In this document: positions 1 to 64,000 of the stretch, one piece after another
How positions within the stretch are numbered: position 1 is the first letter of the stretch
How the letters are laid out: every line of letters starts with the position of its first letter
DNA from: Lepidodermella squamata
Taxonomy: Eukaryota; Animalia; Gastrotricha
Direction of reading: 5' to 3'
Assembly: GCA_047495785.1 (NCBI GenBank)
Contig: JBLDXI010000017.1
Location: forward strand, 3,162,001 to 3,226,000
Length of the DNA stretch: 64,000 nucleotides
Notes under the pieces: generated by a model
Seen by the model: the letters and a program-made list of their open reading frames with translations, nothing else
What the model was told of the DNA's origin: nothing
Database searches by the model: none
Translations under genes and position numbers: made by a program

Positions 1-378
1 CAGGTAATCCTGGATACTTTTATTATTTGCATCACCTTTTTAATAAAGTATGCGTGATTTTTATTTGCTCGTAGCAAGTCAAAACATTATTAGACATTCG
101 CCTCTCGTTTTTCTTACAACAACAAAATGTGTAACTATTATCAGTGAAGTAGAGCTGAATTAGTATCTACCCGATGTGGCTGCGCCCTGTGTAAGATATT
201 ATGACTAATGTTGTTGAAGCGCAGCGCTGAAAACTGTTACTAATGAAACTCTGATGTTATATTATTATTATTATCAACAGATGATGAAAAAAAATAAAAT
301 ATTAGATGACTTCGATTTTTGTTACCGTCCCATATAACGTCTTTCGATGACTTATTTTAGAGGTTAACCATAACTAGG

Positions 379-1116
379 ATGGCCTCATCGCGGCGGGACA
401 AGAATGCGAACGTTGAGTGTCTTGTTGACAGTGGCGCCGGTTTCTTTACAACTAGCACGGAGGCAGAGATAATCGCGTCAGTGACCTCAGCCTCGACTTC
501 AAAGCCGCGGCCGACAATTGCCGACAACATCGCTGCAGGTGATTCACTGCCCCTGTGTATAGAGTGCAAATGCGACATTATTGAGTCTTTCTTAATGGAC
601 AACTTCGACCTATTCGTGTGTAACTCATGTCGCCGTAGTTTGGACCCTAAATATCGTCTCATCTCACGAACTGGCGCTAAACAGCAGTATTTGCTGAAAG
701 ACTGCGATTTTGATCAACGTGAACCGCCTCTCAAGTATATACTACGTCGAAATCCTCACAAGCCCAACTCCCAGGCACTCCCAGGAGAGAAAAGATCGTT
801 GTTTTCAAGTAACGGTGACATGAAACTATACCTTGAGATGAGCGTGCGCGACCGCGCTATCGAAGTTTTTGGTGATTTGGAGAAGATCGAAGAGGCTCGA
901 AATGTTCGTACAGACAAAGCCCGAGCGTTGCATGATAAGCGCTTCAAGGCTCAGCTTCGAGAAATGCGACAGACAATTGGGGGTGGCCAGTCGTCATCAA
1001 AAGCAGCCGCGAGTAAAGTTCCCTCGCGCCATGTTCACTCGTACGTCGCTACTTCAAAAGCCGATGTCAAAAAGTGCTCGGAGTGTGGTCAAACAATAAC
1101 AGTAGAGCAACTGTGA
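379..1116 (+). CDS. XPA: DNA repair protein XPA (single-exon ORF, 245 aa)
   Basis: ERCC1-binding-like motif DSGAGFF, C4 zinc finger CIEC..CNSC, and XPA core LISRTGAKQQYLLKDCDFDQREPPLKYILRRNPH...GDMKLYL. C-terminal HxH..CSECG. Confidence 0.95.
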   Translation: MASSRRDKNANVECLVDSGAGFFTTSTEAEIIASVTSASTSKPRPTIADNIAAGDSLPLCIECKCDIIESFLMDNFDLFVCNSCRRSLDPKYRLISRTGAKQQYLLKDCDFDQREPPLKYILRRNPHKPNSQALPGEKRSLFSSNGDMKLYLEMSVRDRAIEVFGDLEKIEEARNVRTDKARALHDKRFKAQLREMRQTIGGGQSSSKAAASKVPSRHVHSYVATSKADVKKCSECGQTITVEQL

Positions 1117-2563
1117 TATTGCTGTAAATATGCATTTTAGCTGAATTTTTGTTTTTTATGTGGAAATAAACTCGATCATGTATCAATAAGTCTCGAAAAG
1201 CTCCACTCTTTCCTGAAAATTGATTTCCTGACCTGCTAATATGCTTTTCGAAACTCCTGGAGCCCAAGGTCTCGTTAAATACCATGTAACAAATGAAAAA
1301 GCTGATTTTTTACAATCGAATTTTTGCGTGTGCTCGTCAAGACAACAACAACAAAACAACAAAACAAGACAAGATGAGGATAGCGGATGGCATAAAATAT
1401 GCTAGGACTGGAAATGTTTGAAAATTTAATGGTTCGATAACTGGTTTTCCTTGCGATAAACACTGAATTGAAATGACCTTGCTGAATTGAAAGTTCCGCG
1501 ATGTTTCACGACAATACTGCTTCAGTTAACAATAATTAATAACAAACGATCACCGAATTCACTCAAATTAGGTATACGCAAAGAAATCAAAATACGTTTA
1601 CAAACCAAAAAACAATAGCGATTACGAGCTTTGATGCGGTTTTATATAACCGCGGGGTGAATCAAAACAATACATGATATTTCAATAACTTTGATCAGCT
1701 AATTTTGACTGCAAACGCGCAGCAAATGTGTTTGCTCAACCCATCTTACGCCGGACCTAGTAAATGGGATCAAGACCATCAGCCATGCAAAATTTAGTTT
1801 TCGCTCAGTCGTTCGGACGCCTTCTTTAAAGTTGTATTCATCAAAGTTTCATCGAATTCGGCTACAACCACAAAGAAGTCCTTATACCTGCACTAATACA
1901 GATGCATGTGAAAAAGGTCCCCAGGCGTGTTTATGTATGCATTACGGTTTTCTTTTGAAGCCCTGGAAAATTGAAAATTGGCGAATGGGCAGGTCCCGGG
2001 TTACCGGGGACTGCTGTTAGTCGGCAGACCCCCTCCCCGTTTTTCTCTGTTTGTCCTTGACGCCCGCGGCAAATGCCGTTCGTGTCATTTACATTCTTCA
2101 AAATTTGTTAAACGTTACTTGAGTGATATAAAAATTGAATAAAAATTTAGAATGACCTTGAACATTTTATTTTCAATTTTTTGGCGCGTGACTTCAGGTT
2201 TCCCGTCAGGCGATACCGACCTGTCGAATTAATGCGTGAAAATTTGTCAGGATTCAGTTGACGATTCAGGATTAGTGAATATCGAAAAGCTAGCATGGTA
2301 TTGCATTCAGGAATGGAACAGTTACATTAATAAGTTGATACTATTTTGCTTTGCGGAGTAACCCAGCTGCGTACAAATATCTGCCTAATTTCGGAAGTGC
2401 GCCAAAATATCGGTATCGGTGTAGTGCGCGCACTTGCGCGATAATTAGCAGACCATTAGACGCACACGCAGAATGGTCGTAATGATCGTGTGGCAAATGG
2501 AGGTGCGTAAGTAAGAAGTGTGTACGATTGATTGATGGACAATTTTAGTCAAACGTTATTCTT

Positions 2564-2712
2564 CGCTGCCAATGACCGCAACATTGGGTGAACAGACCGC
2601 AACCATAAGCCTGACACCTCGCTGGAAAAATCAGTCAGCTGTTGCCTTCCAATTGGAGAGTTCAAATATTAGCAGAAAATCGATAAACATTAGTACATTG
2701 ATTGAAACATTG
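2564..2712. repeat. Degenerate direct repeat, copy A (copy B at ~3644-3821)
   Basis: Shared ordered blocks cgctgcc..aacattgggt..ccgcaaccat..acacct..ctgttgcctt..ggaga..gaaaatcgat..ttgaaacatt. Confidence 0.7.
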
Positions 2713-2751
2713 GCTGTTGATGGTTTATAGTCATGTCTAAGAAAAACACAT

Positions 2752-2854
2752 TTGCCTTACGCGCACTTGCTTCGCAGTGCGACGTAATGGGCAGGTCCCA
2801 ATTATTTTCCCTCCTGGTATCTGGGATCCTGAACTTGTGATCATTCGAACCTAT
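2752..2854. repeat. ~100-bp inverted repeat, left arm (right arm ~4815-4916); possible transposon terminus
   Basis: The reverse complement of ttgccttacgcgcacttgcttcgcagtgcgacgtaatgggcaggtcccaattatttt...gggatcctgaact matches 4834-4916 with few mismatches. Confidence 0.85.
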
Positions 2855-3643
2855 GGTGATCATTTGAACAGTGGGACTGTTAACATGCTCGCTTTCGCTC
2901 GCATATGTAAACAGTCCCAAAGCTTCCCCATATGATGAACATTTATCAGTCTTATTTTCTGTCATTTTTACCATCCACTTCTTCTGTCTCCACTCGCATT
3001 AGCAGTGTCGCCTATAATCTTCATAGTCGTTTATCATTTATCGTATGATCGTTTCCATCTTTTATATCCCCTGTTTTCCTAACAAAAGTAATAATGATAG
3101 TTTTTCAAGAGTTAAAGAAAATCGGCTTAGCCACAGCCGAGTCGAGATACCTCAGAATAACGCAAAATTCCTTACCAACCGTAGATATAAACGATGGCCA
3201 TATCCCATATCGTGCCTTAACTATTTTTTGCTCTTCATTTTGTTTTAAAATAATATGCGACGATATACAAACGTTTACATGGGCAGTAAGTCATATGAAA
3301 AGGCATGATAACCGCGCTCGTATAGCTCCGCTATTCCCGCATAGACATAATTTAAGATATACTGACTACCCCTTCCATTCCCTTCATACACCAATGTAAA
3401 TCCCATGTACAGATTGCAATGCTTCTTACCGACTCGTTTGAACGAATCTGCATGAAGAATGAAAATAGCACAATTTCCTTATTCTTCGCGTTATATTGGC
3501 ATTGATTTTTTGATACAAGCCTCAAGTCAACAGATTGAGTATAGCTTGAAGTTAAAGTTGGTCTTGCAGAGAATTCCCGATAAAATAGTGATTGTGCCAT
3601 CTGAGCAGTAAAACATTGCTTGACTTTCTAACAGAATCAACCA

Positions 3644-3821
3644 CGCTGCCGATGATAGTAACATTGGGTAAACAATAATTATTCCGCAACCATTTACGTC
3701 TTACACCTAACAACTCGCTATAGAAAATAATATAGTGTCACCTGTTGCCTTTCTAACTGGAGAATGTGAATGTTAGCCGACAGAAAATCGATCAATAAAA
3801 TAGAAACTTTGTTGAAACATT
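3644..3821. repeat. Degenerate direct repeat, copy B
   Basis: Same ordered blocks as 2564-2712, with indels. Confidence 0.7.
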
Positions 3822-4814
3822 ACTTTTTGAGAGTTCTGTATATTTGTCGTATCGTATAATGCAATTTCTCCCAATAGCCGATTGAGATATCCCAATGTGC
3901 AATCCGAATTGTTCCCAACGTCATTTTCAGCTATTTTAAACAGTTTTTTTTTAATTTGGAAACCAAGCAAGATTGCAGAATAGCCTTTCGCCTATCTAGC
4001 AGAGCCCATTTTCCCTAATAACTTGTTCCGTAACTGCGTGTTCTATGAGTTATTAAAAAGCTAGCATAATTTTCACTGTAACAGTCTTCTGGCCTTCTAG
4101 GTCCATTTAAACTCTTTATTAATCAATTTGCAGACCAATCGATAGGGCTCTTCGTGCTCTTTAATATGATGTGATACATTATAATTCAATAACCTGAAGG
4201 CTGATGAAAACAATAGGCAAAAAGCAACTTTCGGATTGCTCATTGAGACATCTCTATCGGCAATTGGGGGATTGACCCAACGGAACCTAGCAGCACCCTT
4301 TTTACAGTGTAAAAGCTGAACTTAGCAGCAAAAGTTGGCAGCACGCCAACGGAAGGTGATGCAAGTGTAATTTTTGTTTCTACCGACTAGTATTGGTCCA
4401 TAACAATCCATAACAAATGATGAAACTTCCAGAACAAGTGGAAGTTAGTGCTGATGAAAACACGCTGCCAGGTTCAAAGCGGTGGGGATTGCCAATACAA
4501 TATGCAATACTACATATTAATTATTACGAAACATATGCGAACTTGTGCAATGCATTACAATGATGAAACATTTATCAGCCTCAATTCTACCATGCACTTA
4601 CTAAAATTTGGTCACATTTTGACATATTCTGTTATTCGTAACGTTGAGCCATTTACCACCAAATTTTTAAAAGTAATATCCTATCAAAGCCGTTCCCAGA
4701 GACTTTGAGTCCCAGACCTTACGACAGACCTTAGGAAGAAGACTGCTTAGGAAGATTCTTGATTTCGTTTCGAAATGTAAAATCGATGCGCTTGGTCCAG
4801 GTTCGGACGAAATG

Positions 4815-4916
4815 ATATGTTCAAATGATCGCCAGTTCAGGATCCCATTTCCAGGAGGAAAAATAATTGGGACCTGCCCATTACGTCGCACTGCGAAGCA
4901 AGTGCGCGTAAGACAA
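4815..4916. repeat. ~100-bp inverted repeat, right arm
   Basis: gttcaggatccc...aataattgggacctgcccattacgtcgcactgcgaagcaagtgcgcgtaag is the reverse complement of 2752-2835. Confidence 0.85.
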
Positions 4917-5239
4917 TTTCCATCGACACGGTTTACGAGGCTTCTATTATGCATGGCCCATGACGAAATCTTAACTGACGACGTTGACCAAGCTACTCGG
5001 CACTACTTATATGGTATTGTAGACCGGCCCCAAAATGTTACTGAGAGGTTCGCAAAGACCCTTGCCCAGCCACCTCAAGGCCTCGCGAACTCCGAGCCCA
5101 AAAAAACCGCCCAAATTTTACATGCAGCAAGGTTGCATTAAATCATCAAAAATGTATTGATGCAATTTTATATTCAAATTTTAGAGATAAAATTTGATAA
5201 AAAATTAAAATGGTTTTAAGATTTGTCCTTCACATGCGC

Positions 5240-5250
5240 TTGGCGCCAAA
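5240..5250. promoter_or_regulatory. Candidate E2F-binding site upstream of MCM4
   Basis: Near-palindromic TTGGCGCCAAA (TTTGGCGC on the minus strand) ~380 bp upstream of the MCM4 ATG. MCM genes are classical E2F targets. Confidence 0.45.
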
Positions 5251-5623
5251 CGTGAATATGTTCTTGGAGAAACGAAAGGCGGCAAAAGTTGTGTTGCTCT
5301 TGCATGCTGTCGTCCATGTTTAACCTTTTTGAGCGAAAATTATTTGATTTGTGACACGCGTGAGGTTTTTGAAACTGTCTTTCTCTTTGGCTCTTCCTAA
5401 ACCAACAAAAGAAAAGATCACTGCAAGATCAACAAATCAAACATCGGACAATCAGTATCGGTTTGTGTGATTTGGAGATCCATATAGATCTAATTATGTC
5501 TTATGACATCTTGCCAATTCTCAATTTGTAGTTAAATATCATTTTAAATTATTGCTCAATAATACTTTGCATTAATCATTAATTGCGTTGTATTCTGTAT
5601 GTTTAGGGTTATTATTTTGCTCA

Positions 5624-8555
5624 ATGGAACCTCTCTCTCCCGTCAGTTTTGGCGAATCTAGTGGCGGAGTCGCCTCTTCCACTAAGGCAACTCCGAAATC
5701 AGTCGATGATCGTCCCAAGGCGCGCTCAGCTAGAAGGAACGGTGGTAGAACGCCTTTATCTTCTGTTAACAGCACACCATCCAGGAATCGAGGTGCCAGT
5801 CCAGCTGTTGTATTTGGCAGTCAGCCGGGAACCCCTGCTACTCCAGGAGGCGGACTGCGTTCCCGTCCAGACCTTGGAACTCCCTCTCATGGACTGCGCC
5901 AGGTTCAGGTAGGCTTTATCATGGTAATGTACTCGTAAAATGATCTATCATGCGAATTATAGCTTACTAGTGATTTGGGCGGCACAGATCACTTTGCTGA
6001 AACTAGCGAGGGTGATAATGCTTTCAAGCTAGTGGTATGGGGCAGTGATGTTTCAGCTGAGCGTTGCCGTCGCCAATTCTCCCGGTTTTTACGATCTTAC
6101 GTGCCACCAGCCGTTGACCATGACGAAGCAATTACCCATCAGGAGACTTCAGCCTTGGCTGACTCTTGGGAACCTACCCGGCCTTATTATTTGCGAAAGT
6201 TGCGTGAAGTTTCCGAAGCTAAGGATAAGCCGATTCTGGAGATCAACTGCTCTTTCTTGAAGAACTTTGACGCTCAGCTCTACCGTCAAATGATCATGTT
6301 CCCATCTGAAGTCATCGGCTTCTTGGATGATGCAGCGAATGAGGTTTGTCTATTGCCTTGCAATAAATTGCCCACATCTCGATGAATTCTAGGTGTTTTC
6401 GATTGAATTTCCCGATGTTCAACTCAATCGTCCCATCGAGACCAGACCCTATTTGCCGGCGGACTCTGAGTCAGCTCGAGCTCTTCGTCATCTTGGCCCT
6501 TCAGATGTTGACCAGCTGGTCGTCGTTCGTGGAATGGTCATTAGATTGTCCCCAGTAATTCCAGAAATGCGTTCCGCTTTTTTCCGTTGCTCAATCTGTT
6601 CCAACTCTGTAACAATGGATGTTGACCACGGCAATGTGTCTGAACCCCGGTTGTGCACTAACTGCAACTCGAAGCATTCATTCACTATCATTCACAATCT
6701 GTGCACTTTCTTCGACAAGCAACTCATTCGTCTACAGGTTGCCATTTACAATTCAGTTTCTCCTCTTCTCTAAGTATTTATTTTCAGGAAAGCCCTGATG
6801 ACACGCCTCCCGGCCGCACACCTCACGCTCTTTCGCTGTTTGTCAACGGTGATTTGGTCGATGCAGTCCAACCTGGTGATCGCGTTGCTGTAACTGGTAT
6901 CTACCGTACACAGCCTGTACGCGTCAATGCTCGCATGCAAACACTGAGGGCCGTTTATCGCACCCACATCGACGTCCTGCATTTCCGTCGCGATATTGCT
7001 GGCCGCCTCCCATCATCAAAGCTAACTGAATCAGATGCAAATAGCGGTAACGGAATATGCCCGTCCGGAGCTGATGCAAACGATTTCGTCACTGAATGGG
7101 CTAATCGTCTGTCTCCTGATCGCGTTGCCGAGATGAAGAAGCTGTCAGAGGCCCCTGATGTTTACGAGCGCTTAGCTCACGCCCTTGCTCCCAGTGTTTA
7201 CGAACATGAGGATATTAAGAAGGGTCTGCTTTTGCAGTTGATGGCAGGTGTCCGCAAGGATTTGTCCGGCGTTGGCCGTGGCTTTTCGCGCGCCGATATT
7301 CACGTGATTTTATGTGGAGACCCCGGTACCAGCAAGTCGCAACTTCTGCAGTACGTCCACCGCCTGGCCCCACGCAGTCAATACACCGCTGGTCGCGGCT
7401 CATCCGCCGTCGGTTTGACCGCGTTCATCGCTCGTGAGCCTGACACCCGTCAAACTGTGCTGCAACCCGGAGCCTTGGTCCTTTCCGACCGCGGCGTTTG
7501 CTGCATTGACGAATTCGACAAGATGTCCGAAGCCGCCCGCACCATTCTCCACGAAGTTATGGAACAGCAAACGCTGTCAGTCGCCAAGGCTGGTATCGTT
7601 TGCCAACTCAATGCCCGCGCCGCTGTTCTAGCCGCTTGTAACCCGGTGTCTTCGCGATGGGACCGCACCAAGTCAATCATCGACAACATCCGCATGCCTC
7701 CGACCCTTCTGTCGCGCTTCGACTTGGTATTTTTGATGATCGATCCTCAGGATGAAGTTTTCGACCGCCGTCTCGCCCGCCATTTGATCTCTCTTTTCGG
7801 CCCGGCGCCGAACACAACCCGCGAGCACCAGCTTCACCAAGACGAGAACGAGACCGGCACGGTTAGCATGGACGATTTCGCTCGTTCGTCGGCCTCTCAG
7901 CCTATCGGAGCTAACCAATCCGTGGTCGACAACGACCTCTTGCGTGACTACATCGCCTACGCCAAGGCCAAGTTCGACCCTCTCATCAGCGAGCCTGCTC
8001 AACAGGCGCTGGTCGAAGCTTACGTTCGTATGCGTCAAGGACCTGGCACAGGCGGCCAGGTTGCTGCTTATCCGCGTCAACTGGAAGCGCTGATTCGTTT
8101 GGCCGAGGCTCATGCGCGTCTTCGTTGGTCGCCTTCAGTTGAAACTGTCGATGTTCAGGTTCGTTATTTTGAAGAATTATTTCAATTCGAAATTTAATGA
8201 ATTTTCTACAATTTAGGAGGCTCGTCGCTTGTACGGTGAGGCGTTGAAGCAAGCCGCGACTGACCCTTCGACTGGCAGAATCGATGTTGCCCTGCTAACC
8301 ACCGGATTCTCAGCCGCTGGTCGTAAACGCCGTGCGATGCTTCGCGAGGCAGTTAAGCGCCTGCTGACTGGAATGGGCTCGTCGAGTCGCGAAACCATTT
8401 TCCAGTACGAACCTGTCCTAAATCAACTGCGCGCCCAGTCCGATGTGGCTATCAGCTGGGAAATGTTCGAGGACGCTCTTCGCGATCTTGAGGATGAAGA
8501 TACCATCGCTCTTCCTGGCAACCGCACGATTCGTCTCCTGGTGGCTCGTGCTTGA
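5624..8555 (+). CDS. MCM4: DNA replication licensing factor MCM4 (multi-exon, ~50-nt introns)
   Basis: S/TP-rich N-terminus, VVWGSDV, zinc finger CSIC..CTNC, Walker A GDPGTSKS, Walker B IDEFDKM, arginine finger SRFD, AYPRQLE, and the MCM4-type [10 protein letters not shown] tail. Confidence 0.96.
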
Positions 8556-8855
8556 AAACAGCGCAGAATAACAAACACTAAGTGACAGCGATTCATTTCG
8601 TTTTCCGTAAATCTCTATGATCGTAGTTTTGCTGAATGATGAATTTTAAAATTACGTTTCTTTTATGCCGTTTCTTCTTGGTGTTGCATGCCATTTCATA
8701 GCTTATGATGTAGGCCATTGAAAACAGCCGCATGAATTCTTTAATCGAGTCTTATTATCTCCGGCAAATAAAATTAACACGGAAATTCGTTCAGCATTTT
8801 TGAAAACAATTACATGCATTTTTATTTTCAAATCCAAGCTAAATATAATATATCA

Positions 8856-10258
8856 CTAGGAACTCATCAGAGTAGCATAGATAACGTCTCCTTTCCTCAA
8901 AAACCCCGGCCGATCGACTGCTGCGTCAACCCCGAAAATAGGCTGGCCACCGTATTCGTCCTGTTTCAATCGAAATCTAAATTAAAATTTAAGGAGGAGC
9001 GAGAATCGAAGGAACATCTGTCATACCTTTTCAAGGTTTTGAGCGGTTCGCCATCAGCTCGACGCGCGCCATTTCTAGCGTCGATTGTGGTAATACGACA
9101 GCGATCACAAGAGCGAAGGCTGCGAAGAATTGTTACATTAGGCGAGGGTATCACCGACCCATCTACAACCTCGAAATCTGATTCCGGACCGATATATATC
9201 CTGTCGAAATCGTCCTGTTGGAATTATTAAAATCTGTTCGAGCAAATTTAGAGTCAAGCGAACCTCGGAAAAGGCCTGGTGCGTTTGAATGAGAAGGTTG
9301 GGTCGGAAATTGCTTGCATCTACAGGCTCATCCCCAGGGTTGAGACGAGCGTTGAGATCTTCGATGGACGATGAGTTGATCAAATGTATCGGCGCAAATT
9401 CACTATAGCCGGTCTGCAATTATTTTTTTCGAGAAAACTTAAAAAAATTGAAGAATAGCCTACTTTGTCGAATTCGCGAATTCTGTGGGTCAATCGACGT
9501 GGGACTGTGACATTCGTCGTGACAGGTTTCATATGAGATGGGCTGTCGGCATGAATTAGAGCAACATCATCGCGATTGAGATAGGTTCGCCACCAATCGG
9601 CAGCTTCTTGTCCGCAGTGATGCCCAGAAACTATTTGCCCTCGTAACCTAAAATAAAAAACTGTCCTGGCTGAACCAATTATGAACTAATTTTAACCTGG
9701 CTTTGACGATAATGGGTGGTTCGGCTGTTACCGATGGGTGGTGAATTACTAGATCCGGCATGCCTGGTGCCGAGAAGCACAGAGTGAAGATGTTTTCAGC
9801 ATCCGAGCCGCTGCTCAGCAAAGAGGTTCGCCTCGGTTTAAGCATCATCCGTAACTGCACCAGGGACATTTTGGGACATTGGCGCTGCGTAATAACTTCT
9901 CCAAACATTATGAAAGACGGAGAAGTCGAAGTTGAGCTGTTTTCTTTCGCTGCGACTACAGCAAAATGTCTATATAAAAACCAGAATTTAACGCAAGTTT
10001 TCGCTACTCATTATAGCAAAACCTATCATTGATGTTGAAAGCCTGAAGACCTATGAAATCGCATACAGCGTTGTCGACCGATATTCCACCGCATGATTTT
10101 ATTGGGTAGATGAAAATTGACTCCAGCGTCCCAACTCTAGTAAGCTGGCGGGAAACTTTCCGAGAATATAGCTTTTGCATGAACAGCGCCATAACATTAC
10201 AGCCCGCAAAAAATGCAACAAGTTCGGCGAAAATTCGTGCATCTTCACCGTGAAGCAT
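8856..10258 (-). CDS. MOSC-domain / mitochondrial amidoxime-reducing component (mARC)-like protein, copy 1
   Basis: N-terminal hydrophobic anchor, IYPIKSCGG, ITQRQCPKM, NFRPNLLI, CDRC, EPLKTLKRY and PIFGVDA across ~50-nt introns. Confidence 0.9.
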
Positions 10259-10519
10259 TATGATAGATTTGATTTTAAAACCTGCGATATTGAAAAGGGT
10301 GTGGACTTCTGAGCGCTATCGATATATGTATCACACCAAGCGAAAAATTATCGCAAGGCACGCGATTGCTGCCCGGCGAGGATGACACGCGATTTTCGAT
10401 TCCGATTATCTCATGAGATTTCTTTTATTTCCCTCGAATCTACCATATAGAAATCTTAAATCTTAACTATATAAGACTCTTAAGTTGCCACGATACTGAC
10501 AGAGAATACACCAGCTTCC

Positions 10520-11860
10520 TTAAAAGTTCAAGAAAGTGGCATAAATCACATCTCCTGGGCGAATGGCCTTTCCAACGTGATCGACGGCTGCATCGACGCC
10601 AAAAATTGGCCAATTGGCATAATATTCACGACGCATTCGATAGCTGCATACAAAATTGCGAATTTCATTAACATAAATTTTTCAATTTTATTTACCGTTT
10701 CAGAGTGGCAATCGGCTCGCCATCAGCTCGCCGTTTACCCTCAACAGGGTTCACCGTCGGCAACAGACATCGATCATTCGGTCTGATTGTTCGGATCACA
10801 GTAACAGATGGCGAGGGCACGATTTCGCCATCGACAACTCTGAATTCGGATTCGGCTCCGATGTAAATTCGATCAAATTCATCCTTAAAAAGTTGATAAG
10901 CAAAGGATTATGCCGAGCCTGGCTCAAATGGAAAAAATTCACCTCGATATAAGGCCTCAAGGCTCTAATCAGAATACCAGGCCGGAAATTGGAGACAGTA
11001 ATCGGCGTATCAGATTCAATTCGTGAGTTTAAATCATCGATTGATGCAGAGTTAATAATGTGAAGTTGCGCCCAGTCATTGTAACCAGTCTGAAAAAATT
11101 GCAAAAAATCAACATTGAATTAGTCATAATTGATTAACCTTGACATTTTCACCGACGCGCTGACGCCATAAGCCAGGAACAGCTTCAGGCAATGGCAAAA
11201 CGTCTTTCAAGTGATCAGGGCTTTCAGCGTAAATCAAGACAACATCTTCGCGTTTGAGATAGGATCGCCACCATTTTGCAGCCTCTTCACCACAGTTACG
11301 ACCACGATAAGGCATGCCAAACAGTCTGAAATAAAAAGACAACAATTGACTTCACGGTTTGCAAAAAAGTTGTTGTTACTTGGCGTCTACGATGGCCAGT
11401 TCTTTATTAAGGGGGAGGCGGATCACTAAATCAGGCATATCAGGGGCCGAAAAACGCCATGCCGTGTTGCTGTCTTGATTTTCGAAATTGACCCCGACCA
11501 GTGCCATTTGAGGATATTGTCTTTGAGTCAAAATGATGCCAGGAGTCCCGTCCGAGGTCAGAGTTGCGACCGCGAAATGCCTGAAAATCACAATAGATTG
11601 AATTTTTTGATTGTTTATAGAAGCTACCGGTCGGTAATACTGCCGTGATGCATACCAGTGTCATCACAAGTAGCCTCGCTGACAGGTAGGCCGCGACACG
11701 ACTTTGCAGGGTAGATGAACAGAGATTCCACGCAGCCAACACGTGTTAATTTGCTTCGAACCCGGCGGGAACAGGTCCGCATCAGGTAGGCCATGACGTT
11801 TGAGCCGGCGAAGTGAAAAGCCAAGCCAGCCATAGTCGACGCATTGTTATCAGAAAACAT
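10520..11860 (-). CDS. MOSC-domain / mARC-like protein, copy 2 (tandem paralogue)
   Basis: IYPAKSCRG, LTQRQYPQM, NFRPGILI, NDRC and PIFGVDA. Exon layout parallels copy 1. Confidence 0.9.
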
Positions 11861-12305
11861 GACTATTCAATCGAAAAATCCTTAGTTTTAATGGTCGAAA
11901 AGTCAAGAAAACAGTTTTTAGGGCGGCCTTTGTTAGGTTGCCTATAGTTTTCCGAATAGCCAATGACCAGGGCTTAACGGCTGCGGTAAAATAGCCTGGT
12001 TGCGTGGGTGACATATTAGATAGACCGGCTAATTTGTGGCCTCGGAAAAAACGTACACAGTTGAACCAACGAAGCATTATCGCTGCGAAAATGTGATATG
12101 AAGGGATAGCGTAAATTCATCCGTAGGATTTCTAGACAGTGTTATTAATGCAAGAGTAATGTAACTGAGCTCGCCAAAAAAACAACACCGAGTTCGACCT
12201 TTTTATTTGAGTGCTGTCCGAAACACACGCTTTAGTGCTAAGTCATAATCTGTGATTTTCACTATCATCTCCTTGTTGTAAATAATAATTGGCACAACTT
12301 ATTGA

Positions 12306-13621
12306 ATGGCACACCGAAACAACCACAACAGCCATCAGAATGAAGGAGTTACCCTCGAGACTGATGCCTTCACGTGCAGCATTTGCTTGAATCGCCTGTC
12401 CAGAATCAAAATGTGCCCGCGGTGTTCGAAAATGTTCCACGCGGACTGTCTATCAAAGTGGCTCGAACGCAGGCAAACTTGCCCTAACTGCATCTCACCT
12501 CTGAAGCCGAATGAGGCCATTTTTTGCCGGTAAAATTCATTTTTTCGATGTTGTCAATTTCAGCATTGATGAAAATATCAGGTGGGGACAGGAAATCCTT
12601 CAACACTTTGAAGATCTCGAGACCAAGACGAGAACTATGGCCGAAGAACGCAATCAAATTGTCGAAATTCTTAAAAACGCTAAAGAGTACGTCGTTCTCT
12701 CGCGAATGATTGCTATTCAAAAATTTTCATTTTCAGGAAATATGCTTTTAAAGTAGTTATTATCGGCAATATGGCAGTTGGAAAGACTGCTTTGACCAGG
12801 CGATTTACCGTAAGAAATTCAATTCAAAATGTGAAATTCTGTGTCTTTTTATTTTTAAGGAAGATCAATTCAGCCTAACCTTCCCTTCAACGGCAGCTTT
12901 TGAATTCGTAATTTTTTTTTTTAAATTTTCGGATCAATAAAAACTTGAATTTTATCGAACAGGTACATCGACGAGTTGTCATAGGTTATGACATTATTCG
13001 ATTGATAATGGTCGACACGGCTGGGCAAGAACAGTTCGATGCGATAACTACATCGTTTTATCGCGACGCTGATTCAATTATCATTGCGTACGACGTCACA
13101 AACAGAGTAAAAGCGAACTACAAACATCTTGATATATAGCTTTTATCTTATTTTTGGACCTTTTAGGACTCTTTTGAGAAGGTGCGTCATTGGCATACCA
13201 AGGCAATGCTGCACTCTATGAAAACTCCTGTGATGCTCCTTGTAGCTACAAAAGCTGACCTTTCTAATCACCGAGTTGTGAGCACGGAGGAGGGGCTGGT
13301 TAGCTATTTTTCTCATCGTTTTTTATGGTGACATCTCTGATTTTTCATTAGCGTTTGGCGGAAAACTTAGGCATTCGATTTCTCGAAACTTCATCGCTGC
13401 ATCGGGTTAACATCGAGGAAACTTTTTACTCTGTCGCCGCGACTCTAAAAGCTCGCCTTGATCACGAAATGGAAGAGGACTTTCAACGCCGTCGGGCAAC
13501 TTCCAGCATCTCTTACCGGCTTCATTCAGAATCAGCCATCTCATTACAGGTTTTAAGCGGACAGGAAAATTCGAGACAGACTAAAGATAAGGATAAGAAA
13601 TGTCCATGTGTTATCATGTAA
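12306..13621 (+). CDS. RING finger (TRIM37-like) - short coiled coil - Rab-family GTPase fusion, ~331 aa, C-terminal CAAX
   Basis: Seven exons join in frame: 12306-12529, 12582-12686, 12737-12809, 12860-12907, 12963-13106, 13167-13298, 13352-13621. RING CSICL..CPRCSK..CPNC..CRW; G1 GNMAVGKT, G3 DTAGQE, G4 TKAD, G5 ETSS; ends in CPCVIM. Confidence 0.85.
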
Positions 13622-14141
13622 TTTTTTATCTTAAATTTCACTCTGTCTTTGATACTCTCTGCAGAATAAATTCGAGAAGTAAAATTACCATCTTTTATTC
13701 ATTACATAAAATTTCACCGTTCTTGTTATAACTCTCAAAATTGAGGAATAAGAAGTGTAATTAAAACAGGTATGTTTTGTAGTTGCGCAAAAAGAAGTCT
13801 TAGTTCAGCGTTTCGGAAGACATTATAATATAAGTTATACATGTATCAGCGCAATTATTCGGACAAAAGCATAACAATAAATGAATCTACCATGCTTTTG
13901 ATCGAAAATTCAGCGTTAAATAATCATTCTTCCTCTAAAAGTTGAGAAAAATATCGCAGCTTTTGCATTTTCAACAAATTAATATCGTTGTTGCGGCAGG
14001 CCTAGAAACGTCATGGCCGCGACTGAAGACACGGCATCAGTCAATAAATTGTAGCCTGCCGTCAATGTGATGATGCAAAGTTTTTATAAAAATATATTTT
14101 GCTGCCTATCGCCATTCGAGGAATTCAACGAAGCCTTGTTA

Positions 14142-15439
14142 TCATTCGGTATCGAAGCCGCACCGTTCACCGACGAGCCGTTTCTAAATTTCGCAGTAAT
14201 TAAAATAGTTAAAATAACAATTGTATATCAAACCTCGTCGAGCTCCTTCTTTGTTTCCTCTTCGATACGTCGAATGTCGTCTAACGTTAACCCATACCAA
14301 TTATCCATCCAACAAAATATTTGCCGGTGGAATAGAAAGAATATTCTCCTCTCAGCCTATATATGAAAAATACAATTCAGGCGAGACTGGATGCCTGCTG
14401 AAAGCTACAAACGTGTTGGATAAATTTTTCGATTCGATGTTGTAGTCCAAACCATTTGAACTCAGCTGTCACGAGTTTGTATGCGCACATCACAGGTTGA
14501 GTTGTTTCCTGCGTGGACGAAGTGTTAAAATAAAATAGAAGCTAAAAAAATAGCGACACATACCGCCCATTTTCCAACTAGTGGGCCGCGACCAGTCTTC
14601 TCAGATTTAAATTTTTGAGGGTCTTGGTCTTCGCGATAATCCTAAAAAAAACTGCATTGAAGCCAAAGCCGCGGTAATTGGTTTCACTCTTACACTGTGG
14701 CGAACTTCGTCGTTGGCAATGTCGATAGTTATCACTTCACGCTTGGCAAGCAGCTCTGGAGGTAGGTTGTGAGCCTGGTTGGTCCAAAAATTAAACTTCC
14801 TGATTTGATGCAAAGGTATGAAGCTTACATTTTCAGTTGTCCCACGGTCGGGTAAGTGAAGAGATTCAATTTTCATCATGAAGTTCTCCTTCATGTAACC
14901 GGGGTTCTAGAATAAAGGATAATATTGGTGAAAATATTATATGGGCTGAAATGTTTGTTTACCGTTACGACAGTTCGGCAGTAGGGATATACGTTCCATC
15001 CTTCTTCGTGAACTTCCATGGAGCCCTTTGGCATGAAAAACCTCAGGATGGCAGGAATTCGACTATAACATTTGAAAAATCATTAGCTTATTATTCCAAT
15101 GATCAGGAAAGTTGTGTGAACCTTTTCAAATGATATATCTTGTAAGTATGTTGGCCCGAGTCGTAGTTTTGAAAGATGGGAGTATTGGTGAATGGCTCGT
15201 TTGTCACTATTTCGATGCCTTCGCCACCGCCTGTGTGCTGTTTACTGGACTCAGCTAGCGACCATAGCTGACCGATTCGGTACTGAAATGCAGAAATAAA
15301 TTTAAAAAAAAACTGGCAACCTGCACAAAAAAATCACCTCTTCGACAGACATGGGCATAATGATTCGGCTGAAAATCATGGCGTAAGTTATATATTTTAT
15401 TGAAGGGCGACTCTTAACTTACAATTCTTTGATAATCAT
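14142..15439 (-). CDS. Phosphatidylinositol transfer protein, class I (PITP alpha/beta-like)
   Basis: Starts MIIKE; [22 protein letters not shown]-like segment, [49 protein letters not shown]. Confidence 0.92.
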
Positions 15440-17456
15440 GTTGCCGAGGAAAGATCCGAGCTATCACCGGAATTAGAAAGAGCAGGCAGTTGTAGGTTGT
15501 AAGGCGATAAAAAAATCTATAACATTAGGAATATTATTAGCAGCTATTTACAAGGGCCAATGGTATATGCGGTGTGTCAAAAGCACAACTATAAGCTATA
15601 TAAAAACAGCTGCCAGCCGATGAAGACTGGAGCTCACACAGCTGCAATACTGATGGCCCAATCCATCAAACTCCAATGCCGATAATCCATTATATTCCCA
15701 TAAAAGCTTATTTCCTTTGGAATAGCTCAATTACTCTTGGATATCTTGGATGAATATTACAAAAAAGCCGCATTCGGGGATCACCTGTATCAATATTGAG
15801 ATGGAGAAGGTCCAATATATCAGCAAAGTAAATCGAAGTACCGTTTGGCGCGTGGCACTTCAAAGCTAGGAAATACTGGATTAGTTGGGTAAGCAAGATT
15901 AAAATCGGACTAGGTCATCCACTCGGCCAGGCTAAACCTTTAAAAAATGAGCTGAAAATTTCAGTCATTTGATGAAATGCCACAGGAAAAAAATGCATCC
16001 AACTTTTCAATGGAATAATGAGTGCTAGAATATAAGGTAAGTTCTATGTTTGTAGAGTGCATTCACACATGCAAGACACATGAAAGTTGTATAACAGGTA
16101 TGTACTTTTCTTCGCTCTTTTGGGTTAGTATTATACTACTATACTAAAAAAGGTGTTCTACGACGCCTAGAGAGTGTGTACATTTATTGTAAGATTTTTG
16201 CTGGTTCACAACGTTATCCATTAACACCGCACATTGAACAGTTTTCTACCTTTATAGACCTGCATCAACCCGAATAAATAGGAAAAAAATAAGCGTTCAC
16301 GTACATACCGTAGTTCACACCGGATAATAGACTATAAACGCTGTCTTGCTGCTGTTACAATGCTGCTGTTAGATACTTCTTCGGCGAAGAAAAATTGCAA
16401 TATATATTATACGATTATCTATCGCAACTGTAATGAACAATGAAATGCCGATTCAATCGCTTTGGATGGTTTTACTCATCGCGCTAATATGGCGATAAGG
16501 TTCACAGAATGCTCCTATCCAAGGTTTTAAAGGTAGAAATATTTGTCAAGAAAAGTAGGTTTTTTCTGGGAATCCGAATTCGTCACCGAGATAAAAAAAA
16601 TGACTCATTTGACTTGGCCTAAATTCGTGAGCCATACTTCTATATATATACATCCGGATACCGTGTTTTTTCTTTGTTTGCTCATCCTTTATACGCCGCG
16701 CATTTTTTGTTGCTGAGTAGCGCATGGTTACATGAAGTGGCATGGTTATGACAGGATATGCCTCGCCGGTAAAATCTTGGCCAGGTATAACTCTCCAGAT
16801 GTCTGTATTCGGGATGAGAATCGACCAACTTGAAAGATAATTAGAGCAAATAATTACCTGCTATCATCGCATTGGCGTTGGATTATCTAGGGTGATTAGA
16901 AAGATTTTTTGCACAGGTAAATATAGTATGAAATAATTGAGTTGCTATTTATTATTCAGCGATTTTTGTCAATCTGGAAGCGATGAAAGACTCGTTGACG
17001 CAGCTCTTATCTTCACGATTAGGTGACGTCTTTTGAACCTAACATGCGCGAAAGATTTCCCTTTGACGTCGCCAAAATGTTGTTTTACAATCACTTTGAA
17101 TACAACCGTTTTTTCAGAGGATTATTATTTTGCAAGTTGCTGCTATTAATTTTATTCATCTTATGAAATACTACCGTAGCAACACGACGGCGTACTAATT
17201 TATGTCTGATTCCGGGCGTTGAAACAGAAGGTAAGAAGCACCTGGAATGGTTATACGTTTACTCGGTGCATTACGTCATCGCATTGACAGGGCGGAAAAA
17301 TGACGATTTTACGTACCACTGGGTCGCTTTTATTTTTTAAGATCGCAGGCCGAGACATTGCACCAGCGGTTCAGCGAAGCGTGAGAGTCATAAATCGAGG
17401 ATAATGATATAGTTTTATACGTTTTTTAGTTCATCAGGTAGGTAACTTGTGGTGGT

Positions 17457-18846
17457 TTACATGAAGTAAATAGTCTCACAAAGAGCACCCATAGGCAGCC
17501 GGCCGGAAGTTGAAGACACACTGGACTCGCATGGCTGCATCACGAGACCGACCGTGCCTTGGTTATTTCTCGAAAATGCAGCGCAGTCGTTAGCAAAACC
17601 TGGCTCGCCAGGTAAGAAATTAGCCGGCGTCGCATAGCTACCATCTCCCCAAACAAACTCGTAAGTTTTTGGAGCCGTTCTTCGAAAAGAGATCCACACA
17701 GCGTAGCCAACAGCTCGCAAATCTAACCAATCAAACGTTCCTGCTTTCGGAGAGAAAAATTTTGGAAAAATTACCTAAATGACCGACGACAAAGTAGAAT
17801 TCGCTGGTACTTTTCAAATTAGCCAATTGGCCGTCGTAATCTCTACAGGCCTCTGCAGCTTCATCCCAGGTGAAGTTTCCGCTTATTAAGAAATATTGCT
17901 TTCGCATTAAAACAGGCAGAGCAAGGTTTGCCGTGCTGTACGGCATGAGGGGCTGAAAAATATTAAAAAAATTTGAGCATCTATTATGAAAATTGATCTT
18001 ACGACGGAACAGAAGTTCGTATTAGCTTCAGAATTAGGTCCTGTTCGGGTGAAAACGTTGCATAATGCTGCACCAAGGCCAGCGGCCAGATCGCCTTTTG
18101 AAGACTCGAAACTACATGCAAGTGGGGACCAGCCTTGGGCCTGGAAATTTCATTAAAAATTGTAAATAAATCGGCAAAAATTGCCGTACTCTGATTGCTG
18201 CACAATTTTGCTCGGATAGCGGTGCTACTGTTGTCTCTTCAAAGGGATCGTCAGGAATCCAGTCGGGCGAGGCCACACGAGCTGGTCCATGAACCATGTC
18301 AGTTTGCCAAAGCCACTGTTTCGGATCTTCCGACGATCGTTTGACACCTATCCAAAGCTGACCAATCCACGACTTCCCGATGTAATGAAGGAAACCAGGT
18401 AGTGAAGACCAATCTACATATATTTAGTGTGGGGGAAATATGCGAACAACCCTAAAATGCAAACCGATTCGGCGTTTAAACATTCGCTCCTCGCTTTTAG
18501 TGCTGAATATAGCCAAGGAAGAATTCCGAGTTCTACACCTAGAAAAGCGAAATTTCAAAACGAGTTAATTTTCGCTGTCATGGCTCTAATGAATATACGC
18601 CGAATCAGCCTCTTCGTGGTCGAATTCTCCGAAAACGATGAAGAAACACTTCACCATGGCAATATCTTGAGGCGGCGTTAGTGACGAAATTTGACCGGCG
18701 TGTAGCACATTGTGCGCCTGTGATGACTTGGAGGGCGGCAGCAGAGAAACTGTTCTGTTGAAGGCTTTCGATAGCCTTTGTCCTCTACTTTCACCTTCAA
18801 CCGAGTACAAGACCGCCAAAATACCGCAAAATACGAACAAGTTCAT
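17457..18846 (-). CDS. Secreted C-type lectin with two CTL domains
   Basis: Signal peptide MNLFVFCGILAVLYSVEG; WIGVK and WISFRR, FTWDEAAEAC..GQLANL, PGEPG..DCAAF, MGALCE. Confidence 0.8.
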
Positions 18847-20339
18847 TGTCGTGGTAGAAAATAAAATTGATGATCATCACTTTTCCATTATTTCAGTCTT
18901 ATTTGCGTTAATTTACTTCATTTTCGAGCAATGGAATTGTTTGTATATACCGGCAAATTGTTTGTTTGAAAATAATACTCGACCTGATCGATAATCTGAT
19001 CACAGCCCGTCTTGTTTACAGCAAATGCGCGAAAACAAACAATACGAGTGAATCGTCGCATGAATAAGCGATCGCTGGAAATACTAAAAGCGATGAAAGA
19101 ATGAAAAAAAGGATATTTTTAATCGCCACAACAGCCACACCTCCGGCCCCCGAGCGAAAATATTTTGATTTTGTTGATGGTGAGAAAGTGCTACTGCCAC
19201 CAGTCAGCATCGTATTAAGAAAGTAACCTGATTATTAGCAGTTATAATGTAATACGTGGTAATATGTTTACGGCTGTGTTGACCCAGCCCTATAAATCAC
19301 GCACCGACGTCCGACGTCAAACAGCAGCAACAGCAGGCCTGATTAGAAGGAAGGCGCATCGTGGCGGAATGATGCACCTGAAATAAAAAATTGGGCTAAG
19401 ATTTGACCTACAGACGCGCGGCTGGACGGCGGTTGGGCTCCTCCGGTTGGTGTATATTTTGTTTTGCATTTGCTACTTGAACAACACAGTAGAGGGCTGT
19501 CTGTGTATCATCTCCTTCCCGCAGCCGACCCAGCCCTCTCTCTTGATTATTTTTATGCATCGTTGTTGTAGGGCGCTGCTAATAACAACAAGCCTGTTTT
19601 ATTATTATTAGAAACTGCTAAACGCTTTTGCAAGCTTGTGAGCACCCGTGGAATAATATTATTACTTGATATTATAGCCACGGGATATGCATATCGGCTA
19701 CACGAAAATGATGTTCATCGTCTCTATCGCGAGAGCCGCCTTCATTATAATCAACTTTTACCTCTCTTTGTGCTCTCTATCAGTCTATATCTTCGTGTAC
19801 CTGTTATAGCGTCGGTGATTGATCGCTCATAGGTGCAACAACCTTTTTGTATCCTCAATCGCTCAGTCGGCGGCGATTACTTCGCGCACACGCGCTTCGC
19901 ATCATTATAACATCATGAGTTAAAAAACCGCGCCGTCTGTCTTTCGATCCGCATGAAATGCTGCTTGGCCATTCGCATCGGTTTTTTGCCAGTCCTGGTA
20001 TCTAAAAATCCATTGCTTATTAGATTGTTTGAGAGTCTGGCCGAGAAGGTTGACGCGACACAGCGATAAAAGTGGCGCCGGACTGTATGATTGGCAGCTG
20101 CGGAAGTCAAACGCTAGAATGACAGCGATTGATTGCTTTCAGCGTCATTATATTATTTATGGGCAACGCCCTCATCGTCAGCTACTACTCTACAGTGCAT
20201 TTATCCAGCTTGAAATTCGAAAGTCGGTCCTTTTTCTTCAAGTTCATAACGCTTGGTGCAGATTTATATCTACTTGTTTTCAACTGTAGACAATTTATTT
20301 TTGATAAAATGCGATTGGCTATGTGAATTCCGAGGTATT

Positions 20340-21992
20340 ATGAAATTTCATGCTTGGCTGGTAAGTTTTAATGAGCTTGCGATGATCGAAGGCAATACGA
20401 CATGATGTTTTGCAGCTGATTTCACTCGGTCAAGTTTTGGTGCTAGTAAATTGCCTCAATGATAGCCAGCAGCTCCTAACCTATGCTCCGGCCGAGGACC
20501 AGAATGCGCCGGCTACTGTTTTGCCGGTAAGGATTTACTTACTCTCCTTGATATACATTTCTAAATATTTTATATTTTTAGATGTCGGCAGAATTGTCGG
20601 TTATTATTTCGACGGTCCGCACTGAGTTCTACAAACGTGAGGATCAAAATAACTGTCCATTATCATTTTATTTCGCGATTTTCGTTTGACGTAGCGTGTA
20701 CGAACGATGGAGATTGTGGAACCGGGCAAATATGCAACAAACAGCACATGGAACTGATCGTGCCGCCATGCTCCAAGGGCTTTTGCCAATGCCAGCAAGG
20801 CTATGAATACGTCCAAGGCCAGACCGGATGCAAAAATGGTTACTATAATTTCTTTTTATCCTCCTTAAATAGGTATTTATTAGAAGGAAAATATTTCCAA
20901 GTTTACATTTTGCTCAAGCAGCAGTGAATAGGTTCGGAAATATCAGGATTTTGAATTATTTTTCCATTGAGTTCCCAATTAAAATCGATGTTGGTAATCA
21001 GTGAATGTTATTTTTTGAAAATTATTAATCAGTTTGCTCTACATACGAATACGGCGATGCTTGCGGCGTTTCGCCGACGAGATTATTCCCGGATTTCACT
21101 TACTGCTCATCGCACAACAACGTGACATGCCTGGTGAGATATGTCGGCTGCTTTCAGCTTCCTTCTCATTTTTTTGATTGCCCTATTCATAGCCACTGAA
21201 GCACTGCCCTGGAGCAGACATTTCACGGAAAAAGCAATACGGCGAGACGTGTTCAAAGTCATCTGACTGCAATCACTTTTCCCTAGCGTGTCGACCTTCC
21301 TACCCAGCGGAAGCGTCGCGGGCTAATATTACGTACCTGTCATCCCAAAATAAGTGGACATGCCAATGTCCTAGTGCAGATTTCACGTACGACTCTCGAG
21401 CTGGCAAGTGCAGGCGCTACACCCTAGGCGACAAATGCTCAAATTACTGCGGCCGAGACGCGACCATTTACCCGACAGGCCTCGCCTGCAACGAACAGGG
21501 CACGTGCGTGTGCGGCCAGGAGGAACAAGCTGTAGTCGACGTGACAGTGCCTGGCGTTCGTATAGGCGTGCCCGATTCGGAGGCCTTCTTTGAAGTCTTC
21601 GACAACATCATGATTTGCGTACCGCGCAAGTCCGCCAAGCTCAACCAAAAGCCTGGCCAAATCTGTGATATTCGCAAGATGACAGAGGTTTGCGAAGCTG
21701 GAAGCTTTTGCCTACCCTGCATCAACGACTGCCCTGCTTCGTTTTGCCGTGAGTGAAGTTTATTTGATACGAAAATTAAGGTAATTAAATATTTAATTTT
21801 CTAGGAGCATTGCGAAATGACCCTCGACACACAAACGCCTCTCTTGCTTCTATCTCCACCACTGAAATGGAATTTACCTGCAATGGCCAGTACGAAGCTT
21901 TCGCTATGACAGACGACGCGTCAATTTATTTAGCTAAGGGCAACTTTGTAATATTTTTTACATTCTTGCCAGCTTTCCTTAGGCTTCTTTAA
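20340..21992 (+). CDS. Secreted or GPI-anchored cysteine-rich protein with EB/EGF-like modules
   Basis: Signal peptide split by an intron (MKFHAWL|LISLGQVLVLVNC), repeated Cys modules (CTNDGDCGTGQIC..CQCQQGY; YGETCSKSSDC; LGDKC..CVC), and a hydrophobic C-terminal tail. Confidence 0.7.
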
Positions 21993-23179
21993 ATTTTTCA
22001 ATTATTATTAATTCGTTGCGGCGATTGGTACTTGAGTTTTCGTCTCTATTGGCGGTTTATTGAATCAAATTAGGGATTTTTCGCAAATGCGTGTGCCAAT
22101 TGAAGAGCATTTACCAATTGCTACAGCGATTAATTTTGCGCTGAGAAGAGCAAAATAATTCATCAAATTTTCTGTATTTTTCTGTTACTCATTTCCGCTT
22201 TATCTTTTCCGCCTAAAAAGTCACCAAAGACCGGTTTAATTGTTTTCGTTGTTGTTTTGATATCAACTATATAGAGCGCTTTATATAAAATTTAATGTCT
22301 GTTCCTAAAACTGATGATGTAAATAATGTATCATAACGTTATGAAGTGAGACACATACACTAATATAGGTTAAATTTGAAATAAAATTTCGCCGAGGAGC
22401 GGCTGTGTATCGCGAAAAATGTACGCTACTCAACACCGTGTGGGTAATATGTGCGTGTTTTTTCACTTCCGACGAAGAAGATGTTTTCAAAAGGACGAAA
22501 TCTAGACGTTTGAATGAGACAACATCGAACGTGTATTTCGCCGAAGTCAGCGTCGCGCAGCTGATCAGATGCCTCCGCCCAAGTTTCACATTTCAAGTCC
22601 CACTATTGCATATAAATTCTACCATCGCCAGCATAGAAATTTCATTTTTCAATCGCGATCACGCTATATATAATGGCAATTGCTGAAGACCTCTTCTGGG
22701 CTATCATTTCTGAATGGTCCATGTGGAAACTGCAACGCAATCAAAAACGTTTCATGGATCGATTGGCGAAACCTAGCGGCTGTTCTGGCTATGGAGGGCG
22801 AGCGGCATCATCGCAAAAATGCTTTCATCTCAGTCTCCAATAACTCGTTCGTTATACGCCGATTATTGTGACATTTTTTTACTGATATTTTTTTGTAAAT
22901 TTCACAAAATGAAAGTTGAGCATGATATGTTTGCTTGTCCGTAGAAAACAACAATACGGTGAACGAAAGAAGTGTGTCGTTACCCATCGAAAAAAAGTTG
23001 AGCAATGACGTTGGTATAAAAATCGTTATACTCACAGCAAGGCGTGTAAGCAAGAATAAAATTTATATAAATTGAAAAAAATGAGTGCTGGTCACAACGA
23101 GTAGCGATAGTATTAGATGGGAAGATGTGGCAATAATGTAAAATTTACAAAAACGGTAAAAAACGATAACACAACTCAA

Positions 23180-26100
23180 TCACTGGTGCTGTTTATCCGG
23201 GGAGTAGTGTCCATTCAGCAGGTGCGTTCTGGCACCTTGCTGTCTTTTAGCTTTCGGTGACTGGTGAATTTGAGCAGTCACTGCGACTGGAATTCCGGTC
23301 TTTCCATTCACCAGAGACTCTTTCGACGGAGGATTTACCTGGGCTGGCATTGAAATTCGGCTGATTAGCCCCGGTTTCGAAGAGTTGGAGGATCCAATAC
23401 TAGTACCGTTTGCAGAACTAATCAACGAATTATTAATATAGGCAGGAATGACGTGAATAGATGATTTACCTGCTGCTGGAGGCGCCACTCGAGGCTTTTT
23501 CGCCTTTGGATTGCTTGGCACACTGCGCGACAAGGTCTCTGATCAAATGGTCCTGTTCGTTGATGTGATGACGCATTTCCTACGAAATCGAATACCCACG
23601 CATTTCAATAGCCTATTTTTCAAATTTTTTTAATTTACCGCTATCTTCCCCTCTTTATCATTGAGCAGAGTTTCAGCTTGGCTCAGAGAAGCTAAGATTT
23701 GGCTAGATAGAAGAATAAATGGTAAAAGCGATCTGTTCGAGACTTCAACTTACTCTCTTTCAGACGAAAGCTTAGCAATAGTATGCGCTTGTTCTCTGCA
23801 ATCGTCAGAAAATTAATGAAATTCAGAATAATTTCAGACTCGGAAATCAAACCTCTGACGCTCGTTTGATTTACTCTGGCTAGAAATAACGGCGGATGCT
23901 TCGGCTTTCACTTTATTTTGAGCTTCTCGTTGTTCAGCAGCTAGGGCATCCTTCAACAATTTCACCTCGGAAACCTGCAAAAAATATAAATATAAATGAA
24001 GTTGGGTCCATTTCATTTTTCATTCATTCATTCAATTTATCCTCATTAACTTTGTCATTTTGAAATTATGGGACATAGGAAAATCGAGCAGTTTTCAGTT
24101 CACAAGATCGTAAACATTAGTTTTCTTCATTCATGTGTAACCTGAATTCACGAGTTACGGAATGTCGTAAGCTGTCTGAATGTTTTTCAACTTCCTGCAA
24201 AAACAGCTACTTGAGTGCTCTTTTATTTCACGCACGAGGATTTGTTGCATGGACATTTCCACGAAATAAATTCCCAAACTTGGGGACATGTCGGAGCTCA
24301 AACCATCAAAAAAGTGCAGTTAAGTATAACGAAAAATGAACTGGCAAAAAATGAAGTGTAAAAAACTGCCTTACCGATTGTTCGTATTTGCCTCGTAGGG
24401 TCTCAATCTCGGCTTTCAGAGCGTCGGCTTCAGACAGCGTTTTCGCCAATTTTTGTTCGGTATCGACCAGACGCGATTGCAGCTCTCGAACTTTATCACT
24501 AGAGCCTTTCTGTCCATCCAACTGCGCCTTTAGTGCCGAATTATACTCCTCAGCCTGGCTCAGTTGCGCCCCACTCATCGCGCACTGATCCCGTAGACGG
24601 CTTGTTTCTTGCTGAGCCATGTTCAACTGCCGCGAAAACTCGTTGACCTGAGTCGATAAATCAGCGACGTGATTACGCGTGCGAGCCAGTTCGTTCTGAA
24701 GAATCGCCGTATCCTGCTCTCGTTCTAGAGCTATCGCCTGGGCCGATCTCAAACTCTCGCGAGTTCGATCGAGCTCGGCAATCAACTCAGCGACACGTTT
24801 TTCGAGGATAAGAACACGCTCTCCAACAGTTTGCGCCTCTCTTTCAGCCGAAGAATGAGCCACCTTAGCAGCTCGAAGTTGCGACTCCATCTCACCGAGT
24901 TCGTCCCGAGCCGCCTTAAGTTTAACCTGGCAGTCAGACAAATCTCGCTGCGTCTCCTCAACAACGTGATCTCGAGACGAAATTCGGTTCTGTAATTCTC
25001 GAACTTGCCGCTCAGCGTTTGATAGAGATTCGCGAAGTTCGACTGAAACACGGCGAGACTCGGCGCTGCTGCGACTTGCATCGACATTTTTCGCCCGTTC
25101 TTGTCGCAAATCTTCCTGAAGCTGCTGCAAAATCTGGTCCTGATGAGCTATTTGTTCGGCTGACAGTTTGTGCTGTTCACGAATTCCGGCGGTTTCAACC
25201 TCGGATTTGGCGATTTGCTGCTTCAGTGTTGAATTTTCCTGAGAGACCTTCGCCAGACTTTCACGGCTTTGATTCAATTCGGACTTGAGCCGCTGCAGAT
25301 TTTCGCGTAGGTTAGACCTGTCTTCTTCGCAGTCCTGAATTCGCTCTTGAAGAGACCGCATTTCCGTCTGGAAACGACGAACCTGCCCTTCCAATCGCAC
25401 ACATTCAGCTACTTTAGCGTTCATTTCGTTCTCGCTAACAGCGGCTTTTTCCTCGGCGACCTGAGCCTTTTGCATCGCAGCCGCTTGTTCGCTAGCCGCC
25501 TGTTTGTAGGACTGGCGGGCCTCGGACGCTTCTCGCTTCGCCGATTCAACCTCGTTAAGCATCAACGCGACGCGCTGCTCAGACTCGCGAAGAGCTGACC
25601 TCGTGCTATCCAGGTCAACTCGAAGTTCCTGAACACCGCATTCAAGCCGAGAAATGATGTCCTCGCGTTGATGAAGGTCGCTAGTCAGGGCAGCAATGTC
25701 GATCTCTAGCGCATGGATACGCTCGAGGCAGACGCTATTTTCCTCCTTCATAACCCGTGAATCAGCACTGGTCTCGGCGATTTGTCGCCGCAAGTCTTCC
25801 ATCTCCTTGTCACGAGCCCTGGTATTATTCTCCCATTCCAAATTCTGCTCCTCAGCTTTCTGCCGCATATCACAGAGCCGCTCTTCAAGCATTCGCAACT
25901 CCTCGGTCGCGTTCATTTTCTCCTCCCGAGCGATTTCAAGGTCGTGCTTCATTTGTTCAAGAGCCGCTTCCAGCTGATTTGCCTTACGTTGAGCTGACTC
26001 AGTGTCAATGTTCATTGATTCCAACTGAATCTCTAGTTCTTCGATCTTCTTATCGCGCTCGAGTAGCTCTCGATTAGTGTAACGATGGTCTGTTTCATAG

Positions 26101-29100
26101 CAGCGGAAATCAGCGAGAAGCCGGCTGTAAGATTCTTCAAGGACAGCGTTGTCTTGGCACACCCGTGAAAACTTCTCCTTCAAGTCTTTAGCAACAATTT
26201 CTTCGGCCTGGAGTCGGAATGCGACTGACTCAGCAGCGGAGCGTTCGTTGTCAATCACTTCTTTAAGCTGGATTATTGCGAGTTCAAGCTCTTGCTGCCG
26301 CTGCCGCGAGTTTCGCACATCAATACGGGCCTGTTGCAAGTCAGCTTCCATGCGAATTACAATAGTTTCCAGGTCGGCAACTCGGGATTTCAAATCGCAA
26401 TTCAGCCGATCCAATTCGTCTGACTTTTCATCACTAGTCGCCATTCTGCCCGAAAAATCTGCACATCGCTCTCGGAGGGTTTCCAACTCCATACTGGTGA
26501 GGCGTTCTTCGTCTCGCAGGCGGTTCAAATCTTCAGTAGCGTCGGCTAGTCGTTGTTTCAAATCGCTATTTGCTGCGTTCTGCTCAGAATTCAGCAGGTC
26601 TAACTGCCGACAGCGCGCGTGAAGTTGATGCACCTCAACCTGGAGATCGGAATTCGACCGGCTCAGAGCCATTATCTCTTCTCGGGCATGTTCAAGACGC
26701 TGCGATAGCTCGGAAACATCAGCACGCGCCGCATCTCGTTCGACAACGAGAATGTCTGTAGTCTGCCTAAGGCGAGCCATTTCGCCGTCTTGTTCGGTTC
26801 TCATCAGAAGCGCGTCGCGTTTGATTTGATCAATCAAATTTTCGGTGTTTCTCGCGTCCTGAATAGCCATTTCGCGTTCTTGAGACACCTCGGTTATGCG
26901 GGCCTCAGCGCGGTTAAGCCGCTCCTCCATCAAAGCCAAGTTTTCCAAGGCCTGGCGTAATTCGATCTGCTGTTCCCGGGCGCGTTGAGCTACCCGTCGA
27001 ACATCACCCTCTTTCGTCTCCATTTCTTCGCTGGCAGCCTGGCATCTTGCTATAGCTTGGTCTGTTTCGGCGCGAAGGCGAAGAATAGCCTGGTCTCGGA
27101 CCGCAACATCGTGACGATACGCCTGCAGTTGCTCCTCGAGACACTGAACAGCCATTTCAAGCTCGCCGACCCGAGCCTCACATCTGCGCCGTTCTTTCGC
27201 CTCGATTTCAGCTGATTGGCTGATTTCGAAATTTTCCATCCTAGCATGCTCCTGCGCAGTTCGAATGTCGACGTAATCGCGATCAAGAGCAACGATTTTT
27301 TCGTTCAGTTCGATAACCTCGTTTCTGAGACGAGACGCCTCACTCTCAGCGGCTGCTAGTTGCTGCTCAGCGTACAAACGATCCGAGTCTGACTTGGCGA
27401 CTTGAGTCTCAGCCGCGACAGCTCGAGTCCGTTCATGCTCAGCGTCCATTCGTGCATCGGCCGCTTTTTGCCGCATTTCCGACAACTCCTCAGCCATTCG
27501 TTTCATTGCAGTTTCAGATCTTGCCAGTTCTTGTTTTGCAGACTCAGTGGCCTCGCAGGACCGCTCGAAAGCCGCTCTCATTTCAGCCAGTTGGTTGTCC
27601 CTAACTCTCACGAGTTCACACGTGTTTTCTGCATCTCGTTGAATCGTCAGGAATTCAGCCTCGAACCTAGCTATTTCAGACCGGAGTTGCGAGATTATTC
27701 CATCTTTTTCGCCAACTTGTTCCGATAACATTGCAACTTCATTTCGTAAAGCGCCAGCCTCGTCTTCGCGCTGCTGAAGTAGGGCACTCAGCGATTTATT
27801 GCGCTCGTGGTCGACGGCTTGCGAGTCCAACATTTCGCGCATTTGCTGCTCAGTTCGCAGTTTTTCTTCCCAAACGATGCGCATGTCAGCCCGCATTTTG
27901 TTAGCAGCTTGCTCTTGCGCTCGCAATTCGTCCTTGATGCGATCGACGTGATGTTGCAATGCGGTCTGTTCGGCGGAAGATCTGGCTTTCAAACGAGCGA
28001 ATTCTTCCTCAACAACGATTTTTTCGTGGCGAGTAGTTTCGAGCTGCATTTCCAGCTTCCTCACAGAGTCTGTCAAATCTTGAGTTTTCGTGGCAAGTTC
28101 TTTTGCGAAATAATGCTCCGCTGATACGCCCTGACACGTCTCGCTATCAACGCTGTTGAAGCTATTCGACTGCAAAGCTTTCACCGCATCCAATTGAATA
28201 CTCAGCGATCGCACTTGATCCTCGGCGTTTCTTGCCTTGTCGCGTTGTTCTTTCAACAACGTGGCAATGTGCACAAGTTCTCGGCGCATGTTCTCGACCG
28301 TTTCTTCCTTATCGCCTATGGCAGCACGAAGAGCCTGGTCAAGCTGGGACGAAGACATCTGCCGTTCCGAAAGCAACGATTCCAAACGATCATTCTATGA
28401 AAGACATAAGTAATACAGATCCATTTTCATGTATTTGAGCTTACTTCGGTCATCACTTCTTCGTAGCGAGTTCGATACATCTCTATTTCTTGAGCTCGAT
28501 CTTTAGCCGTGTTTTCGAGATCCTCAGCCCGCTCCCGTTCGTTAGCCAACTCGCGCTGAAGATAAGCTACAGCCGATTCAGACTCACTGTTGATAATGAT
28601 TCGTTCATTCTGAAACTTTTTGAGATCATCGAGAGCCTTAACCGAAAATTTGCATTAGAGAGCGCGAAGCAAGAAACGTTGAAATTACCTTTGTCAGCTG
28701 TTGTTTATAATTTTCGGCTTGAGTTTGCCATTCAAACTTGTCGCGCTCCAACTGCTCAACACGCTGATTGTGAGATTTGGATGGGCTGCTATCTGCGGCC
28801 GCCGATTTCAAGCGACTTATTTCTCGATCTCGACTGTGCAATTCGCGAACAAGTTCTTGTTCTCTCTGGCTAATAGCGCTGAGAGTTGTTCTGACCTCAT
28901 GCAGCTGTAAAAGAAAAACGAAAATATTTAATGGTACTAAATTTTAATTGCTAAATTTAGACCTTTTCATCGAGCTCAACAATGTCTCTTTTAGCTCTCA
29001 TCAGCTCTTCGTCGCTCGTGTGTCGATCATTTTCGATGAAGACTGTAGCAGGCTCGTGGTATTCGCTTTGAACTCCGAGCGATCGTTTCGGCACAGGCGC

Positions 29101-29836
29101 GGGTGGTTTGTCATTGAGAATGCCGTCTAAAGAAGCGATTGCTTGAATCAGGCGGGCAATTTCGGCCTGCTGAGCATGTGTTTGACATTTCGTAACTTCT
29201 GATATTTTTCCTTTGATTCTCGCAGAATTAACGGCGTCTATAAGCCTCGATAGCTCGTTGAGCAAATTATCGTAGTTCTGCTTAGTTTTTCGTTGGCTTT
29301 TCTCCAAAGATTCACTTCGAACTCCAAGTTCCTGTAATTTTTCGAAACTGTTTGGAAACTGTTCACTGATTAGAATTGCCGAAGTGCAAACCTGAATGGC
29401 TAGTTCCACTTGTTCTCGATGAGATTCTGAATTTTGCAATTGCTTTTCCAAAAATTCGACTTTTTCGGCATTCTCCTACACAAAATTTGATAGTGTTCGA
29501 GTGTGGCAAATTAAGACATAAAGCTAACTAACGCGAACGGTTCGGCGGAGTTTATCCATCTTTTCACCACTTTCACCATCCCACTTTTCAACACAGGATA
29601 GGAAGTGCTCGATTTGCAGCTTGACGTCGTCAACATATTGTTCCAGCACTTTGCATTTTACCTGGAATAGCAATTTTTATGGTGACCCATTCCATTAAAA
29701 ATTTTTAGCAAATGATATTTACCTTTGTGCGCATCGGCTCCGTCGGAATTTCATCTGATGCGTTAATTTTTTGACTGTAGAAGTCCCCGAATTTTTCCAT
29801 GACAAGCCGCAACTCTGCCACGCGGCTTTTTGTCAT
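23180..29836 (-). CDS. Very long coiled-coil protein (rootletin/golgin/centrosomal-type; family unresolved)
   Basis: 1359-aa open segment of E/Q/R/L-rich heptads (24306-28385) plus flanking spliced exons, ending in a low-complexity S/P/K tail. Confidence 0.75.
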
Positions 29837-30593
29837 GATGCTGACAATTATTAGAACAGACCTGAGATAAGAGAGAAAATTAGGGTACGGTGAACAAAGA
29901 CAGTTTGAAATAAATGTGCATACTACACACGGCAACTCTACGAGCATCTCATGCTCCAAGAGCATGAGTACAAAGCATCTCACTCCTCATTCCTCATTCA
30001 GATTAGACTAATGGCAGTTATCAAGGCTCTCCTCCCTACTCATACCATATTGACACCTGAGTAGCATGGTCAGTTAACCATGCCGATTCAAGACACTGAA
30101 AGAAAGCAGGGAGCAGGGAATAAGGAGAAGTCGGATGAAGGTATCTAGGCTGTGAAAACAGGGGTGTCACTTCTTACACTCAGTAAACTCTGATTATAAA
30201 ATGTTATTTTGGGCCATAATCAGAGGATGTAGGGGATGTAGGGTAGATATATTAATGAAGGATGGGAATTAAAGTTCAAGTTTAAGAGTGTGTGCAGTGT
30301 TGCCGGAGACGGTTTTAGCGTCTGTAGAAACGAGCGACCCATAATAAAAGAGCGGCGCCATTTATATTTTTTAATTGACCGATGTAAAATACTACACGTT
30401 GAGAAAAATATAAATTCTACAAACGACCGAAAAATACAATTAGCAATTTCAAAAATTTTAAAAGTTGCGCGCGTTTTCGTACGTGCCCCCTTGAAAGGGC
30501 GGTTGACGATTCCCCTTTCGTTCTCGCCTCGAACGCGTTCGGCTTTGGCGTCGCCTTGCTCCGAATTTGTTTTTGTTGTTTTTATTTCTCATC

Positions 30594-33500
30594 ATGAAGA
30601 GGTAAATCAACACCTTACATGGAATGGCCAATCTCCGCCTGTTGGCAGGCATACCGTCTTTGTGACAGACCTGAAGATCAGGTTTCGTTTTCTTTCACGA
30701 CATGGCGAGCATTCCACAAAAGTACCCAGGTGTCCCGCAAAAGTGATTCAGATCCTTTGAGAATAACAAAGGAGTCTAATTTTTCCTTTGTTATTCCAGT
30801 CTACAACTCAATTCTCTGATTATAATTCAAATTACTGTGCTCAATTTTTGTAGAGCTGATTTTTATTGGATGGAAAAAGCGAGAGTCGCAGTTAATTCCC
30901 TATCCGACAACTCATTAACTCGATTGCCTCAACTGGTAAGCAAATTATTTTCGCTCATTTTCATCATGCTTTTAACTATCTATGCAGGTCGAATTGTTGA
31001 GGAAATGTGTGACGGAAAACACTATTCTATGCCTTAGTCGCTCGCAAGCCAAATTGTTTGCCATAGTGATCACATGTCGGCATTTTGGAGCCCAAGTTTT
31101 CTCACCCGATCGAAAATCCGACAAAAATGCGAAATTTATCGTCATTGTATCCGATTCAGCGGATACTGATTCCTTGGTGTCATGCATGAATGTTCACTCG
31201 AGCTATAATGTTTTGCAATGCTGCAACACAATTTCTTATTCGCTTGAATCGCTTAGGGAGTATCACGTGTTGATTTTGAACTCATCGACAATTGCTAAAT
31301 CGCTTCGTGAGAAAGTTTTAACATTCAATGATATCTGTCTCCTGGTATTTAACGAGTGCCATTTGGGACTCGTTGACGACAATTGGAACCAAGTTCTCCA
31401 GCAATACAAGTCTTTGAATGGCTCGCAGAATCGTCCATTAATAATGGCAGTAACTACCGTCCTCAGCACGATGTATATCGAAGATTCTCACAAGTTGGAA
31501 CAGTTTCTGACGGACTTGGGAAAATTTTACTGTGCCAACATCAATGTTGACCGTACTATGTTATCATCGAAATATTCGACCGATTCAAAACTGAAGGAGC
31601 AGCTGATGGTGTGTAATCAAACGGTAGATGACGTCCGCCTTGATCTGGAGAATAGAATCGAAGCATTGATCATTCCACATGCTGAAATGATGAAGCGATA
31701 TTGCCCCGCGCTTTCTTCTGCGGTGGATACAGTTTCTTTTCCTGATGTCATTGGGGCGGCGAAGATTTGTTACTCAGCAGTAATGGCCGTTCACGAGGTG
31801 CTCAAAGAACTTGGTCCATTTTGTGCGGCTAAACTTGCCGAAAATTTTATCGACCAAATTGAGCAACACTACTCTTGTCACGTGCCTGATGCTGATGCTC
31901 GCAAAATGCTTGCTATCGGATCAACAGCTCTGCGTCAAGTCAGCCAGATCGTTGATGCGTACTACAAGGCTAACGTTATATGCTTGGAAGATATAATTCC
32001 GCTTGTCCCTAAAAAAGTCATGGCATTCCTGACTGAATTTAAAAAGTGGATGCCTAAAATTGACTTTAAAATTACACCAGCCTCCACATTGCCTTTCGAG
32101 GAGAACAAGAAAGGAGGCAAGAAAGGTAAAGGTGACGATTCGGATACTGATGATGATGACGACTTTGACGACGATTTTTCTGACGATATGAGCTCGGATT
32201 CTACGGATGGAGGCGCTGGCAAGGGTGTTGGTTCCGACATGCCAGGTTGCACACCAGTCGATCCTCACACATTTCGTAGGCACAGACGGCAGGCTAATAT
32301 TAGAATGATGAAGCAAATCATCGAGGGAACTGCTTTATCAGCTCTGGTAATTGTCAAAACGTCATTCGAAGCTTATGCCCTTGCCGTATTGATTGACGAA
32401 ATCTGCAAATACGACGGTGATTTGTTTTTCCTAAAAGTCGGCCACTATGCCTCGCTGGCGTTGCAAGAAAGCTCGGCGAAATCCCTTCTTCTGGCTCCAC
32501 CGGCTCGGCTTTTCCTCAAAGTTTGCATAGATTCTTTCAATCATTTGTATATTTATGAAATAATTTCTAGTACCAATCGAACGTGCTTCATCGCTTCAGA
32601 CAGCGACGTCTCAATGTTCTCGTTACAACAGACCTTCACGGGACATCCGTCACTCTGCCTCCGATAAATCACGTTGTTCGACTGAGTGTACCCTTTCCGT
32701 ACGAAAGCTACATCGGGTCGAAATCGTTTTGCCAAACCCAAAATTCAGTCATGACGGTGATTGTTGATGAAAAGTCCGCTGACAGCACTCAATCAATGAT
32801 TCAGGTCTATCGCGACACTGAAAATGTGCTATCAAGTCAGTTTTTTGTCGTTTGCAAAATTTTAATCAAAAGCTATATTTTTCAGGCCATTGCGTGGCAG
32901 CAAATTTACCAATCGAACTTCCAAGCCTTGAAACGTCGTTAAATACATCAAATAGCGAAGCTAGTCGGCCAAAAGCAACTGGAAAAGACAGTCAGTTGAT
33001 TCCGCCGTTTTACCCAACTGGAAGTGCTAAAGATTCAGCGAAAGTCACATCTGATAATGCTATTATGATTGTGAATCGTTATTGTGCCAAGTTACCCAGC
33101 GATGTGTTCACTCGCCTGACCAGTTTGTCTGAAGTCGAAAATATGCCGCCAGAAAACGGAGGCGCGGACACTCAATACCGAGCAAACATCACGTTGCCCA
33201 TAATTTCGCCGCTGAAAACCCCGATTTACGGCAACGCGATGCCAACGCCGCTTCTAGCGCTGAAATCTGCTGCTGTTGAAACTTGCAAGATGTTGCATCA
33301 AGAGGGTGAAATTGACGACAAACTGAACCCGGTTACTTTCGAGGTATGGAAGTGTGAAGATTTGCGGCAGGAAGAAATGCAACTAGAAGCTGCCCCCGAA
33401 ACGACATCGAAGCCATCGAATAGCGGCGTTTCAGTTGCTAAGAGGAAGCAATCATATCCGAAAAAGTTTGCTCAAGCTTTGACGAGTGGGCCTGTGCTAT

Positions 33501-36500
33501 TCTCGAAAAATCAGCCCGAAGAAAGTAATGGCGATGCAACGGAGGTGGTTAGTGTCGAAGCTAGCCGACCATGCCCGCCTTGTCGGCTGTATCAAGTGAA
33601 AATGCGGCGATCTGAGGGTCCTTTCCTCACACTTGTAGATCGCGCTTACGACCCATCGTGCTGCCCTCGCCATTACGGCTTTATCACAACGGATGGTGCT
33701 ATTCCGAAGGTTCCTAATTTCCCGGTCTTCACGCGCTACTGCGATCTAGATGTTACATTCGAATCTCTTGGCGAAGAGTTGATTTTCTCTGAGCAAGAGC
33801 TTGATCTCATTCGATTTTTCCATCGCTACGTCTTCCACACGATTCTGCGAATCGAAAAAGACGTTCTGTTCTTCCAGCCGGAAAAGTCGCCCATTCAAAT
33901 GTTCATTTTACCGTTAACGTACGACACGGCTGACGGGAAACCAGCTATTGACTGGGATTTCATCAAGTATATCAAACATTTTGTGCCGACTGTGCCAGGA
34001 GGTCTTGGCATTGTTCTTCGCAAGAGCGGCGAGCGTTTTCATTGGGATCAGAGCCAATTCGAAGACGCGGTGGTCTACCGCTCTTACTGCGGCTTTGTCG
34101 CCAACGAGTTGTACTACGTCGTGAATGTTCGGTATGACTACTCGCCGAAAACGCCGTTCCCGTCGGATCAATACGACGATTTCGTGTCGTATTACGAAAT
34201 CAAGTACAGGCTGATGGTGACCAACACAACTCAGCCGTTGCTTGACGTCGACCACACGACAGCTCATCTCAACATGATTTTGCCGCGTCGATGCAGCGGA
34301 AAGCTCGTTCCGACAACAGATGGTATTAATTTATCATTATTGTTATTAAATTGAGAAACATTTCAGATTACTTAACTGGGAATCGAAAATTTGAGGCTAA
34401 AAAATTGTGCCTCATTCTAGTTAAATTTGGACAAACCGCCTTTTCACTTTTCTTGCGCTCGTCTAAGAAGGCTGTAAAATTGGGAAAAATTGAAAAATTA
34501 CCCATACCATCTTCACCTATTTGTGAAATCAAGGTAAAATGTGATCTGCACCCCTTTGTGTTCTGAATATTTCTAAGTTTTTCCCGATTATTAATTTTGT
34601 CCAAATAAGATCCTTTACGGCATTAAATCGGTCATTTGAAACACGATTTTAATCGGCTTATACTGATATTTTTCAGAGGAAAATGCGCAACGTCTTTGGT
34701 TTGTTCCTGAGCTGTGTGGTATTCACCCGTTTCCAGCGTCCATGTGGCACAAAGCCGCTTGCTTGCCTACGATTTTCTACCGCTTGAACAGTCTTTTAGT
34801 CGCTAACGAAACTCTTCACATGGTCAACTCCGCCCTAGGCCTGCCTGATCTGGCTGAGCCTATTGATGGAGTAATACCTGCCAAGGAGAAATCGCTCATC
34901 GAATATTCGCAGCTTCGAACCCATCAAATGGCGGCGATTGCGCAACAAGCGGCCGGAATAACGCATTGGCTATTGACCGAGCCGTTGCTGCAAAGTTCAT
35001 CAACCAGCGCGCCCGGTTACGGCGTTTGCTCTGACTGTGTTGTCGCTGTTGAATCGGTCGTTTTCAAAACGCTGTGGCTTTACTTCAAGCGGGAAGAACA
35101 AGAAGAAGGTCAGGGCGAGCAGACGCTGCTGTCCTGCCTGATTTGCCACAATTTCTGCTACAGCGAATTCCACGCGATTGCGCACTTGCGTCACCGCCAT
35201 TCGTGGCTTTACACGCAACCGTGGTCGTTCCAACCCGACTCGCCCTGCCCGCTGTGCCAGGCAATGACCAAGGCCATGCAGCTATCACAGAGCCAGTCGC
35301 AACCGTGCGAGTTACCCATCTCCGCAATTCACTGCTCGTGCGGCGAGAAGGCAGGGTTGTGCAAGCACATCTCATCTCAATGGGACTCATTCCGCGCGAA
35401 AATCTCGTACTTATCAAAAGCCTGTGACCGGCCGCCTAACATGTGCGACATCTTGACAGCCCTCACCGCCTCGAACGCGAACGACATGTTCAGCTACGAG
35501 CGGCTTGAAACTGTGGGTGATTCTTTTCTGAAATTCACGGTAACCGCGTATTTGTACTGCTCGTGCCCTGGCGTTGAGGAGGGCAAGTTGACGTATATGC
35601 GGAGTCGGCAGGTCTGCAATTTGAACCTGTATTACCGGGGTCGCACCCGCGAGTTGGCCGAGCGCATGATTGTCTCGAAATTCGAGCCGACTGAGGCGTG
35701 GCTGCCGCCTGGTTACGTGTGCTTGAAAGGCAACGAATTGGATGAGAAAGTGTGTGACCCGAGCGCGATTTGGAAGGGCCCAGCCGAGGAGGCGAAACAA
35801 ACCAATGGCCACGCGAATGGCCATGAAAATGGGAATGGCAAGGCTGAGACGAACGGAAATGACACGAGTAAATTAGGCGATGACGAGGCCGAAGATGAGG
35901 AAGAGCAGAAGAATGAAGTGCCTGAGTTGCCGTCGACTCGCGGCCGAGGTCGTGGGCGGGGTGGTCGCCGTGGTCGGGGTAGAGGTCGCGGTGGCCGTGG
36001 TGGAGCTCAACAAGCTAAGCCAAAACCGCCGAAATCTGACGACAGTGACAGCGATGACGAAACAGTGGCTGTTAATTCGAAAACAAACGGAACTTCAGAG
36101 TTGACTACACTCCACACCCACCAAAGTCTATCGGACAAAAACATCGCCGATTGCGTTGAAGCGATTATTGCCGCGTATTTGGTAACAGCCGGGCATCAGG
36201 TGGCCCTGCAAGTCATCACCTGGTTCGGAATTAAGGTATTGCCCTTGATTCACTCTCTTGACTGCGGTCGCCCGGTCTCGGAGTGTGTAGACCGGTTACC
36301 TGATCCTGCCCCTCCGCTGTTGCCCGGGGCTGATCGCGAGGCGTTGATGAAGGTCTACTACAGCAATAATTTGGCGACCTTCGAATCGCTGATTGGCTAC
36401 CATTTCCGCGATAAAGCCTACCTGGTTCAAGCCTTCTGCCACGCTTCGTTTGATCTGTTCACGAAGCAGCGGTTAACAGATAGCTACCAACGTTTGGAGT

Positions 36501-37226
36501 TGCTAGGCGACGCTATTCTCGACTATTTGATCACGAGGCACATGTACGAACTGCATAGCCACTACTCACCCGGCGTGTTAACCGATTTGAGGTCGGCTCT
36601 CGTCAACAACAACATTTTCAGCTCGTTGGCGGTTCGGTGGAGTTTCCACCGATTCTTGCTCTACGCAAGCCCTGGGCTTTTCAATGTTGTCGTCGATTTC
36701 GTCAATCTCCACAAGCAGCACGGTTCTGATTTGGACCTAGAAAAGCTGGACGAGGTTAGTATTGACGTCTTTGATTTTTGTTTGAAAATAATATATTTTC
36801 TTACAGTTGGAAGAAAGTGGAGAAGCACTTGAATGTCCGAAAGTTCTCGGCGATATCTTTGAATCAGTCGCTGGGGCGATTTATCTCGACAGTGGACTCA
36901 GTCTTGAAACTGTTTGGCTCGTCTACTACCGCATGTTGAAACCTGTGATCGGTTTGTTTTTTCGCCTCTATCTCATTTTTTTAAATTTGAATAAATTAGA
37001 CGAATATACGGCGAATATTCCGAAATCGCCTGTCCGCGAGCTGCTCGAGAGGGAACCTGAAACTGCGCGTTTCCTTCGACCCGAGCGAACCATTGATGGT
37101 CGCGTGAAAGTTATCGTCAACGTAGTCGACAAGGGTCAATTCACGGGTGTTGGGCGTAACTTCCGCCTGGCCAAAAACGCAGCCGCTCGTCGGGCTCTTC
37201 GCCAAATCAAGTCTTCGAACAGCTAA
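30594..37226 (+). CDS. DCR-1: Endoribonuclease Dicer (degenerate helicase, DUF283, platform-PAZ, RNase IIIa, RNase IIIb, dsRBD); start uncertain (30594 or 30870)
   Basis: [14 protein letters not shown] (DUF283), [33 protein letters not shown], RNase IIIa [17 protein letters not shown], RNase IIIb [17 protein letters not shown], ds[23 protein letters not shown]. Confidence 0.96.
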
Positions 37227-37464
37227 TTCTAGCTTGCTCAAAAACAATAACAGCTCACATACTGCCCAGTGAAAATGTACAACGGTGACAGTATCTTTGA
37301 AGAACCCTTCCATATATTTGATCTAAACAAGCCTTCGAACTTGAACGTTGGCAATATTATGCAACACGATCTTGGCCGAAATTGATTCTCTCTCTAGTCC
37401 CGGCGTATTTAAAAATAAAACCGCCATTTTCATGTTTATTTTTCTCTAGTTCTTGGTTTTTAGT

Positions 37465-38067
37465 ATGCCAGTTATTAGACGAGAAATTCGATTCGAGGAC
37501 ATCGGGTTCGCAAATCAGGCTTTCGATCGTTATGACACGGGTAAAAAGGGCTACTTGACATTTGATGAGTTCAAACTCGCGGCCATTGTCGTCTACGGAC
37601 GGAAGTTGCTGAAAGAGGAGAAATCACGATTTTTGGACCAAGCCGATATCAACATTTCGAAAAATATTTATAGTCGTTAGTTCTTCAATTTCGTATCTAA
37701 ATTTTCGAAATTAATTCCGCGTTTTTCAATAAAGCTGCATTTTCGAGGGCCAGATTTCTTGAGATGATGCTGACACATATAGCGTCCACTCGGTCGGAGG
37801 AGGATGTTAGAGCTATGTTTTTAGCTTTGGATAGGAAATGTAAGTCGAATTTATAAATTCAGCATTTTGACCATTTTTATAACGTTCAATTCAGGTAAAG
37901 GCTATCTCGTTGCCGATGATTTGAAGCTCGCCTTCTCCGACGCGGCGCCTCATCTAGGTCATTCCCGAATTCCTGGCGAAGCATTTAAAGCCCTGGATGC
38001 CGATGGCGATGGCCGTGTGACATTTCGTGATTTTGAATTTATTATGTCTTGCAATCTCGAAAAATGA
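37465..38067 (+). CDS. EF-hand calcium-binding protein, EFCAB11-like
   Basis: EF-hands FDRYDTGKKGYLTFDEFK, LDRKCKGYLVADDLK and LDADGDGRVTFRDFE. Confidence 0.8.
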
Positions 38068-38161
38068 TCTCAAATATTGTTTACTCACCATTGCGTTGTT
38101 GATTTCGGAATAAAATAAAGCTTGAAAATTCCTAGTTCGAGTTGTTTGCTTTTCATGTTGC

Positions 38162-40648
38162 ATGGCACAACTGTTGCGCAATGACTTGGGCCAACAGAAA
38201 CCGTGGAACAAACCACGGGGTATGTCAGAACAGATGGTACTTGATTGGGAAAGTTGTTGGAAGACCAATTAGCTGAGCTTTGTTGTTATCACGAAATTTT
38301 TCCCAACACCTCAATCTAGTCGAACCTTCTGAAACCGATCAATTAACTGAAGAAATGAAGATTCAGCACGATAAGAAGCTGTTGGAGATGCTGAGGATGC
38401 TGAGGAAGGGGGGTGAAAAACAAATCACGTAGTGGCTTATTCGGACTGAGGATCGCTGCTAAATACCTTGATCGAAAGACTCTCAAACTCATGGCAAATG
38501 GCCTAATATTCTGCCACTTAATGTACTGCGATACAACTCTCTCGCAGCTGGCACCGACCAAGCTCAGCAAACTACAACGTCGCCAAGACCAGGCCGTAAG
38601 AATCATTTGCCACGCTCCGATGAACGCGGACCCCGCACCGCTAAGACAAAAACTCGGATGGCTGGATCTTGACGGAAAACGAAAAGTTCACCTGGCAACA
38701 CTGATCTGGCGCTGCATTAATGGTGAGGCCCCGGTAGCCATAGCCAACTTCTTCAAACTTCGAACCGCACCAATGGCTTCTACCCGCAAACAAAACGCCC
38801 TCAAAGAACTCTCAAACATCCTAGAGGTGCCCAGGACTAAGTCAGCGATCATGGATCGGTGTTTGGCTCACCATGGATCGGTATTTTGGAACTCTCTCCC
38901 CGACCACATCCGCACATCCAAAACTGCCGACCAATGCAGAAACTTGGTTTACCGTCACCTGCTTACACAACAAAAAGAACTTACCTCAAATACCGCCGCC
39001 TGAAACCAGAAGACAAGAGCATCTGCATTTTATATTTTTATATTGATCCTGCTACAAACCAACATTCATCACAATTGTTTTCTTTGTTGAGCTATCTTCT
39101 TTTTTATACATATAAGTTACATGATGTTTTATAACTATCTAATCTTGTGTACAGTTTAAATCGAACCTAACTAATCCATTGTCTTTTTTTACAGCTGAGC
39201 TTTCCAACTTTTTCTAAAAACGGATGAATGGCTCATAAATAAATAAATAAATAAATGCTGATGAATGGCATTTGTAGCGACGTGACCTTCCAGGTTGAAG
39301 GGACAGATTTCCCCCTGCATCGCGTGATTCTCGCAGCACAATCGAGTGTCTTCAAAGCAATGCTGTTTTCAAGCGGCAGTTACTTCATCGAATCTGACTC
39401 GGAGCGGATCCGCCTACCCGACAAGAAAGTTGCATCTTTCCGCCGTTTCGTCGAGTACCTATACACAGGCTGCATCGATCTTAGCCTGTTGAAGCTGCCC
39501 GAACAGCTCGAACTTCTTGATTTAGCCAACGAGTACGACGTCAGAAGCCTATTCATGGCAGTCAGTGAGCATTTGATGGCTAATATCAACACGCCGACAG
39601 TTGCATTGGCTATTTTCGAACGAACTGCGCTGTATCATGAAGTTAGCCCTATGTTGTACGAGCGATGTCTCCGCTACATTAACGCATCAGCTGACCTGGT
39701 CATCCGAGAGGATAGCTTTTTGCGCTTACCTTTTCGACTACTATTTTATTTGTTTTCGCAGGACGAGTTTGCTGTCAGTGATGAACATCAGCTACTGAAG
39801 GTGATTTTCCAGTGGCGGCAAGCGAATTCTGTGACTGATGAGGAATTCAGTGAATTGCTTGGAACTGTGCGTCTCGGTCGCGATGAAATATTGAGCGATT
39901 ACTACGAACGAATCTTGAACTTCGAAAATTCAATTTCAAGTCGAATAATAGGTTTCGCACTTAAATATTAATTTATTAGCTGGAAACTTGTAAAAAAAAC
40001 CTGTATTTAGCACCCATCTGTAACATGGCAACCCTCGAAACAGCGTTGATATCAGCCGAGAGTCGATGCCAAAATGGCGACATGATTCTGCGCCCAGCAA
40101 ATGAAGGCGGATATGCCGATCTATCACTCGAGGACCCGAACTCATCAATTATTATTGAATTCAAACAGCCAATCTTGGTCACTTCCATGCGGCTGATTCT
40201 CGGTGCCAAGTCGATGAAATACAAAATATGCTTGATGTGCGGTTACGAGGCTGAAATTTGCAATTGTGTCTATTCGTACACGATTCACGTCAAATCTACC
40301 GCTGAAGATTCCGAGAATCTACTGATTGATTGCTCCGATAAGTTATGCCGAAGCTCTCAAGTTATTATATTCGAGCCGAGAAAGCTTCACTCGGGTATAT
40401 TTTGCAACTCCTTTTTGGCTTCAAATTTGTTATCTTTAATATTCCTTTTAGTTAAGATTCGTGCTATTCGGCATCCGAGCCGGTTTGAATTTTCGCCATC
40501 ATTCTATTTGACTCGTTTCGAATGCCCAGCAGTTGACGAAAATGGCGATGCGCTGCTGATCTTGGATGATCAATACATTGAGCATGAGATTAACTCTGAG
40601 TCATCGGCGAAACTCATCGAGTGTTTGGACTGGCCGAGTCATTGTTGA
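38162..40648 (+). CDS. BTB/BACK-domain protein (BTBD9-like), exon 2 interrupted by a LINE insertion; possibly a disrupted allele
   Basis: Exon 38162-38219 splices in phase to 38320. Removing the insert gives HDKKLLEMLRMLMNGICSDVTFQVEG..FPLHRVILAAQSSVFKAML (BTB), followed by BACK and C-terminal beta-sandwich-like exons. Confidence 0.8.
38404..39254 (+). mobile_element. 5'-truncated non-LTR retrotransposon (CR1/L2/Jockey-like ORF2 C-terminus) with (TAAA)n tail and 7-bp TSD ATGCTGA
   Basis: ORF 38413-39003 has HLMYC, KLQRRQDQAVRII, LGWLDL and FWNSLPDHIR, typical of the post-RT region. TAAA repeats at 39236-39254; ATGCTGA at 38397-38403 and 39255-39261. Confidence 0.9.
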
Positions 40649-41605
40649 ACCATTGCAAACTTGCTGTAAAAAATATGCTCTTGGAATAAAAACAATTTCC
40701 ATTGATTAATTAACTGGGTGTTATCAGGCTTCGCGTTGCATTTTCATGAATCATCCTTTTTTATCTCAGGCCCAGTGTTTTCGACGATGATGAGTGACTT
40801 TTTTCATTTATATGAATAGGACCCTTATTAGGGATGTATCGTGCTTCTCTATTTACCTTCGTGTTCAGAAAGTGTGCTGCTATCTCTTGCAGGCCGATCT
40901 GTTGCATTGAAACATGGCCGAATGAAAAAGAGAGCGTGCTACAACACGTTGTATTCAAATTGCATCGTGGAAAGCTGCTTTTTGTAAGCTCGTCGGTCGT
41001 AGTTAACCCCCGTTAAATGGTGCGAGACCGAGAGAGCCAGGAGGTATACTATATACATAAAATAACGTATTCATTTACGCTATAGGTATTCACCTACATA
41101 TTTTTACAGCCATGCACTGCATTGGGCGCGCGACTGTAATTAATGCGTATAAAAAATTGAACTTTCGCTGCTCTTATGAACTAAAACCACACCTGATTCA
41201 AAATAATTCAAAATGGTGTGGTTTTTTCAATTTTCTGGGTTATATTGGGGGGCTAAATTTTTCGCCTGAAACCATATGACCATGTTCCCCAGCCTCTCCA
41301 AGTTACGGGAGATCTTCGATCCAAAATGATCTGATGTGTAATTTTTAAGGAGGCCATTTCACAAATTACTAATTATTTTATCGAATTCCATCGTATAATT
41401 AATATTGTTCAGTTTTTGCAATGACGAACATCGCGCTTCGAACTTTAGACAGCAGATTCAGTGATGTTTAGCCATCTGCTCATTAATAGCAAAGAGCACG
41501 CGATCTAGTATAATATTACGCAGTTGAGAATCCAGGCTATTCAATCTGAAATTGTGCAGTTTTTCCCAAATAGACTTTACACACACATTAGAGGCATTTT
41601 ACTGG

Positions 41606-42881
41606 ATGCTTCCGGCCGTGACGGACAAGCTGAGAAGCGTTCTGCTTTACGCGTTTCATTGCGTTCTGCCTCTTGTTGTATTGATTGCGGTAACACCTTT
41701 GTTTTTCGTCGGATGGGCCGGATGCCAAATTTTCAGCATTCCTGCGGCAACGCGGAAAATTTTTCTCTACCTTGACGTCTTCTTTTGGTCTTTCTATCAG
41801 CGACTGGTGTTATTTTTTGCTGAAAACTGGTCCGAAACTGAGATTTACCTGTATGGCGATGTTCCGTCAAACGGAGTTGAACAGCCTCGCCGCGAGAGCA
41901 TTGTATTCCTATGCAACCACCAAAGTTCGTTCGACTGGATTCTAGCCGATATTGTCGCTGTCAGGCACGGCTGCCTCGGAAATTTGCGTTATATTATAAA
42001 AAATTCGCTGCGATTCATTCCACTTTTTGGTTACTTCTTCAAGCTCCACGGCTGCGTCTACGTCAAACGAGGCGCTCATAATGAGGCGAACTACCGAAAT
42101 CAGCTGGTAGAATTATCGAAAAGAGGAACTGTAAGCTGACATAAAAGCATAGTTTTGCACAATTAGGCGATTAGGAAATTATAAGGCAACTGAAAGATTT
42201 CTGTTTTGACAGTACTGGTTGGTAATATTTCCTGAAGGTACCCGCTTCCGACAGCGCGATACGACTGAAGCTTTGGAAGTTAACAGAAGCTATGCGGAGA
42301 AGCATGGTTTACCGAAATTTGACTTGGTGTTGACTCCTAAGCATCGCGGCACATTACACGCCTTGCAAAGTCTTGACAATGTCGAAGCGATTTATGACGC
42401 AACGATAGCATACGAACCACCGGAGTGGAAACCGGATGGCAGCCAGCCGAAGATTCCCTCCATTGCAAGCTATTTGGCCGGAGCCACGCGCCGATTACAC
42501 ATTCATTTGGAACGCATTCCGATTGGCGAAGTTCCGAAAGATGAGCAACAGTTCACAACTTGGTTGTGCGATCGATTCAGAATAAAAAACGAGTAAGCTA
42601 CTACAATATAGTTTCACAGGAAAATAGAACTGTTTTCTTTCAGCATTCTAAGCAAATTCTACGCAAAAGGCGGAGCTCTTGTTGGCGAGGAGCTGCCAGC
42701 GCCGTCGAGACTTTCGCCCTACCGCGAGACGCTGCCGTACATCGCTTGGGCTGTTGGTGTGACTCTGCTATTGTTGGCAACGGAGTTTGGCCGGCCGATC
42801 TACTATTGCGCCGCGATGTTCGGCACACTCTTCACGTTAGGCTGGATGGCGGTGGTTCCGGATACTTTCTCCGCGGTGTGA
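41606..42881 (+). CDS. AGPAT5: 1-acyl-sn-glycerol-3-phosphate acyltransferase epsilon
   Basis: YQRLVLFFAEN..YLYGDVP, acyltransferase motif I NHQSSFDW, motif III FPEGTR, VLTPKHRG, and a C-terminal hydrophobic segment. Confidence 0.9.
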
Positions 42882-45800
42882 TAGCTAAACAGCCCAGTTA
42901 TCAAATTGACTTGACTTGAAAACGCACGATGTCATCTTACCTCAAGAGGTTGTGGCCGCTAATTTACCAAAAGCATCCGTTGTTAATTTTCTAAAAATGA
43001 AGTAATTATGATTTTTTGGAGAATATAGCTCACTCTGCTGATGCTGCACTTTGTAAATCGATATGGATTGTAAAAGAGGAAAAATTCCACAACATGCGTG
43101 TGGTCTATGTTTCGAGCTTCCTTTCTACTTATAATTGTTGAAATAAAATTTCACTAGCATTTTTCGTGTTATTGTGACAAGCGGCGAGTAGCAAATATGG
43201 CCTGATCTTCGCTTTGAATCACGCCACTTTCGAACCAGCTGTTCTAATGATGAGTGAGCACAAGTCTAATTTTGTGCACAAATTTTAACAAGTTTAAAAA
43301 TAATCACAATTTTGGCAAATTAAATCAATCGCCGACTTGTTTCATTTAGAGTTAGATAGCAAAGGATTCTGTCCAAAATGTTGTCAGCACTGGTAACGAG
43401 AAATAAAACAGGAAAACTGATGTGAATCATCTGTTGGTTTGCGTTTGATAGATGAGTGGATGCAATCAAAGCTAAGGGAATAGTTTCAATAATCCGGTCA
43501 ACTTTATGTAGGATATCCATAACTTGTACGAGTGGTCCTCTTTAATTTTTCCTTTCTTGACTCAGCTTCGACCTAGCTCAGATATTTGCGGCAGCACGAG
43601 CTTATGTCCAAACTTATTTACACCTCATATCAGAGGCGGCTGCCACCCCCATTTCGCAGCTTTAACGATAAAGCGCGAGTTTACCTGCGATGGAGTATAG
43701 ATATCGGTCATCGCAATATTTAATTTAGCAATAATAAATGCAACAAATAGCACGGCATTATCCGCCCATTTGTGCGCAAAACAACGAGATGGGCGATAAA
43801 TAAATTTAAATTGTTCATCCATCCATTTACACCACGCGCACGTGTTTTTTACCTTGTGTTCATTATCGCGCAGACCTGGTAAAAGCAGGTGTATCGACCC
43901 GAAGTTCGGCAAGAGAAGCTGGGGTGCCGCACTTTCGTCGCCCAAAGAGGTGTTTTTATATTATTTTATCAGCCGCTTGCGCGCAGCACGAAGCAGCTTT
44001 TACCTACGCGCCCGATGAGCTGCTTTTATATACCCCACCGATAAATGTGGGCCGGCGCACCGTCATTGTCTTCACGCCGCCATGGCAAGGATATTTTAGG
44101 CGGCGTTAAATATTTTGCAAGGTAGGATATTCATTCGAGTTTTCAGTCGGCGCTACACTGCAATAATGACGTAGAGCTGCTATCACACTTTTACATTTTC
44201 GCACTTTTATTATTATCGTCGAGGCTGAAATTCACCGATCGCCCCATCATTAATCCAAAAATTACATACTAAAAGCCCAGCAGTTATAACCACTCAATTT
44301 ACTTCAGGGAATTTTGCGATTATTTCTCGACAAATTAGTTTACACCCGCAGGATATCTGCGCGACGAATTAATTTGTTGTAACAAAAAACGAAATAGCTT
44401 AGCGATATTATTATTACTACTGCTATTATTAATTTTTATTACCTGTGAAACGACGTAATGCGATATGATGTATAGTGAGTTTATTTGCGGCGTTATATCG
44501 CACAGATGATTATACTGCAGAACCGCGCGCGCGCGCATGTCTCGCTTTGCATGGCTTGCTTATTTTTGCGATAATATAGGTATAACGGCGCGACAACCCA
44601 GAGCAGCGCCGCCGGGGAGATGCAAATTAATGTTGCGTATAGGAAAGTTGAAAATAAATCGAATGTAAATCTGCGCTCGTGGCTCTGCAGCTGCTGCCGC
44701 GGGAGTGGAGCAGGCGCCAGGGTGGATTCGCAATAACAAGGTATACGGCCCCCGCCTACTATTTGTTGTCGTTAAATTACTTTATTATACTTCTCTCATT
44801 ATTTTGCTGTTGGTTTATTAGATATTATACCCACCTGAAGCAACGAAAAATCTGCGGCATAGCTCGCGGGCATTATCGGAGTCCGTCGCGCGCATCGTAT
44901 CGGCGGCTCACATTTTTCTTTGCAGTTCGTCGTTATTTTTCTTTACACTTGTATTCTTTTACTACATCATCAGCATCGTGAAATAGTATCGGGCGCGATA
45001 ATAGAAATAATAACGCCTTTTCGTCACAGACGGCGGCGGGCGAGGTGTAAGCTGTGCGCGCGCGGCAGTGAACGAACAATAAAGCAGCAGCAGCAACAGC
45101 GGCGAACATGACACACCTGCAAATTTATGCATCAGCCTACTATACCCGAGTTCTTTCGCTCTGGGCTCGCGGCGATGAAGATATCAGATAGCAATAATCG
45201 TTGCTTTAGGTAACTGAAATAATATAGTAATAATATTTCGCCATCGCACCGCTGTCAACAACAACGGCAATTGCGTATCAAATTTATACACTTTTATTGC
45301 CTCTCCCCTATATACCTGTGCTAACTAGCATTAACTCAGCTTTAATCAACCCGATAGCTACGATACAAATCGCCCGCATGCGTTGATGCTCATTATAACG
45401 TATGCGTGACTAATGACTCAGATCGCCGTCTCCCCACTGGGGTTGTTCTTTCGATTTGCGCTCTAAAAAATAACCCAACCTTACAGTTATATCGCAGCGC
45501 ACTTGAGCGCCGGTCGGAAATAAGATCAATTTAGTTCGCATGCCTGTTTTTTTTTCCTATCGCATGGCCCGCGACACGGCAGCATGGTTCAAGGGCGTTA
45601 TAATTTTTTTCGCTCGGCCAGGGCATTACGCGTGGGTGCTTCACTGCGCGACAGGTTTCCTTTCATCGCAATATATATAATTCAAATTCTCAAGTACATT
45701 TTCGCTACCGGCCTTCTGATTATACCGCGCCGATGTATATAAATCTAAAGTTTTATTCACTGTAATGACAATATAACCCGCCCCCATGGCCTCATGACGC

Positions 45801-48072
45801 TATTTAACCCGCTGATTCAACGTGTCGTATTCTCGGGCTTTGAAATAGAAACCGCTTATTTCGGTTAAACACGTCGGCTTCAATCCTGTAATAAACCAGT
45901 GGCTGGGTTATTTCCCTCTCGGACGAGATGACCCCGTTCGCCTAAAAAGATTTGTTATTATCAATCTCGCCGTGTGTGAATGTGTGCCAATTTATTTTTT
46001 GTTGTTTATCAAATCCGCCCGTGAAGCGCTTCGAGACAACTGCTGTTGTTTGCATTAATTTTTTTTACGATCTCGAAGTGTAGATAAACCAGGCGATTAA
46101 CTGTGTATGGCATATTATAATATTTTTTTGTTTGCGAATTTTTAGCCATCAGACGTGTGTGCGGCGTGGCCGCTAAACCATCCAACCCGACCAGGCAGAT
46201 GTTCGCCGTTGTTTATTGCACATTAATTTTATTCTTATAATACCTATATCGTCGGTCGATATATATTACCAGAGAGAATATCTTGCTGTACCGCGGTCAC
46301 ACTCACTGCAAAAACATGTGTTTTGCGACGCCACGGCCGCCCCCAATGTCGAACCAGCCCGCCGCCCTGCTCCCGCTCGCTACTAGTCATAATTCATAAT
46401 TAAAAAATAAAACCAAAAACTAGGCGCGAAGCGGAAGCTCAACGGGAATACAGAGCTCGAGTTATTTCTCAGCCGCGCCGCGCCGACAGGAGCTTATTAG
46501 TCGGGTCTCAGCTGCGAAAAAAATATACAGCTGGGCACTGTCATTATCCAACGCCTGCTAATGTGTATAATTTGCTCATTTGCGGCGCCGCTGCTGCTGC
46601 TGCTCTGCTCGACGTCGTCGTCGGTGGGGATTTTTAATATTTATTTGGTAGGGCTGCGGATATTAATATGGCTTTGTTGTTATTAAAGTGCAGACGACTG
46701 ACTATACGGTGTGGGTTATATTTTTATGATTAATATATCGACGACGACGGCGGCGGGCGAGAGCAGGGAGATAGCAGCACGTGTGCCTGGCTACCGCGCC
46801 CGCGTTGCAAGAAGGCGCGCGCGCGCGTCGGCCCTCGACGGCCGTCGCAAACAAGACAATCGTCATCGTCATCATCATCGATGGCTGCTAGAATAATATA
46901 GCGGCGCGTGTGTTTGTCGGGGGACGGCAGCAGCAGCCGCCGCGCCGATAACTGCGCCCGCCTTGTTTATTGTCGCCATCTCGTTGAATATTATTCTACA
47001 CTACGTTATTGCCATCCCTCGTTCTCTCCCTCGGTGACGCGGGCGTGTATATTTTGTCGAAATAAATCGATATATCGCCTGCCTTCATTTACGACCGGTC
47101 GCCAGACCGGGTCGCTCGCCGGCGCCGTTGTGTTGTCTGTGCTGCTAGCGCGGCGGATCGTATATCAGTATCGCACAGCCCTCATCGTGTGCTACATTCA
47201 AACGAGCGAACGAGCGAACGAACGAACGAGATTGCGACCCTTTATTTTGCGTTTAATAATCATCGTTGCTGGCGTTGTAGCGGGCGGGGTCTTTATACGA
47301 CACAAGTCTAAATGGTGCATCACCGACTATTATCTCTAGCGTCGCCGTTCTCTTCTCCTGCTTGCTCACTTGCTCGCGAGCGCACACGATCTAAAAAGCA
47401 GCAGCAGCAGCAGCCTAATAATAATGAAAATATTATTTTAAAAGCCCGACGACAAAGACCTTCTTCCTTCCCGCCGAGTGCGATTTGCGCATTTAATGCA
47501 CTGCTCTCTTCATCTTTCGACTCGAAGATAAAACGTATATATTGCATTTATTTCACCGCCATCCTTTCCATTATTATTGTCGCCACATCACCGCGCCGTC
47601 GCCGCCGTCGTCATTTTCGCTTTATACTCCGCTGCTGCTCTTCAGCGAATTTTGATGCGCGCTGTAAACAAAATCAACCTTCCTACCTGCATTGCGCTCG
47701 AAAATTAATTGCTAAGTCTCAAATTCCCTCGGTTATCTTCGCATCCCTCTGCGCCTTATCTTGACATTATTTCGTCGAGCCGCGCGGTTATACACCAATG
47801 CGCCTCTGCTAAAAATATCGGGCATTAGCGCAGCAGTGATAACCATTTCTATTCTCCCGTTCTATTTTGGTAGTAAATAAGGACCCACCCACTTCTCATA
47901 ACCCAGGTTCGTTTGATAATAATAATAATATAACGCGCACATAATTTTATAGGCCAAAAGATGGCCGGATGCATATGCAAAAAAAGTTATCTGAAAAAGT
48001 CGATATAACTGCGCTGTTTTTCCACATGCGATAGGAATTTACCAAGTTCGTGAAGATTCGAACGCAGTTGGC

Positions 48073-51000
48073 ATGATGTCTTCAGTTTTCCCGTCGTCTG
48101 CGGCGACGAACATTGGCCCATCCAACGGAAATTCCAGCGGAACTGACAACACAAACGCCAGGTTCGAGGAAGAACTTTACGTGGCATATCTTCAAGCCCG
48201 TTCGCGGCGCATCGCAGTATCCTCAGCCGGTCTTTTGGAATGGGCGCAGGAAATCGCCGTTTCCGAGGGTTATTACGACAGAGAAGAGGCTCGAACTCTT
48301 CTGACCCCAGAATGGCTCGATGGTTGGTGCCAGCGTAACCAGGTGAATGACGTCGATGCTGAATACGACGAAGAGGCGCCTGATAACGACGACGAAGACG
48401 ATGACGCCGAAGACGAGGAAATTGAGGAAGCACCTGATGATTCATCGCTTGTTCTCTACCCACCGCCTATCGACAGCCCGCTAACTCCATCGCCGCCACC
48501 CCAGAAAAAAGGCGTGACGAAGAAGTTGGCAGTCACTGAAGCCGCTGCGAATGGCGATATAGAGAGCGTAGTAACGACTTATCTATCAACCCCACAGCCG
48601 AGATCGCGGCTTTTCGAACATATGCTAGCTGAAAGTGCTGCGAAATTACTGACAAAATTCATGTCAGAGTCGCTGCAAATGGCTGATGACGTTCGGCCCG
48701 AGCACTTGACGCCTGAGGAACTGAATCGAACTTTGATCCAGTTTTTCCGGCAACTTCATAAACCTGATTCTCCTGATGAGACCTACTCGGTTAAGGTCTT
48801 GCATGGCATTCTTGAAGGCCTGTCCCGCTACCTACGCGGTTGTGGTTATTCATGCGACCTTGCGTATGAGTCGAATTTCAGCGAGGCGAGAGCTGCGTTT
48901 GGCGAGAAACTCATGAAGGCTTTCGAGTCAGAGTCGAAGCAGAAGCATATAGCTTTGAAAGTCAGTAAGGGCGAGACGTCGGGAGGCGAAGAAGTTGACG
49001 ACGATGAGGTGAGCAAAAAGATGCAACAGGATCACAGATTACGGCCGTTGGGCTCAGACGAAATTGCCCCCGACGCCGCAATGGCTTCGTTCAACAAAAA
49101 CACGCAAAAGGTCATGACCTGGGCGGCGAAGAACGTAGTTGGGTTCGGCCGAGAACGGCTGGGCTTGACGCAATTCGTGCGCGTTGAAGAGATGCCGCCG
49201 GAACTGCTCAACGTTGTGCTGACGCGATTCTTCTGTGAGGCGAGGAAGGCCGATGGCACTGAGTTTGGCTGGAACTCGTTCAAATCTGTGTTTTCTAACC
49301 TCGAAGCGTATCTCAGGGTTCACCGCTACCCCCTCGGCCTACACGACCCGGTTTTCAGGATGGCCAAGCAGACCCTGTTCAACGTGCTGAGACCGGGTGG
49401 TAGTGCTGGCGGCTCGACCGCTGCAGCCGCCAATATTGCAGCTGCTAATAACCAATCTTCAAATTCGGCAAATCACCATGTATCGACTGGAGGTACGCCT
49501 GGTAACAACACGCCGAGTCGTAGCGGGTCGAGTGTGAATGCGGGCGGAAATGCGAATGAAACATCGGCGCGGCCCTTGTACCACCGGCCGATTGAGATAA
49601 ACTCGGCGGAGGAGAACATTCTGTGGACACAGGGCGCGTTCGGTTGGCACTCGCCCCAAGCTATCAACACTACGCTATACTACTACATGCGGCATATCTA
49701 CGGGGTGCGGAGTGGCGAGTCGCATCGGAGGATCAACTTTGGCGACCTGAGGACAATGAAGTCGGAAGATGGCCGGGAGGAGTTTCTAGTGTACACGAAA
49801 GCGGCGAATGGCATGGACATTTCGCGGCTGAGGCGCATGTGGGCGACTCGCGACGACCGGTGCATCGTTCGCGTTTACAAGGTGATGGTCGCGAAACGGC
49901 CGCCGGAGACGCGGAAAGCTGACGCGCCGCTGTATTTGCAACCGAAGCGCCAGCGGCACTACGCCCTCGACTCGAATGCAGCGATCGACGCGGCCTCGCT
50001 GCCCGGCACCGACGAGGTCGCCACAGATTGCTGGTTCACGACAGCGCCGCTCGGTAAAAACGCGCTCGCCACCTTAATGCGCGAGGCCTATCAAAGCTGC
50101 GGCTTAGATTCGAGTCGATTCAATGCCAACAACCCGCCTAGTCAAGTTGTTGGTAGTAGCAGTGCTGCTCGATTCGCTAGCCAGCATGATTCTCAGGCCT
50201 ATGATGACATGGATAATTTGTTGGCGGATAGTAATAATAACAGCAATTTAGGCGATGATGGCGGGTCATCGCGCAGTTCTTCGTCGTTTTCGCACCACGC
50301 CCCGACTCCGGTTAATAGCCGGCTATCTAATAACAACAATCGCCTGCCTTCGAATGGGCTTTCGTCTAGCAACGATAACAACGCTCGCCGGTCGTTTATT
50401 CCTGCTTCTAGTCTTGTATCGCCTCAAAATCAAGCTATCGATCTTGCCACTTCGAACAAGCGCAAACGAGGTAAAGAAATAATAGAAAATACATTACTTG
50501 ACGTTACAAATTGTAAAGTTATCGCAGATACTATGGGCCGTTTCGCAGGAAGTTCGGGAGGATTCGGTGCCCAGCAACATGAGGCCTTATCGTTGTGTAC
50601 GAACGAGAAATCGCGGCCTATCAATGCCAGCCAGCCTGCATCTCGTGGCGTGTCAAACTCATCGCTGCCTAACAGAAATGGAGGCAGTGACTTCTCGCTC
50701 AAATCGAAAATCCCAAAATTATCGGTCGAGGTGAGTATGGCTAGCCATGGAAATATATAATAAACTGAAATAAAAATTCCACCTTAAAAAATATTACCAA
50801 GAAATTCCTAACCATTTTCATTTTTTTTGCAGGCTAGCGTTAAATCTGAGCCGGGTAATAAGGTACGTCCTACTCAGCAACCATCTGCATCGCCAAGCTC
50901 CTCGGATTGCGCGCCAACTGACGCGAGTGGGTTGTCGGCGTCTGCTTTCGGCAACGGTCTTGGCAATATGAGCATTTCGATGCAGCCGAAAACAGCCGCC

Positions 51001-51108
51001 GATATGGCTGACGTTCTGAGCTTTCTCAACCAATTCCTAAACTCGTCTTCATCAAATAGTAGCATCTACAAATGCAGCATAAACGTTACTGTCAACATAA
51101 GCAAATGA
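48073..51108 (+). CDS. Domesticated transposon-derived nuclear protein: CENP-B/Tc5-type HTH + 2x Crypton core-binding repeats + DUF3504 (ZMYM/QRICH1/KIAA1958-like)
   Basis: FEEELYVAYLQARSR..LLEWAQEIA..EWLDGWCQRN (HTH); two LN..L..FF...K.D...Y/F..S......L..YL repeats; EENILW..G..SPQAI..YGVRSGESH..FGD, RCIV..YK....KRP, WFTTAPLGKNAL. One intron, 50731-50832. Confidence 0.85.
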
Positions 51109-52272
51109 TGAACAAACATGCTATTTGAATCTTGTTGTTGCTATATTGATAATTTTATTGTTGGATTTCTTATATATATTTTTGCCGGAATTTTTTATGT
51201 AAAAATTGCAACTTTCGATGCAAAATTTCCTTTCGGCCGTAAAATTCTGCCGCTATGTCAAGACGCCACACATATGCTACCTGCAAGCCCATTTTTTTTA
51301 AATGAGCGGAATCTAGTTGAAAATAATTCTCGAACTGTGATCGTTTTTTCGTCGTATGCGTTTTATCTATAGCCGTTCGTGATGGTCATCCTACTTAATA
51401 TTGTGCACTAGTCGAACAAAATCAAATTTTGAGACAGCCAATGACATTTTTTGTTGTCAGCTCGCCATTTACATATATTTTGATATCTGAAATAACGCGT
51501 TAGCAGTTATATCTCAAAGCTTCATTCCATCCTAAAAATCGTGTGTATCAAACATTAGCTATAAAAAAAACGCCGAAATTTGCCAATTTTGCGCTTGAAA
51601 TGTGATAAACATTGTTGATCCTCTCCTTCTTGAAAGTGAACAAACTTCGACCATTTTCTTATATATGCTACACCGGCAAAGTCCAAATGTTATTTACATT
51701 TATCGGCCTGGCTATAATCTGATTCCTCTCCAACGTTAAACATTGCGCAATTATACTACACATAGCCTCAGTTTTCGTCGTCAATTTTTGATAATATTTG
51801 TCGGTTTTGCGTTATTATTTTTTGTCACATTCGCACATTTCCGTCAGACCATCAGTGTTGTAATTTTTGAACAAATAATCTTGTCTGAATTAATGCAATC
51901 AGAGTTTATCTGTCCATAAAAAGAATATTTATTGTATAATATAGCAAATAATAATTATAAAATTCTATGTATAATTGAAAAATATTGATCCTATAAAACA
52001 GCAAAGCCAAGAGCGGAACAAATTTTGTGAACAAATGAAGACAATAAAAGTGAATATTATCACGACATGCTTTGGGTTTTTCAAGTGCCAGTCCCAGTAA
52101 GAATATGTGGTCGCTCGAGTCCATGACCTGCTAAAACCCGTGCAGGTAATTTTGTCACACACACTAATAAATTGGATTAACCTCAAGCGAAGGCGTTGAA
52201 CCATATTAACAGCGTTTGCACTGGTGCAAGTTTTTATTCTCCGGACTTCATGATTACTGTTTCGCTTTAAGG

Positions 52273-55207
52273 ATGAAACATAGATTGGTTCTTTTCGAAA
52301 TAGTCGTCATATGTCCGGCGATTATCGGCTTTTTTGTCGCGATTTCTTCGAAATTACCCGCCGTCGATGCTGCGATCACTATAGCGCTAAATAGCACAGG
52401 GAAGTGGCCTGATGGGATTATTCCTTACAGATATGACCAAACGATTACCAGTCTGTTAATTAAAACTGCCGTGTTCCCCTACATTTACATCCAAATTTTA
52501 TTTCAGATTATTCGAAGGTTGAAAAGATAATGATGGCGATGCAGCAAATCGAACAATTCACCGGGGGTTGTATCAGATTTCGACCGAGAACCTCGAAAGA
52601 CGTCGACTACGTCATAATCCAGGACGAGTCATACACCCAAAATCAAACGTTTGAAAACTATCTAGTCACCTTGAAACTTTATTTCACCACGGCGCCATTA
52701 TTTTTAGGTGCTTCAGCTACGTAGGGAGAACTGGAAAATGGCAACCGGTGCGCTTTTCTGGGAATTGTCTCAACACGACTGGTGACGTTTTGAGTCTTCT
52801 CACCCGAGTGATCGGTCTCTACCCTGGTATGCTTTGTTTTGTGACTCGATCGTTTTTATTTCTCGCTTGAATAGAGAGTAACAGACCTGATCGGGACCAA
52901 TACATATCAATACAGTGGGACTCTATTCTTCAAGACAAGCTGGTCGAATATTCAATCATTCCTTACTCATATCAGATGCACGTATTCGGCGGCGGTTACG
53001 ACTTCGGCTCGATAACTCATTACACGCAATGGCAGTTCTCGAGAAACGTCTCGCTTTACAAAACCTGGCTGCTAAAGCCAGGAGTTCCACATCGTAAATT
53101 TTTCCAAGTTTTTTGGTTGAATTTTACCAGGTTTGTGTGATAGCTGGCATTGAGGTGAATGGGACAATAGGCCAGCGGGTGGGGCTGTCACTCGCCGACG
53201 TAGCTGCGATTCGTTACCTGTACAACTGCAACTATTCAGCAACACTGACTCCTGAGGTGAGTTGCCGAGGCGATCCGTACAGTGGCGGTCAGGGAACTTT
53301 CCAGCGTGGAACTTCTGCTGGGTGGTTCTTCTGCAAGTGCAACGTCAACAACCAAACTGGTGACACTTACTTCTACGGCGAACGTTGTCAATATCAGAGT
53401 AACTCGAGTTTCCTTTACTTCCTCAATGCCTATATTCTTTTCTCGAAAAGGATGCACACCCGATTGCTCGAAGCTTCAGAACTCTGGGTGCAATGTCGAC
53501 GAAACTGGAGAGTTTGCTAAATCAGTTTGCCAGTGTCAATCCGGCTGGGCTGGACCGAATTGCGATCAATGTAAAAACTTCAGATTGATTATAATTCAAT
53601 TTTTATTGTTTCCGGCTGTAGTTTATTGTTCGTCACCTTGCTTAAACGGCGGAGTCTGTACGTGGGCTAATCAATGTCGCTGTCCTCCGGAGTATTCGCC
53701 CTACGGCAACTGTGCCTGTAAGTGTTACATTGTATTAACCAATATCTTACAATTTGATATATTCGAACCATAGCTCTGCCGTATTGCAGTCCGCAATGTT
53801 TGAATGGAGGTAAGCTGAGACAATTTTAACTTTTAACAATTGATTTTTATCCATAAATGATTCCCAAGGTGAATGCATCATGTCATCGACTGGAAGTGGT
53901 GTCTGTCGATGTCAAGTGGGCTGTAAGTCAAAACCTAAAATTTATAATTTTGACCTGAACCTGAACCTTTTAGGGGCTGGGCCTGCTTGCTACGATCGTA
54001 AGTTTTCAATCGAATGGGTAAAGATTATCTATTCCGTGTTGTACTACAGCAATCTGCACGCAACCCTGTTTGAACGGCGGCATGTGTGTGGCACCCAATA
54101 TTTGCAATTGCACGGCCGGTTACACTGGGTACCGGTGCGAGAACGCCATCGTCACCTTCGGCCTGCCTTGCTCGAGCACTTACGAGTGCCAAGTTGCGTG
54201 GGGAGACGTTCATTCTTACTGCAATCTGAATTCATCTTGCCCTGGTGTCAATCGCACATGCGTTTGCAGTGTAATTAATTTTTTTATTAAGTTGGACTTC
54301 TGATTTTTTCCATTTTTTGTTACAGCCCGGTTACGAACGCCTGCCTGACGGTGGACCGTGCCGGCGTCAGCGGAACATCGGCGAGCCATGCAGTTGGCTC
54401 TACGACGTTTGCCAAGCCAACAGCGAGTGTATCGAAGGCCTGTGTACCTGTAATGAAATTAAAGGATGGGTTCGCGGGCCGTTGAATGATTGCGTAAAAA
54501 TGACCAAGTCGAGGACGGTTTGCAAGTACTGGGATGACTGCCTCTACAACAAAAATTGCTCCGACTCGGGGCAATGTGTTTGCCCCATGGGCATGATCGA
54601 AGACACGGCAACGGGCGGATTGACGTGCCGCACAAGTTTGTCCGCTATTCTATTCTAAGATCGCATTGGGTAATTCTGTATATTTTCGAACAGGACAATG
54701 GGGCGAATCTTGTTCAATTGATGAGGATTGTAAATTTGTTGGGGCGAATGCTATTTGTACCACCATCTACAATGCTGATGGCAGCTACAACACTCGAGGC
54801 TGTGATTGTAAAATCGTAAATTTCTCTATTTCTGTTGGCAAAGTTCAAGTGAATGTCTCATTATTTTTAGGGAATGCCGTACGAATATCTTATAACCAGC
54901 TACCGCTCCGGAAAAACTTGTCTGCCACGTGAGTAAAAAACCGTACTATCTGGTTCTTGGTAAACAATATTTTTGAATTTTCACAGCTTTCCCTCAAAAA
55001 TGGGGCGAGCGATGTTCTGTTGACTTTTCACGGCAGCCGCTTTACGGGCCATGCGATCGAAACTTGGTCTGCGAACTTTGCCCTCGCAGCAGGGACGAAT
55101 ATCGATGCCAGAGTTACCTGGCGCCACTGGTCGGCAGCAGCTCTAAACCAGTTGTCCGAAAACTCATATTATTACTTTCTTGTATTATAACAATAATCAA
55201 ACATTAG
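52273..55207 (+). CDS. Astacin-like pseudo-metalloprotease with EGF and EB modules, probably secreted or GPI-anchored
   Basis: KWPDGIIPY, CIRFRPR, CFSYVGR, RPDRDQYI, YDFGSITHY and IGQRVGLSLAD, followed by multiple EGF (CLNGG.C) and EB repeats and a hydrophobic tail. The zinc-binding motif is absent. Confidence 0.85.
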
Positions 55208-55280
55208 AAAGGTTACATAGAAATAAAAAGGAGCGAGTACCGGAGACAGGAAACATGCAAACATATCATGAGGAAAATCA

Positions 55281-56105
55281 CTAATTCAAAAATAATTTAC
55301 CAAAAACTTCGTCATAAATCGATGTGCTGTTACCGTCGCCATAACCATCCCAATACTCGTCGGGATACACGTAAGATTCATTTGACGACGGGCTCAAACA
55401 TGAGTAGTCCGGGATGTCGTAGTAGTATCCATCCGGCGATACAACAGTAATATTCGGACAGGGTACTGTAGTAGACTGTGGGCCAAACGTTACACCATCG
55501 CTATTTTTGGCTGTTGCAGCAGTCAGGGCAGGACCTTGGCTAGCGGTAACTCCTGGAACAGAGCCGCTAACTTTTGATGTAGCTGGTAAGGGCACTAATG
55601 TTGTTAAAGCTGGTAAAGTTGGCAATTGGGGTGTTAGGTTCGGCAAAGTTGGAAGTGGAGGTAAAGTTGGTAAAGTTGGCAGAGGCGAGGTCTGTGGGGG
55701 CTCGGCCGTGGGGAATCCTTCGAGATTTCCCCTTTTCAAAAATGTCCACCTTTTGTTGTAAGTGGGCAAAAGTTGACACTGATCACTTTTCGGCACGCAC
55801 CACTGGCCATTTGGTAGGAAAGCACTGATGCCTACACAATCTGCTCGTTGCAGGCACAATTTCCGACAATCGTACAGCTGTAGAGTGAAAGCTGTAATAT
55901 TCCCACCAGTGCAGTGCTGATGTATATCGACGAAGCCTATTAGAAATGGGCAAATACTAGGTCAACGTCGTACTTTATCAAGGTTTTTACCTGGCAATAT
56001 CACTGTTACTACATCTTCTCGCCAAGTGAAAAGAAGGGTGTCATTCTTACCGAACGCAGCCACACCCAGGAAGAGAAGAGGTAGCGTAAATATGGCAGGA
56101 AGCAT
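55281..56105 (-). CDS. Small secreted protein with one PAN/apple-like 6-Cys domain and a Pro/Thr-rich (LPT)n linker
   Basis: Signal MLPAIFTLPLLFLGVAAF; GFVDIHQHCTGG..DCRKLC..CVGIS..CVPK..C..WTFLKR; LPTLPTLPPLPTLP. Confidence 0.75.
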
Positions 56106-56890
56106 TTTTTGATAATATATATACGGACAGTTTTGGCAGTGAAATGGGGTTTTTTGTTATATATGTGTATATCTAGGTATCCAATTTAGATTGTTAGGCA
56201 AATACCATCTGTCTGGTTGCGACGGTGAGCGACCTTCGGATAACGCTTTTTCTTCGGAATTCTCACGAGCTGCAGCGTAGGTGCGAAAATTCACAGCGCT
56301 GTAACGCTCAAACACAGTCATTTTGTCTTTTATTATTTTGTTTGCTTTTTCTCTCAATAAAAAATGAACATCAACTCGTGGCGCCGCCTTGACACAGAGA
56401 CAATTTTTTGGTAAAATGAATAACAGTAAAACAGTATAGCCGAGTAATGTAACAAGAATAATAAACTATAATAATATGGTATAACTTGTATAAATATAGC
56501 GGGTATGTTTAACGCCATATTTTTTTTATAAATATTTATACGTCTTTTTACATTACAACTTCAGAAATAATGAGGCGATTCTCCAGCAAAAGAGAAATAA
56601 TTATATCTGATGAGTCAGGGCATTGATCAAATCAGCAAGCCGCCCAACCCCGTCTTGGCAATCCTGAACAACCTTGAATATCGGCGGCGAGATGATAGCT
56701 ATGATGAGACGGCGGGACACGAGTGTTATTTCGCGTGTATAAAAAAGACGAGACGGCAACGGAAAATGAGACAACACAAAAGTGATGAGCAATCAAAAAG
56801 TTGTGTTTGAAACACACAGCATGCGATAAGATAGGGTTGTCGTAAAACTGAGAGCTATCCTAATAATCTAACAACGGGCTGAGAGATTCA

Positions 56891-59800
56891 CTAAGACTGC
56901 CGCCGCAGGAAGGTCCAGTCGTCACTTGGGCCCGCCAGTTGGCAGCTTGCGTTCTTCAGGAAGCAGAAGCCAGAGCCACCGAGGCTGATTGAGATTCCAA
57001 CGCACGTTGGCTCGCTGCGGCACGCGGCCTTGCAACGGTCGACGCTGAAGTAGACGAGGGCGGACTCGAGGCTGCCGCCCTTGCAGTGCTGGTGAATGTC
57101 GGCAAAGTCAGACGAGCCCATCCAGCCGCGCTGCACCTCGCTCGGCAAAATCGGGATCGGCACCGGCTTGGTCGTCAGCGTCCAGCCACCCGTATTCGCG
57201 ACTTCCCCGCGCGCTTTCGTGATCAAACTCGCGAGTGGCGCCGACTTCTCATGGCCGATCTTGAACAGATTGCTGAAATCATCCGCTACAGCGCTCATAT
57301 CGTTCGAGTGATGCGGCAAAGTCGACGCTTGCTCGCCGCTGTTCACGAACCGGAAGGCCAGTGATGCCTGCGAATTTTTCGTTGCTGCCGCAGTTGTAGT
57401 CGACGGTTGTTGGGTAGTCGCTAAGTCAAGCTCTTGATCAGCCAGCGGAGGCGTGTGGGAGAAACGCAGCGACATGGTCGCGCCCGGCGACTTGCTATGG
57501 TCTTTACGCAAGAAAGTCCAAGCGTCATTACGGCCACTCGACAGCGAACAGCTCGCACTTTTCGCGAAGCAAGTTTTACTGTCTTTCAGTGAAACAGTGA
57601 TACCGCCGCAACTTTCGCCGGCACTGTCGCACAGCTGCTGGCAGGCGACTAGGTCAAGAACTGCGTCGACATTAAGCGCTCCGCCTCGACAGTGGCGGTG
57701 GGTGTCCGTGTAACCGGGCAGTCGGATCAGCTGAGTCATCAATTGTTGACGGAATAATGCGCTGAATTTGTTGCTAGCATGCGCGACCGAAGATATCGCC
57801 GCATTGACAGCCGCCCTGGCATCGCCCGCCCCGAAACCCGGGCTAGTGGTCGGCTCGTCCGTAGTCGTCAGCGTCGTCGTTGTCGTTGGCGTTGTAGTCG
57901 AGCTGGTAGTCGTTGAAGGCGTTGTAGGCCTTGTTGTTGTGGTAGTGGTGCTAGTCGTAGTAGGCTTGGTGGTCGTCTCGATTTCAGTATAGGCCAAGAC
58001 AACATCGGCGCTATTTTCGTCGTCAGCAGACGGCGGCTTGTTATCATGCGATTTGATGAGGAAAGTCCACTTCTGGTTGATCGGATCCGCTGGCTCGACG
58101 AACCGGCAATCGGCAGCCTTGGGGTAGCATGGGGCCTTGCCACCAGTGGAGACGGTGATGCCGTAACACGCGCTGTGTCGGTTGCATTCGGAAATGCAGT
58201 CGAGCATGTCGTCGTAGTAGTCATCAGCGTCGTGCAGTGATCCGCCCTTGCAGTGCAGGCCTGTCGACAGATAGCCGCTGGGTAGCCACGTCGGCTGTTG
58301 GTCACCGTCACTGCCAAGTACCTTTGTCGCGGCCGCCATCGCCACCTCGTAGATTTCGGACGATGCCAACTCAACCATATGATTCATCTCCGTAGTCGAA
58401 GTAGTCGAGGCCTTTTTGGTCGTAGGCGCCTCAGTCGTGGTGGTGGTCGTCGTTGTCGTCGTTTTCTTGGGGGTTGTAGTTGTTGTAGTTGTCGGTTTCT
58501 CTGTTGTTGCGCTAGTTGTGGTGGACATTGTCGTAGTCGTAGTCGTTGTAGAACTCGAAGTCGTCGTCGCCTCGGTCGAAGTCGTGGTTGGGACAGGTGT
58601 AGATGTTGTGTCGATGAAGAGCAGCGTAGTCGCATCCTCAACTGGCGCTGCAGCTTCTTGAATCACCTTGGGCGAGTGGCGAGTTGCTTCAACGTCTTTG
58701 GCAACTGCAGTAGTCTTGCGAGTAGGAGCTCGGCGTGTCGAAGTTCGGCTCCGGTGAACCAATCGACCAGCACTGATTGGTGGGTGATGGCAGCCGAGAT
58801 CGACAGTCTCGGGGCGACAAGCACAGACCGAAGTGACGAGGGCGTTAGTATCAGGCCATGTTATTAGCGTCTTAGCTTCTTGATACAGACTGGCAGAAGG
58901 GCTTTGGTTCGACCATTCACCGATCTTGACGTAGCCGAACGGGACCGGACTGTGATCCATGCGCCGGTAGACATGATATTCGTACCTATTTTGGAAGAAA
59001 ATTTATTCAAAATAACTTCAAATTTTATTTCAGTCACCTCGCGGGTCCATCGCCGTGATCATCGAAATGGAAATACTGACCAGCTGTGCTGAATCCCTTC
59101 GGAAACTCGAAAGAAATATTCGCAATTATCGCCTGTAGCTTGGCGCCGCGTTGTGTCAGCGACATCAAACGCTCGGGTGAGCAGCGATCGTCACCGCCGG
59201 ACGAACATGCTCGGCTTAGGAACTGGTGGAGGCCATTGGCGGCGGCGTAAATAGCCGTTGACAATAAACCCAAGTGATCCGAAGAAGGGAGATCGTCCGG
59301 TCGCAGCTTGATTGTTGGGTCCAATTCTAAGTTGAAAAGATAGCATTTTTAAAACAATGATAAAGCAAGTGCATATAAACACTTCGAGTCATGCTGATAT
59401 ATAGATACATCAGGCAAACAGAAATGATAATAATTATGCTACAACAATCAGTAGAAGGTAGTAGGAAATTGCTATGCTATAAACTTCAATTTTCTAGTAC
59501 TAAAAAGAAACTCGATTGGAAATGATACTCTAAGATCAAACGATGATTCACTATTTGACTGCCCTGTTAAAATTGAAAATTTTCATCAAGTATAACAAAT
59601 TGATCAATTAAAAAGCAATAAAATAAACAAACTGCATCTTGGCCGGGATGGATCGGCGGCTCTGAAGGTGCATTTGAACTTGTCCTCCCAGAATTCCAGG
59701 AACCATGGATCCGCGTCGGGCTGGAAAGGTGTTTGCGAGGCGAACCAATCGTTGAAGTCGTCGATTTCAGGCGCAGCAGCTCGCAGTGTGATGGCACCGG

Positions 59801-61047
59801 CAGCTACGTCGGTCAAGCCGTCCGGAATCTCGGTGCTCGTGCCCCATGCATCGCCGGCGACGATGACAAACCGCGGCCGGAATTCGCCAACATTTTGCGC
59901 CAAGTCGCGCGACTTCTGTAGTGATGTCATAAGGCCGCGTAAGGTTCCTGATTCGCAGAAACACATGACAGCGGCGGCGGAGGGCGTCTGCTCGAGGTTG
60001 GCGACGATGCGGTCGAAATCACCGGCCACCATGTCGCTGTTAACAGCCGGCGCTTGCGACTCGCTCGCAGTGCAGATGCCAAGTTTTGCTAGGCTGGTCT
60101 TGAGCTCGGTAACACCGTACTCGCCGTACATGCCCTGGCTATAAACGAGATGCACGCATTGCCAGCCGAGCGAGTACGCTAGGCTGGCCATGGCTCGGGC
60201 TTGGTAAATGTCCGACGGCGACGTGCGAGTGTACATTCGGTACCGCCGACGGTCCGACAAGTCACCAGAAGTCGCACCGAAATCGATCTAAAAACAAAAT
60301 TAGTCAAAATTGAATCTACTGAGCTGATCAGAAAAAATTGTTGAAAAAATCAAATATAATTTGTTAATTTTTTTACCTGTGGAATCTTGAATTGCTGTAG
60401 AAGCATGTTCAGTGGCGAGCTTATCCGGCTAAACTCGCTGCCAATAACAACTGCAACAGGTTTCGGCTGCAGTTGCGCTCCGTTTCGCATCATTGTGGCC
60501 GTAATTTTTGTCGTCGCCCATTGCATGGCGCGGACAGTTGCCACTGTCGGCAGGGAACACGCGTCGATGATGTTGTAGCCGAGTTTCACGCCCGGTAAAA
60601 GGTTCGGATTTGCGTTAATCGCTGCGATTGTTCGCCGGAATTGCGAGACCAATAATACTCGAGACGGTACCAAATCGCCGCAAGCATTTCTGTGGAAAGT
60701 GAATAAGCAATTTTTATGCTTGACCACTGAACAGCGAGTTGATTAGTTTAGTTTCCCATGTTATAAAAACTGCATGAAACAAAAAAAAACAAAAAAAAGC
60801 TTCCAAGGCTTTTATAGTTTCAACAAAGCTTGGTTCCCGAACACCAAAGAAAGGTTCAAATTGGCATCTAAGGCCAAGATAATTTGACTTACATCAAGTC
60901 GAAATCTGCTCGCCGCGTTGCGTTCGATTCATGTATGGACATAACAGCGCCGATAATAATGTCACCATCCTTGTACAGCTGATTCGGCTGACAATGTGCC
61001 AGCGAAAGCAGAAGCTGCAAGGGTATAAGCAGAGGCACTGCCTTCAT
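56891..61047 (-). CDS. Secreted metabotropic-glutamate-receptor-like Venus flytrap domain fused to Thr-rich mucin stalks and three PAN/apple-like domains (no 7TM), ~1168 aa
   Basis: Five exons join in frame: 61047-60893, 60689-60377, 60287-59633, 59326-59038, 58985-56891. Motifs GDIIIGA, LLPGVKLG..IIDAC, FKIPQIDFGATS..LSD, YGEYG, CFCE, DPWFLEFWEDKFKC, FDDHGDGPARY, KIGEW, SVC. Confidence 0.88.
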
Positions 61048-64000
61048 GGCTGCTGGCGGGCACGAAGAAGTAGCGATAAGTTGTTTCCAAGTGTTCCGGT
61101 TGTTGAGGTGCAGCTAACGAGTTAAACAATATTGAATGAAGTTAAAATAAATATCATAAAATGCTGGTTAACGCCGTCTAAAAATAACACGCTACAAATT
61201 GACGTGTAGAACAAGCTAAACGGTTGAGTTAATTGAAAAGAATTAAAAATTTCCGTTGTCGGTTTTTGCGGCGCGATACAAGCGAATGCCGTGCTGCTGC
61301 GATGATGGCGCCGGTGATGGCGCCGGTATTTTGTTGTAGGTTCCGAGTTAATCAAGTCGAGGTATTTTTTCTCACCGCGAGCGCGCAACTCAATTAAGCG
61401 CGCGTTACGTATTTGAAGACGCGACAAATTTACCAGAATCGCTCGTCGTGTCTATTATATTAAAACGATGAGCGGCTCTAGTTGTAACAGCATTATAAAA
61501 ATAAAATACTAGTAGTAATAATAATGATAAATGCACAGAAGAAGAATGTATCACTTTCGCGCGCTCAGCAGCAATAATAATGTTAATTGGAGCGACGATG
61601 ATGTAGTTAAAACAAAGCTGGCGATGTACGAGGATGGCTTGCGATGTTAACATTGCTCAATTTTGAGATGCCTAAGCGCGACACGAGTAATGCGAAATTG
61701 GTGTTTGGCGCATTTATTGCCAAGCCGGGCTTTGACGCAAGACGCAAGTGGCGGTATAGAAGTAAGAGATGGTCCGAAATTCCCACAACAAACATAAACA
61801 ACGATAAAACAACAATACCGGCTGTCGAACAGAGTTGCTGCAGGCAGCGCGGTTTCTAATAGCACCACTAATAATAATGGTAGCACAAAAATGTAAGTAG
61901 TTGTTATTTTATACGATTGTACACGCTCGACATACGCCCGACATCACCGAGAGCCATCATCACCTGCCGCCGCAACGACCGCAACGCTGTGTTCAGTGCC
62001 AAAAACCAAGGCAGGCGGCGGCTGTTGCAATTGTTGCGACAGGGCAGAGCGCGCGCGCGTTCTGTGGTGTCATTATAGCTTACTACCAAAACCGCGCTGC
62101 CTTAATAATATCATCATTATTAGGTAGGTTTTGTCCGATGCGCGCATCGCCATTGCGCAGAGTGTTTTGCCGCCACAGCGTTGCACCGGCTAGAGCGGAA
62201 GGCGAACCTCATCGTGAACGCAGCCAAAAAGAACGTATTAGTCGAGCCGTCGAGAGGCTAGATGGTAACAACTAGCGTCAAAACCCTGTGACGCCACTTC
62301 GCTAGCAGTGGACGGCTCAGGTGAGTTGGCGGCGATAACCCCGAAACAACGGCGGCTCACTTTCTGCCGCGCTCGACTAATAGCTCGGCGCTCGAATTAG
62401 CCTTCCTATCTCCTCAGCCTATAACGGGTATCACAGTCGTTCATTCTCGCATTAAGAGGCTATATGAAAGAAAAGCGTCGTTTGTTGAACGTGCGACAGC
62501 TCACCGGTTGCGGCGAAAAACGGCACGTGAAAAAACACCGGCGGAACACCTGGCGGCGGTGGCGGCTTTATTATTTTAAACCCAAACATCGTTGCAAACA
62601 AAGCCGCGCGTTTTGTTATTTTACGCTAAAAAGCGCGACGATGGCGATGCATACGTGAGAAATGGTCGCAAACACGGCCGGGCGATGCCCATTGCCGTTG
62701 CAAATCCGCTGCAATTGTCGACATTATCCGCAAAAATTGACAGGCCGTAACAGTTGCGATGAAAAACGGCAGCGTCCGCGTGAAAAAAATAACATGGAAT
62801 GGTATATCACGGAGACAATAATATTAACGCAAGGCGAGATTGTTGGTGATGAAAGAAAAGCAAGGCGCTTTTTCAATTAACTCGTACGTGTCTTGTGGCG
62901 TGGTCAAGAAAATGTCGCCGTCGCCTTCTTGCCCAGCGAGAGAGCTATCACTGTTGAGTGCATGCGTGCGACGCCATGTTTCTAGGGCAATTCATCGGCT
63001 TTAGCGCCAATGTGACTTGTAATAATATTGTGATTAGCGCTGAAATGTAGCTGTTACAAAACGCGGTGGCATCAGTGCGATCGAGCAATAAACACGGTCT
63101 TGTAAAATAATTCTGACATCGCAGCAGAAGCCGCAAGCGCATCGTTTATGTAACAAAATCACCTCAGTTGACCCCGGCGCGTAAAAAGCGGCACCGCGCG
63201 CTGGCCCCGCCGCCATCGCGCGGGGACACACAGCCGTCGCAATATAAATTAGTAGGCCGTGTCGCACCATATGAGGAAGGTATCAATCGGTTCACACTTT
63301 AAACACGAGGCTCATTAACGGTCTAATCGCACGCAAAACGCTCGCGCTTGTACACAAAATTTTTGCATTGCAAATCGGCGCCCAACAGCTTTAGGTGCAT
63401 TTCGGCTAGGTGCTGCCGGGCCAACGCCTAATATCGGCCAGAAATAATGTGGAACCTATCCGCGACCAAAACTAATAGCGACAAATCAAGCCTGTCGACA
63501 ATTAGTATTCCTTCTTATTTAGACCGAGACTCTTCTCAACTGACCGCATTTTAGGCAAGGTAATAATAAAATCACAATCTATTAAGCAAACATATATATT
63601 GGTAATTAAAACGAAAGGCTAGGGTAATTTGTTGCGTGTTTGGCTTATTGCGGTTTTTCATCTTAAAATTTCATGAGAGGGCGTCTGAAATTAATAAATA
63701 ATGACAATTCGGCTGAAGAAAAGTGATCAGCTAAGGTTAACCCGGCGCGTGCCTCTGAGTGATGCCGAAGCACGCAATATCTCGATTGGAACTCGAAAAA
63801 CAGGTTACACGATTTGTTTACAAGCCGAATAAACGTTGTAATAAGTCAACAGTATGAAATGTTTATTGTTCTCTGGTATATATCAGGTAAAATTTCTCAT
63901 CAAATTTTTTTTACTGTTTATAGCGTCAATTTTCCGTAGATTATTAATACGTTAGCATTTTGTAACATAAGATGAGCACAATTTTATTCAGAAGATATTG

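What the first reader, a model, noticed from the sequence alone, without database searches (positions are those of the whole stretch)
12306..13621. TRIM37-type RING domain fused in frame to a Rab GTPase
Seen: exon 1 encodes FTCSICLNRLSRIKMCPRCSKMFHADCLSKWLERRQTCPNCISPL...FCRW, closely following the TRIM37 RING pattern. Canonical 52-nt and 50-nt introns (12530-12581, 12687-12736) join it through a short helix directly to KYAFKVVIIGNMAVGKT, with no stop and no room for a separate promoter. Known: TRIM23 joins RING to ARF, Rab40 has a SOCS box, and Rab44/45/46 have EF-hand/coiled-coil extensions. I know of no characterised animal RING-Rab fusion. Inference: a membrane-anchored, nucleotide-switchable E3 ubiquitin ligase.
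Basis: partly seen in the sequence, partly recalled or inferred. Interest (0 to 1): 0.85.

Follow-up and report, generated by a model that had tools for sequence, protein, structure and literature searches.

The report
Expressed RING finger–Rab GTPase fusion gene
An unidentified invertebrate has a real, transcribed and selectively constrained gene that joins a TRIM37-type ubiquitin-ligase RING finger to a Rab-like GTPase with a lipid-anchor tail. I found this combination neither in the searchable literature nor among the nearest RING relatives in a 1.8-billion-protein library.

Summary
Seven exons on the + strand (12306-13621) give one 331-aa reading frame: a RING finger, a roughly 35-residue helix, a Rab-like GTPase and a tail ending KDKDKKCPCVIM.

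- **Transcript:** cDNA contigs of a public run carry all six GT..AG junctions, including the two that join the RING exon to the GTPase exons. They also show a 5' end at 12138 and poly(A) at 13684.
- **Selection:** all 9 exonic variants seen in other runs are synonymous, 7 in the RING exon and 2 in a Rab exon.
- **RING:** it is of the TRIM37 type. TRIM37 is the best solved-structure match, and alignment with TRIM37 orthologues is gap-free through the post-RING "CRW" helix.
- **GTPase:** every exon matches Rabs best, with no single subfamily. G1-G5 motifs are intact, RabF motifs are partly degenerate, and the end is a CAAX box rather than CC/CXC.
- **Relatives:** none of the 150 nearest RING relatives among 1.84 billion representatives contains a Ras/Rab domain. 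No held paper describes a RING-Rab fusion.

Ubiquitin-ligase activity, GTP switching and membrane anchoring are inferred from motifs only. The spliced protein has no tool reference, so I could not run full-length homology, architecture or structure searches. Its range in other species is therefore unknown. The scan has noted other GTPase fusions in this genome, but not this one.

The parts
12138..12305 (+). 5' UTR. The cDNA 5' end is at 12138. There are two tiny uORFs (12148, 12159) and an in-frame TGA at 12303-12305 directly before the start codon.
   Evidence: a template-switch oligo is the loose end before 12138, and an X1 contig runs colinear over 12138-12317; uATG scan.
12306..12529 (+). 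Exon 1: start codon, a His/Asn-rich N-terminus, the RING finger and the start of the post-RING helix (..FCR|W).
   Evidence: zf-RING_2, E 3.7e-10; TRIM37 RING is the best PDB hit.
12375..12491 (+). RING core, residues 24-62. Zinc ligands are C24, C27, C37, C40, H45, C48, C59 and C62. The spacing is TRIM37-like (C-x2-C-x9-C-x2-C-x4-H-x2-C-x10-C-x2-C).
12530..12581 (+). Intron 1, 52 nt, GT..AG.
   Evidence: The cDNA joint 12528/12581 (cut +1) is.
12582..12686 (+). Exon 2: linker helix, residues about 75-110. Its first half still resembles the TRIM37 segment between the RING and the B-box.
12687..12736 (+). Intron 2, 50 nt, GT..AG. This is the junction that fuses the RING/helix part to the GTPase.
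   Evidence: joint 12686/12737 in an X1 cDNA contig, depth 78.1.
12737..12809 (+). Exon 3: beta-1 strand and P-loop, G120-NMAVGK-T127.
   Evidence: Ras profile positions 1-20; the best PDB hits are Rab30, Thorarchaeota Rab, Rab25, Rab14 and Rab11.
12860..12907 (+). Exon 4: switch I region (..TFPST145AAFEF). RabF1 is degenerate.
   Evidence: joints 12809/12860 and 12907/12963.
12963..13106 (+). Exon 5: beta-2 and beta-3 strands and switch II, D168-TAGQ172-E, plus RabF3-5-like segments.
   Evidence: Ras, E 4.6e-11; the best PDB hits are Rab23, Rab1, Rab26 and Rab43.
13167..13298 (+). Exon 6: G4 motif T226-KAD229.
   Evidence: Ras, E 5.7e-7; the Rab3 family is best.
13352..13621 (+). Exon 7: G5 motif E254-TSS, a roughly 60-residue hypervariable tail, the patch KDKDKK, C326-P-C328-VIM and the stop codon.
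   Evidence: (Rab8A and Rab1 are best).
13622..13684 (+). 3' UTR, with AATAAA at 13665-13670 and a poly(A) site at 13684. A second poly(A) site at 13793 follows ATTAAA at 13760.
   Evidence: poly(A) loose ends.

Best explanation
This is a genuine single gene whose mRNA encodes a 331-aa chimeric protein. Its parts, in order, are an N-terminal TRIM37-type RING finger, a roughly 35-residue helix, a Rab-family GTPase with intact nucleotide-binding and catalytic motifs, and a serine-rich tail ending in a lysine-rich patch and the CAAX box CVIM, with a second cysteine two residues upstream. Shown: the gene structure, the cis-spliced transcript, the 5' and 3' ends, purifying selection on both halves, and the family identity of both domains. 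Inferred: the tail is prenylated (X = Met points to farnesyltransferase, so no Rab escort protein is needed) and holds the protein on a membrane. The GTPase cycles between GDP and GTP. The RING recruits a ubiquitin-charged E2, so that ubiquitination of nearby membrane proteins, or of the GTPase itself, is tied to the nucleotide state. The helix after the RING, which in TRIM proteins helps RING dimerisation, would let molecules concentrated on a membrane pair their RINGs and become active. The N-terminal module most likely arose by capture of the 5' part of a TRIM37-like gene (RING plus the pre-B-box helix) in front of a Rab gene.
For: - **Gene model:** it closes with no stops and six GT..AG introns of 50-60 nt.
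- **Domains:** RING and Ras profile hits are colinear.
- **Transcript:** run X1 is cDNA. It shows a template-switch oligo at 12138 and poly(A) at 13684 and 13793. All six joints have the same depth (78.1) and side lengths equal to the exon lengths, which fits one 854-nt contig reaching from about 12408 in the RING exon to 13581. Run X3, from another study, shows the last two joints.
- **No separate Rab start:** no loose end of spliced-leader type was reported at 12737. The first in-frame Met downstream of exon 2 lies inside the P-loop.
- **Selection:** 9 of 9 exonic variants in X1/X2 contigs are synonymous third-position changes, while UTR and intron variants include indels.
- **RING type:** TRIM37 RING is the best PDB match, and the alignment with TRIM37 orthologues is gap-free, including the CRW motif.
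- **GTPase type:** all GTPase exons hit Rabs first.
- **Motifs:** GxxxxGKT, switch-I Thr, DTAGQ, TKAD, ETSS and eight zinc ligands can be read directly from the translation.
Against: - No biochemical or localisation evidence exists.
- The residue after the last RING cysteine is Ile, where TRIM37 and many active RINGs have Arg or Lys, so E2 activation may be weak.
- RabF1 and RabF2 are degenerate (AAFEF, RLIMV), and the G4 Asn is Thr.
- No orthologue was found, so conservation beyond this species or strain group is unknown. The organism's own proteins are absent from the protein collections.
- No single contig spans from the 5' end to the poly(A) site. Contigs also cannot exclude minor isoforms.
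Confidence: 0.6

Rival explanations
1. The fusion gene is real, but the RING is not a ligase. It would serve as a zinc-stabilised dimerisation or protein-binding module on an otherwise atypical Rab/Ras-like switch, comparable to the non-catalytic N-terminal extensions of large Rabs.
For: The linchpin position after C62 is Ile rather than Arg or Lys. The fifth ligand is His, where TRIM37 has Cys. No substrate-binding domain is present apart from the GTPase.
Against: All eight zinc ligands are kept, as are the E2-contact type residues (Ile26 between C24 and C27, Trp51, Pro60), as read. Seven of seven variants in the RING exon are synonymous, which shows constraint on the RING but not on catalysis as such.
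Confidence: 0.25
2. It is a young chimeric gene, or a read-through product made by exon shuffling, that is transcribed but has no selected function.
For: No orthologue was found in any collection. First readers noted several other GTPase fusions in the same genome, which suggests frequent domain shuffling.
Against: Nine of nine exonic variants are synonymous, against indels and substitutions in the UTR and introns. The frame is intact, all catalytic motifs are present, and the transcript has clean splice sites and a poly(A) signal.
Confidence: 0.07
3. There are two separate products: a small RING protein and a Rab made from its own mRNA by trans-splicing or an internal start at exon 3. The fused form would be a minor or assembly-derived species.
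For: The acceptor at 12736/12737 (ttttcag|G) looks like a generic acceptor. Contigs drop rare variants, so minor isoforms cannot be excluded.
Against: The assembled cDNA carries the 12686/12737 joint with exon-length sides. No foreign leader is listed as a loose end at 12737. Exon 3 offers no in-frame ATG before the P-loop, and exon 2 has no stop in frame. Intron 2 is only 50 nt.
Confidence: 0.04

Closest known systems
TRIM37 (MUL protein), RING domain, PDB 3lrq
   Same: It is the best solved-structure sequence match. The ligand spacing is the same, as are the CP-x-CSK motif, the WL..R..CP.C motif and the CRW-helix after the RING. Identity to TRIM37 orthologues is 44-49% over residues 21-75, without gaps.
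   Different: There is no B-box, no long coiled coil and no MATH/TRAF domain. The fifth zinc ligand is His, not Cys. The residue after the last Cys is Ile, not Arg. The helix runs straight into a GTPase.
TRIM23 / ARD1 (RING-B-box-coiled coil-ARF)
   Same: It is a RING E3 module and a Ras-superfamily GTPase in one polypeptide, with the RING N-terminal and the GTPase C-terminal. The abstract of PMC12075517 calls TRIM23 a unique TRIM protein with both E3 ligase and GTPase activity.
   Different: The GTPase here belongs to the Rab family, not ARF. There are no B-boxes. The membrane anchor is a C-terminal CAAX box rather than an ARF-type N-terminal helix. The RING is TRIM37-like, so this looks like an independent fusion.
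Rab40 (Rab with C-terminal SOCS box, substrate receptor of Cullin-5 ligase)
   Same: It is a Rab-family GTPase physically coupled to ubiquitin-ligase machinery (established knowledge).
   Different: Rab40 recruits a RING (Rbx2) indirectly through SOCS, Elongin B/C and Cul5. Here the RING is in the same chain, at the N-terminus, and Pfam found no SOCS box in the tail.
Large Rab GTPases Rab44, Rab45/RASEF, Rab46/CRACR2A
   Same: They have N-terminal extra domains plus a coiled coil in front of a C-terminal Rab domain (PMC8303950, PMC7645795).
   Different: Their extensions are EF-hands and long coiled coils. No EF-hand is present here, and the added domain is a RING.
K-Ras4B-type membrane anchor, and the CAAX-ending Rabs (Rab8, Rab13, Rab18, Rab23)
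   Same: The tail ends in a lysine-rich patch followed by CVIM, the same CAAX box as K-Ras4B (established knowledge). Some Rabs also end in CAAX rather than CC/CXC. Rab8A and Rab23 are among the best exon matches.
   Different: The patch is mixed in charge (KDKDKK). A second Cys lies two residues upstream (CPCVIM). Which prenyltransferase acts on it is untested.

Membership tests
RING-type E3 ligase domain | Cross-brace set of eight Cys/His zinc ligands with RING spacing, and a profile match | tested here: met
   zf-RING_2 at E 3.7e-10, above the gathering score. Ligands are C24, C27, C37, C40, H45, C48, C59 and C62.
RING-type E3 ligase domain | E2-dependent ubiquitin transfer | not testable with these tools
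   This needs biochemistry. The linchpin position is Ile, so activity is uncertain.
TRIM family (TRIM37 in particular) | Tripartite motif: RING followed by a B-box and a coiled coil (plus a MATH domain in TRIM37) | tested here: not met
   Pfam finds no B-box or MATH domain. In the alignment TRIM37 orthologues go on to a Cys/His B-box, whereas this protein goes on to the P-loop. Only the RING and the following helix are TRIM37-like.
Rab family of small GTPases | G1-G5 nucleotide-binding motifs of the Ras superfamily | tested here: met
   GNMAVGKT, T145, DTAGQE, TKAD and ETSS are read. Ras profile hits are colinear.
Rab family of small GTPases | Closer to Rabs than to Ras, Rho, Arf or Ran | tested here: met
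   For each of four exons the best PDB sequence hits are Rabs. Ral and K-Ras appear only lower down, and only for exon 7.
Rab family of small GTPases | RabF1-F5 motifs (IGVDF, KLQIW, RFrsiT, YYRGA, LVYDIT; Pereira-Leal and Seabra, from memory) | tested here: inconclusive
   The motifs read AAFEF, RLIMV, QFDAIT, FYRDA and IAYDVT. F3-F5 are recognisable; F1 and F2 are degenerate.
Rab family of small GTPases | C-terminal CC/CXC double-cysteine geranylgeranylation motif | tested here: not met
   The protein ends CPCVIM. That is a CAAX box with an extra upstream Cys, as in the minority of CAAX-ending Rabs.
Rab family of small GTPases | Placement inside the Rab clade in a phylogeny, and assignment to a subfamily | not tested
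   No reference set could be fetched, because the spliced protein has no tool reference. Different exons favour different subfamilies, so it is treated as an orphan Rab-like protein.
TRIM23/ARD1 | C-terminal ARF domain and B-boxes | tested here: not met
   The GTPase exons match Rabs, not ARFs, and there is no B-box.
Rab40 | SOCS box after the GTPase domain | tested here: not met
   Exon 7, including the tail, hits only Ras in Pfam at E up to 1.

The most novel reading that the evidence does not exclude
The protein is a self-contained, lipid-anchored ubiquitin ligase gated by GTP. The Rab-like domain's nucleotide state would control RING pairing or E2 engagement through the connecting helix, so that a Rab marks its membrane neighbourhood directly with ubiquitin, without separate effectors. 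This would be a second, independent invention of the TRIM23 principle, this time on a Rab scaffold.
Probability: 0.3. Interest if true: 0.75.

Novelty: new variant of a known kind. Interest (0 to 1): 0.55.

Why it matters
Rab GTPases normally act through separate effector proteins. The known links between Rabs and ubiquitination are indirect (Rab40 through Cullin-5), and the only well-studied RING-small GTPase fusion is TRIM23, which uses an ARF domain.

A natural, compact 331-aa RING-Rab protein would be a simple system for asking whether a small GTPase switch can gate an E3 ligase within one chain. It would also be a ready-made template for engineered switchable ligases. In addition, it shows a clean case of domain capture: the RING and first helix of a TRIM37-like gene placed in front of a Rab.

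Its weight is limited for two reasons. It is so far a single gene in one poorly sampled animal lineage, and the function is only inferred.

Tried and rejected
- **RING-side search.** I searched exon 1 against 1.84 billion representatives, which gave 2414 hits at E up to 1e-3. A local phmmer of the Rab part against the best 150 found nothing at E < 10, and no P-loop or DTAG motif. There was also no close orthologue of the RING.
- **Rab-side searches.** Exon 7 and exon 5 were used as queries in the search for homologous proteins and nothing was found. These blanks mean little, because the tool only sees proteins of 0.55-1.75 times the query length.
- **Metagenome scans.** Exon 1 found no relative. 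Exon 5 found only generic, intron-less Rabs (L001-L005, at most 36% identity to residues 114-271).
- **Staggered alignment.** I tried to build an alignment of the exon pieces on an intron-less Rab scaffold (L001:3851-4414) to obtain a searchable profile. MAFFT misplaced the pieces, so I dropped it.
- **Synteny route.** The MCM4 exon ORF found one relative at 85% identity (P0151, metagenome contig L006). Its flanks differ and hold no RING-Rab. All named animals are at 58% identity or less, so the organism itself is not in the protein collection.
- **Short RING hits.** The contigs of P0081 and P0063 are too short to show any neighbour.
- **ESM Atlas.** A search with exon 1 returned only generic RING clusters.
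- **Literature.** No paper holds 'RING-Rab' or similar compounds, or the three phrases 'Rab domain', 'RING domain' and 'N-terminal' together. Papers with 'Rab GTPase domain' and 'RING' concern other things.
- **Paralogues.** There is none elsewhere in the window.
- **Left out.** The spliced 331-aa sequence has no reference and must not be typed. I therefore did not run a full-length homology search, a domain-architecture search, an AlphaFold model or a fold search.

Full report
**Observation**

The sequence at 12306-13621 reads as the first-stage reader said. Splicing seven + strand exons gives 996 nt with no internal stop and a 331-aa protein. The exons are 12306-12529, 12582-12686, 12737-12809, 12860-12907, 12963-13106, 13167-13298 and 13352-13621. 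All six introns are 50-60 nt and GT..AG.

Pfam finds zf-RING_2 in exon 1 (E 3.7e-10, residues 23-62). Exons 3, 5, 6 and 7 give colinear pieces of the Ras family profile PF00071, at profile positions 1-20, 40-84, 85-127 and 130-160. The 16-residue exon 4 fills the gap between them. The window holds no second copy.

**Transcript evidence**

Three public runs hold the stretch, and I laid all three on 11000-15000.

- **X2** behaves as genomic DNA: its contigs are unspliced.
- **X1** is cDNA. One contig has the template-switch oligo sequence as a loose end directly before 12138. Two contigs end in poly(A), after 13684 and after 13793.
- **Joints in X1:** it shows six joints of GT..AG type: 12528/12581 (equivalent to 12529/12582), 12686/12737, 12809/12860, 12907/12963, 13106/13167 and 13297/13351.

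All six joints carry the same contig depth (78.1). Their 'side' lengths (106, 73, 48, 48, 131, 131) equal the lengths of the neighbouring exons. The output prints only three pieces of the 854-nt record 3 (13581 back to 12963). The remaining 348 letters fit exons 4, 3 and 2 plus about 122 nt of exon 1. I therefore infer that one contig runs from about 12408, inside the RING, to 13581.

Further X1 contigs cover 12138-12317 and the stretch between. Run X3, from another study, has the last two joints.

No foreign leader was listed as a loose end at 12737. Exon 3 has no in-frame ATG before the P-loop (the first is Met122, inside GNMAVGKT), and exon 2 has no stop. An in-frame TGA lies directly before the ATG at 12306, and the 5' UTR holds only two tiny uORFs. 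AATAAA at 13665-13670 precedes the poly(A) site at 13684.

The RING and Rab parts are therefore joined by ordinary cis-splicing in the assembled mRNA. Contigs cannot exclude minor isoforms.

**Selection**

The contigs of X1 and X2 differ from the window at nine exonic places, seven in the RING exon and two in exon 5. All nine are third-position synonymous changes. Variants in the 5' UTR and intron 4 include indels.

If roughly a quarter of random coding changes are synonymous, nine of nine has a chance of about 1e-5 to 1e-6. That figure is my own estimate. Both halves are thus under purifying selection as protein-coding sequence in this frame.

**Identity of the parts**

*The RING.* The best solved-structure sequence match of exon 1 is the TRIM37 RING, 3lrq (E 1.9e-12, 50 bits; the next, EL5, scores 35 bits). 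Part of that score is the His-tag aligning with the His/Asn-rich N-terminus.

Among the representative-library hits are TRIM37 orthologues (for example P0147 of 1024 aa, P0146 and P0132). They align without gaps to residues 21-90, with 24-27 of 55 identical over residues 21-75. The shared features are:

- the C-x2-C-x9-C-P-x-C-S-K spacing;
- the WL..R..CP.C motif;
- the 'CRW' and acidic helix after the RING.

After that, TRIM37 proteins continue into a B-box, whereas this protein continues its helix into the P-loop. There are two departures from TRIM37. The fifth ligand is His (FHADC, as in RING-H2 fingers), and the residue after the last Cys is Ile, not Arg.

*The GTPase.* Each exon has Rabs as its best PDB matches:

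| Exon | Best matches |
|---|---|
| 3 | Rab30, Rab25, Rab14, Rab11 |
| 5 | Rab23, Rab1, Rab26, Rab43 |
| 6 | Rab3 |
| 7 | Rab8A, Rab1 |

It is therefore Rab-family, with no clear subfamily. The G motifs are intact: GNMAVGKT, T145, DTAGQ172E, T226-KAD and ETSS. RabF3-F5 are recognisable, while RabF1 and RabF2 are degenerate.

*The tail.* It ends KDKDKK-C326-P-C328-VIM. This is a CAAX box identical to that of K-Ras4B, with an extra cysteine, and it is not the usual Rab CC/CXC ending.

**Search for relatives and prior description**

A full HMMER pass of exon 1 over 1.84 billion representative proteins gave 2414 hits at E up to 1e-3. None of the best 150, which reach down to 43 bits (the level of true TRIM37s), has any match to the Rab part or a P-loop. 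None is a close orthologue either.

Searches from the Rab side were blocked by the length window of the word-indexed tool. Metagenome scans gave only generic Rabs.

The neighbouring MCM4 exon ORF finds one metagenome contig at 85% identity, with different flanks, and all named animals at 58% or less. The source organism, an invertebrate of a poorly sampled lineage, is therefore itself absent from the protein collections. Absence of close orthologues means little. Absence of a TRIM37-type RING joined to a Rab in annotated proteomes is more meaningful.

In the held literature I found no description of a RING-Rab fusion. The abstract of PMC12075517 calls TRIM23 a unique TRIM protein with both E3 ligase and GTPase activity. 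Large Rabs are described with EF-hand and coiled-coil extensions (PMC8303950, PMC7645795).

**How it most likely works**

The following are shown: the architecture, the transcript, the selective constraint and the motifs. The rest is inferred.

- **Anchoring.** The CAAX box (X = Met) should be farnesylated, helped by the lysines and possibly by a second lipid on C326. This would anchor the protein to a membrane independently of Rab escort protein, which fits the degenerate RabF1/F2 surface.
- **GTPase.** It has everything needed to bind and hydrolyse GTP.
- **RING.** It has all eight ligands and the usual E2-contact type residues (Ile26, Trp51, Pro60). It lacks a basic linchpin, so activity may need pairing.
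- **Coupling.** The post-RING helix, kept from TRIM37, is the kind of element that pairs RINGs in TRIM proteins. Clustering of the GTP form on a membrane could therefore switch the ligase on towards neighbours or towards itself, as TRIM23 does with its ARF domain.

My confidence that the gene and the fused protein are real is above 0.9. My confidence that it acts as a GTPase-coupled ligase is about 0.4-0.5.

**Comparison with known families**

It is not a TRIM protein: the B-box, coiled coil and MATH domain are absent. It is not TRIM23, because the GTPase is a Rab and not an ARF. It is not Rab40, because there is no SOCS box, and it is not a large EF-hand Rab. It works most like TRIM23 in principle and like Rab40 in theme. 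I rate it a new variant of a known kind (multidomain Rab, or GTPase-linked RING ligase).

**Context**

The gene sits between two tandem MOSC-domain genes on the - strand and a phosphatidylinositol-transfer-protein gene, also on the - strand and convergent with it. The nearer MOSC gene is divergent from it, with its start at 11860. First-stage notes on the same genome list other Rab fusions and GIMAP-RING pairs. I did not test these. They suggest that GTPase domain shuffling is common in this animal.

**Limits**

I therefore left out the full-length homology, architecture and structure steps.

Noticed in passing
window 13680-14081: X1 cDNA depth jumps to 110-364 just downstream of the gene. A second + strand poly(A) end lies at 13793, after ATTAAA at 13760. 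An X1 contig over 13758-14009 carries an 11-nt insertion after 13803. This could be a longer 3' UTR isoform or a separate abundant short transcript; I did not resolve which.
   Followed up: partly
window 9141-11860, - strand: Two tandem MOSC-domain (mARC-like) genes, each with a MOSC_N exon and a MOSC exon. CT..AC introns of the nearer copy are supported by cDNA. That copy starts at 11860, about 280 nt from the RING-Rab 5' end and divergent from it, so the two may share a promoter region.
   Followed up: partly
window 6701-8555, + strand; locus L006: MCM4 gene. Its nearest protein in 5.8 billion sequences is 85% identical, on an 8.6-kb ENA metagenome contig with different neighbours (a ligand-gated channel and a NIPA transporter). 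All named animals are at 58% or less, so the source is an animal lineage without an annotated proteome in these collections.
   Followed up: partly
window 13896-15000, - strand: A spliced gene with CT..AC introns at 14184-14233, 14641-14692, 14774-14827 and 14907-14962. One exon matches the phosphatidylinositol transfer protein family (IP_trans, E 6e-9). It is convergent with the RING-Rab gene.
   Followed up: partly
window 11690-11774 and 14208-14291: In the genomic run X2, clusters of variants appear at about half the depth (for example 55 of 117). This fits two diverged haplotypes or gene copies in the sequenced material.
   Followed up: no
locus L001 3851-4417 (metagenome contig Ga0206129_10000859) and L002: An intron-less 188-aa Rab-like gene ending in CCT, with two further Rab-like matches nearby on the same contig (about 5680-6640). 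It may come from a giant virus or a protist. I used it only as a scaffold attempt.
   Followed up: no

Follow-up and report, generated by a model that had tools for sequence, protein, structure and literature searches.

The 64,000-nucleotide stretch of the Lepidodermella squamata genome analysed here (the window) contains a Dicer gene with Cys/His motifs reminiscent of zinc fingers in the linker before RNase IIIa, which raises the question of whether these motifs belong to a genuine protein module and, if so, of what kind.

The Dicer gene and its Cys/His motifs

The gene is of the Dicer-1 type and consists of five exons encoding ~1,912 amino acids, all of them, like the other features located in the window, on the plus strand. 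Exon 1 (30982–32520), delimited by its open reading frame and translation, covers the N-terminal part of the helicase and the Dicer partner-binding domain (Pfam Dicer_PBD, E 1.7e-8; DEAD weak). Alignments of full-length Dicers by tblastn begin at 30979–30988, and a donor, GTTTGC, can be read from the sequence at 32521. The helicase part of this exon is degenerate, with SRSQAKL as motif I instead of the expected GxGKT, and NECH as motif II. Exon 2 (32571–32835) holds the C-terminal part of the helicase, residues 443–530 of P0040 aligning to 32574–32831 by tblastn, and is bounded by the acceptor TTTCTAG and the donor GTCAGT, both again read from the sequence. Exon 3 (32886–34322; donor GTATTA at 34323) carries the dimerisation domain (DUF283), the platform and PAZ, with Pfam E-values of 1.3e-19 for Dicer_dimer, 8.5e-20 for the platform and 6.6e-7 for PAZ. 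Exon 4 (34677–36754) encodes the connector helix, the Cys/His module, RNase IIIa and most of RNase IIIb (Pfam Ribonuclease_3, 1.8e-30). It lies between the acceptor TTTTTCAG ending at 34676 and a donor, GTTAGT, from 36755, and its 2,078 nt contain no stop anywhere, as part of an open frame of 721 amino acids. After an intron of 52 nt (36755–36806; acceptor CTTACAG), exon 5 (36807–37226) supplies the rest of RNase IIIb, the C-terminal dsRBD (Pfam Dicer_dsRBD, 4.3e-37) and the stop codon.

The domain set is complete, with Dicer_PBD, Dicer_dimer, platform, PAZ, two RNase III domains and Dicer_dsRBD found and with Pfam scores that exceed the curated cut-offs for exons 1, 3, 4 and 5, confirming that the gene is a Dicer, as a sequence-only reading of this DNA had proposed. 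Matches to Dicers of the PDB reach down to E 4.8e-84, its RNase III part aligns to fly Dcr-1 with 286 bits and to mouse Dicer with 267, and RNase III signature motifs are visible in the translations of both IIIa and IIIb. The conserved N-terminal part of RNase IIIa (35435–35857; signature at 35498–35533) shows 51–56% identity to other Dicers by tblastn, along with matches to PDB Dicers. The window Dicer is of the miRNA type, and its helicase motifs are degenerate. RNase IIIa also carries a low-complexity insertion, encoded in exon 4; an RG/RGG box of 22 residues (35939–36004) lies in this insertion, outside the Cys/His module.

We placed the connector helix that follows PAZ at 34742–34810 by alignment to residues 1100–1142 of mouse Dicer (7zpi) and their equivalents. 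Homology to human and mouse Dicer restarts directly after the CKH motif, placing the module between the connector helix and RNase IIIa, and translation of 34700–35500 shows all the motifs named in the earlier reading in a single open frame of one exon, as it had claimed. The module, defined by translation, occupies 35027–35368, while the block that can be aligned with a second Dicer of the same genome extends slightly further on both sides (35003–35386). Its first element is a CxxC knuckle, CSDC (35027–35038), followed by a C2H2-like core, CLIC-x12-H-x4-H (35135–35200), which contains an extra Cys at 35156–35158 and the H-x4-H pair at 35183–35200. A third CxxC knuckle, CPLC (35246–35257), comes after a conserved P-W..D motif, and a C-x-C-x6-C-x-H cluster, CSC-x6-CKH (35333–35368), ends the module.

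A matching module in the second Dicer

A second, very divergent Dicer is encoded on another contig (C7, exon at 2735967–2737694) of the L. squamata genome. This fast-evolving paralog is itself complete: Helicase_C, Dicer_dimer, platform and two RNase III domains were all identified in it, and its GxGKT and DECH motifs are intact. At the same position in its linker lies a collinear module, made up of CxxC, CxxC, H-x4-H, CxxC and a three-Cys cluster. Its first knuckle, CRAC, keeps both Cys; its core reads CRICAKC-x13-H-x4-H; its third knuckle is CQFC; and its last cluster shares the three Cys of the window module, but not the His. Alignment of the two modules leaves 9 Cys and 2 His invariant. 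Nine of the 11 Cys of the window module are identical in the paralog, against 21 of the 117 other residues (18%; Fisher p 3e-5), a count to be read with the aligner's preference for Cys–Cys pairs in mind, at least nine aligned Cys/His appearing in 6.9% of shuffles. The distance from the last CxxC to the RNase IIIa signature (ERLE motif) is exactly 81 residues in both genes, which otherwise share ~25% identity in this region. BLASTP of one module against the other gave E 0.007, their global alignment a score z of 3.4, and a profile of the module searched against the 121-Mb genome found two loci only, the two Dicers.

Because the ligands recur in this second, divergent Dicer in the same arrangement and place, the segment behaves as a conserved module, in agreement with the earlier proposal of an acquired Cys/His module; the conservation in question is that between two paralogs of one genome. 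In an AU test, a tree with the two Dicers as sisters was not rejected (p 0.817), the constrained tree being 26 log-likelihood units better; the free tree placed the paralog away from the window Dicer. P0149, the library sequence closest to the paralog, lacks the module; its linker is short and acidic. The module was probably gained once, prior to the duplication of the two Dicers.

The sequence-only reading had described the linker of human and fly Dicer as free of annotated zinc fingers. In our survey the full pattern was absent from all 157 other Dicers, and neither these nor the Dicer reviews searched contain such a module. Every search took the exons one at a time. With the connector, the module and the beginning of RNase IIIa as query, phmmer returned no module homologue from 1.84 billion representative proteins, the best match (78 bits) and all others resting on the connector helix or RNase IIIa. 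Word-indexed searches of 5.8 billion clusters, one of them swamped by low-complexity words, likewise gave no module homologue among proteins of 383–1,218 amino acids, a size range that excludes full-length spliced Dicers. JGI metagenome contigs scanned with the protein and with the paralog alignment contained no module homologue. Against PDB sequences, a profile of the two modules matched eS27 alone (E 0.033, over the third CxxC), and the 56-residue core by itself gave no match. Zinc is nowhere mentioned in a 2023 review of Dicer structures (PMC10328071), and a paper on gastrotrich RNAi proteins, which lists Dicer transcripts for L. squamata, Macrodasys sp. and Mesodasys laticaudatus, annotated Dicer by Pfam domains alone and reported no zinc finger (PMC6468455).

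Judging from the sequences of the two genes, we consider it moderately probable that the segment is a translated, lineage-specific, probably zinc-binding mini-domain present in both Dicers; a real, translated zinc module is likely, and any one specific role for it is doubtful. The mini-domain, of ~115 residues, would sit in the linker that joins the PAZ connector helix to RNase IIIa and would consist of a C2H2-like beta-beta-alpha core with CxxC knuckles on either side and a C-terminal three-Cys cluster. Its 11 aligned Cys/His and one near-aligned Cys would be enough for two to three zinc sites. Such a module would be expected to bind zinc, to fold compactly and to replace the usual acidic, unconserved linker.

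Finger class and alternative readings

The ligand spacing of C2H2 fingers, C-x2-4-C-x12-H-x3-5-H, is satisfied by the window core (C-x2-C-x12-H-x4-H), and a spacing of C-x2-C-x13-H-x4-H results in the paralog if its second and third Cys are taken as the Cys pair. Pfam searches with six pieces, longer ones among them, returned nothing above threshold, the best lead being zf-met with 10.3 bits (cut-off 21.2, E 0.98), followed by zf-C2H2_4, whose 7.9 bits compare with a cut-off of 27. As every Pfam C2H2 model stays below threshold, the C2H2 label given in the sequence-only reading is valid as a conserved pattern only. The SWIM label given to the last cluster is unsupported because its His is not conserved and the Pfam SWIM profile found no match at E ≤ 10 for any piece. 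At this position the paralog has C-x3-C-x6-C-x-R, so that the CxC spacing is lost as well, and we rejected this class. The window pattern C-x-C-x6-C-x-H arises in 2.0% of composition-preserving shuffles of the 208-residue linker.

AlphaFold models of the insert gave a hairpin and a helix over the C2H2 ligands, but at low pLDDT (means of 45 and 48 for the two modules, 52–69 in the core). Both models show a hairpin, a strand and a helix-kink-helix over the C2H2 core, with a helix from the third CxxC. Structural matches to these low-confidence models all stay at Z ≤ 5.8, under the level of Z ~8 that the tool calls common. They include the SERRATE zinc-finger domain (3ax1; Z 5.1 each, the top match of the paralog model and the runner-up of the window model), ARS2 (Z 4.9, 3.3) and BED, ZMAT5, SF3A2, TUT1 and TUT4 fingers. 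Foldseek against the PDB returned nothing at E ≤ 0.001. Clusters of zf-met, JAZ and C2H2 proteins supply the language-model look-alikes of both modules. The leads to RNA-type C2H2 fingers (zf-met/JAZ, SERRATE/ARS2) are weak but agree with one another, and none is significant.

These leads are what would be expected if the module were a known RNA-working finger, one of the dsRNA-type C2H2 class to which U1/matrin/JAZ or SERRATE/ARS2 fingers belong, fused in cis and contacting the substrate or the RNase III centre in the way the SERRATE finger does in trans for plant DCL1: 3ax1 is among the best structural matches of both models, and zf-met recurs as Pfam lead and, with JAZ, as look-alike. Each of these signals is, however, below significance and the models are poor, and the two His of the module are spaced x4, against the x5-6 typical of U1/JAZ fingers. 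The modelled helix, three strands and helix-kink-helix fit the description of the SERRATE finger (PMC3177193), which acts on DCL1, binding it and stimulating cleavage (PMC3799435). In dsRNA-specific fingers the second His is followed, one turn further along the helix, by a Lys/Arg cited as conserved (PMC3177193), but neither of the two paralogs has it. The window module is also mildly acidic (pI 5.9), the paralog module mildly basic (pI 8.1), and these mild values are no argument for nucleic-acid binding. On balance, we regard a finger of this known kind as unlikely.

The richness in Cys and His could also be accidental, the segment being an unfolded, zinc-free stretch of a linker that is disordered and evolves fast. 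Several other Dicers do have linkers with 5.6–10.5% Cys, and the lack of a profile match and the low AlphaFold confidence would suit such a stretch, but an ordered pattern is kept in a paralog of ~25% identity at identical spacing to RNase IIIa. Shuffling produced the full pattern in 62 of 200,000 cases for the window linker and 7 of 200,000 for the paralog linker (3e-4 and 3.5e-5), and, as noted, none of the 157 other Dicers has it. In the window linker, the C2H2 pattern alone arose in 0.28% of the composition-preserving shuffles and at least three CxxC in 1.1%, and its Cys content is 5.7%, compared with a median of 2.1% across the linkers of 71 other Dicers; the motif pattern therefore exceeds chance. 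We rejected this explanation, which we hold to be very unlikely, on the grounds of paralog conservation, spacing, shuffle rates and the survey of other Dicers.

A different objection is that the segment may be absent from the mature protein, either as an intron that escaped annotation or because alternative splicing skips it, and the protein libraries indeed hold no transcript-derived protein that carries it. Codon log-odds of the module are +0.29 to +0.31 per codon in frame and negative off frame, and its GC3 of 0.71–0.72 resembles that of the adjoining RNase IIIa, against 34–43% GC in the introns of the gene. No donor- or acceptor-like sites, including polypyrimidine-AG sites, were found in 34853–35434, whereas the true introns are AT-rich with clear signals. 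Because of this codon usage, GC3 and absence of splice signals, the segment is probably translated. The frame is open over all 2,078 nt of the exon, its composition matches the flanking coding sequence, and in the paralog an open frame with kept ligands speaks for constraint at the protein level, and we rejected the intron reading as barely credible.

Domestication of a BED-type finger from a hAT-like transposon, inserted in an ancestral Dicer linker exon, is highly improbable: the paralog could be read as C-x2-C-x16-H-x4-H, in keeping with the BED signature (C-x2-C-xn-H-x3-5-H/C with upstream aromatic residues), and the structural comparison also turned up the BED fingers of ZBED2 (Z 4.3 and 3.7) and ZBED1 (Z 2.9), but these Z-scores are within the noise range, Pfam gave no match to zf-BED, and the module profile found no further copy in the genome.

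Known systems and what the module may mean

Returning to the zinc-binding mini-domain that we favour, the closest comparison is with animal Dicer-1 (human DICER1, Drosophila Dcr-1), which has the same order of domains, from the helicase through the partner-binding domain, DUF283, platform, PAZ, connector helix and RNase IIIa/IIIb to the dsRBD. In these and in the 157 sampled Dicers the linker is unconserved and without a Cys/His module, whereas the window Dicer has 11–12 candidate ligands there. In fission yeast, the zinc-binding dsRBD of Dcr1 is reportedly linked to nuclear retention. That zinc motif, the sole one of a Dicer in the literature searched, is likewise an add-on to the canonical Dicer domains, but it is located at the C-terminal dsRBD (Barraud et al. 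2011, as cited in PMC8138440) and the window module between PAZ and RNase IIIa, and we saw no sequence relation between them. The trypanosome RNA-editing endonucleases KREN1-3 and mRPN1, which belong to the RNase III family (PMC3867540), also combine a C2H2-type finger and an RNase III domain in one polypeptide; however, they are not Dicers, have a single RNase III domain and lack PAZ and helicase, and no sequence similarity was detected. The SERRATE/ARS2 finger (3ax1, 6f7j) acts in the same pathway and shows a weak structural likeness (Z 5.1; 58 and 66 residues aligned), which is non-significant and drawn from low-confidence models. It belongs to a separate protein acting in trans and has a single zinc site, while the modules of the window Dicer and its paralog stand in cis and have extra CxxC knuckles.

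The stretch from the connector helix to RNase IIIa adjoins the distance ruler that sets small-RNA length (PMC3867540). Because the module sits beside the path of the dsRNA from PAZ to the RNase III centre, it may form a docking surface at this 'ruler' for RNA or a protein partner. For the chromatin-linked role raised in the sequence-only reading, the present analysis gave no pointer. A long shot is that gastrotrich Dicers took in, in cis, a SERRATE/ARS2- or JAZ-like RNA-type finger together with extra zinc knuckles at the 'ruler'. If this were true, the job of a separate cofactor, namely positioning the substrate or catalytic centre, or determining product length, would be built into the enzyme, and this built-in function would be kept in miRNA-type and siRNA-type paralogs alike.

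What is new at this locus is the zinc-finger-like linker module; the enzyme itself, Dicer, is known. In model Dicers, the linker before RNase IIIa is regarded as a dispensable, unstructured spacer. A folded zinc module in two functionally diverged Dicers, if true, would mean that this spacer can house a structured accessory domain. It would also provide a natural experiment on the way substrates are measured and positioned by Dicer, or partners recruited, without a separate cofactor, and for Gastrotricha it contributes a concrete molecular character of RNAi.

A Dicer gene with a Cys/His block in its linker

A complete Dicer is encoded on the plus strand at 30982–37226 of the window, with Pfam placing Dicer_PBD and a weak DEAD match in the first large ORF, Dicer_dimer, platform and PAZ in the second, two RNase III domains in the third and Dicer_dsRBD in the fourth. 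Library full-length Dicers aligned by tblastn, together with splice signals read directly, gave a model of five exons (30982–32520, 32571–32835, 32886–34322, 34677–36754 and 36807–37226) and about 1,912 codons. Bit scores of the RNase III part are 286 against fly Dcr-1, 267 against mouse Dicer and 145 against fly Dicer-2, and the translated helicase motifs, within 30982–31400, are degenerate (SRSQAKL as motif I and NECH as motif II); judging from its sequence, the protein is therefore of Dicer-1 type, with a helicase that probably lacks ATPase activity. A low-complexity insertion in its RNase IIIa contains a 22-residue RG/RGG box (35939–36004), with acidic and Asn/Gly-rich runs on either side, a possible site of arginine methylation or RNA binding. 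Just 3' of the gene, at 37453–38067, two short ORFs resemble exons for an EF-hand protein, going by DADGDGRVTFRDFE in their translation.

Translation of 34700–35500 bears out the Cys/His motifs of the sequence-only reading, which lie in a single open frame on the plus strand: CSDC (35027–35038), CLIC-x12-H-x4-H (35135–35200), CPLC (35246–35257) and CSC-x6-CKH (35333–35368). The connector helix (34742–34810, plus strand) aligns with mouse Dicer 1100–1142, and mammalian Dicer homology picks up again right behind CKH, so the Cys/His block occupies the variable linker of this Dicer and nothing beyond it. The motifs had been described as inserted before RNase IIIa; their position is as described, but because the linker is of ordinary length (about 194 aa vs 342 aa in the library Dicer P0010), the module is swapped linker content rather than a net insertion. 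Cysteine makes up 5.7% of the linker, whereas the median over 71 linkers from other Dicers is 2.1%. Composition-preserving shuffles reproduce its motifs at rates of 0.28% for the C2H2 pattern, 1.1% for at least three CxxC and 2.0% for the SWIM pattern. Dicer fragments from Logan/JGI/ENA (P0008/P0155, P0024, P0005, P0004 and P0045) have 5.6–10.5% Cys in the same linker position, in sequence unrelated to the window module, and the Dicer linker may therefore be a recurrent site of Cys-rich insertions.

The module segment sits in a 2,078-nt exon whose frame is open end to end. Codon log-odds, trained on homology-supported parts of the gene that themselves score +0.18 to +0.47 per codon, are +0.29 to +0.31 per codon for the segment in frame and negative in the other two frames. 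Its GC3 (0.71–0.72) is the same as that of the adjoining RNase IIIa, whereas the true introns of the gene have 34–43% GC and negative codon scores, and a sequence scan of 34853–35434 found neither a donor-like hexamer nor a polypyrimidine-AG acceptor. We infer that the segment is exonic and translated, the strongest argument, an indirect one, being that a second Dicer gene keeps the frame open and conserves the same candidate ligands.

Conservation of the candidate ligands in a second Dicer

When the RNase III part of this Dicer was searched against the genome of the window, a paralog emerged on another contig, C7; it is a full Dicer, with Helicase_C, Dicer_dimer and platform domains as well as both RNase III domains. 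Its helicase is intact (GTGMGKT motif I and DECH motif II, at 3468–4020 of the C7 stretch L006), and degenerate versus intact helicase motifs suggest a split between miRNA-type and siRNA-type Dicers in this animal. If the genome is that of L. squamata, the two Dicers agree with the possible DCR-1 duplicates reported by an RNAi-protein study of this species that annotated Pfam domains only (PMC6468455). In the paralog's RNase IIIa, an intron of roughly 2.6 kb (3200–5750 of the C7 stretch L008; G000:C7:2737700–2740250) contains ORFs on the minus strand that include a gag-like CCHC knuckle, probably a retroelement fragment. A third RNase III-domain locus (L005, G000:C55:1121077–1121262) gave a weaker match (E 4e-6 to the RNase IIIb part) and is possibly Drosha; the module profile has no match there.

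Between its connector helix and RNase IIIa signature, the paralog reads CRAC ... CRICAKC-x13-H-x4-H ... W-P-S-F-x-D-x2-CQFC ... C-x3-C-x6-C. Pairwise alignment of the two modules gives 25% identity overall, with nine Cys and two His invariant: 9 of the 11 Cys of the window module are identical in the paralog, compared with 21 of 117 other residues (Fisher p 3e-5), as are 9 of the paralog's 10 in the opposite direction. In both proteins the closing Cys of the third CxxC precedes the ERLE/ERFE motif of RNase IIIa by 81 residues. The ordered pattern CxxC..CxxC..H-x3-5-H..CxxC arises in 62 of 200,000 linker shuffles for the window Dicer and 7 of 200,000 for the paralog, and is absent from all 157 other Dicers gathered for comparison, against which a two-module profile scored no better than E 0.45. 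In the 121-Mb genome this profile matches at the window and C7 loci only. More cautious measures are weaker, with a BLASTP E of 0.007 between the modules and a global alignment z of 3.4; moreover, since aligners favour pairing Cys with Cys, 6.9% of shuffles reach at least nine identical Cys/His columns. Protein searches, the word-indexed ones covering proteins of up to 1,218 aa, found no module-bearing orthologue, and conservation of the putative ligands is that between two paralogs within a single genome.

A tree built quickly by maximum likelihood from the RNase IIIb region assigns the window Dicer to a group of 24 sequences with good support, including scallop, nemertean and bryozoan Dicers, and pairs the paralog, on a very long branch (4.1), with the Logan transcript P0149, from which the module is absent. 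Sisterhood of the two Dicers is not rejected by the AU test (p 0.817), and the sister-constrained tree exceeds the quick free tree by 26 log-likelihood units, an advantage that could also come from long-branch attraction. The simplest reading would be that the module was acquired once, followed by duplication in this lineage; possibly, the paralog is instead an old Dicer-2, and the module was copied between the two genes.

Nature of the module

The last motif had been labelled SWIM-type, a reading that is not supported: its His is not conserved, the CxC spacing is changed in the paralog and no SWIM profile matches. The candidate ligands number 12, including a near-aligned extra Cys beside the C2H2 core, enough for three putative zinc sites with ligand pairing unassigned. 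No Pfam family reaches threshold on either core, the best scores being zf-met for the window (10.3 bits, E 0.98) and zf-C2H2_4 for the paralog (E 8).

AlphaFold was run twice on the two-sequence alignment; both models are poor (mean pLDDT 45 and 48) but agree in secondary structure: a helix, two strands ending at CxxC and a short third strand, followed by a helix with H-x4-H, a second short helix and a helix starting at the third CxxC. Foldseek found no significant match to these models. An exhaustive structural aligner, which by its own warning often gives scores below Z 8 to models lacking a true match, ranked the SERRATE zinc-finger domain 3ax1 first for the paralog (Z 5.1, 66 residues aligned) and second for the window model (Z 5.1, 58 residues), behind the archaeal ribosomal protein 6skg_Bo (Z 5.8); lower matches included ARS2, the ZBED2 BED finger, and TUT1, SF3A2 and ZMAT5 fingers. 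The SERRATE finger, which has been compared with ZBED2, is beta-beta-beta-alpha with a helix before and a helix-kink-helix after (PMC3177193), a layout that fits that of our low-confidence models. A language model likens both modules to zf-met, JAZ and C2H2 clusters (0.87–0.92, few shared features). These signals are weak leads, all in one direction, and fall short of a demonstration.

Possible roles in Dicer

The module is likely to be a zinc-stabilised mini-domain. A 2023 review of Dicer structure does not mention zinc (PMC10328071), and the C-terminal dsRBD of fission-yeast Dcr1 is the sole Dicer zinc motif to surface in the literature searches, as a reference in PMC8138440. RNase III enzymes with C2H2 fingers act in trypanosome RNA editing but, unlike the window protein, are not Dicers (PMC3867540).

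The module lies at the passage of the polypeptide from the PAZ connector into the catalytic core, a position that, going by a figure legend (PMC3867540), adjoins the segment measuring dsRNA. Here, a zinc-stabilised mini-domain would rigidify the linker and could offer a surface to substrate or partner. Since the Dicer-1-type enzyme and the intact-helicase paralog both retain the module, it is probably not specific to a single substrate class. Its pI is 5.9 in the window Dicer and 8.1 in the paralog, charges that point to no one role. Protein docking or pure structural bracing is as plausible as RNA contact. The plant SERRATE finger, which binds DCL1 and stimulates cleavage with no need for RNA binding (PMC3799435), offers by analogy an example of what such a finger may do near Dicer.

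Follow-up and report, generated by a model that had tools for sequence, protein, structure and literature searches.

Catalytically dead Crypton recombinases have been recruited several times into animal regulators, namely WOC/ZMYM, QRICH1, KIAA1958 and KCTD1, and the partner domain is different each time. The Tc5-type helix-turn-helix (HTH) fold occurs, to our knowledge, almost only in pogo-type transposases and in genes derived from them. WOC/ZMYM2-4 represent a bilaterian Crypton domestication (Kojima & Jurka 2011, PMC3212892), and the same paper describes animal Cryptons as lacking an accessory domain and reports the Fusarium element MarCry-1_FO, a Crypton fused with a Mariner-type transposon. 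Zincore/QRICH1 is attributed to Bianchi et al. 2025, as cited in PMC13538652, and PDB entry 9hjt is entitled 'Zincore (SEPHS1:QRICH1) binding to ZFP91 on DNA'.

In the present window, the whole 64,000-nt stretch of Lepidodermella squamata DNA that was analysed, a gene at positions 48073-51108 (+) comprises three exons and two introns and encodes 961 amino acids (Table 1). It is a separate case in the known class of domesticated Crypton genes and has a new architecture. Our preferred reading, to which we assign a probability of about 75%, is that of a lineage-restricted three-exon host gene derived from a dead Crypton recombinase and carrying an HTH of the CENP-B fold; the identity and history of the gene that this implies are very probable. 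From approximately residue 170 to the end, the protein would have descended from one CryptonA-type tyrosine-recombinase reading frame that contributed a core-binding (CB) module, a catalytic domain and a short C-terminal motif. The core-binding module would then have been duplicated, and the C-terminal catalytic half (box-II His/Arg, third His and Tyr) would have decayed to a disordered low-complexity stretch, so that the protein would be unable to cut or rejoin DNA. At its N-terminus, the protein is likely to have acquired a domain folded like the second HTH of CENP-B/pogo transposases; a strongly acidic tract comes next.

An open reading frame of 895 aa spans 48073-50760. The start codon of exon 1 is conserved with the orthologue, homology to which begins at 48064. 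Contigs of run X1 contain the splice joints 50730/50833 (two contigs) and 50470/50519, and coverage of the locus in this run begins only at ~48208; run X2 (DNA) reads through both introns and the upstream DNA. The RNA label of run X1 is a guess, for which the intron-skipping contigs argue, and with this label the gene is expressed as spliced RNA. The spliced low-complexity tail proposed in the first-pass annotation was thus recovered, since two transcript-like contigs skip exactly 50731-50832, which has GT..AG ends. Its placement of all domains in one exon holds in that every folded domain lies within exon 1, but a further 48-nt intron (50471-50518) interrupts the exon that had been claimed. 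The position of this intron is kept in the orthologue, where GT...AG occurs at the same point between RKR and G. In the database searches, the exons were taken separately and not as the joined 961-aa protein.

Table 1. Features of the gene and its product, with positions in the window and the evidence for each.
Feature	Position (strand)	Description	Evidence
Exon 1	48073..50470 (+)	799 codons + 1 base	ORF; 3' end from GT..AG joint in transcript-like contig
HTH-fold domain	48163..48345 (+)	CENP-B/Tc5-type, aa 31-91, net charge -6	Pfam, hhalign, model, structure and shape searches
Acidic tract	48358..48441 (+)	aa 96-123, net charge -19	Charge count
Core-binding repeat 1 (CB1)	48634..48918 (+)	aa 188-282, PF25561-type	Crypton-only CB HMM, Pfam QRICH1 domain stretch, helical bundle in model
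Core-binding repeat 2 (CB2)	49087..49377 (+)	aa 339-435	CB HMM, alignment to Crypton-like proteins, conservation
Low-complexity linker	49417..49578 (+)	aa 449-502, disordered in model	37% identity to orthologue
DUF3504	49606..50112 (+)	N-terminal half of tyrosine-recombinase catalytic domain	Pfam, alignment, Foldseek, family profile
Decayed C-terminal catalytic half	50113..50470 (+)	Low-complexity, without HxxR/His/Tyr	Alignment, conservation
Intron 1	50471..50518 (+)	48 nt, phase 1, GT..AG	Skipped in X1 contig, present in DNA run X2
Exon 2	50519..50730 (+)	Low-complexity coding	Transcript-like contigs and sequence
Intron 2	50731..50832 (+)	102 nt, phase 0, GT..AG	Sequence; skipped in two X1 contigs (depth 43), retained in X2
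Exon 3	50833..51108 (+)	91 codons + stop	ORF, sequence, contig joints
Conserved C-terminal block	50962..51105 (+)	With Crypton-type terminal motif (...YKCSINVTVNISK)	Near-identical in orthologue

That the locus is a host gene rather than a transposon, as had been proposed, is supported by its single copy, syntenic orthologue, introns and purifying selection and by the lack of termini. The gene gave one match in the 121-Mb genome, in agreement with the single copy expected, and neither terminal repeats nor a trace of terminal inverted repeats (TIRs) was found at its flanks, where the first-pass annotation had likewise seen no termini. One orthologue, P0001, was found on a metagenome contig (~68% identity), and the order Dicer, BTB, acyltransferase, gene is common to both loci. 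Two scans of metagenome contigs, the first with the single protein (using mostly low-complexity patterns) and the second with an alignment, yielded no further orthologue, and word-index protein searches with the whole protein and with the DUF3504 region returned P0001 only. Because synonymous sites between the orthologues are saturated (pS >= 0.75), a dN/dS ratio could not be computed and within-sample variants were used instead. Synonymous changes account for 34 of the 40 variant sites (P 2e-11), and all six replacements fall in linkers; the gene is under purifying selection. Identity to the orthologue is unevenly distributed, being 75% in the HTH, 66% in CB1, 89% in CB2 and 79% in DUF3504 and 37-50% in the linkers.

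The Crypton-derived part of the protein was largely as first described. An HMM built from the core-binding modules of Crypton-like relatives only matched at residues 188-282 (E 8e-16) and 339-435 (E 9e-18), and the two repeats match one another (E 2e-8), which bears out the claim of two Crypton-type core-binding repeats. DUF3504 (PF12012) was detected at residues 512-670 (E 9e-18, 65.3 bits against a cut-off of 29.7), with 62.9 bits in the orthologue. This region keeps Arg-I (R546, 49708-49710), the first catalytic Arg noted earlier, and the hairpin Lys (K576, 49798-49800), and recognisable recombinase homology stops just past the ...CGLD helix. When the gene and its orthologue were aligned with 26 relatives of Crypton type, neither had a counterpart of the relatives' NHSxRK and GHK...Y blocks; box-II His/Arg, third His and Tyr nucleophile are absent. 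The residues required for recombination are therefore missing from the Crypton-derived module, consistent with the earlier view of a catalytically dead protein. At its end, the decayed half has a conserved KRKR (50458-50469) that may serve as a nuclear localisation signal.

The closest solved structure to the recombinase region is QRICH1, which ranked first in the Foldseek search (9hjt_H, E 4e-6), with Cre next, and a family profile matched QRICH1 with an E-value of 7.6e-29. However, phmmer with the protein alone did not reach QRICH1 at E<=10, and the analogy to Zincore is therefore drawn at the level of fold and family only. At the other end of the recombinase-derived part, the terminal nine amino acids are identical between the gene and its orthologue, and the terminal motif is found in the tails of 27 of the 149 relatives, as against 14 occurrences per 69,102 body residues. 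An interaction prediction between the CB2+DUF3504 core and the exon-3 tail scored 0.01 against a mark of 0.34, which speaks neither for nor against docking of the C-terminal motif. CB2 and the catalytic module have net charges of +5 and +4, respectively.

The N-terminal domain of exon 1 consists of four helices. HTH_Tnp_Tc5 (PF03221) is its top Pfam match (residues 31-91, E 0.027, 14.9 bits) and is independently the top match in the orthologue (E 0.008, 16.6 bits), covering profile positions 2-62 of 66; both scores are under the Pfam gathering score of 22.2 bits. A model built from a two-sequence alignment reached a pLDDT of 88. When it was compared with 48,161 solved chains by VIA-align, residues 72-131 of CENP-B (1hlv_A) were the best match (Z 8.3, rmsd 2.0 A over 60 aa, 25% identity), although, as the tool itself notes, small helical domains often reach Z values of ~8; the next-best chain had a Z of 6.2. 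All 10 rows of an ESM-Atlas shape search carry PF03221 (TM 0.58-0.76), several of them together with DDE_1, whereas a Foldseek search of the PDB with the N-terminal model gave no match at E<=0.001. Since the Pfam score is below the cut-off and this Foldseek search was empty, the fold call depends on the VIA-align and Atlas shape results. PF03221 was also present in 23 of the 30 matches of a language-model search, and the W-L...R signature of the last helix is kept. An hhalign comparison of the two query sequences available with six HTHs from pogo copies of the same genome gave a P of 3.4e-4 over 55 columns and a probability of 38%. The CENP-B/Tc5-like HTH that had been located at ~48163-48345 thus agrees with CENP-B in fold and with PF03221, below cut-off, in family. 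Of the outcome that had been anticipated for searches by segment, the DUF3504/integrase fold was returned (QRICH1 and Cre) and the Tc5 HTH as a top family only, under the cut-off and with Foldseek on the N-terminus empty.

Of the pair of HTHs typical of CENP-B, the protein has the second only. About 30 residues precede it, and neither a first HTH (CENP-B_N/psq, PF04218) nor DDE_1 (PF03184) was matched by Pfam anywhere in the protein even at E<=10. The net charge of the HTH is -6/-7 in the two orthologues, as against -1 to +19 in the six pogo HTHs, and its recognition-type helix has a charge of -2/-1 (gene/orthologue) as against +1 to +7. Because the domain is acidic, its role as a canonical DNA binder is doubtful, and the initial idea of a DNA-binding regulator is weakened as far as the HTH is concerned. 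The acidic tract seen after the domain in the first reading was confirmed by charge count (Table 1).

A search for relatives at E<=0.001 yielded 524 proteins, and all matches listed cover only residues ~300-450 and ~500-690. The N-terminal block was seen in none of 149 other DUF3504 relatives with a two-sequence N-terminal HMM, and a Pfam scan found the Tc5 HTH (PF03221) in none of the 18 longer relatives. A six-sequence Tc5 HMM also gave no match in 150 relatives, a result that counts for little because even the query itself scored poorly with this HMM (E 0.4). No report of a Tc5-type HTH paired with a Crypton was found in the searchable literature, and none of the other proteins and papers examined showed the pairing. 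In a quick tree that took in no named WOC/ZMYM/QRICH1/KIAA1958 references, the gene lies on a very long branch inside a clade of mostly catalytically intact Crypton-type proteins, and such intact proteins are also among those most similar to it besides the orthologue. The annotation 'KIAA1958 homolog' belongs to the nearest named relative, a mollusc protein that is catalytically intact and was named automatically. Elsewhere in the genome, contig C20 carries a distinct and much stronger DUF3504 locus. Further DUF3504/tyrosine-recombinase loci are present, among them a family of ~14 copies, and pogo-type HTHs were matched at least 25 times, in some cases as identical copies.

The gene had been called doubly domesticated. 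Of this, the Crypton origin and the CENP-B/Tc5 fold stand, whereas capture from a pogo element is called into question by a single HTH, the lack of a DDE remnant, a Pfam score under the cut-off and an hhalign probability of 38%. In its strict form, double domestication would mean that the HTH was taken directly from a pogo/Tigger-type transposase beside, or inserted into, the Crypton-derived gene. Such an event is compatible with our preferred reading, to which it adds a specific origin of the HTH, and we place its likelihood slightly under one half. The near confinement of the fold, as far as we know, to pogo-type transposases and their derivatives speaks for it, as do the Atlas rows, all of which are PF03221 clusters and several of which include DDE_1. 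Pogo donors were available, given the matches in the genome, and the block is missing from the 149 Crypton-type relatives, in line with the description of animal Cryptons as lacking an accessory domain (PMC3212892). Against it are the absence of a first HTH, a DDE_1 remnant or a flanking TIR trace and the weak similarity to the pogo HTHs of the genome itself (by hhalign and the local HMM); moreover, a donor host gene already equipped with such a domain would look alike. Fold and family thus make a pogo transposase a possible source of the HTH. An unlikely alternative is that only a Crypton was domesticated and that the four helices form a winged-helix/HTH-like domain of generic or host origin, its likeness to CENP-B reflecting convergence of fold or an ancestry too old to trace. 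The sub-threshold Pfam score, the empty Foldseek search, the commonness of such Z values and the acidity of the domain, unlike that of DNA-binding Tc5 HTHs, are as this alternative would have it. However, four partly independent lines converge on the same family: PF03221 ranks top in both orthologues across almost the whole profile; the hhalign P-value is 3.4e-4; most of the language-model matches carry PF03221; and among solved chains CENP-B, at 25% identity, leads its nearest competitor by 2 Z units, with PF03221 in all Atlas rows. The last-helix signature is kept as well.

Two further explanations concern the Crypton-derived part. One is that the gene is a plain orthologue of QRICH1, WOC/ZMYM, KIAA1958 or KCTD1 with lineage-specific divergence. 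QRICH1 is indeed the best solved match, with recombinase homology stopping after the same helix, and the nearest named relative bears the KIAA1958 label. This label is an automatic one on an intact protein, however, and MYM zinc fingers, CARD and BTB domains were not detected by Pfam at E<=10. Orthology to QRICH1 or WOC is unlikely because the partner domains differ and pairwise similarity is lacking, phmmer having missed QRICH1; the intact Crypton-type proteins among the closest relatives and in the tree clade, together with the stronger DUF3504 locus on contig C20, also speak against this explanation, which we regard as improbable. A Crypton transposon copy, active or recently immobilised, would be in keeping with the other recombinase loci of the genome, including the multi-copy family. 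It was rejected, and retains next to no credibility, because the gene is single-copy, has a syntenic orthologue at saturated synonymous divergence and two spliceosomal introns, lacks termini, has a dead active site without the Tyr nucleophile, and is under strong purifying selection.

As to function, the protein may work as a non-catalytic nuclear scaffold or co-regulator, like QRICH1 in Zincore or WOC/ZMYM. The still-basic CB2 and DUF3504 would clamp DNA and/or a DNA-bound partner, and the acidic HTH together with the acidic tract would form a protein-contact or autoinhibitory module rather than a sequence-specific reader of DNA. This mechanism is tentative, with somewhat less than an even chance of being correct. 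Three features of the gene have not previously been described together, namely a CENP-B/Tc5-type HTH as partner, a duplicated core-binding module, and a C-terminal motif retained despite the loss of the catalytic half. What is useful in a Crypton without catalysis is suggested by the motif that was kept and by the point of truncation, which QRICH1 has in common with the gene; the idea is now directly testable, as a structure of the QRICH1 complex exists. If a pogo element was the source of the HTH, two transposon superfamilies would have supplied the parts of one host gene, and exaptation of this kind is rare. It is conceivable, though we lean against it, that DNA-handling parts from two unrelated transposon superfamilies, the second HTH of a pogo-type DDE transposase and the core-binding and catalytic modules of a Crypton, came together in a single host protein. 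Both parts would then have lost their original activities, the HTH by turning acidic and the recombinase by deletion of its active site, while the C-terminal motif remained almost invariant. Were this true, the near-invariant motif would point to a non-catalytic role, for example in subunit assembly, that predates domestication and would also serve active Cryptons.

Among known systems, the closest solved analogue is QRICH1, a non-catalytic nuclear co-regulator in the Zincore complex (PDB 9hjt/9hju). Like the gene described here, it has a PF25561-type core-binding module followed by a DUF3504 that ends after the same helix, without HxxR and Tyr; unlike it, QRICH1 has an N-terminal CARD and a Gln-rich region, contains a single core-binding module, lacks a Tc5 HTH and terminates directly after DUF3504. 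WOC/ZMYM2-4 share a dead DUF3504, with Tyr and the second Arg lost, in a conserved, expressed host gene with an added nucleic-acid-binding-type domain. In their case, however, the added domain consists of MYM-type zinc finger arrays rather than a Tc5-type HTH fold, and they are ancient and widespread, whereas our gene, with two core-binding modules, is so far confined to one genome and one metagenomic relative. CENP-B, Jerky and TIGD have the second-HTH fold (CENP-B 72-131) and PF03221 as top Pfam family in common with it, but they possess two basic, DNA-binding HTHs and a DDE_1-derived domain, in contrast to one acidic HTH, under the Pfam cut-off, and no DDE remnant. MarCry-1_FO provides a precedent for the physical fusion of a Crypton with a Tc1/mariner-group sequence; it is mobile and multi-copy, has TIRs and TA duplications and is moved by its own DDE transposase, whereas the present gene is an immobile single-copy host gene that, as far as its sequence indicates, has neither catalytic activity. 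Finally, CryptonA-type recombinases (e.g. P0004, P0015, P0027 and P0030; 25-36% identity) share the core-binding module, the Arg-I and Lys half and the C-terminal motif with the gene. These proteins of 350-550 aa keep NHSxRK and GHK...Y and have one core-binding module and no HTH; relative to them, the catalytic half of the gene has been lost and its core-binding module doubled, while an N-terminal domain and introns have been added.

The gene at positions 48073-51108 of the window (+ strand) represents a domesticated Crypton that has lost catalysis. Its DUF3504 domain (PF12012; residues 512-670) scored 65 bits against a cut-off of 29.7. PF25561 ('QRICH1 domain') corresponds to the module of core-binding type found ahead of DUF3504 in Crypton-like proteins, and a core-binding HMM built from Crypton-like relatives alone matched the protein twice, at residues 188-282 (CB1; E 8e-16) and 339-435 (CB2; E 9e-18), as it did the sole orthologue, P0001. 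CB1 and CB2 also match each other (E 2e-8), which upholds the two repeats described in the first-pass annotation. The same CB-CB-DUF3504 layout is present in an unrelated match, P0014 (706 aa); therefore, this gene is not alone in having the module duplicated. Another match, P0002 (1450 aa), contains two tandem Crypton-type units within a single open frame.

Alignment of the catalytic region with 26 Crypton-type proteins revealed that Arg-I (R546, in GVRSGESHR) and the beta-hairpin Lys (K576) are retained, and that NHSxRK (box-II His and Arg) and GHK...Y (third His and Tyr nucleophile) have no counterpart in either the protein or P0001, in agreement with the loss of catalysis annotated earlier. 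Beyond the ...CGLD helix, both proteins diverge into low-complexity sequence. The AlphaFold model of residues 165-700 comprises three well-folded modules with disordered linkers between them. Among solved structures, it is matched best by QRICH1 of the Zincore complex (9hjt_H, E 4e-6), followed by numerous Cre structures, as anticipated for this segment. The family profile matches residues 521-764 of the 776 residues of QRICH1 (E 7.6e-29); therefore, QRICH1 ends approximately where the recognisable homology of our protein stops.

All tests indicate a host gene, not a mobile element. The protein matches a single place in the 121-Mb, 151-contig genome, and no terminal direct or inverted repeats bracketing the gene were found. 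When 1.84 billion representatives were searched exhaustively with HMMER, one full-length relative emerged, P0001 (69% identity over residues 2-743); the next match was at 3.7e-26, and among the matches listed, all others cover only residues ~300-450 and ~500-690. No further orthologues were found in two scans of metagenome contigs. P0001 lies on two metagenome contigs, downstream of Dicer, a BTB gene and an acyltransferase, and, by tblastn, the window has these three in that order (36125-37223, 39255-40396 and 41636-42872), followed by the studied gene. Most variant sites in the sequencing runs (34 of 40) are third-position and synonymous (binomial P 2e-11), and all six replacements fall in low-complexity linkers. 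Synonymous sites are saturated relative to the orthologue, and amino acid identity is 75% in the HTH, 66% in CB1, 89% in CB2 and 79% in DUF3504, versus 37-50% in the linkers. The single copy, synteny and selection expected of a host gene were thus all observed, together with introns.

The 5.2 kb between the acyltransferase gene and the studied gene (42873-48072) has no conserved coding matches and contains GCA/GCC microsatellite-like runs (45084-45105, 46583-46604, 46927-46948 and 47395-47416); at this place, the orthologue contig carries two ORFs (122 and 225 aa) that are unmatched in the window. For 48714-50418, run X2 yielded alternative contigs, at approximately half depth, that differ at many synonymous sites and lack 3 nt at 49489, inside a low-complexity linker. 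They look like two diverged haplotypes or strains.

The gene contains an 895-aa ORF (48073-50760) in a local G+C peak (54%), and a phase-0 donor (G/GTGAGT at 50730/50731) and an acceptor (CAG/ at 50832/50833) can be read from the sequence. Contigs of two public runs, X1 and X2, were compared with window 47900-51400. In X1, coverage is absent upstream of ~48134, and 50731-50832 is skipped exactly in two contigs and 50471-50518 in one; in X2, the upstream DNA is covered and both introns are read through. Therefore, X1, whose RNA label in the record is a guess, shows the pattern of RNA, and X2 that of genomic DNA. The predicted gene and its spliced tail were thereby substantiated, with a 48-nt, frame-keeping intron to be added inside the annotated first exon; the folded domains all remain in exon 1. 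The revised three-exon model encodes 961 aa, and similarity searches were run exon by exon.

Coordinates of the revised gene model and its C-terminal block (window positions)
Feature	Position	Strand	Remarks
Exon 1	48073-50470	+	revised model
Intron 1	50471-50518	+	48 nt, phase 1, GT..AG, skipped in one X1 contig
Exon 2	50519-50730	+	revised model
Intron 2	50731-50832	+	102 nt, phase 0, GT..AG, skipped in two X1 contigs
Exon 3	50833-51108	+	revised model
Conserved C-terminal block	50962-51105	+	terminal motif

The position of intron 1 is common to both species: the orthologue has GT...AG at the same RKR/G point (L002:12253-12316), with a length of ~64 nt. Intron 2 is confined to the species of the window, because the frame of the orthologue stays open through to its stop. 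KRKR at the exon 1/2 junction is conserved.

For the N-terminal domain, four partly independent lines (Pfam, language-model, profile and structure) point to the same family, HTH_Tnp_Tc5 (PF03221). In each orthologue on its own, Pfam ranks it highest for residues 31-91 (E 0.027, and 0.008 in P0001; profile positions 2-62 of 66), with both scores under the 22.2-bit cut-off. By language-model features, 23 of the 30 nearest Atlas clusters are in the PF03221 set. An hhalign comparison with six genuine Tc5 HTHs from pogo-like copies of the same genome gave P 3.4e-4 over 55 columns, with a probability of only 38%. The domain model from the two-sequence alignment has four helices (pLDDT 88). Foldseek found no match in the PDB; an exhaustive VIA-align search of 48,161 chains ranked CENP-B(1-129) first, through residues 72-131 of its second HTH (Z 8.3, rmsd 2.0 A over 60 aa, 25% identity; next Z 6.2), and the Atlas shape search gave PF03221 clusters (e.g. 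Jerky, CENP-B and Tigger-derived) in all 10 rows. We accept the predicted fold and family as CENP-B-type/Tc5.

Direct capture from a pogo element is a possible origin of this domain, against which stand the absence of a first HTH, a DDE remnant and any TIR trace and the weak similarity to the resident pogo copies. The first-pass observation is confirmed with one intron added, and its interpretation is supported in part. The genome itself has at least 25 pogo-type Tc5 HTH matches (C31:191300, C42:933961, C42:1895450 and 22 others), several in identical 289-aa open frames, which suggests recently active pogo-like elements.

Dead domesticated Crypton genes are a known kind. The N-terminal block is absent from 149 other DUF3504 relatives, a Pfam scan detected PF03221 in none of 18 longer ones, PF03221 and PF12012 do not occur together in any Atlas cluster near the whole protein, and no report of DUF3504 paired with a Tc5 HTH was found in the searchable literature. 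Within this scope, a dead Crypton with a CENP-B-type HTH fold was not found elsewhere. Among the other matches, P0081 (707 aa) joins a PRDM-type PR domain to a core-binding module and DUF3504, and P0068 (902 aa) joins DUF3504 to TINF2_N and five C2H2 fingers; either may be an additional fusion of Crypton and host sequence or an artefact of gene calling.

A plain orthologue of a known gene is not indicated, as the protein alone does not detect QRICH1 and Pfam found no MYM fingers, CARD or BTB in it. In a quick maximum-likelihood tree of 62 core-binding plus catalytic modules, a set without named WOC, ZMYM, QRICH1 or KIAA1958 sequences, the two orthologues share a very long stem (2.81) nested in a clade (SH-aLRT 96) of mostly intact HxxR...H...Y proteins, and five other DUF3504 loci of the genome fall in a second supported clade (99). 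An independent, lineage-restricted domestication would be the simplest reading of these sequence comparisons, not a proven one. Elsewhere in the genome, a much stronger two-exon DUF3504 locus (C20:1514041-1514558; 98.7 + 81 bits) is possibly a WOC-like gene. Two near-identical 337-352-aa copies with intact HxxR...Y (C30:480915-481358 and C36:370016-370459) and a ~14-copy dispersed family (26 bits; loci with a 246-aa open frame) are also present; therefore, Crypton-type elements are, or recently were, resident.

In many Crypton-type relatives, the protein terminates in a short motif, approximately F.G..h..C/G.FNh.h. Under a loose pattern, it was matched in 27 of 149 C-terminal 45-residue tails, versus 14 matches in 69,102 body residues; its bearers include P0002, P0011, P0013, P0015, P0027, P0030 and 21 others. 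The end of exon 3, ...YKCSINVTVNISK, fits this pattern. Relative to the orthologue, the last 45 residues hardly vary and the last 9 are identical, after poorly conserved sequence. Because the motif fits and is kept in the orthologue, the stretch from CB1 to the stop most plausibly represents a single former Crypton frame that would have kept its terminal motif as its catalytic half decayed. Animal Cryptons lack a C-terminal domain according to Kojima and Jurka (PMC3212892, 2011 Crypton survey), and no earlier description of the motif was found in the literature.

The HTH-fold domain has a net charge of -6 (-7 in the orthologue), versus -1 to +19 in six pogo HTHs, and its recognition-type helix -2 (-1), versus +1 to +7; the acidic tract annotated directly after it is confirmed at -19. 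This does not suit a canonical DNA-reading HTH, and DNA binding by the domain is doubtful. CB2 (+5) and the DUF3504 module (+4) retain the positive charge typical of relatives. The favoured role, by analogy with QRICH1/Zincore, is that of a non-catalytic nuclear scaffold, in which the Crypton modules would hold DNA, a DNA-bound partner or both, and a protein-contact or autoinhibitory role may fall to the acidic N-terminus. QRICH1 and SEPHS1 together make up the co-regulator Zincore, whose partners on DNA are zinc-finger transcription factors, according to the title of PDB 9hjt and to Bianchi et al. 2025 as cited in PMC13538652. Among studied proteins, QRICH1 is the nearest analogue, and its homologous stretch ends at approximately the same point.

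What the first reader, a model, noticed from the sequence alone, without database searches (positions are those of the whole stretch)
56891..61047. Soluble mGluR-type Venus flytrap domain on a mucin stalk with three PAN/apple-like domains, with no cysteine-rich domain and no 7TM
Seen: a signal peptide and a complete class C GPCR extracellular domain with mGluR hallmarks run to 'W..SVC' (~58825), where mGluRs enter the nine-cysteine domain. Within the same exon (58985-56891) the frame instead continues into Thr-rich tracts and three ~70-aa 6-Cys repeats (HCxGG..C...C...CxGI...CxxK..C..WTFL), then stops. I see no transmembrane segment and no 7TM exons before the next gene, so the fusion does not depend on a splice guess. 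Known: mGluR, CaSR and T1R always couple the flytrap to a 7TM; PAN/apple domains bind proteins or glycans. Inference: a secreted amino-acid-binding sensor, scavenger or decoy tethered to matrix or mucus, an architecture I do not know to have been described.
Basis: partly seen in the sequence, partly recalled or inferred. Interest (0 to 1): 0.9.

Follow-up and report, generated by a model that had tools for sequence, protein, structure and literature searches.

The report
Secreted flytrap-mucin-PAN fusion protein
A small invertebrate has a real, transcribed and conserved gene that joins the ligand-binding "Venus flytrap" head of a metabotropic glutamate receptor to a sugar-coated stalk and three PAN/apple adhesion modules, with no membrane-spanning part, so it most likely works as a matrix-tethered amino-acid binder rather than a receptor.

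Summary
A five-exon minus-strand gene (61047-56891) encodes 1168 aa. It has a signal peptide, a complete mGluR-type flytrap, a three-cysteine stub where the cysteine-rich domain should start, two tracts with over 60% Thr, and three 6-Cys repeats. No transmembrane segment follows the signal peptide.

The repeats are true PAN/apple domains, by profile search, a confident AlphaFold model and fold search. There is no cysteine-rich-domain or 7TM coding anywhere in the 64 kb window.

A relative known only from metagenome contigs has the same architecture. There it lies in one uninterrupted ORF across two of the window's introns, in a syntenic locus. Domains are conserved and linkers are free to vary. 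Within that species there are 15 synonymous and 5 non-synonymous differences, and all five replacements lie in linkers.

cDNA contigs confirm one intron and run through the stop codon.

The five α-amino-acid-contacting residues of mGluRs are kept. Two of the three basic residues that hold glutamate's side chain are replaced, and the third probably is too. The ligand is therefore probably an amino acid but not necessarily glutamate.

Flatworm SmGBP is a 7TM-less mGluR flytrap. I did not find the mucin-PAN fusion in the literature. Function is inferred.

The parts
60893..61047 (-). Exon 1. ATG at 61047-61045, a signal peptide (about residues 1-19) and the start of the flytrap (QPNQLYKDGDIIIGAV...).
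   Evidence: The N-terminus has the highest hydrophobicity in the protein. The mature N-terminus QPNQLYKDGD is identical in the ortholog.
60377..60689 (-). Exon 2. Flytrap lobe 1, including the Ser equivalent to mGluR1 S165 (S139).
   Evidence: Pfam ANF_receptor E 3e-11. mGluR3/7 structures match at E 6e-7. It is 80% identical to the ortholog exon.
59633..60287 (-). Exon 3. Flytrap core with T162, D182, Y210 and D302, equivalent to mGluR1 T188, D208, Y236 and D318.
   Evidence: ANF_receptor E 1e-22. mGluR1/5 structures match at E 1e-34, with a residue-by-residue alignment.
59038..59326 (-). Exon 4. Flytrap lobe 1/2 return strands. The position of mGluR1 K409 is His here and Gln in the ortholog.
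   Evidence: ANF_receptor E 0.04. The intron before it (59327-59632) is confirmed by a cDNA joint with CT..AC ends.
56891..58985 (-). Exon 5, one open frame. It holds the end of the flytrap, the Cys stub, linker, mucin 1, PAN1, mucin 2, PAN2, linker, PAN3 and the stop codon (56893-56891).
   Evidence: cDNA contigs have depth in every bin from 56444 to 59030, and one contig (56371-57110) runs through the stop codon. The ortholog has the same content in one ORF.
58790..58825 (-). Three-cysteine stub (SVCACRPETVDLGC, C525/C527/C536) at the point where mGluRs enter the cysteine-rich domain. It is probably retained to pair with the lobe-2 cysteine (C228).
   Evidence: Conserved in the ortholog as SVCPCVPEPVDEVFGC. 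There is no NCD3G hit. The disulfide partner is my inference from mGluR structures.
58388..58609 (-). Mucin-like tract 1 (residues 597-670; 61% Thr, 12% Ser).
   Evidence: Composition is. The ortholog is also Thr-rich here but the sequence is not conserved.
58043..58297 (-). PAN/apple domain 1 (residues 701-785).
   Evidence: It is 55% identical to the ortholog's PAN1.
57842..57982 (-). Mucin-like tract 2 (residues 806-852; 64% Thr).
57494..57742 (-). PAN/apple domain 2 (residues 886-968). It is preceded by a conserved segment, FSALFRQQLMTQLIRLPGY.
   Evidence: The segment plus the domain is 68% identical to the ortholog.
56894..57127 (-). PAN/apple domain 3 (residues 1091-1168), the C-terminus of the protein.
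   Evidence: AlphaFold model pLDDT 87.6. Fold matches are plasminogen PAN Z 8.7 and TgMIC4 apple-5 Z 8.2, TM 0.60/0.66. It is 73% identical to the ortholog.
56371..56890 (-). 3' untranslated region, at least to 56371.
   Evidence: The cDNA contig 56371-57110 ends in adapter-like letters. An AATAAA lies at 56333.

Best explanation
This is a functional gene for a secreted, non-membrane protein made of three kinds of module.

(1) An mGluR-derived Venus flytrap that still has the pocket residues contacting the α-amino and α-carboxyl groups of a free amino acid.
(2) Two Thr-rich, presumably O-glycosylated mucin spacers.
(3) Three PAN/apple modules, a fold that elsewhere binds glycans or proteins.

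Shown:
- The architecture is real and the gene is transcribed.
- It has no CRD, no 7TM and no other membrane anchor.
- It is conserved in a second species in a syntenic locus, and both the flytrap and the PAN domains are under purifying selection.

Inferred:
- The PAN modules fix the protein to an extracellular matrix, mucus or cell-surface glycocalyx, and the mucin stalks hold the flytrap away from it.
- The flytrap closes on an L-amino acid or a close analogue.
- The ligand is probably not glutamate bound in the canonical way, because two of the basic residues that hold glutamate's γ-carboxylate are replaced (R323, K409) and a third probably is (R78).
- Having no transducing domain, it acts by binding alone. 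It buffers, scavenges or concentrates the ligand at a surface, or hands it to membrane receptors. This is what flatworm SmGBP is proposed to do and what AChBP does for acetylcholine.
For: Gene model and 1168-aa product.

Flytrap identity.

Pocket residues: S139, T162, D182, Y210 and D302 match mGluR1 S165, T188, D208, Y236 and D318. R323 is Ser and K409 is His (Gln in the ortholog).

The four intradomain Cys pairs of mGluR flytraps are present (the pairing is from my knowledge of mGluR structures).

No TM, and no 7TM or CRD signal in the window or in the ortholog contig.

PAN identity:
- The repeat profile hits 278 proteins, and the top ones carry Pfam PAN_1/PAN_4 at the matched places.
- The model has pLDDT 87.6.
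- All top fold matches are PAN/apple. They include the galactose-binding apple domain of Sarcocystis SML-2, solved with thio-galactose. They also include TgMIC4 apple-5, which is galactose-binding from my own knowledge.

Ortholog:
- It has the same architecture in one ORF across window introns 3 and 4.
- The downstream PAN gene, IP_trans and a Fez1-like gene are syntenic.
- Non-synonymous differences per site are 0.18-0.31 in the domains and 0.5-0.6 in the linkers, with synonymous sites saturated.
- Among haplotypes of the relative there are 15 synonymous and 5 non-synonymous differences, and all five lie in linker or mucin.

Transcription: a cDNA joint removes intron 3 exactly, there is depth across exon 5, and one contig runs through the stop codon.
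Against: - No ligand binding, glycosylation, secretion or localisation was measured.
- The RNA evidence comes from short assembled contigs of a run whose RNA nature is a guess. My support for that guess is the adapter-like loose ends and the spliced joints.
- One joint in that output was not shown, so a minor alternative splice out of exon 5 cannot be excluded.
- The R78 equivalence rests on an ungapped extension of an alignment.
- PAN domains bind many kinds of partners, so 'matrix tether' is only the most common use.
- Only two species are known to carry the gene.
Confidence: 0.55

Rival explanations
1. It is an accessory or dominant-negative subunit. The free flytrap pairs through its lobe-1 face with the flytraps of membrane receptors and tunes them. 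Candidate partners are canonical mGluRs or the flytrap receptor tyrosine kinases reported elsewhere in this genome. The PAN/mucin tail localises the complex.
For: Class C flytraps work as dimers (established knowledge). SmGBP forms a stable non-covalent dimer and is membrane-associated without a TM (PMC3206071). The flytrap is the best-conserved part of the protein.
Against: The loop cysteine that links mGluR protomers covalently is absent. No partner has been identified. Conservation of the pocket residues fits simple ligand binding equally well.
Confidence: 0.2
2. It is mainly a structural or adhesive matrix protein, as mucin plus PAN proteins usually are. The flytrap has been re-used as a binding module for something other than a free amino acid, or merely as a bulky head.
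For: More than half of the protein is mucin, linker and PAN. The glutamate side-chain-binding basic residues are lost. A neighbouring gene encodes a small secreted PAN protein with a Pro/Thr-rich tail, a typical matrix design.
Against: All five backbone-contacting pocket residues are identical in both species, despite saturated synonymous divergence.
Confidence: 0.17
3. It is a gene-model artefact. The real product is an ordinary mGluR whose CRD and 7TM exons lie elsewhere, or the region is misassembled.
For: Only that one joint in the read-laying output was not listed and that the window ends 2.9 kb upstream of the gene.
Against: The relative has the same flytrap-to-PAN3 reading frame as a single ORF in four independently assembled contigs. 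No 7TM or CRD signal occurs in the 56.9 kb downstream of the gene in the window, or in the ortholog contig. A cDNA contig runs through the stop codon, and DNA contigs from a 2024 run match without any difference.
Confidence: 0.03
4. It is a decaying remnant of an mGluR gene (a pseudogene) that happens to stay open.
For: None beyond the loss of the 7TM.
Against: The 1168-codon frame is open in two deeply diverged species. Conservation is domain-specific. Polymorphism is 15 synonymous to 5 non-synonymous with no replacements in the domains. The gene is transcribed and spliced.
Confidence: 0.01

Closest known systems
SmGBP / SjGBP / planarian truncated mGluRs (Taman & Ribeiro 2011, PMC3206071)
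   Same: Both are gene-encoded mGluR-type flytraps with an N-terminal hydrophobic leader, conserved Ser/Thr/Tyr/Asp pocket residues, and no CRD, 7TM or tail. SmGBP binds glutamate in vitro and sits on the worm surface.
   Different: SmGBP is about 488 aa and ends after the flytrap. It keeps the Arg68 equivalent and has no mucin or PAN modules. Its membrane attachment is unexplained, whereas here a dedicated tethering module is fused on.
Metabotropic glutamate receptors (class C GPCRs)
   Same: The flytrap is clearly of the mGluR branch (E 1e-34 against 1e-9 for CaSR/T1R). It has the same intradomain cysteines and the same α-amino-acid contact residues.
   Different: There is no cysteine-rich domain beyond a 3-Cys stub, no 7TM and no intersubunit loop cysteine. 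The positions of R323 and K409, and probably R78, are not basic.
Venus kinase receptors, and the flytrap kinases noted elsewhere in this genome
   Same: Both show that invertebrates re-use class-C-like flytraps on other chassis. VKR flytraps are activated by amino acids (PMC2680970 title and abstract).
   Different: Those receptors have a TM helix and a tyrosine kinase. This protein has neither.
Acetylcholine-binding protein of molluscs (my own knowledge, not tested here)
   Same: The logic is the same: the ligand-binding ectodomain of a neurotransmitter receptor released as a soluble protein that acts by sequestering ligand.
   Different: AChBP has an unrelated fold (Cys-loop receptor ectodomain) and no tethering modules.
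PAN/apple adhesins and matrix proteins. Solved examples matched here: TgMIC4 apple-5, Sarcocystis SML-2 lectin, plasminogen and HGF N domains, factor XI apple. From my own knowledge: PAN-plus-mucin apical matrix proteins such as C. elegans LET-653.
   Same: The fold is the same (Z 7-8.7 over 70 of 78 residues) and so is the 6-Cys pattern. Use in tandem with Ser/Thr-rich spacers is also shared.
   Different: None of these carries a flytrap. The repeats here fall below Pfam's thresholds on their own and form a distinct HCxGG...WTF subfamily.

Membership tests
Class C GPCR / metabotropic glutamate receptor | N-terminal Venus flytrap (Pfam ANF_receptor) of the mGluR type | tested here: met
   Pfam E 1e-22, 3e-11 and 0.04 on exons 3, 2 and 4. 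mGluR1/5 structures match at E 1e-34.
Class C GPCR / metabotropic glutamate receptor | Nine-cysteine domain (NCD3G) after the flytrap | tested here: not met
   No NCD3G hit at E<=1 on exon 5. Only three Cys (525, 527, 536) precede the linker and mucin.
Class C GPCR / metabotropic glutamate receptor | Seven-transmembrane domain (7tm_3) | tested here: not met
   No hydrophobic segment after the signal peptide. No 7TM-like cluster or class-C motif in any frame of the window or of the ortholog contig. No Pfam hit in the ORFs I scanned.
α-amino-acid-binding class C flytraps | Pocket residues equivalent to mGluR1 S165, T188, D208, Y236 and D318 | tested here: met
   S139, T162, D182, Y210 and D302 by alignment to solved mGluR1/3. 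They are identical in the ortholog.
Glutamate-specific mGluR pocket | Basic residues for the γ-carboxylate (mGluR1 R78, R323, K409) | tested here: not met
   R323 is Ser in both species. K409 is His in the window and Gln in the ortholog. R78 aligns to Leu by ungapped extension, and an Arg lies three residues upstream, so this last point is uncertain.
PAN/apple domain superfamily | Sequence relationship to Pfam PAN models | tested here: met
   Alone, the repeats are sub-threshold (PAN_4 E 0.016; none at E<=1 on the whole exon). The repeat profile retrieves PAN_1/PAN_4 proteins at E 1e-42 to 1e-20 with overlapping coordinates, and 14 of 20 aligned family members hit PAN_4.
PAN/apple domain superfamily | A helix packed on an antiparallel sheet and held by conserved disulfides, about 70-80 aa | tested here: met
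   The model has pLDDT 87.6 with strand-strand-helix-four strands. Matches are plasminogen PAN Z 8.7 and rmsd 2.3 Å over 70 residues, and TgMIC4 apple-5 Z 8.2. All the highest-ranked rows, and nearly all rows listed, are PAN/apple or related PAN-like folds. Atlas PAN clusters match at TM 0.69-0.75. Six Cys are invariant in 20 sequences.
Mucin-like O-glycosylated spacer | Long Thr/Ser/Pro-rich low-complexity tract in a secreted protein | tested here: met
   Tracts of 74 and 47 aa with 61-64% Thr. Actual glycosylation is not testable with these tools.
SmGBP-type truncated mGluR | Flytrap-only product of a dedicated gene, with no CRD or 7TM | tested here: inconclusive
   It shares the loss of CRD and 7TM, but carries about 640 extra residues.
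Venus kinase receptor | Single TM helix and a tyrosine kinase domain after the flytrap | tested here: not met
   No TM and no kinase hit.

The most novel reading that the evidence does not exclude
A lineage of small invertebrates has turned a neurotransmitter-receptor head into an extracellular, matrix-anchored amino-acid sensor or buffer. The flytrap, held on glycosylated stalks by PAN lectin modules at a sensory, feeding or reproductive surface, captures a specific free amino acid. It either shapes the local ligand concentration seen by membrane flytrap receptors (GPCRs or the flytrap kinases of the same genome) or docks onto them as a ligand-loaded subunit. That would be a tethered, class-C counterpart of AChBP and a new way of building chemosensory perireceptor proteins.
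Probability: 0.25. Interest if true: 0.8.

Novelty: new variant of a known kind. Interest (0 to 1): 0.62.

Why it matters
Class C flytraps are textbook examples of a sensor wired to a 7TM or, in VKRs, to a kinase. A flytrap with intact amino-acid contact residues has been kept under selection for a long time on a purely extracellular mucin/PAN chassis. This shows that the module is also used without any transducer.

It extends the single described precedent (flatworm SmGBP) to another lineage. It also offers an explanation for how such proteins stay at a surface.

The protein gives a compact, soluble, naturally 7TM-free mGluR-type flytrap. That could be used to ask which ligand it binds and whether free flytraps modulate membrane receptors. 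The lineage in question appears to shuffle this domain unusually often.

Tried and rejected
- Word-indexed searches for more relatives found only the one metagenomic species. These used the exon-5 C-terminal half, the ortholog flytrap and exon 2.
- Two scans of JGI metagenome contigs, with exon-2 and PAN3 patterns, found none. The known range is therefore two species.
- The ESM Atlas feature search gave only generic ANF_receptor clusters.
- Exon 4 alone gave no PDB sequence hit, and one mis-framed reference was corrected.
- Earlier-findings look-ups by sequence and by several word sets were blank.
- I did not model the whole flytrap. The spliced protein has no single reference, I did not type long sequences, and no deep alignment was at hand.
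- A hydrophobic stretch in the 3' UTR (minus strand, from 56465) could have been a hidden TM exon. I rejected this because it lies after the in-frame stop, inside an unspliced cDNA contig, in AT-rich sequence, and the ortholog has no counterpart.
- The cDNA depth spike at 60623-60821 coincides with an A-rich run in intron 1. I take it for poly(A)-like mismapping.
- I tried to name the organism from a neighbouring conserved gene of the relative. This only showed bacterial-like look-alikes, so the taxon stays open. Another agent guessed a rotifer (unchecked).
Full report
**What is there**

On the minus strand I rebuilt a five-exon gene from the raw sequence. The exons are 61047-60893, 60689-60377, 60287-59633, 59326-59038 and 58985-56891. 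The four GT..AG introns are 203, 89, 306 and 52 nt long. The CDS is 3507 nt, giving 1168 aa.

The product begins with a hydrophobic leader, MKAVPLLIPLQLLLSLAHC. This is the only stretch approaching membrane-helix hydrophobicity, and nothing after it exceeds 1.15 on a 19-residue Kyte-Doolittle window.

**The flytrap**

Pfam ANF_receptor covers exons 2-4, profile positions 9-341 of 353. Exon 3 alone matches solved mGluR1 and mGluR5 ectodomains at E about 1e-34. CaSR and T1R3 reach only about 1e-9, so 'mGluR-type' is correct.

I read the pocket residues off the printed alignments.

| mGluR1 residue | Role | Window protein |
|---|---|---|
| S165 | contacts ligand backbone | S139 |
| T188 | contacts ligand backbone | T162 |
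| D208 | contacts ligand backbone | D182 |
| Y236 | contacts ligand backbone | Y210 |
| D318 | contacts ligand backbone | D302 |
| R323 | holds γ-carboxylate | Ser |
| K409 | holds γ-carboxylate | His (Gln in the relative) |
| R78 | holds γ-carboxylate | Leu (ungapped extension only) |

- All five residues that contact the α-amino and α-carboxyl groups are kept.
- R78 aligns with Leu only if the alignment is extended without gaps, and an Arg lies three residues upstream. This last point is uncertain.
- The pairs of cysteines that form the intradomain disulfides of mGluR flytraps are present (positions; the pairing is from my knowledge of mGluR structures).
- The loop cysteine that links mGluR protomers covalently is absent.

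My reading is that the pocket is built for an α-amino acid, but not for glutamate bound in the canonical way.

**After the flytrap**

The 'SVC' cysteine is C525, whose codon starts at 58825. mGluRs go on here into the nine-cysteine domain. This frame has only SVCACRPETVDLGC and then continues as follows:

- a basic linker
- a 74-aa tract with 61% Thr
- repeat 1
- a 47-aa tract with 64% Thr
- repeat 2
- a 120-aa linker
- repeat 3
- a stop codon

Pfam finds no NCD3G and no 7tm_3.

**The repeats are PAN/apple domains**

- The three repeats and a fourth copy in the next gene match each other at E 1e-10 to 1e-13 inside the window.
- They share the motif HC-x-GG ... C-x3-C-x5-C-x-G-I ... C-x2-K-x3-C ... 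WTFL.
- Pfam does not call them on the whole exon. PAN3 alone reaches PAN_4 only at E 0.016.
- A profile of the four copies, run against 1.84 billion representative proteins, gave 278 hits at E<=0.001.
- The best hits are multi-repeat proteins in which Pfam calls PAN_1/PAN_4 at the matched coordinates.
- Of 20 aligned family members, 14 hit PAN_4 and 12 hit PAN_1.
- An AlphaFold model of PAN3, built with that alignment, is confident (pLDDT 87.6). It has two short strands, a helix and four strands.
- Foldseek's highest-ranked PDB rows, and nearly all rows listed, are PAN/apple or related PAN-like folds. They include TgMIC4 apple-5 (TM 0.60/0.66), the galactose-binding Sarcocystis lectin SML-2, factor XI apple domains, and the HGF and plasminogen N domains.
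- The structural aligner gives Z 8.7 (rmsd 2.3 Å over 70 of 78 residues) to plasminogen PAN and Z 8.2 to TgMIC4 apple-5.
- ESM Atlas neighbours are PAN_1/PAN_4 clusters at TM 0.69-0.75.

**Is a 7TM hidden elsewhere?**

I scanned all six frames of the window for hydrophobic 19-mers and for class-C signatures: FNEAK-type and PKxY-type motifs, and cysteine-rich runs. There is no motif hit anywhere. There is no cluster of hydrophobic segments on the minus strand in the 56.9 kb downstream of the stop.

Seven other ORFs of 130 aa or more, on both strands, carry unrelated Pfam families or none. The stretch from about 30 to 54 kb holds mostly plus-strand ORFs.

**Independent confirmation from a relative**

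A search with the C-terminal half of exon 5 found one protein, P0001. It is 960 aa, 48% identical and carries ANF_receptor. It comes from a metagenome scaffold.

I rebuilt its full gene on L001 as 5245-5396, 5465-5777 and 5838-8816, giving 1147 aa. It keeps the counterparts of window introns 1 and 2. It has no introns at the positions of window introns 3 and 4, so a prokaryotic gene caller read it straight through. The sequence across those junctions matches my splice model (...PRCKLDPTIKL... and ...GDGPARYEYHVYRR...).

The order of parts is identical: leader, flytrap, SVCxC...GC stub, Thr-rich tract, PAN1, spacer, PAN2 with its conserved preceding segment, linker, PAN3, stop. There is again no hydrophobic segment and no 7TM signal on the contig.

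The locus is orthologous:
- The small single-PAN gene lies downstream in both species.
- A PITP gene (IP_trans) and a long Fez1-like gene are nearby in both.

Each PAN repeat is closer to its counterpart in the other species (55%, 68% and 73% over the stretches compared) than to its neighbours (27-44%). The triplication therefore predates the split.

**Selection**

Between the two species synonymous sites are saturated (pS about 0.85). Non-synonymous differences per site are shown below.

| Region | Non-synonymous differences per site |
|---|---|
| Flytrap | 0.21 |
| PAN1 | 0.31 |
| PAN2 (with preceding segment) | 0.26 |
| PAN3 | 0.18 |
| Linkers and mucin tracts | 0.49-0.59 |

The relative was assembled four times, from samples in at least two assembly sets, and the contigs are 98.8-99.4% identical.

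- L001 and L002 differ by 15 synonymous and 5 non-synonymous substitutions and one in-frame 3-nt indel.
- All five replacements lie in the linker or mucin region (residues 545-654).
- None lies in the flytrap or the PAN domains.
- Taking about a quarter of sites as synonymous (my rough figure), that is a ratio near 0.1.

The gene is under purifying selection, and both ends of the fusion are constrained.

**Transcription**

Two public runs hold the stretch. I laid both on 55250-61200, which is 5951 letters and within the operators' limit.

- X2, from 2024, is DNA-like and matches without differences over long pieces.
- X1, from 2015, is listed only as 'RNA?'.
- X1's loose ends look like cDNA-synthesis adapter sequence (my recognition, not a tool result).
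- X1 has a joint that removes 59327-59632 exactly, with CT..AC ends. That is GT..AG on the minus strand.
- X1's depth is zero in the bin inside that intron.
- Two X1 loose ends fit a 54-nt intron in the neighbouring gene.
- X1 has depth in every bin of exon 5, and one contig runs from 57110 through the stop codon to 56371.

No joint leaving exon 5 is listed, but one joint was not shown. These are assembled contigs, so they cannot prove a single full-length transcript.

**How it most likely works**

Shown: a secreted-type leader, an intact flytrap with an amino-acid pocket, mucin-like spacers, three PAN/apple modules, no anchor, conservation and transcription.

Inferred: the PAN modules bind glycans or proteins of an extracellular matrix, mucus or glycocalyx. 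The glycosylated stalks project the flytrap, and the flytrap binds a free amino acid or analogue. With no transducer, the protein acts by binding, as a buffer, scavenger, concentrator or ligand-presenting accessory. I put this at 0.55.

| Rival | Probability |
|---|---|
| Accessory or dominant-negative partner of membrane flytrap receptors | 0.20 |
| Mainly structural or adhesive protein with a re-purposed head | 0.17 |
| Gene-model artefact | 0.03 |
| Pseudogene | 0.01 |

**Comparison with what is known**

Taman & Ribeiro (PMC3206071) cloned SmGBP from Schistosoma mansoni. Its features:
- It is a 488-aa mGluR-type flytrap without CRD, 7TM or tail.
- It binds glutamate.
- It forms a non-covalent dimer.
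- It is tightly membrane-associated on the male tegument.
- Homologues exist in S. japonicum and a planarian.

The authors thought it might be unique to flatworms. They also cite a truncated human mGluR3 splice form.

Venus kinase receptors show another re-use of the module.

What I did not find is a flytrap fused to mucin and PAN modules:
- No paper in the searchable library holds both 'Venus flytrap' and 'PAN domain'.
- The only paper with both Pfam names is an unrelated sea-anemone proteome survey.
- Among the 150 best PAN-profile hits, only the ortholog has a flytrap.

I therefore file this as a new variant of a known kind, the 7TM-less mGluR flytrap protein. It is not categorically new.

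**Limits**

- The organism is not identified. It is a small invertebrate with a compact genome, and another agent guessed a rotifer (unchecked).
- Only two species are known to carry the gene.
- The relation to SmGBP was not tested.
- No whole-flytrap model was made.
- All functional statements are inferences.

Noticed in passing
window 55281-56105, minus strand: The next gene downstream encodes a small secreted protein. It has a signal peptide (MLPAIFTLPLLFLGVAAFG), one PAN/apple domain of the same HCxGG...WTF subfamily, a Pro/Thr-rich (TLPTLPPLP) tract and a Tyr/Asp-rich tail. cDNA loose ends at 55938 and 55990 fit a 54-nt intron. The same gene (P0011, 253 aa) lies downstream of the ortholog in the relative. 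It may be the source of the PAN modules in the fusion, or a partner.
   Followed up: partly
window 14186-15400 and 24306-28385; L001 13188-14866; L005 1937-3579 and 9650-11239: A phosphatidylinositol-transfer-protein gene and a long Fez1/coiled-coil gene lie near the flytrap-PAN gene in both species, but at different distances and orientations. Synteny is conserved with local rearrangement.
   Followed up: partly
L002 2772-3923, minus strand (relative's contig): An intron-less 383-aa NAD-dependent epimerase/GDP-mannose-dehydratase-like ORF. Its nearest ESM Atlas clusters are all bacterial (score 0.95-0.97). It may be a horizontally acquired gene in the relative's genome, but feature similarity alone does not show that.
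   Followed up: no
window 56160-56465, minus strand: A 102-codon open frame in the 3' UTR and intergenic AT-rich stretch begins with a very hydrophobic 19-mer (FIILVTLLGYTVLLLFILP). It lies after the in-frame stop and partly inside the unspliced cDNA contig (56371-57110). I take it for chance.
   Followed up: partly
window 60623-60821: cDNA-contig depth jumps to about 120, against about 8 nearby, over an A-rich run in intron 1. One contig continues into 188 unrelated letters at 60765. This is probably poly(A)-like mismapping rather than an intronic RNA.
   Followed up: no
window 57743-57826, minus strand (residues about 858-885): A conserved, probably helical segment (FSALFRQQLMTQLIRLPGY) precedes PAN2 in both species. 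It is as conserved as the domain itself and its role is unknown.
   Followed up: no
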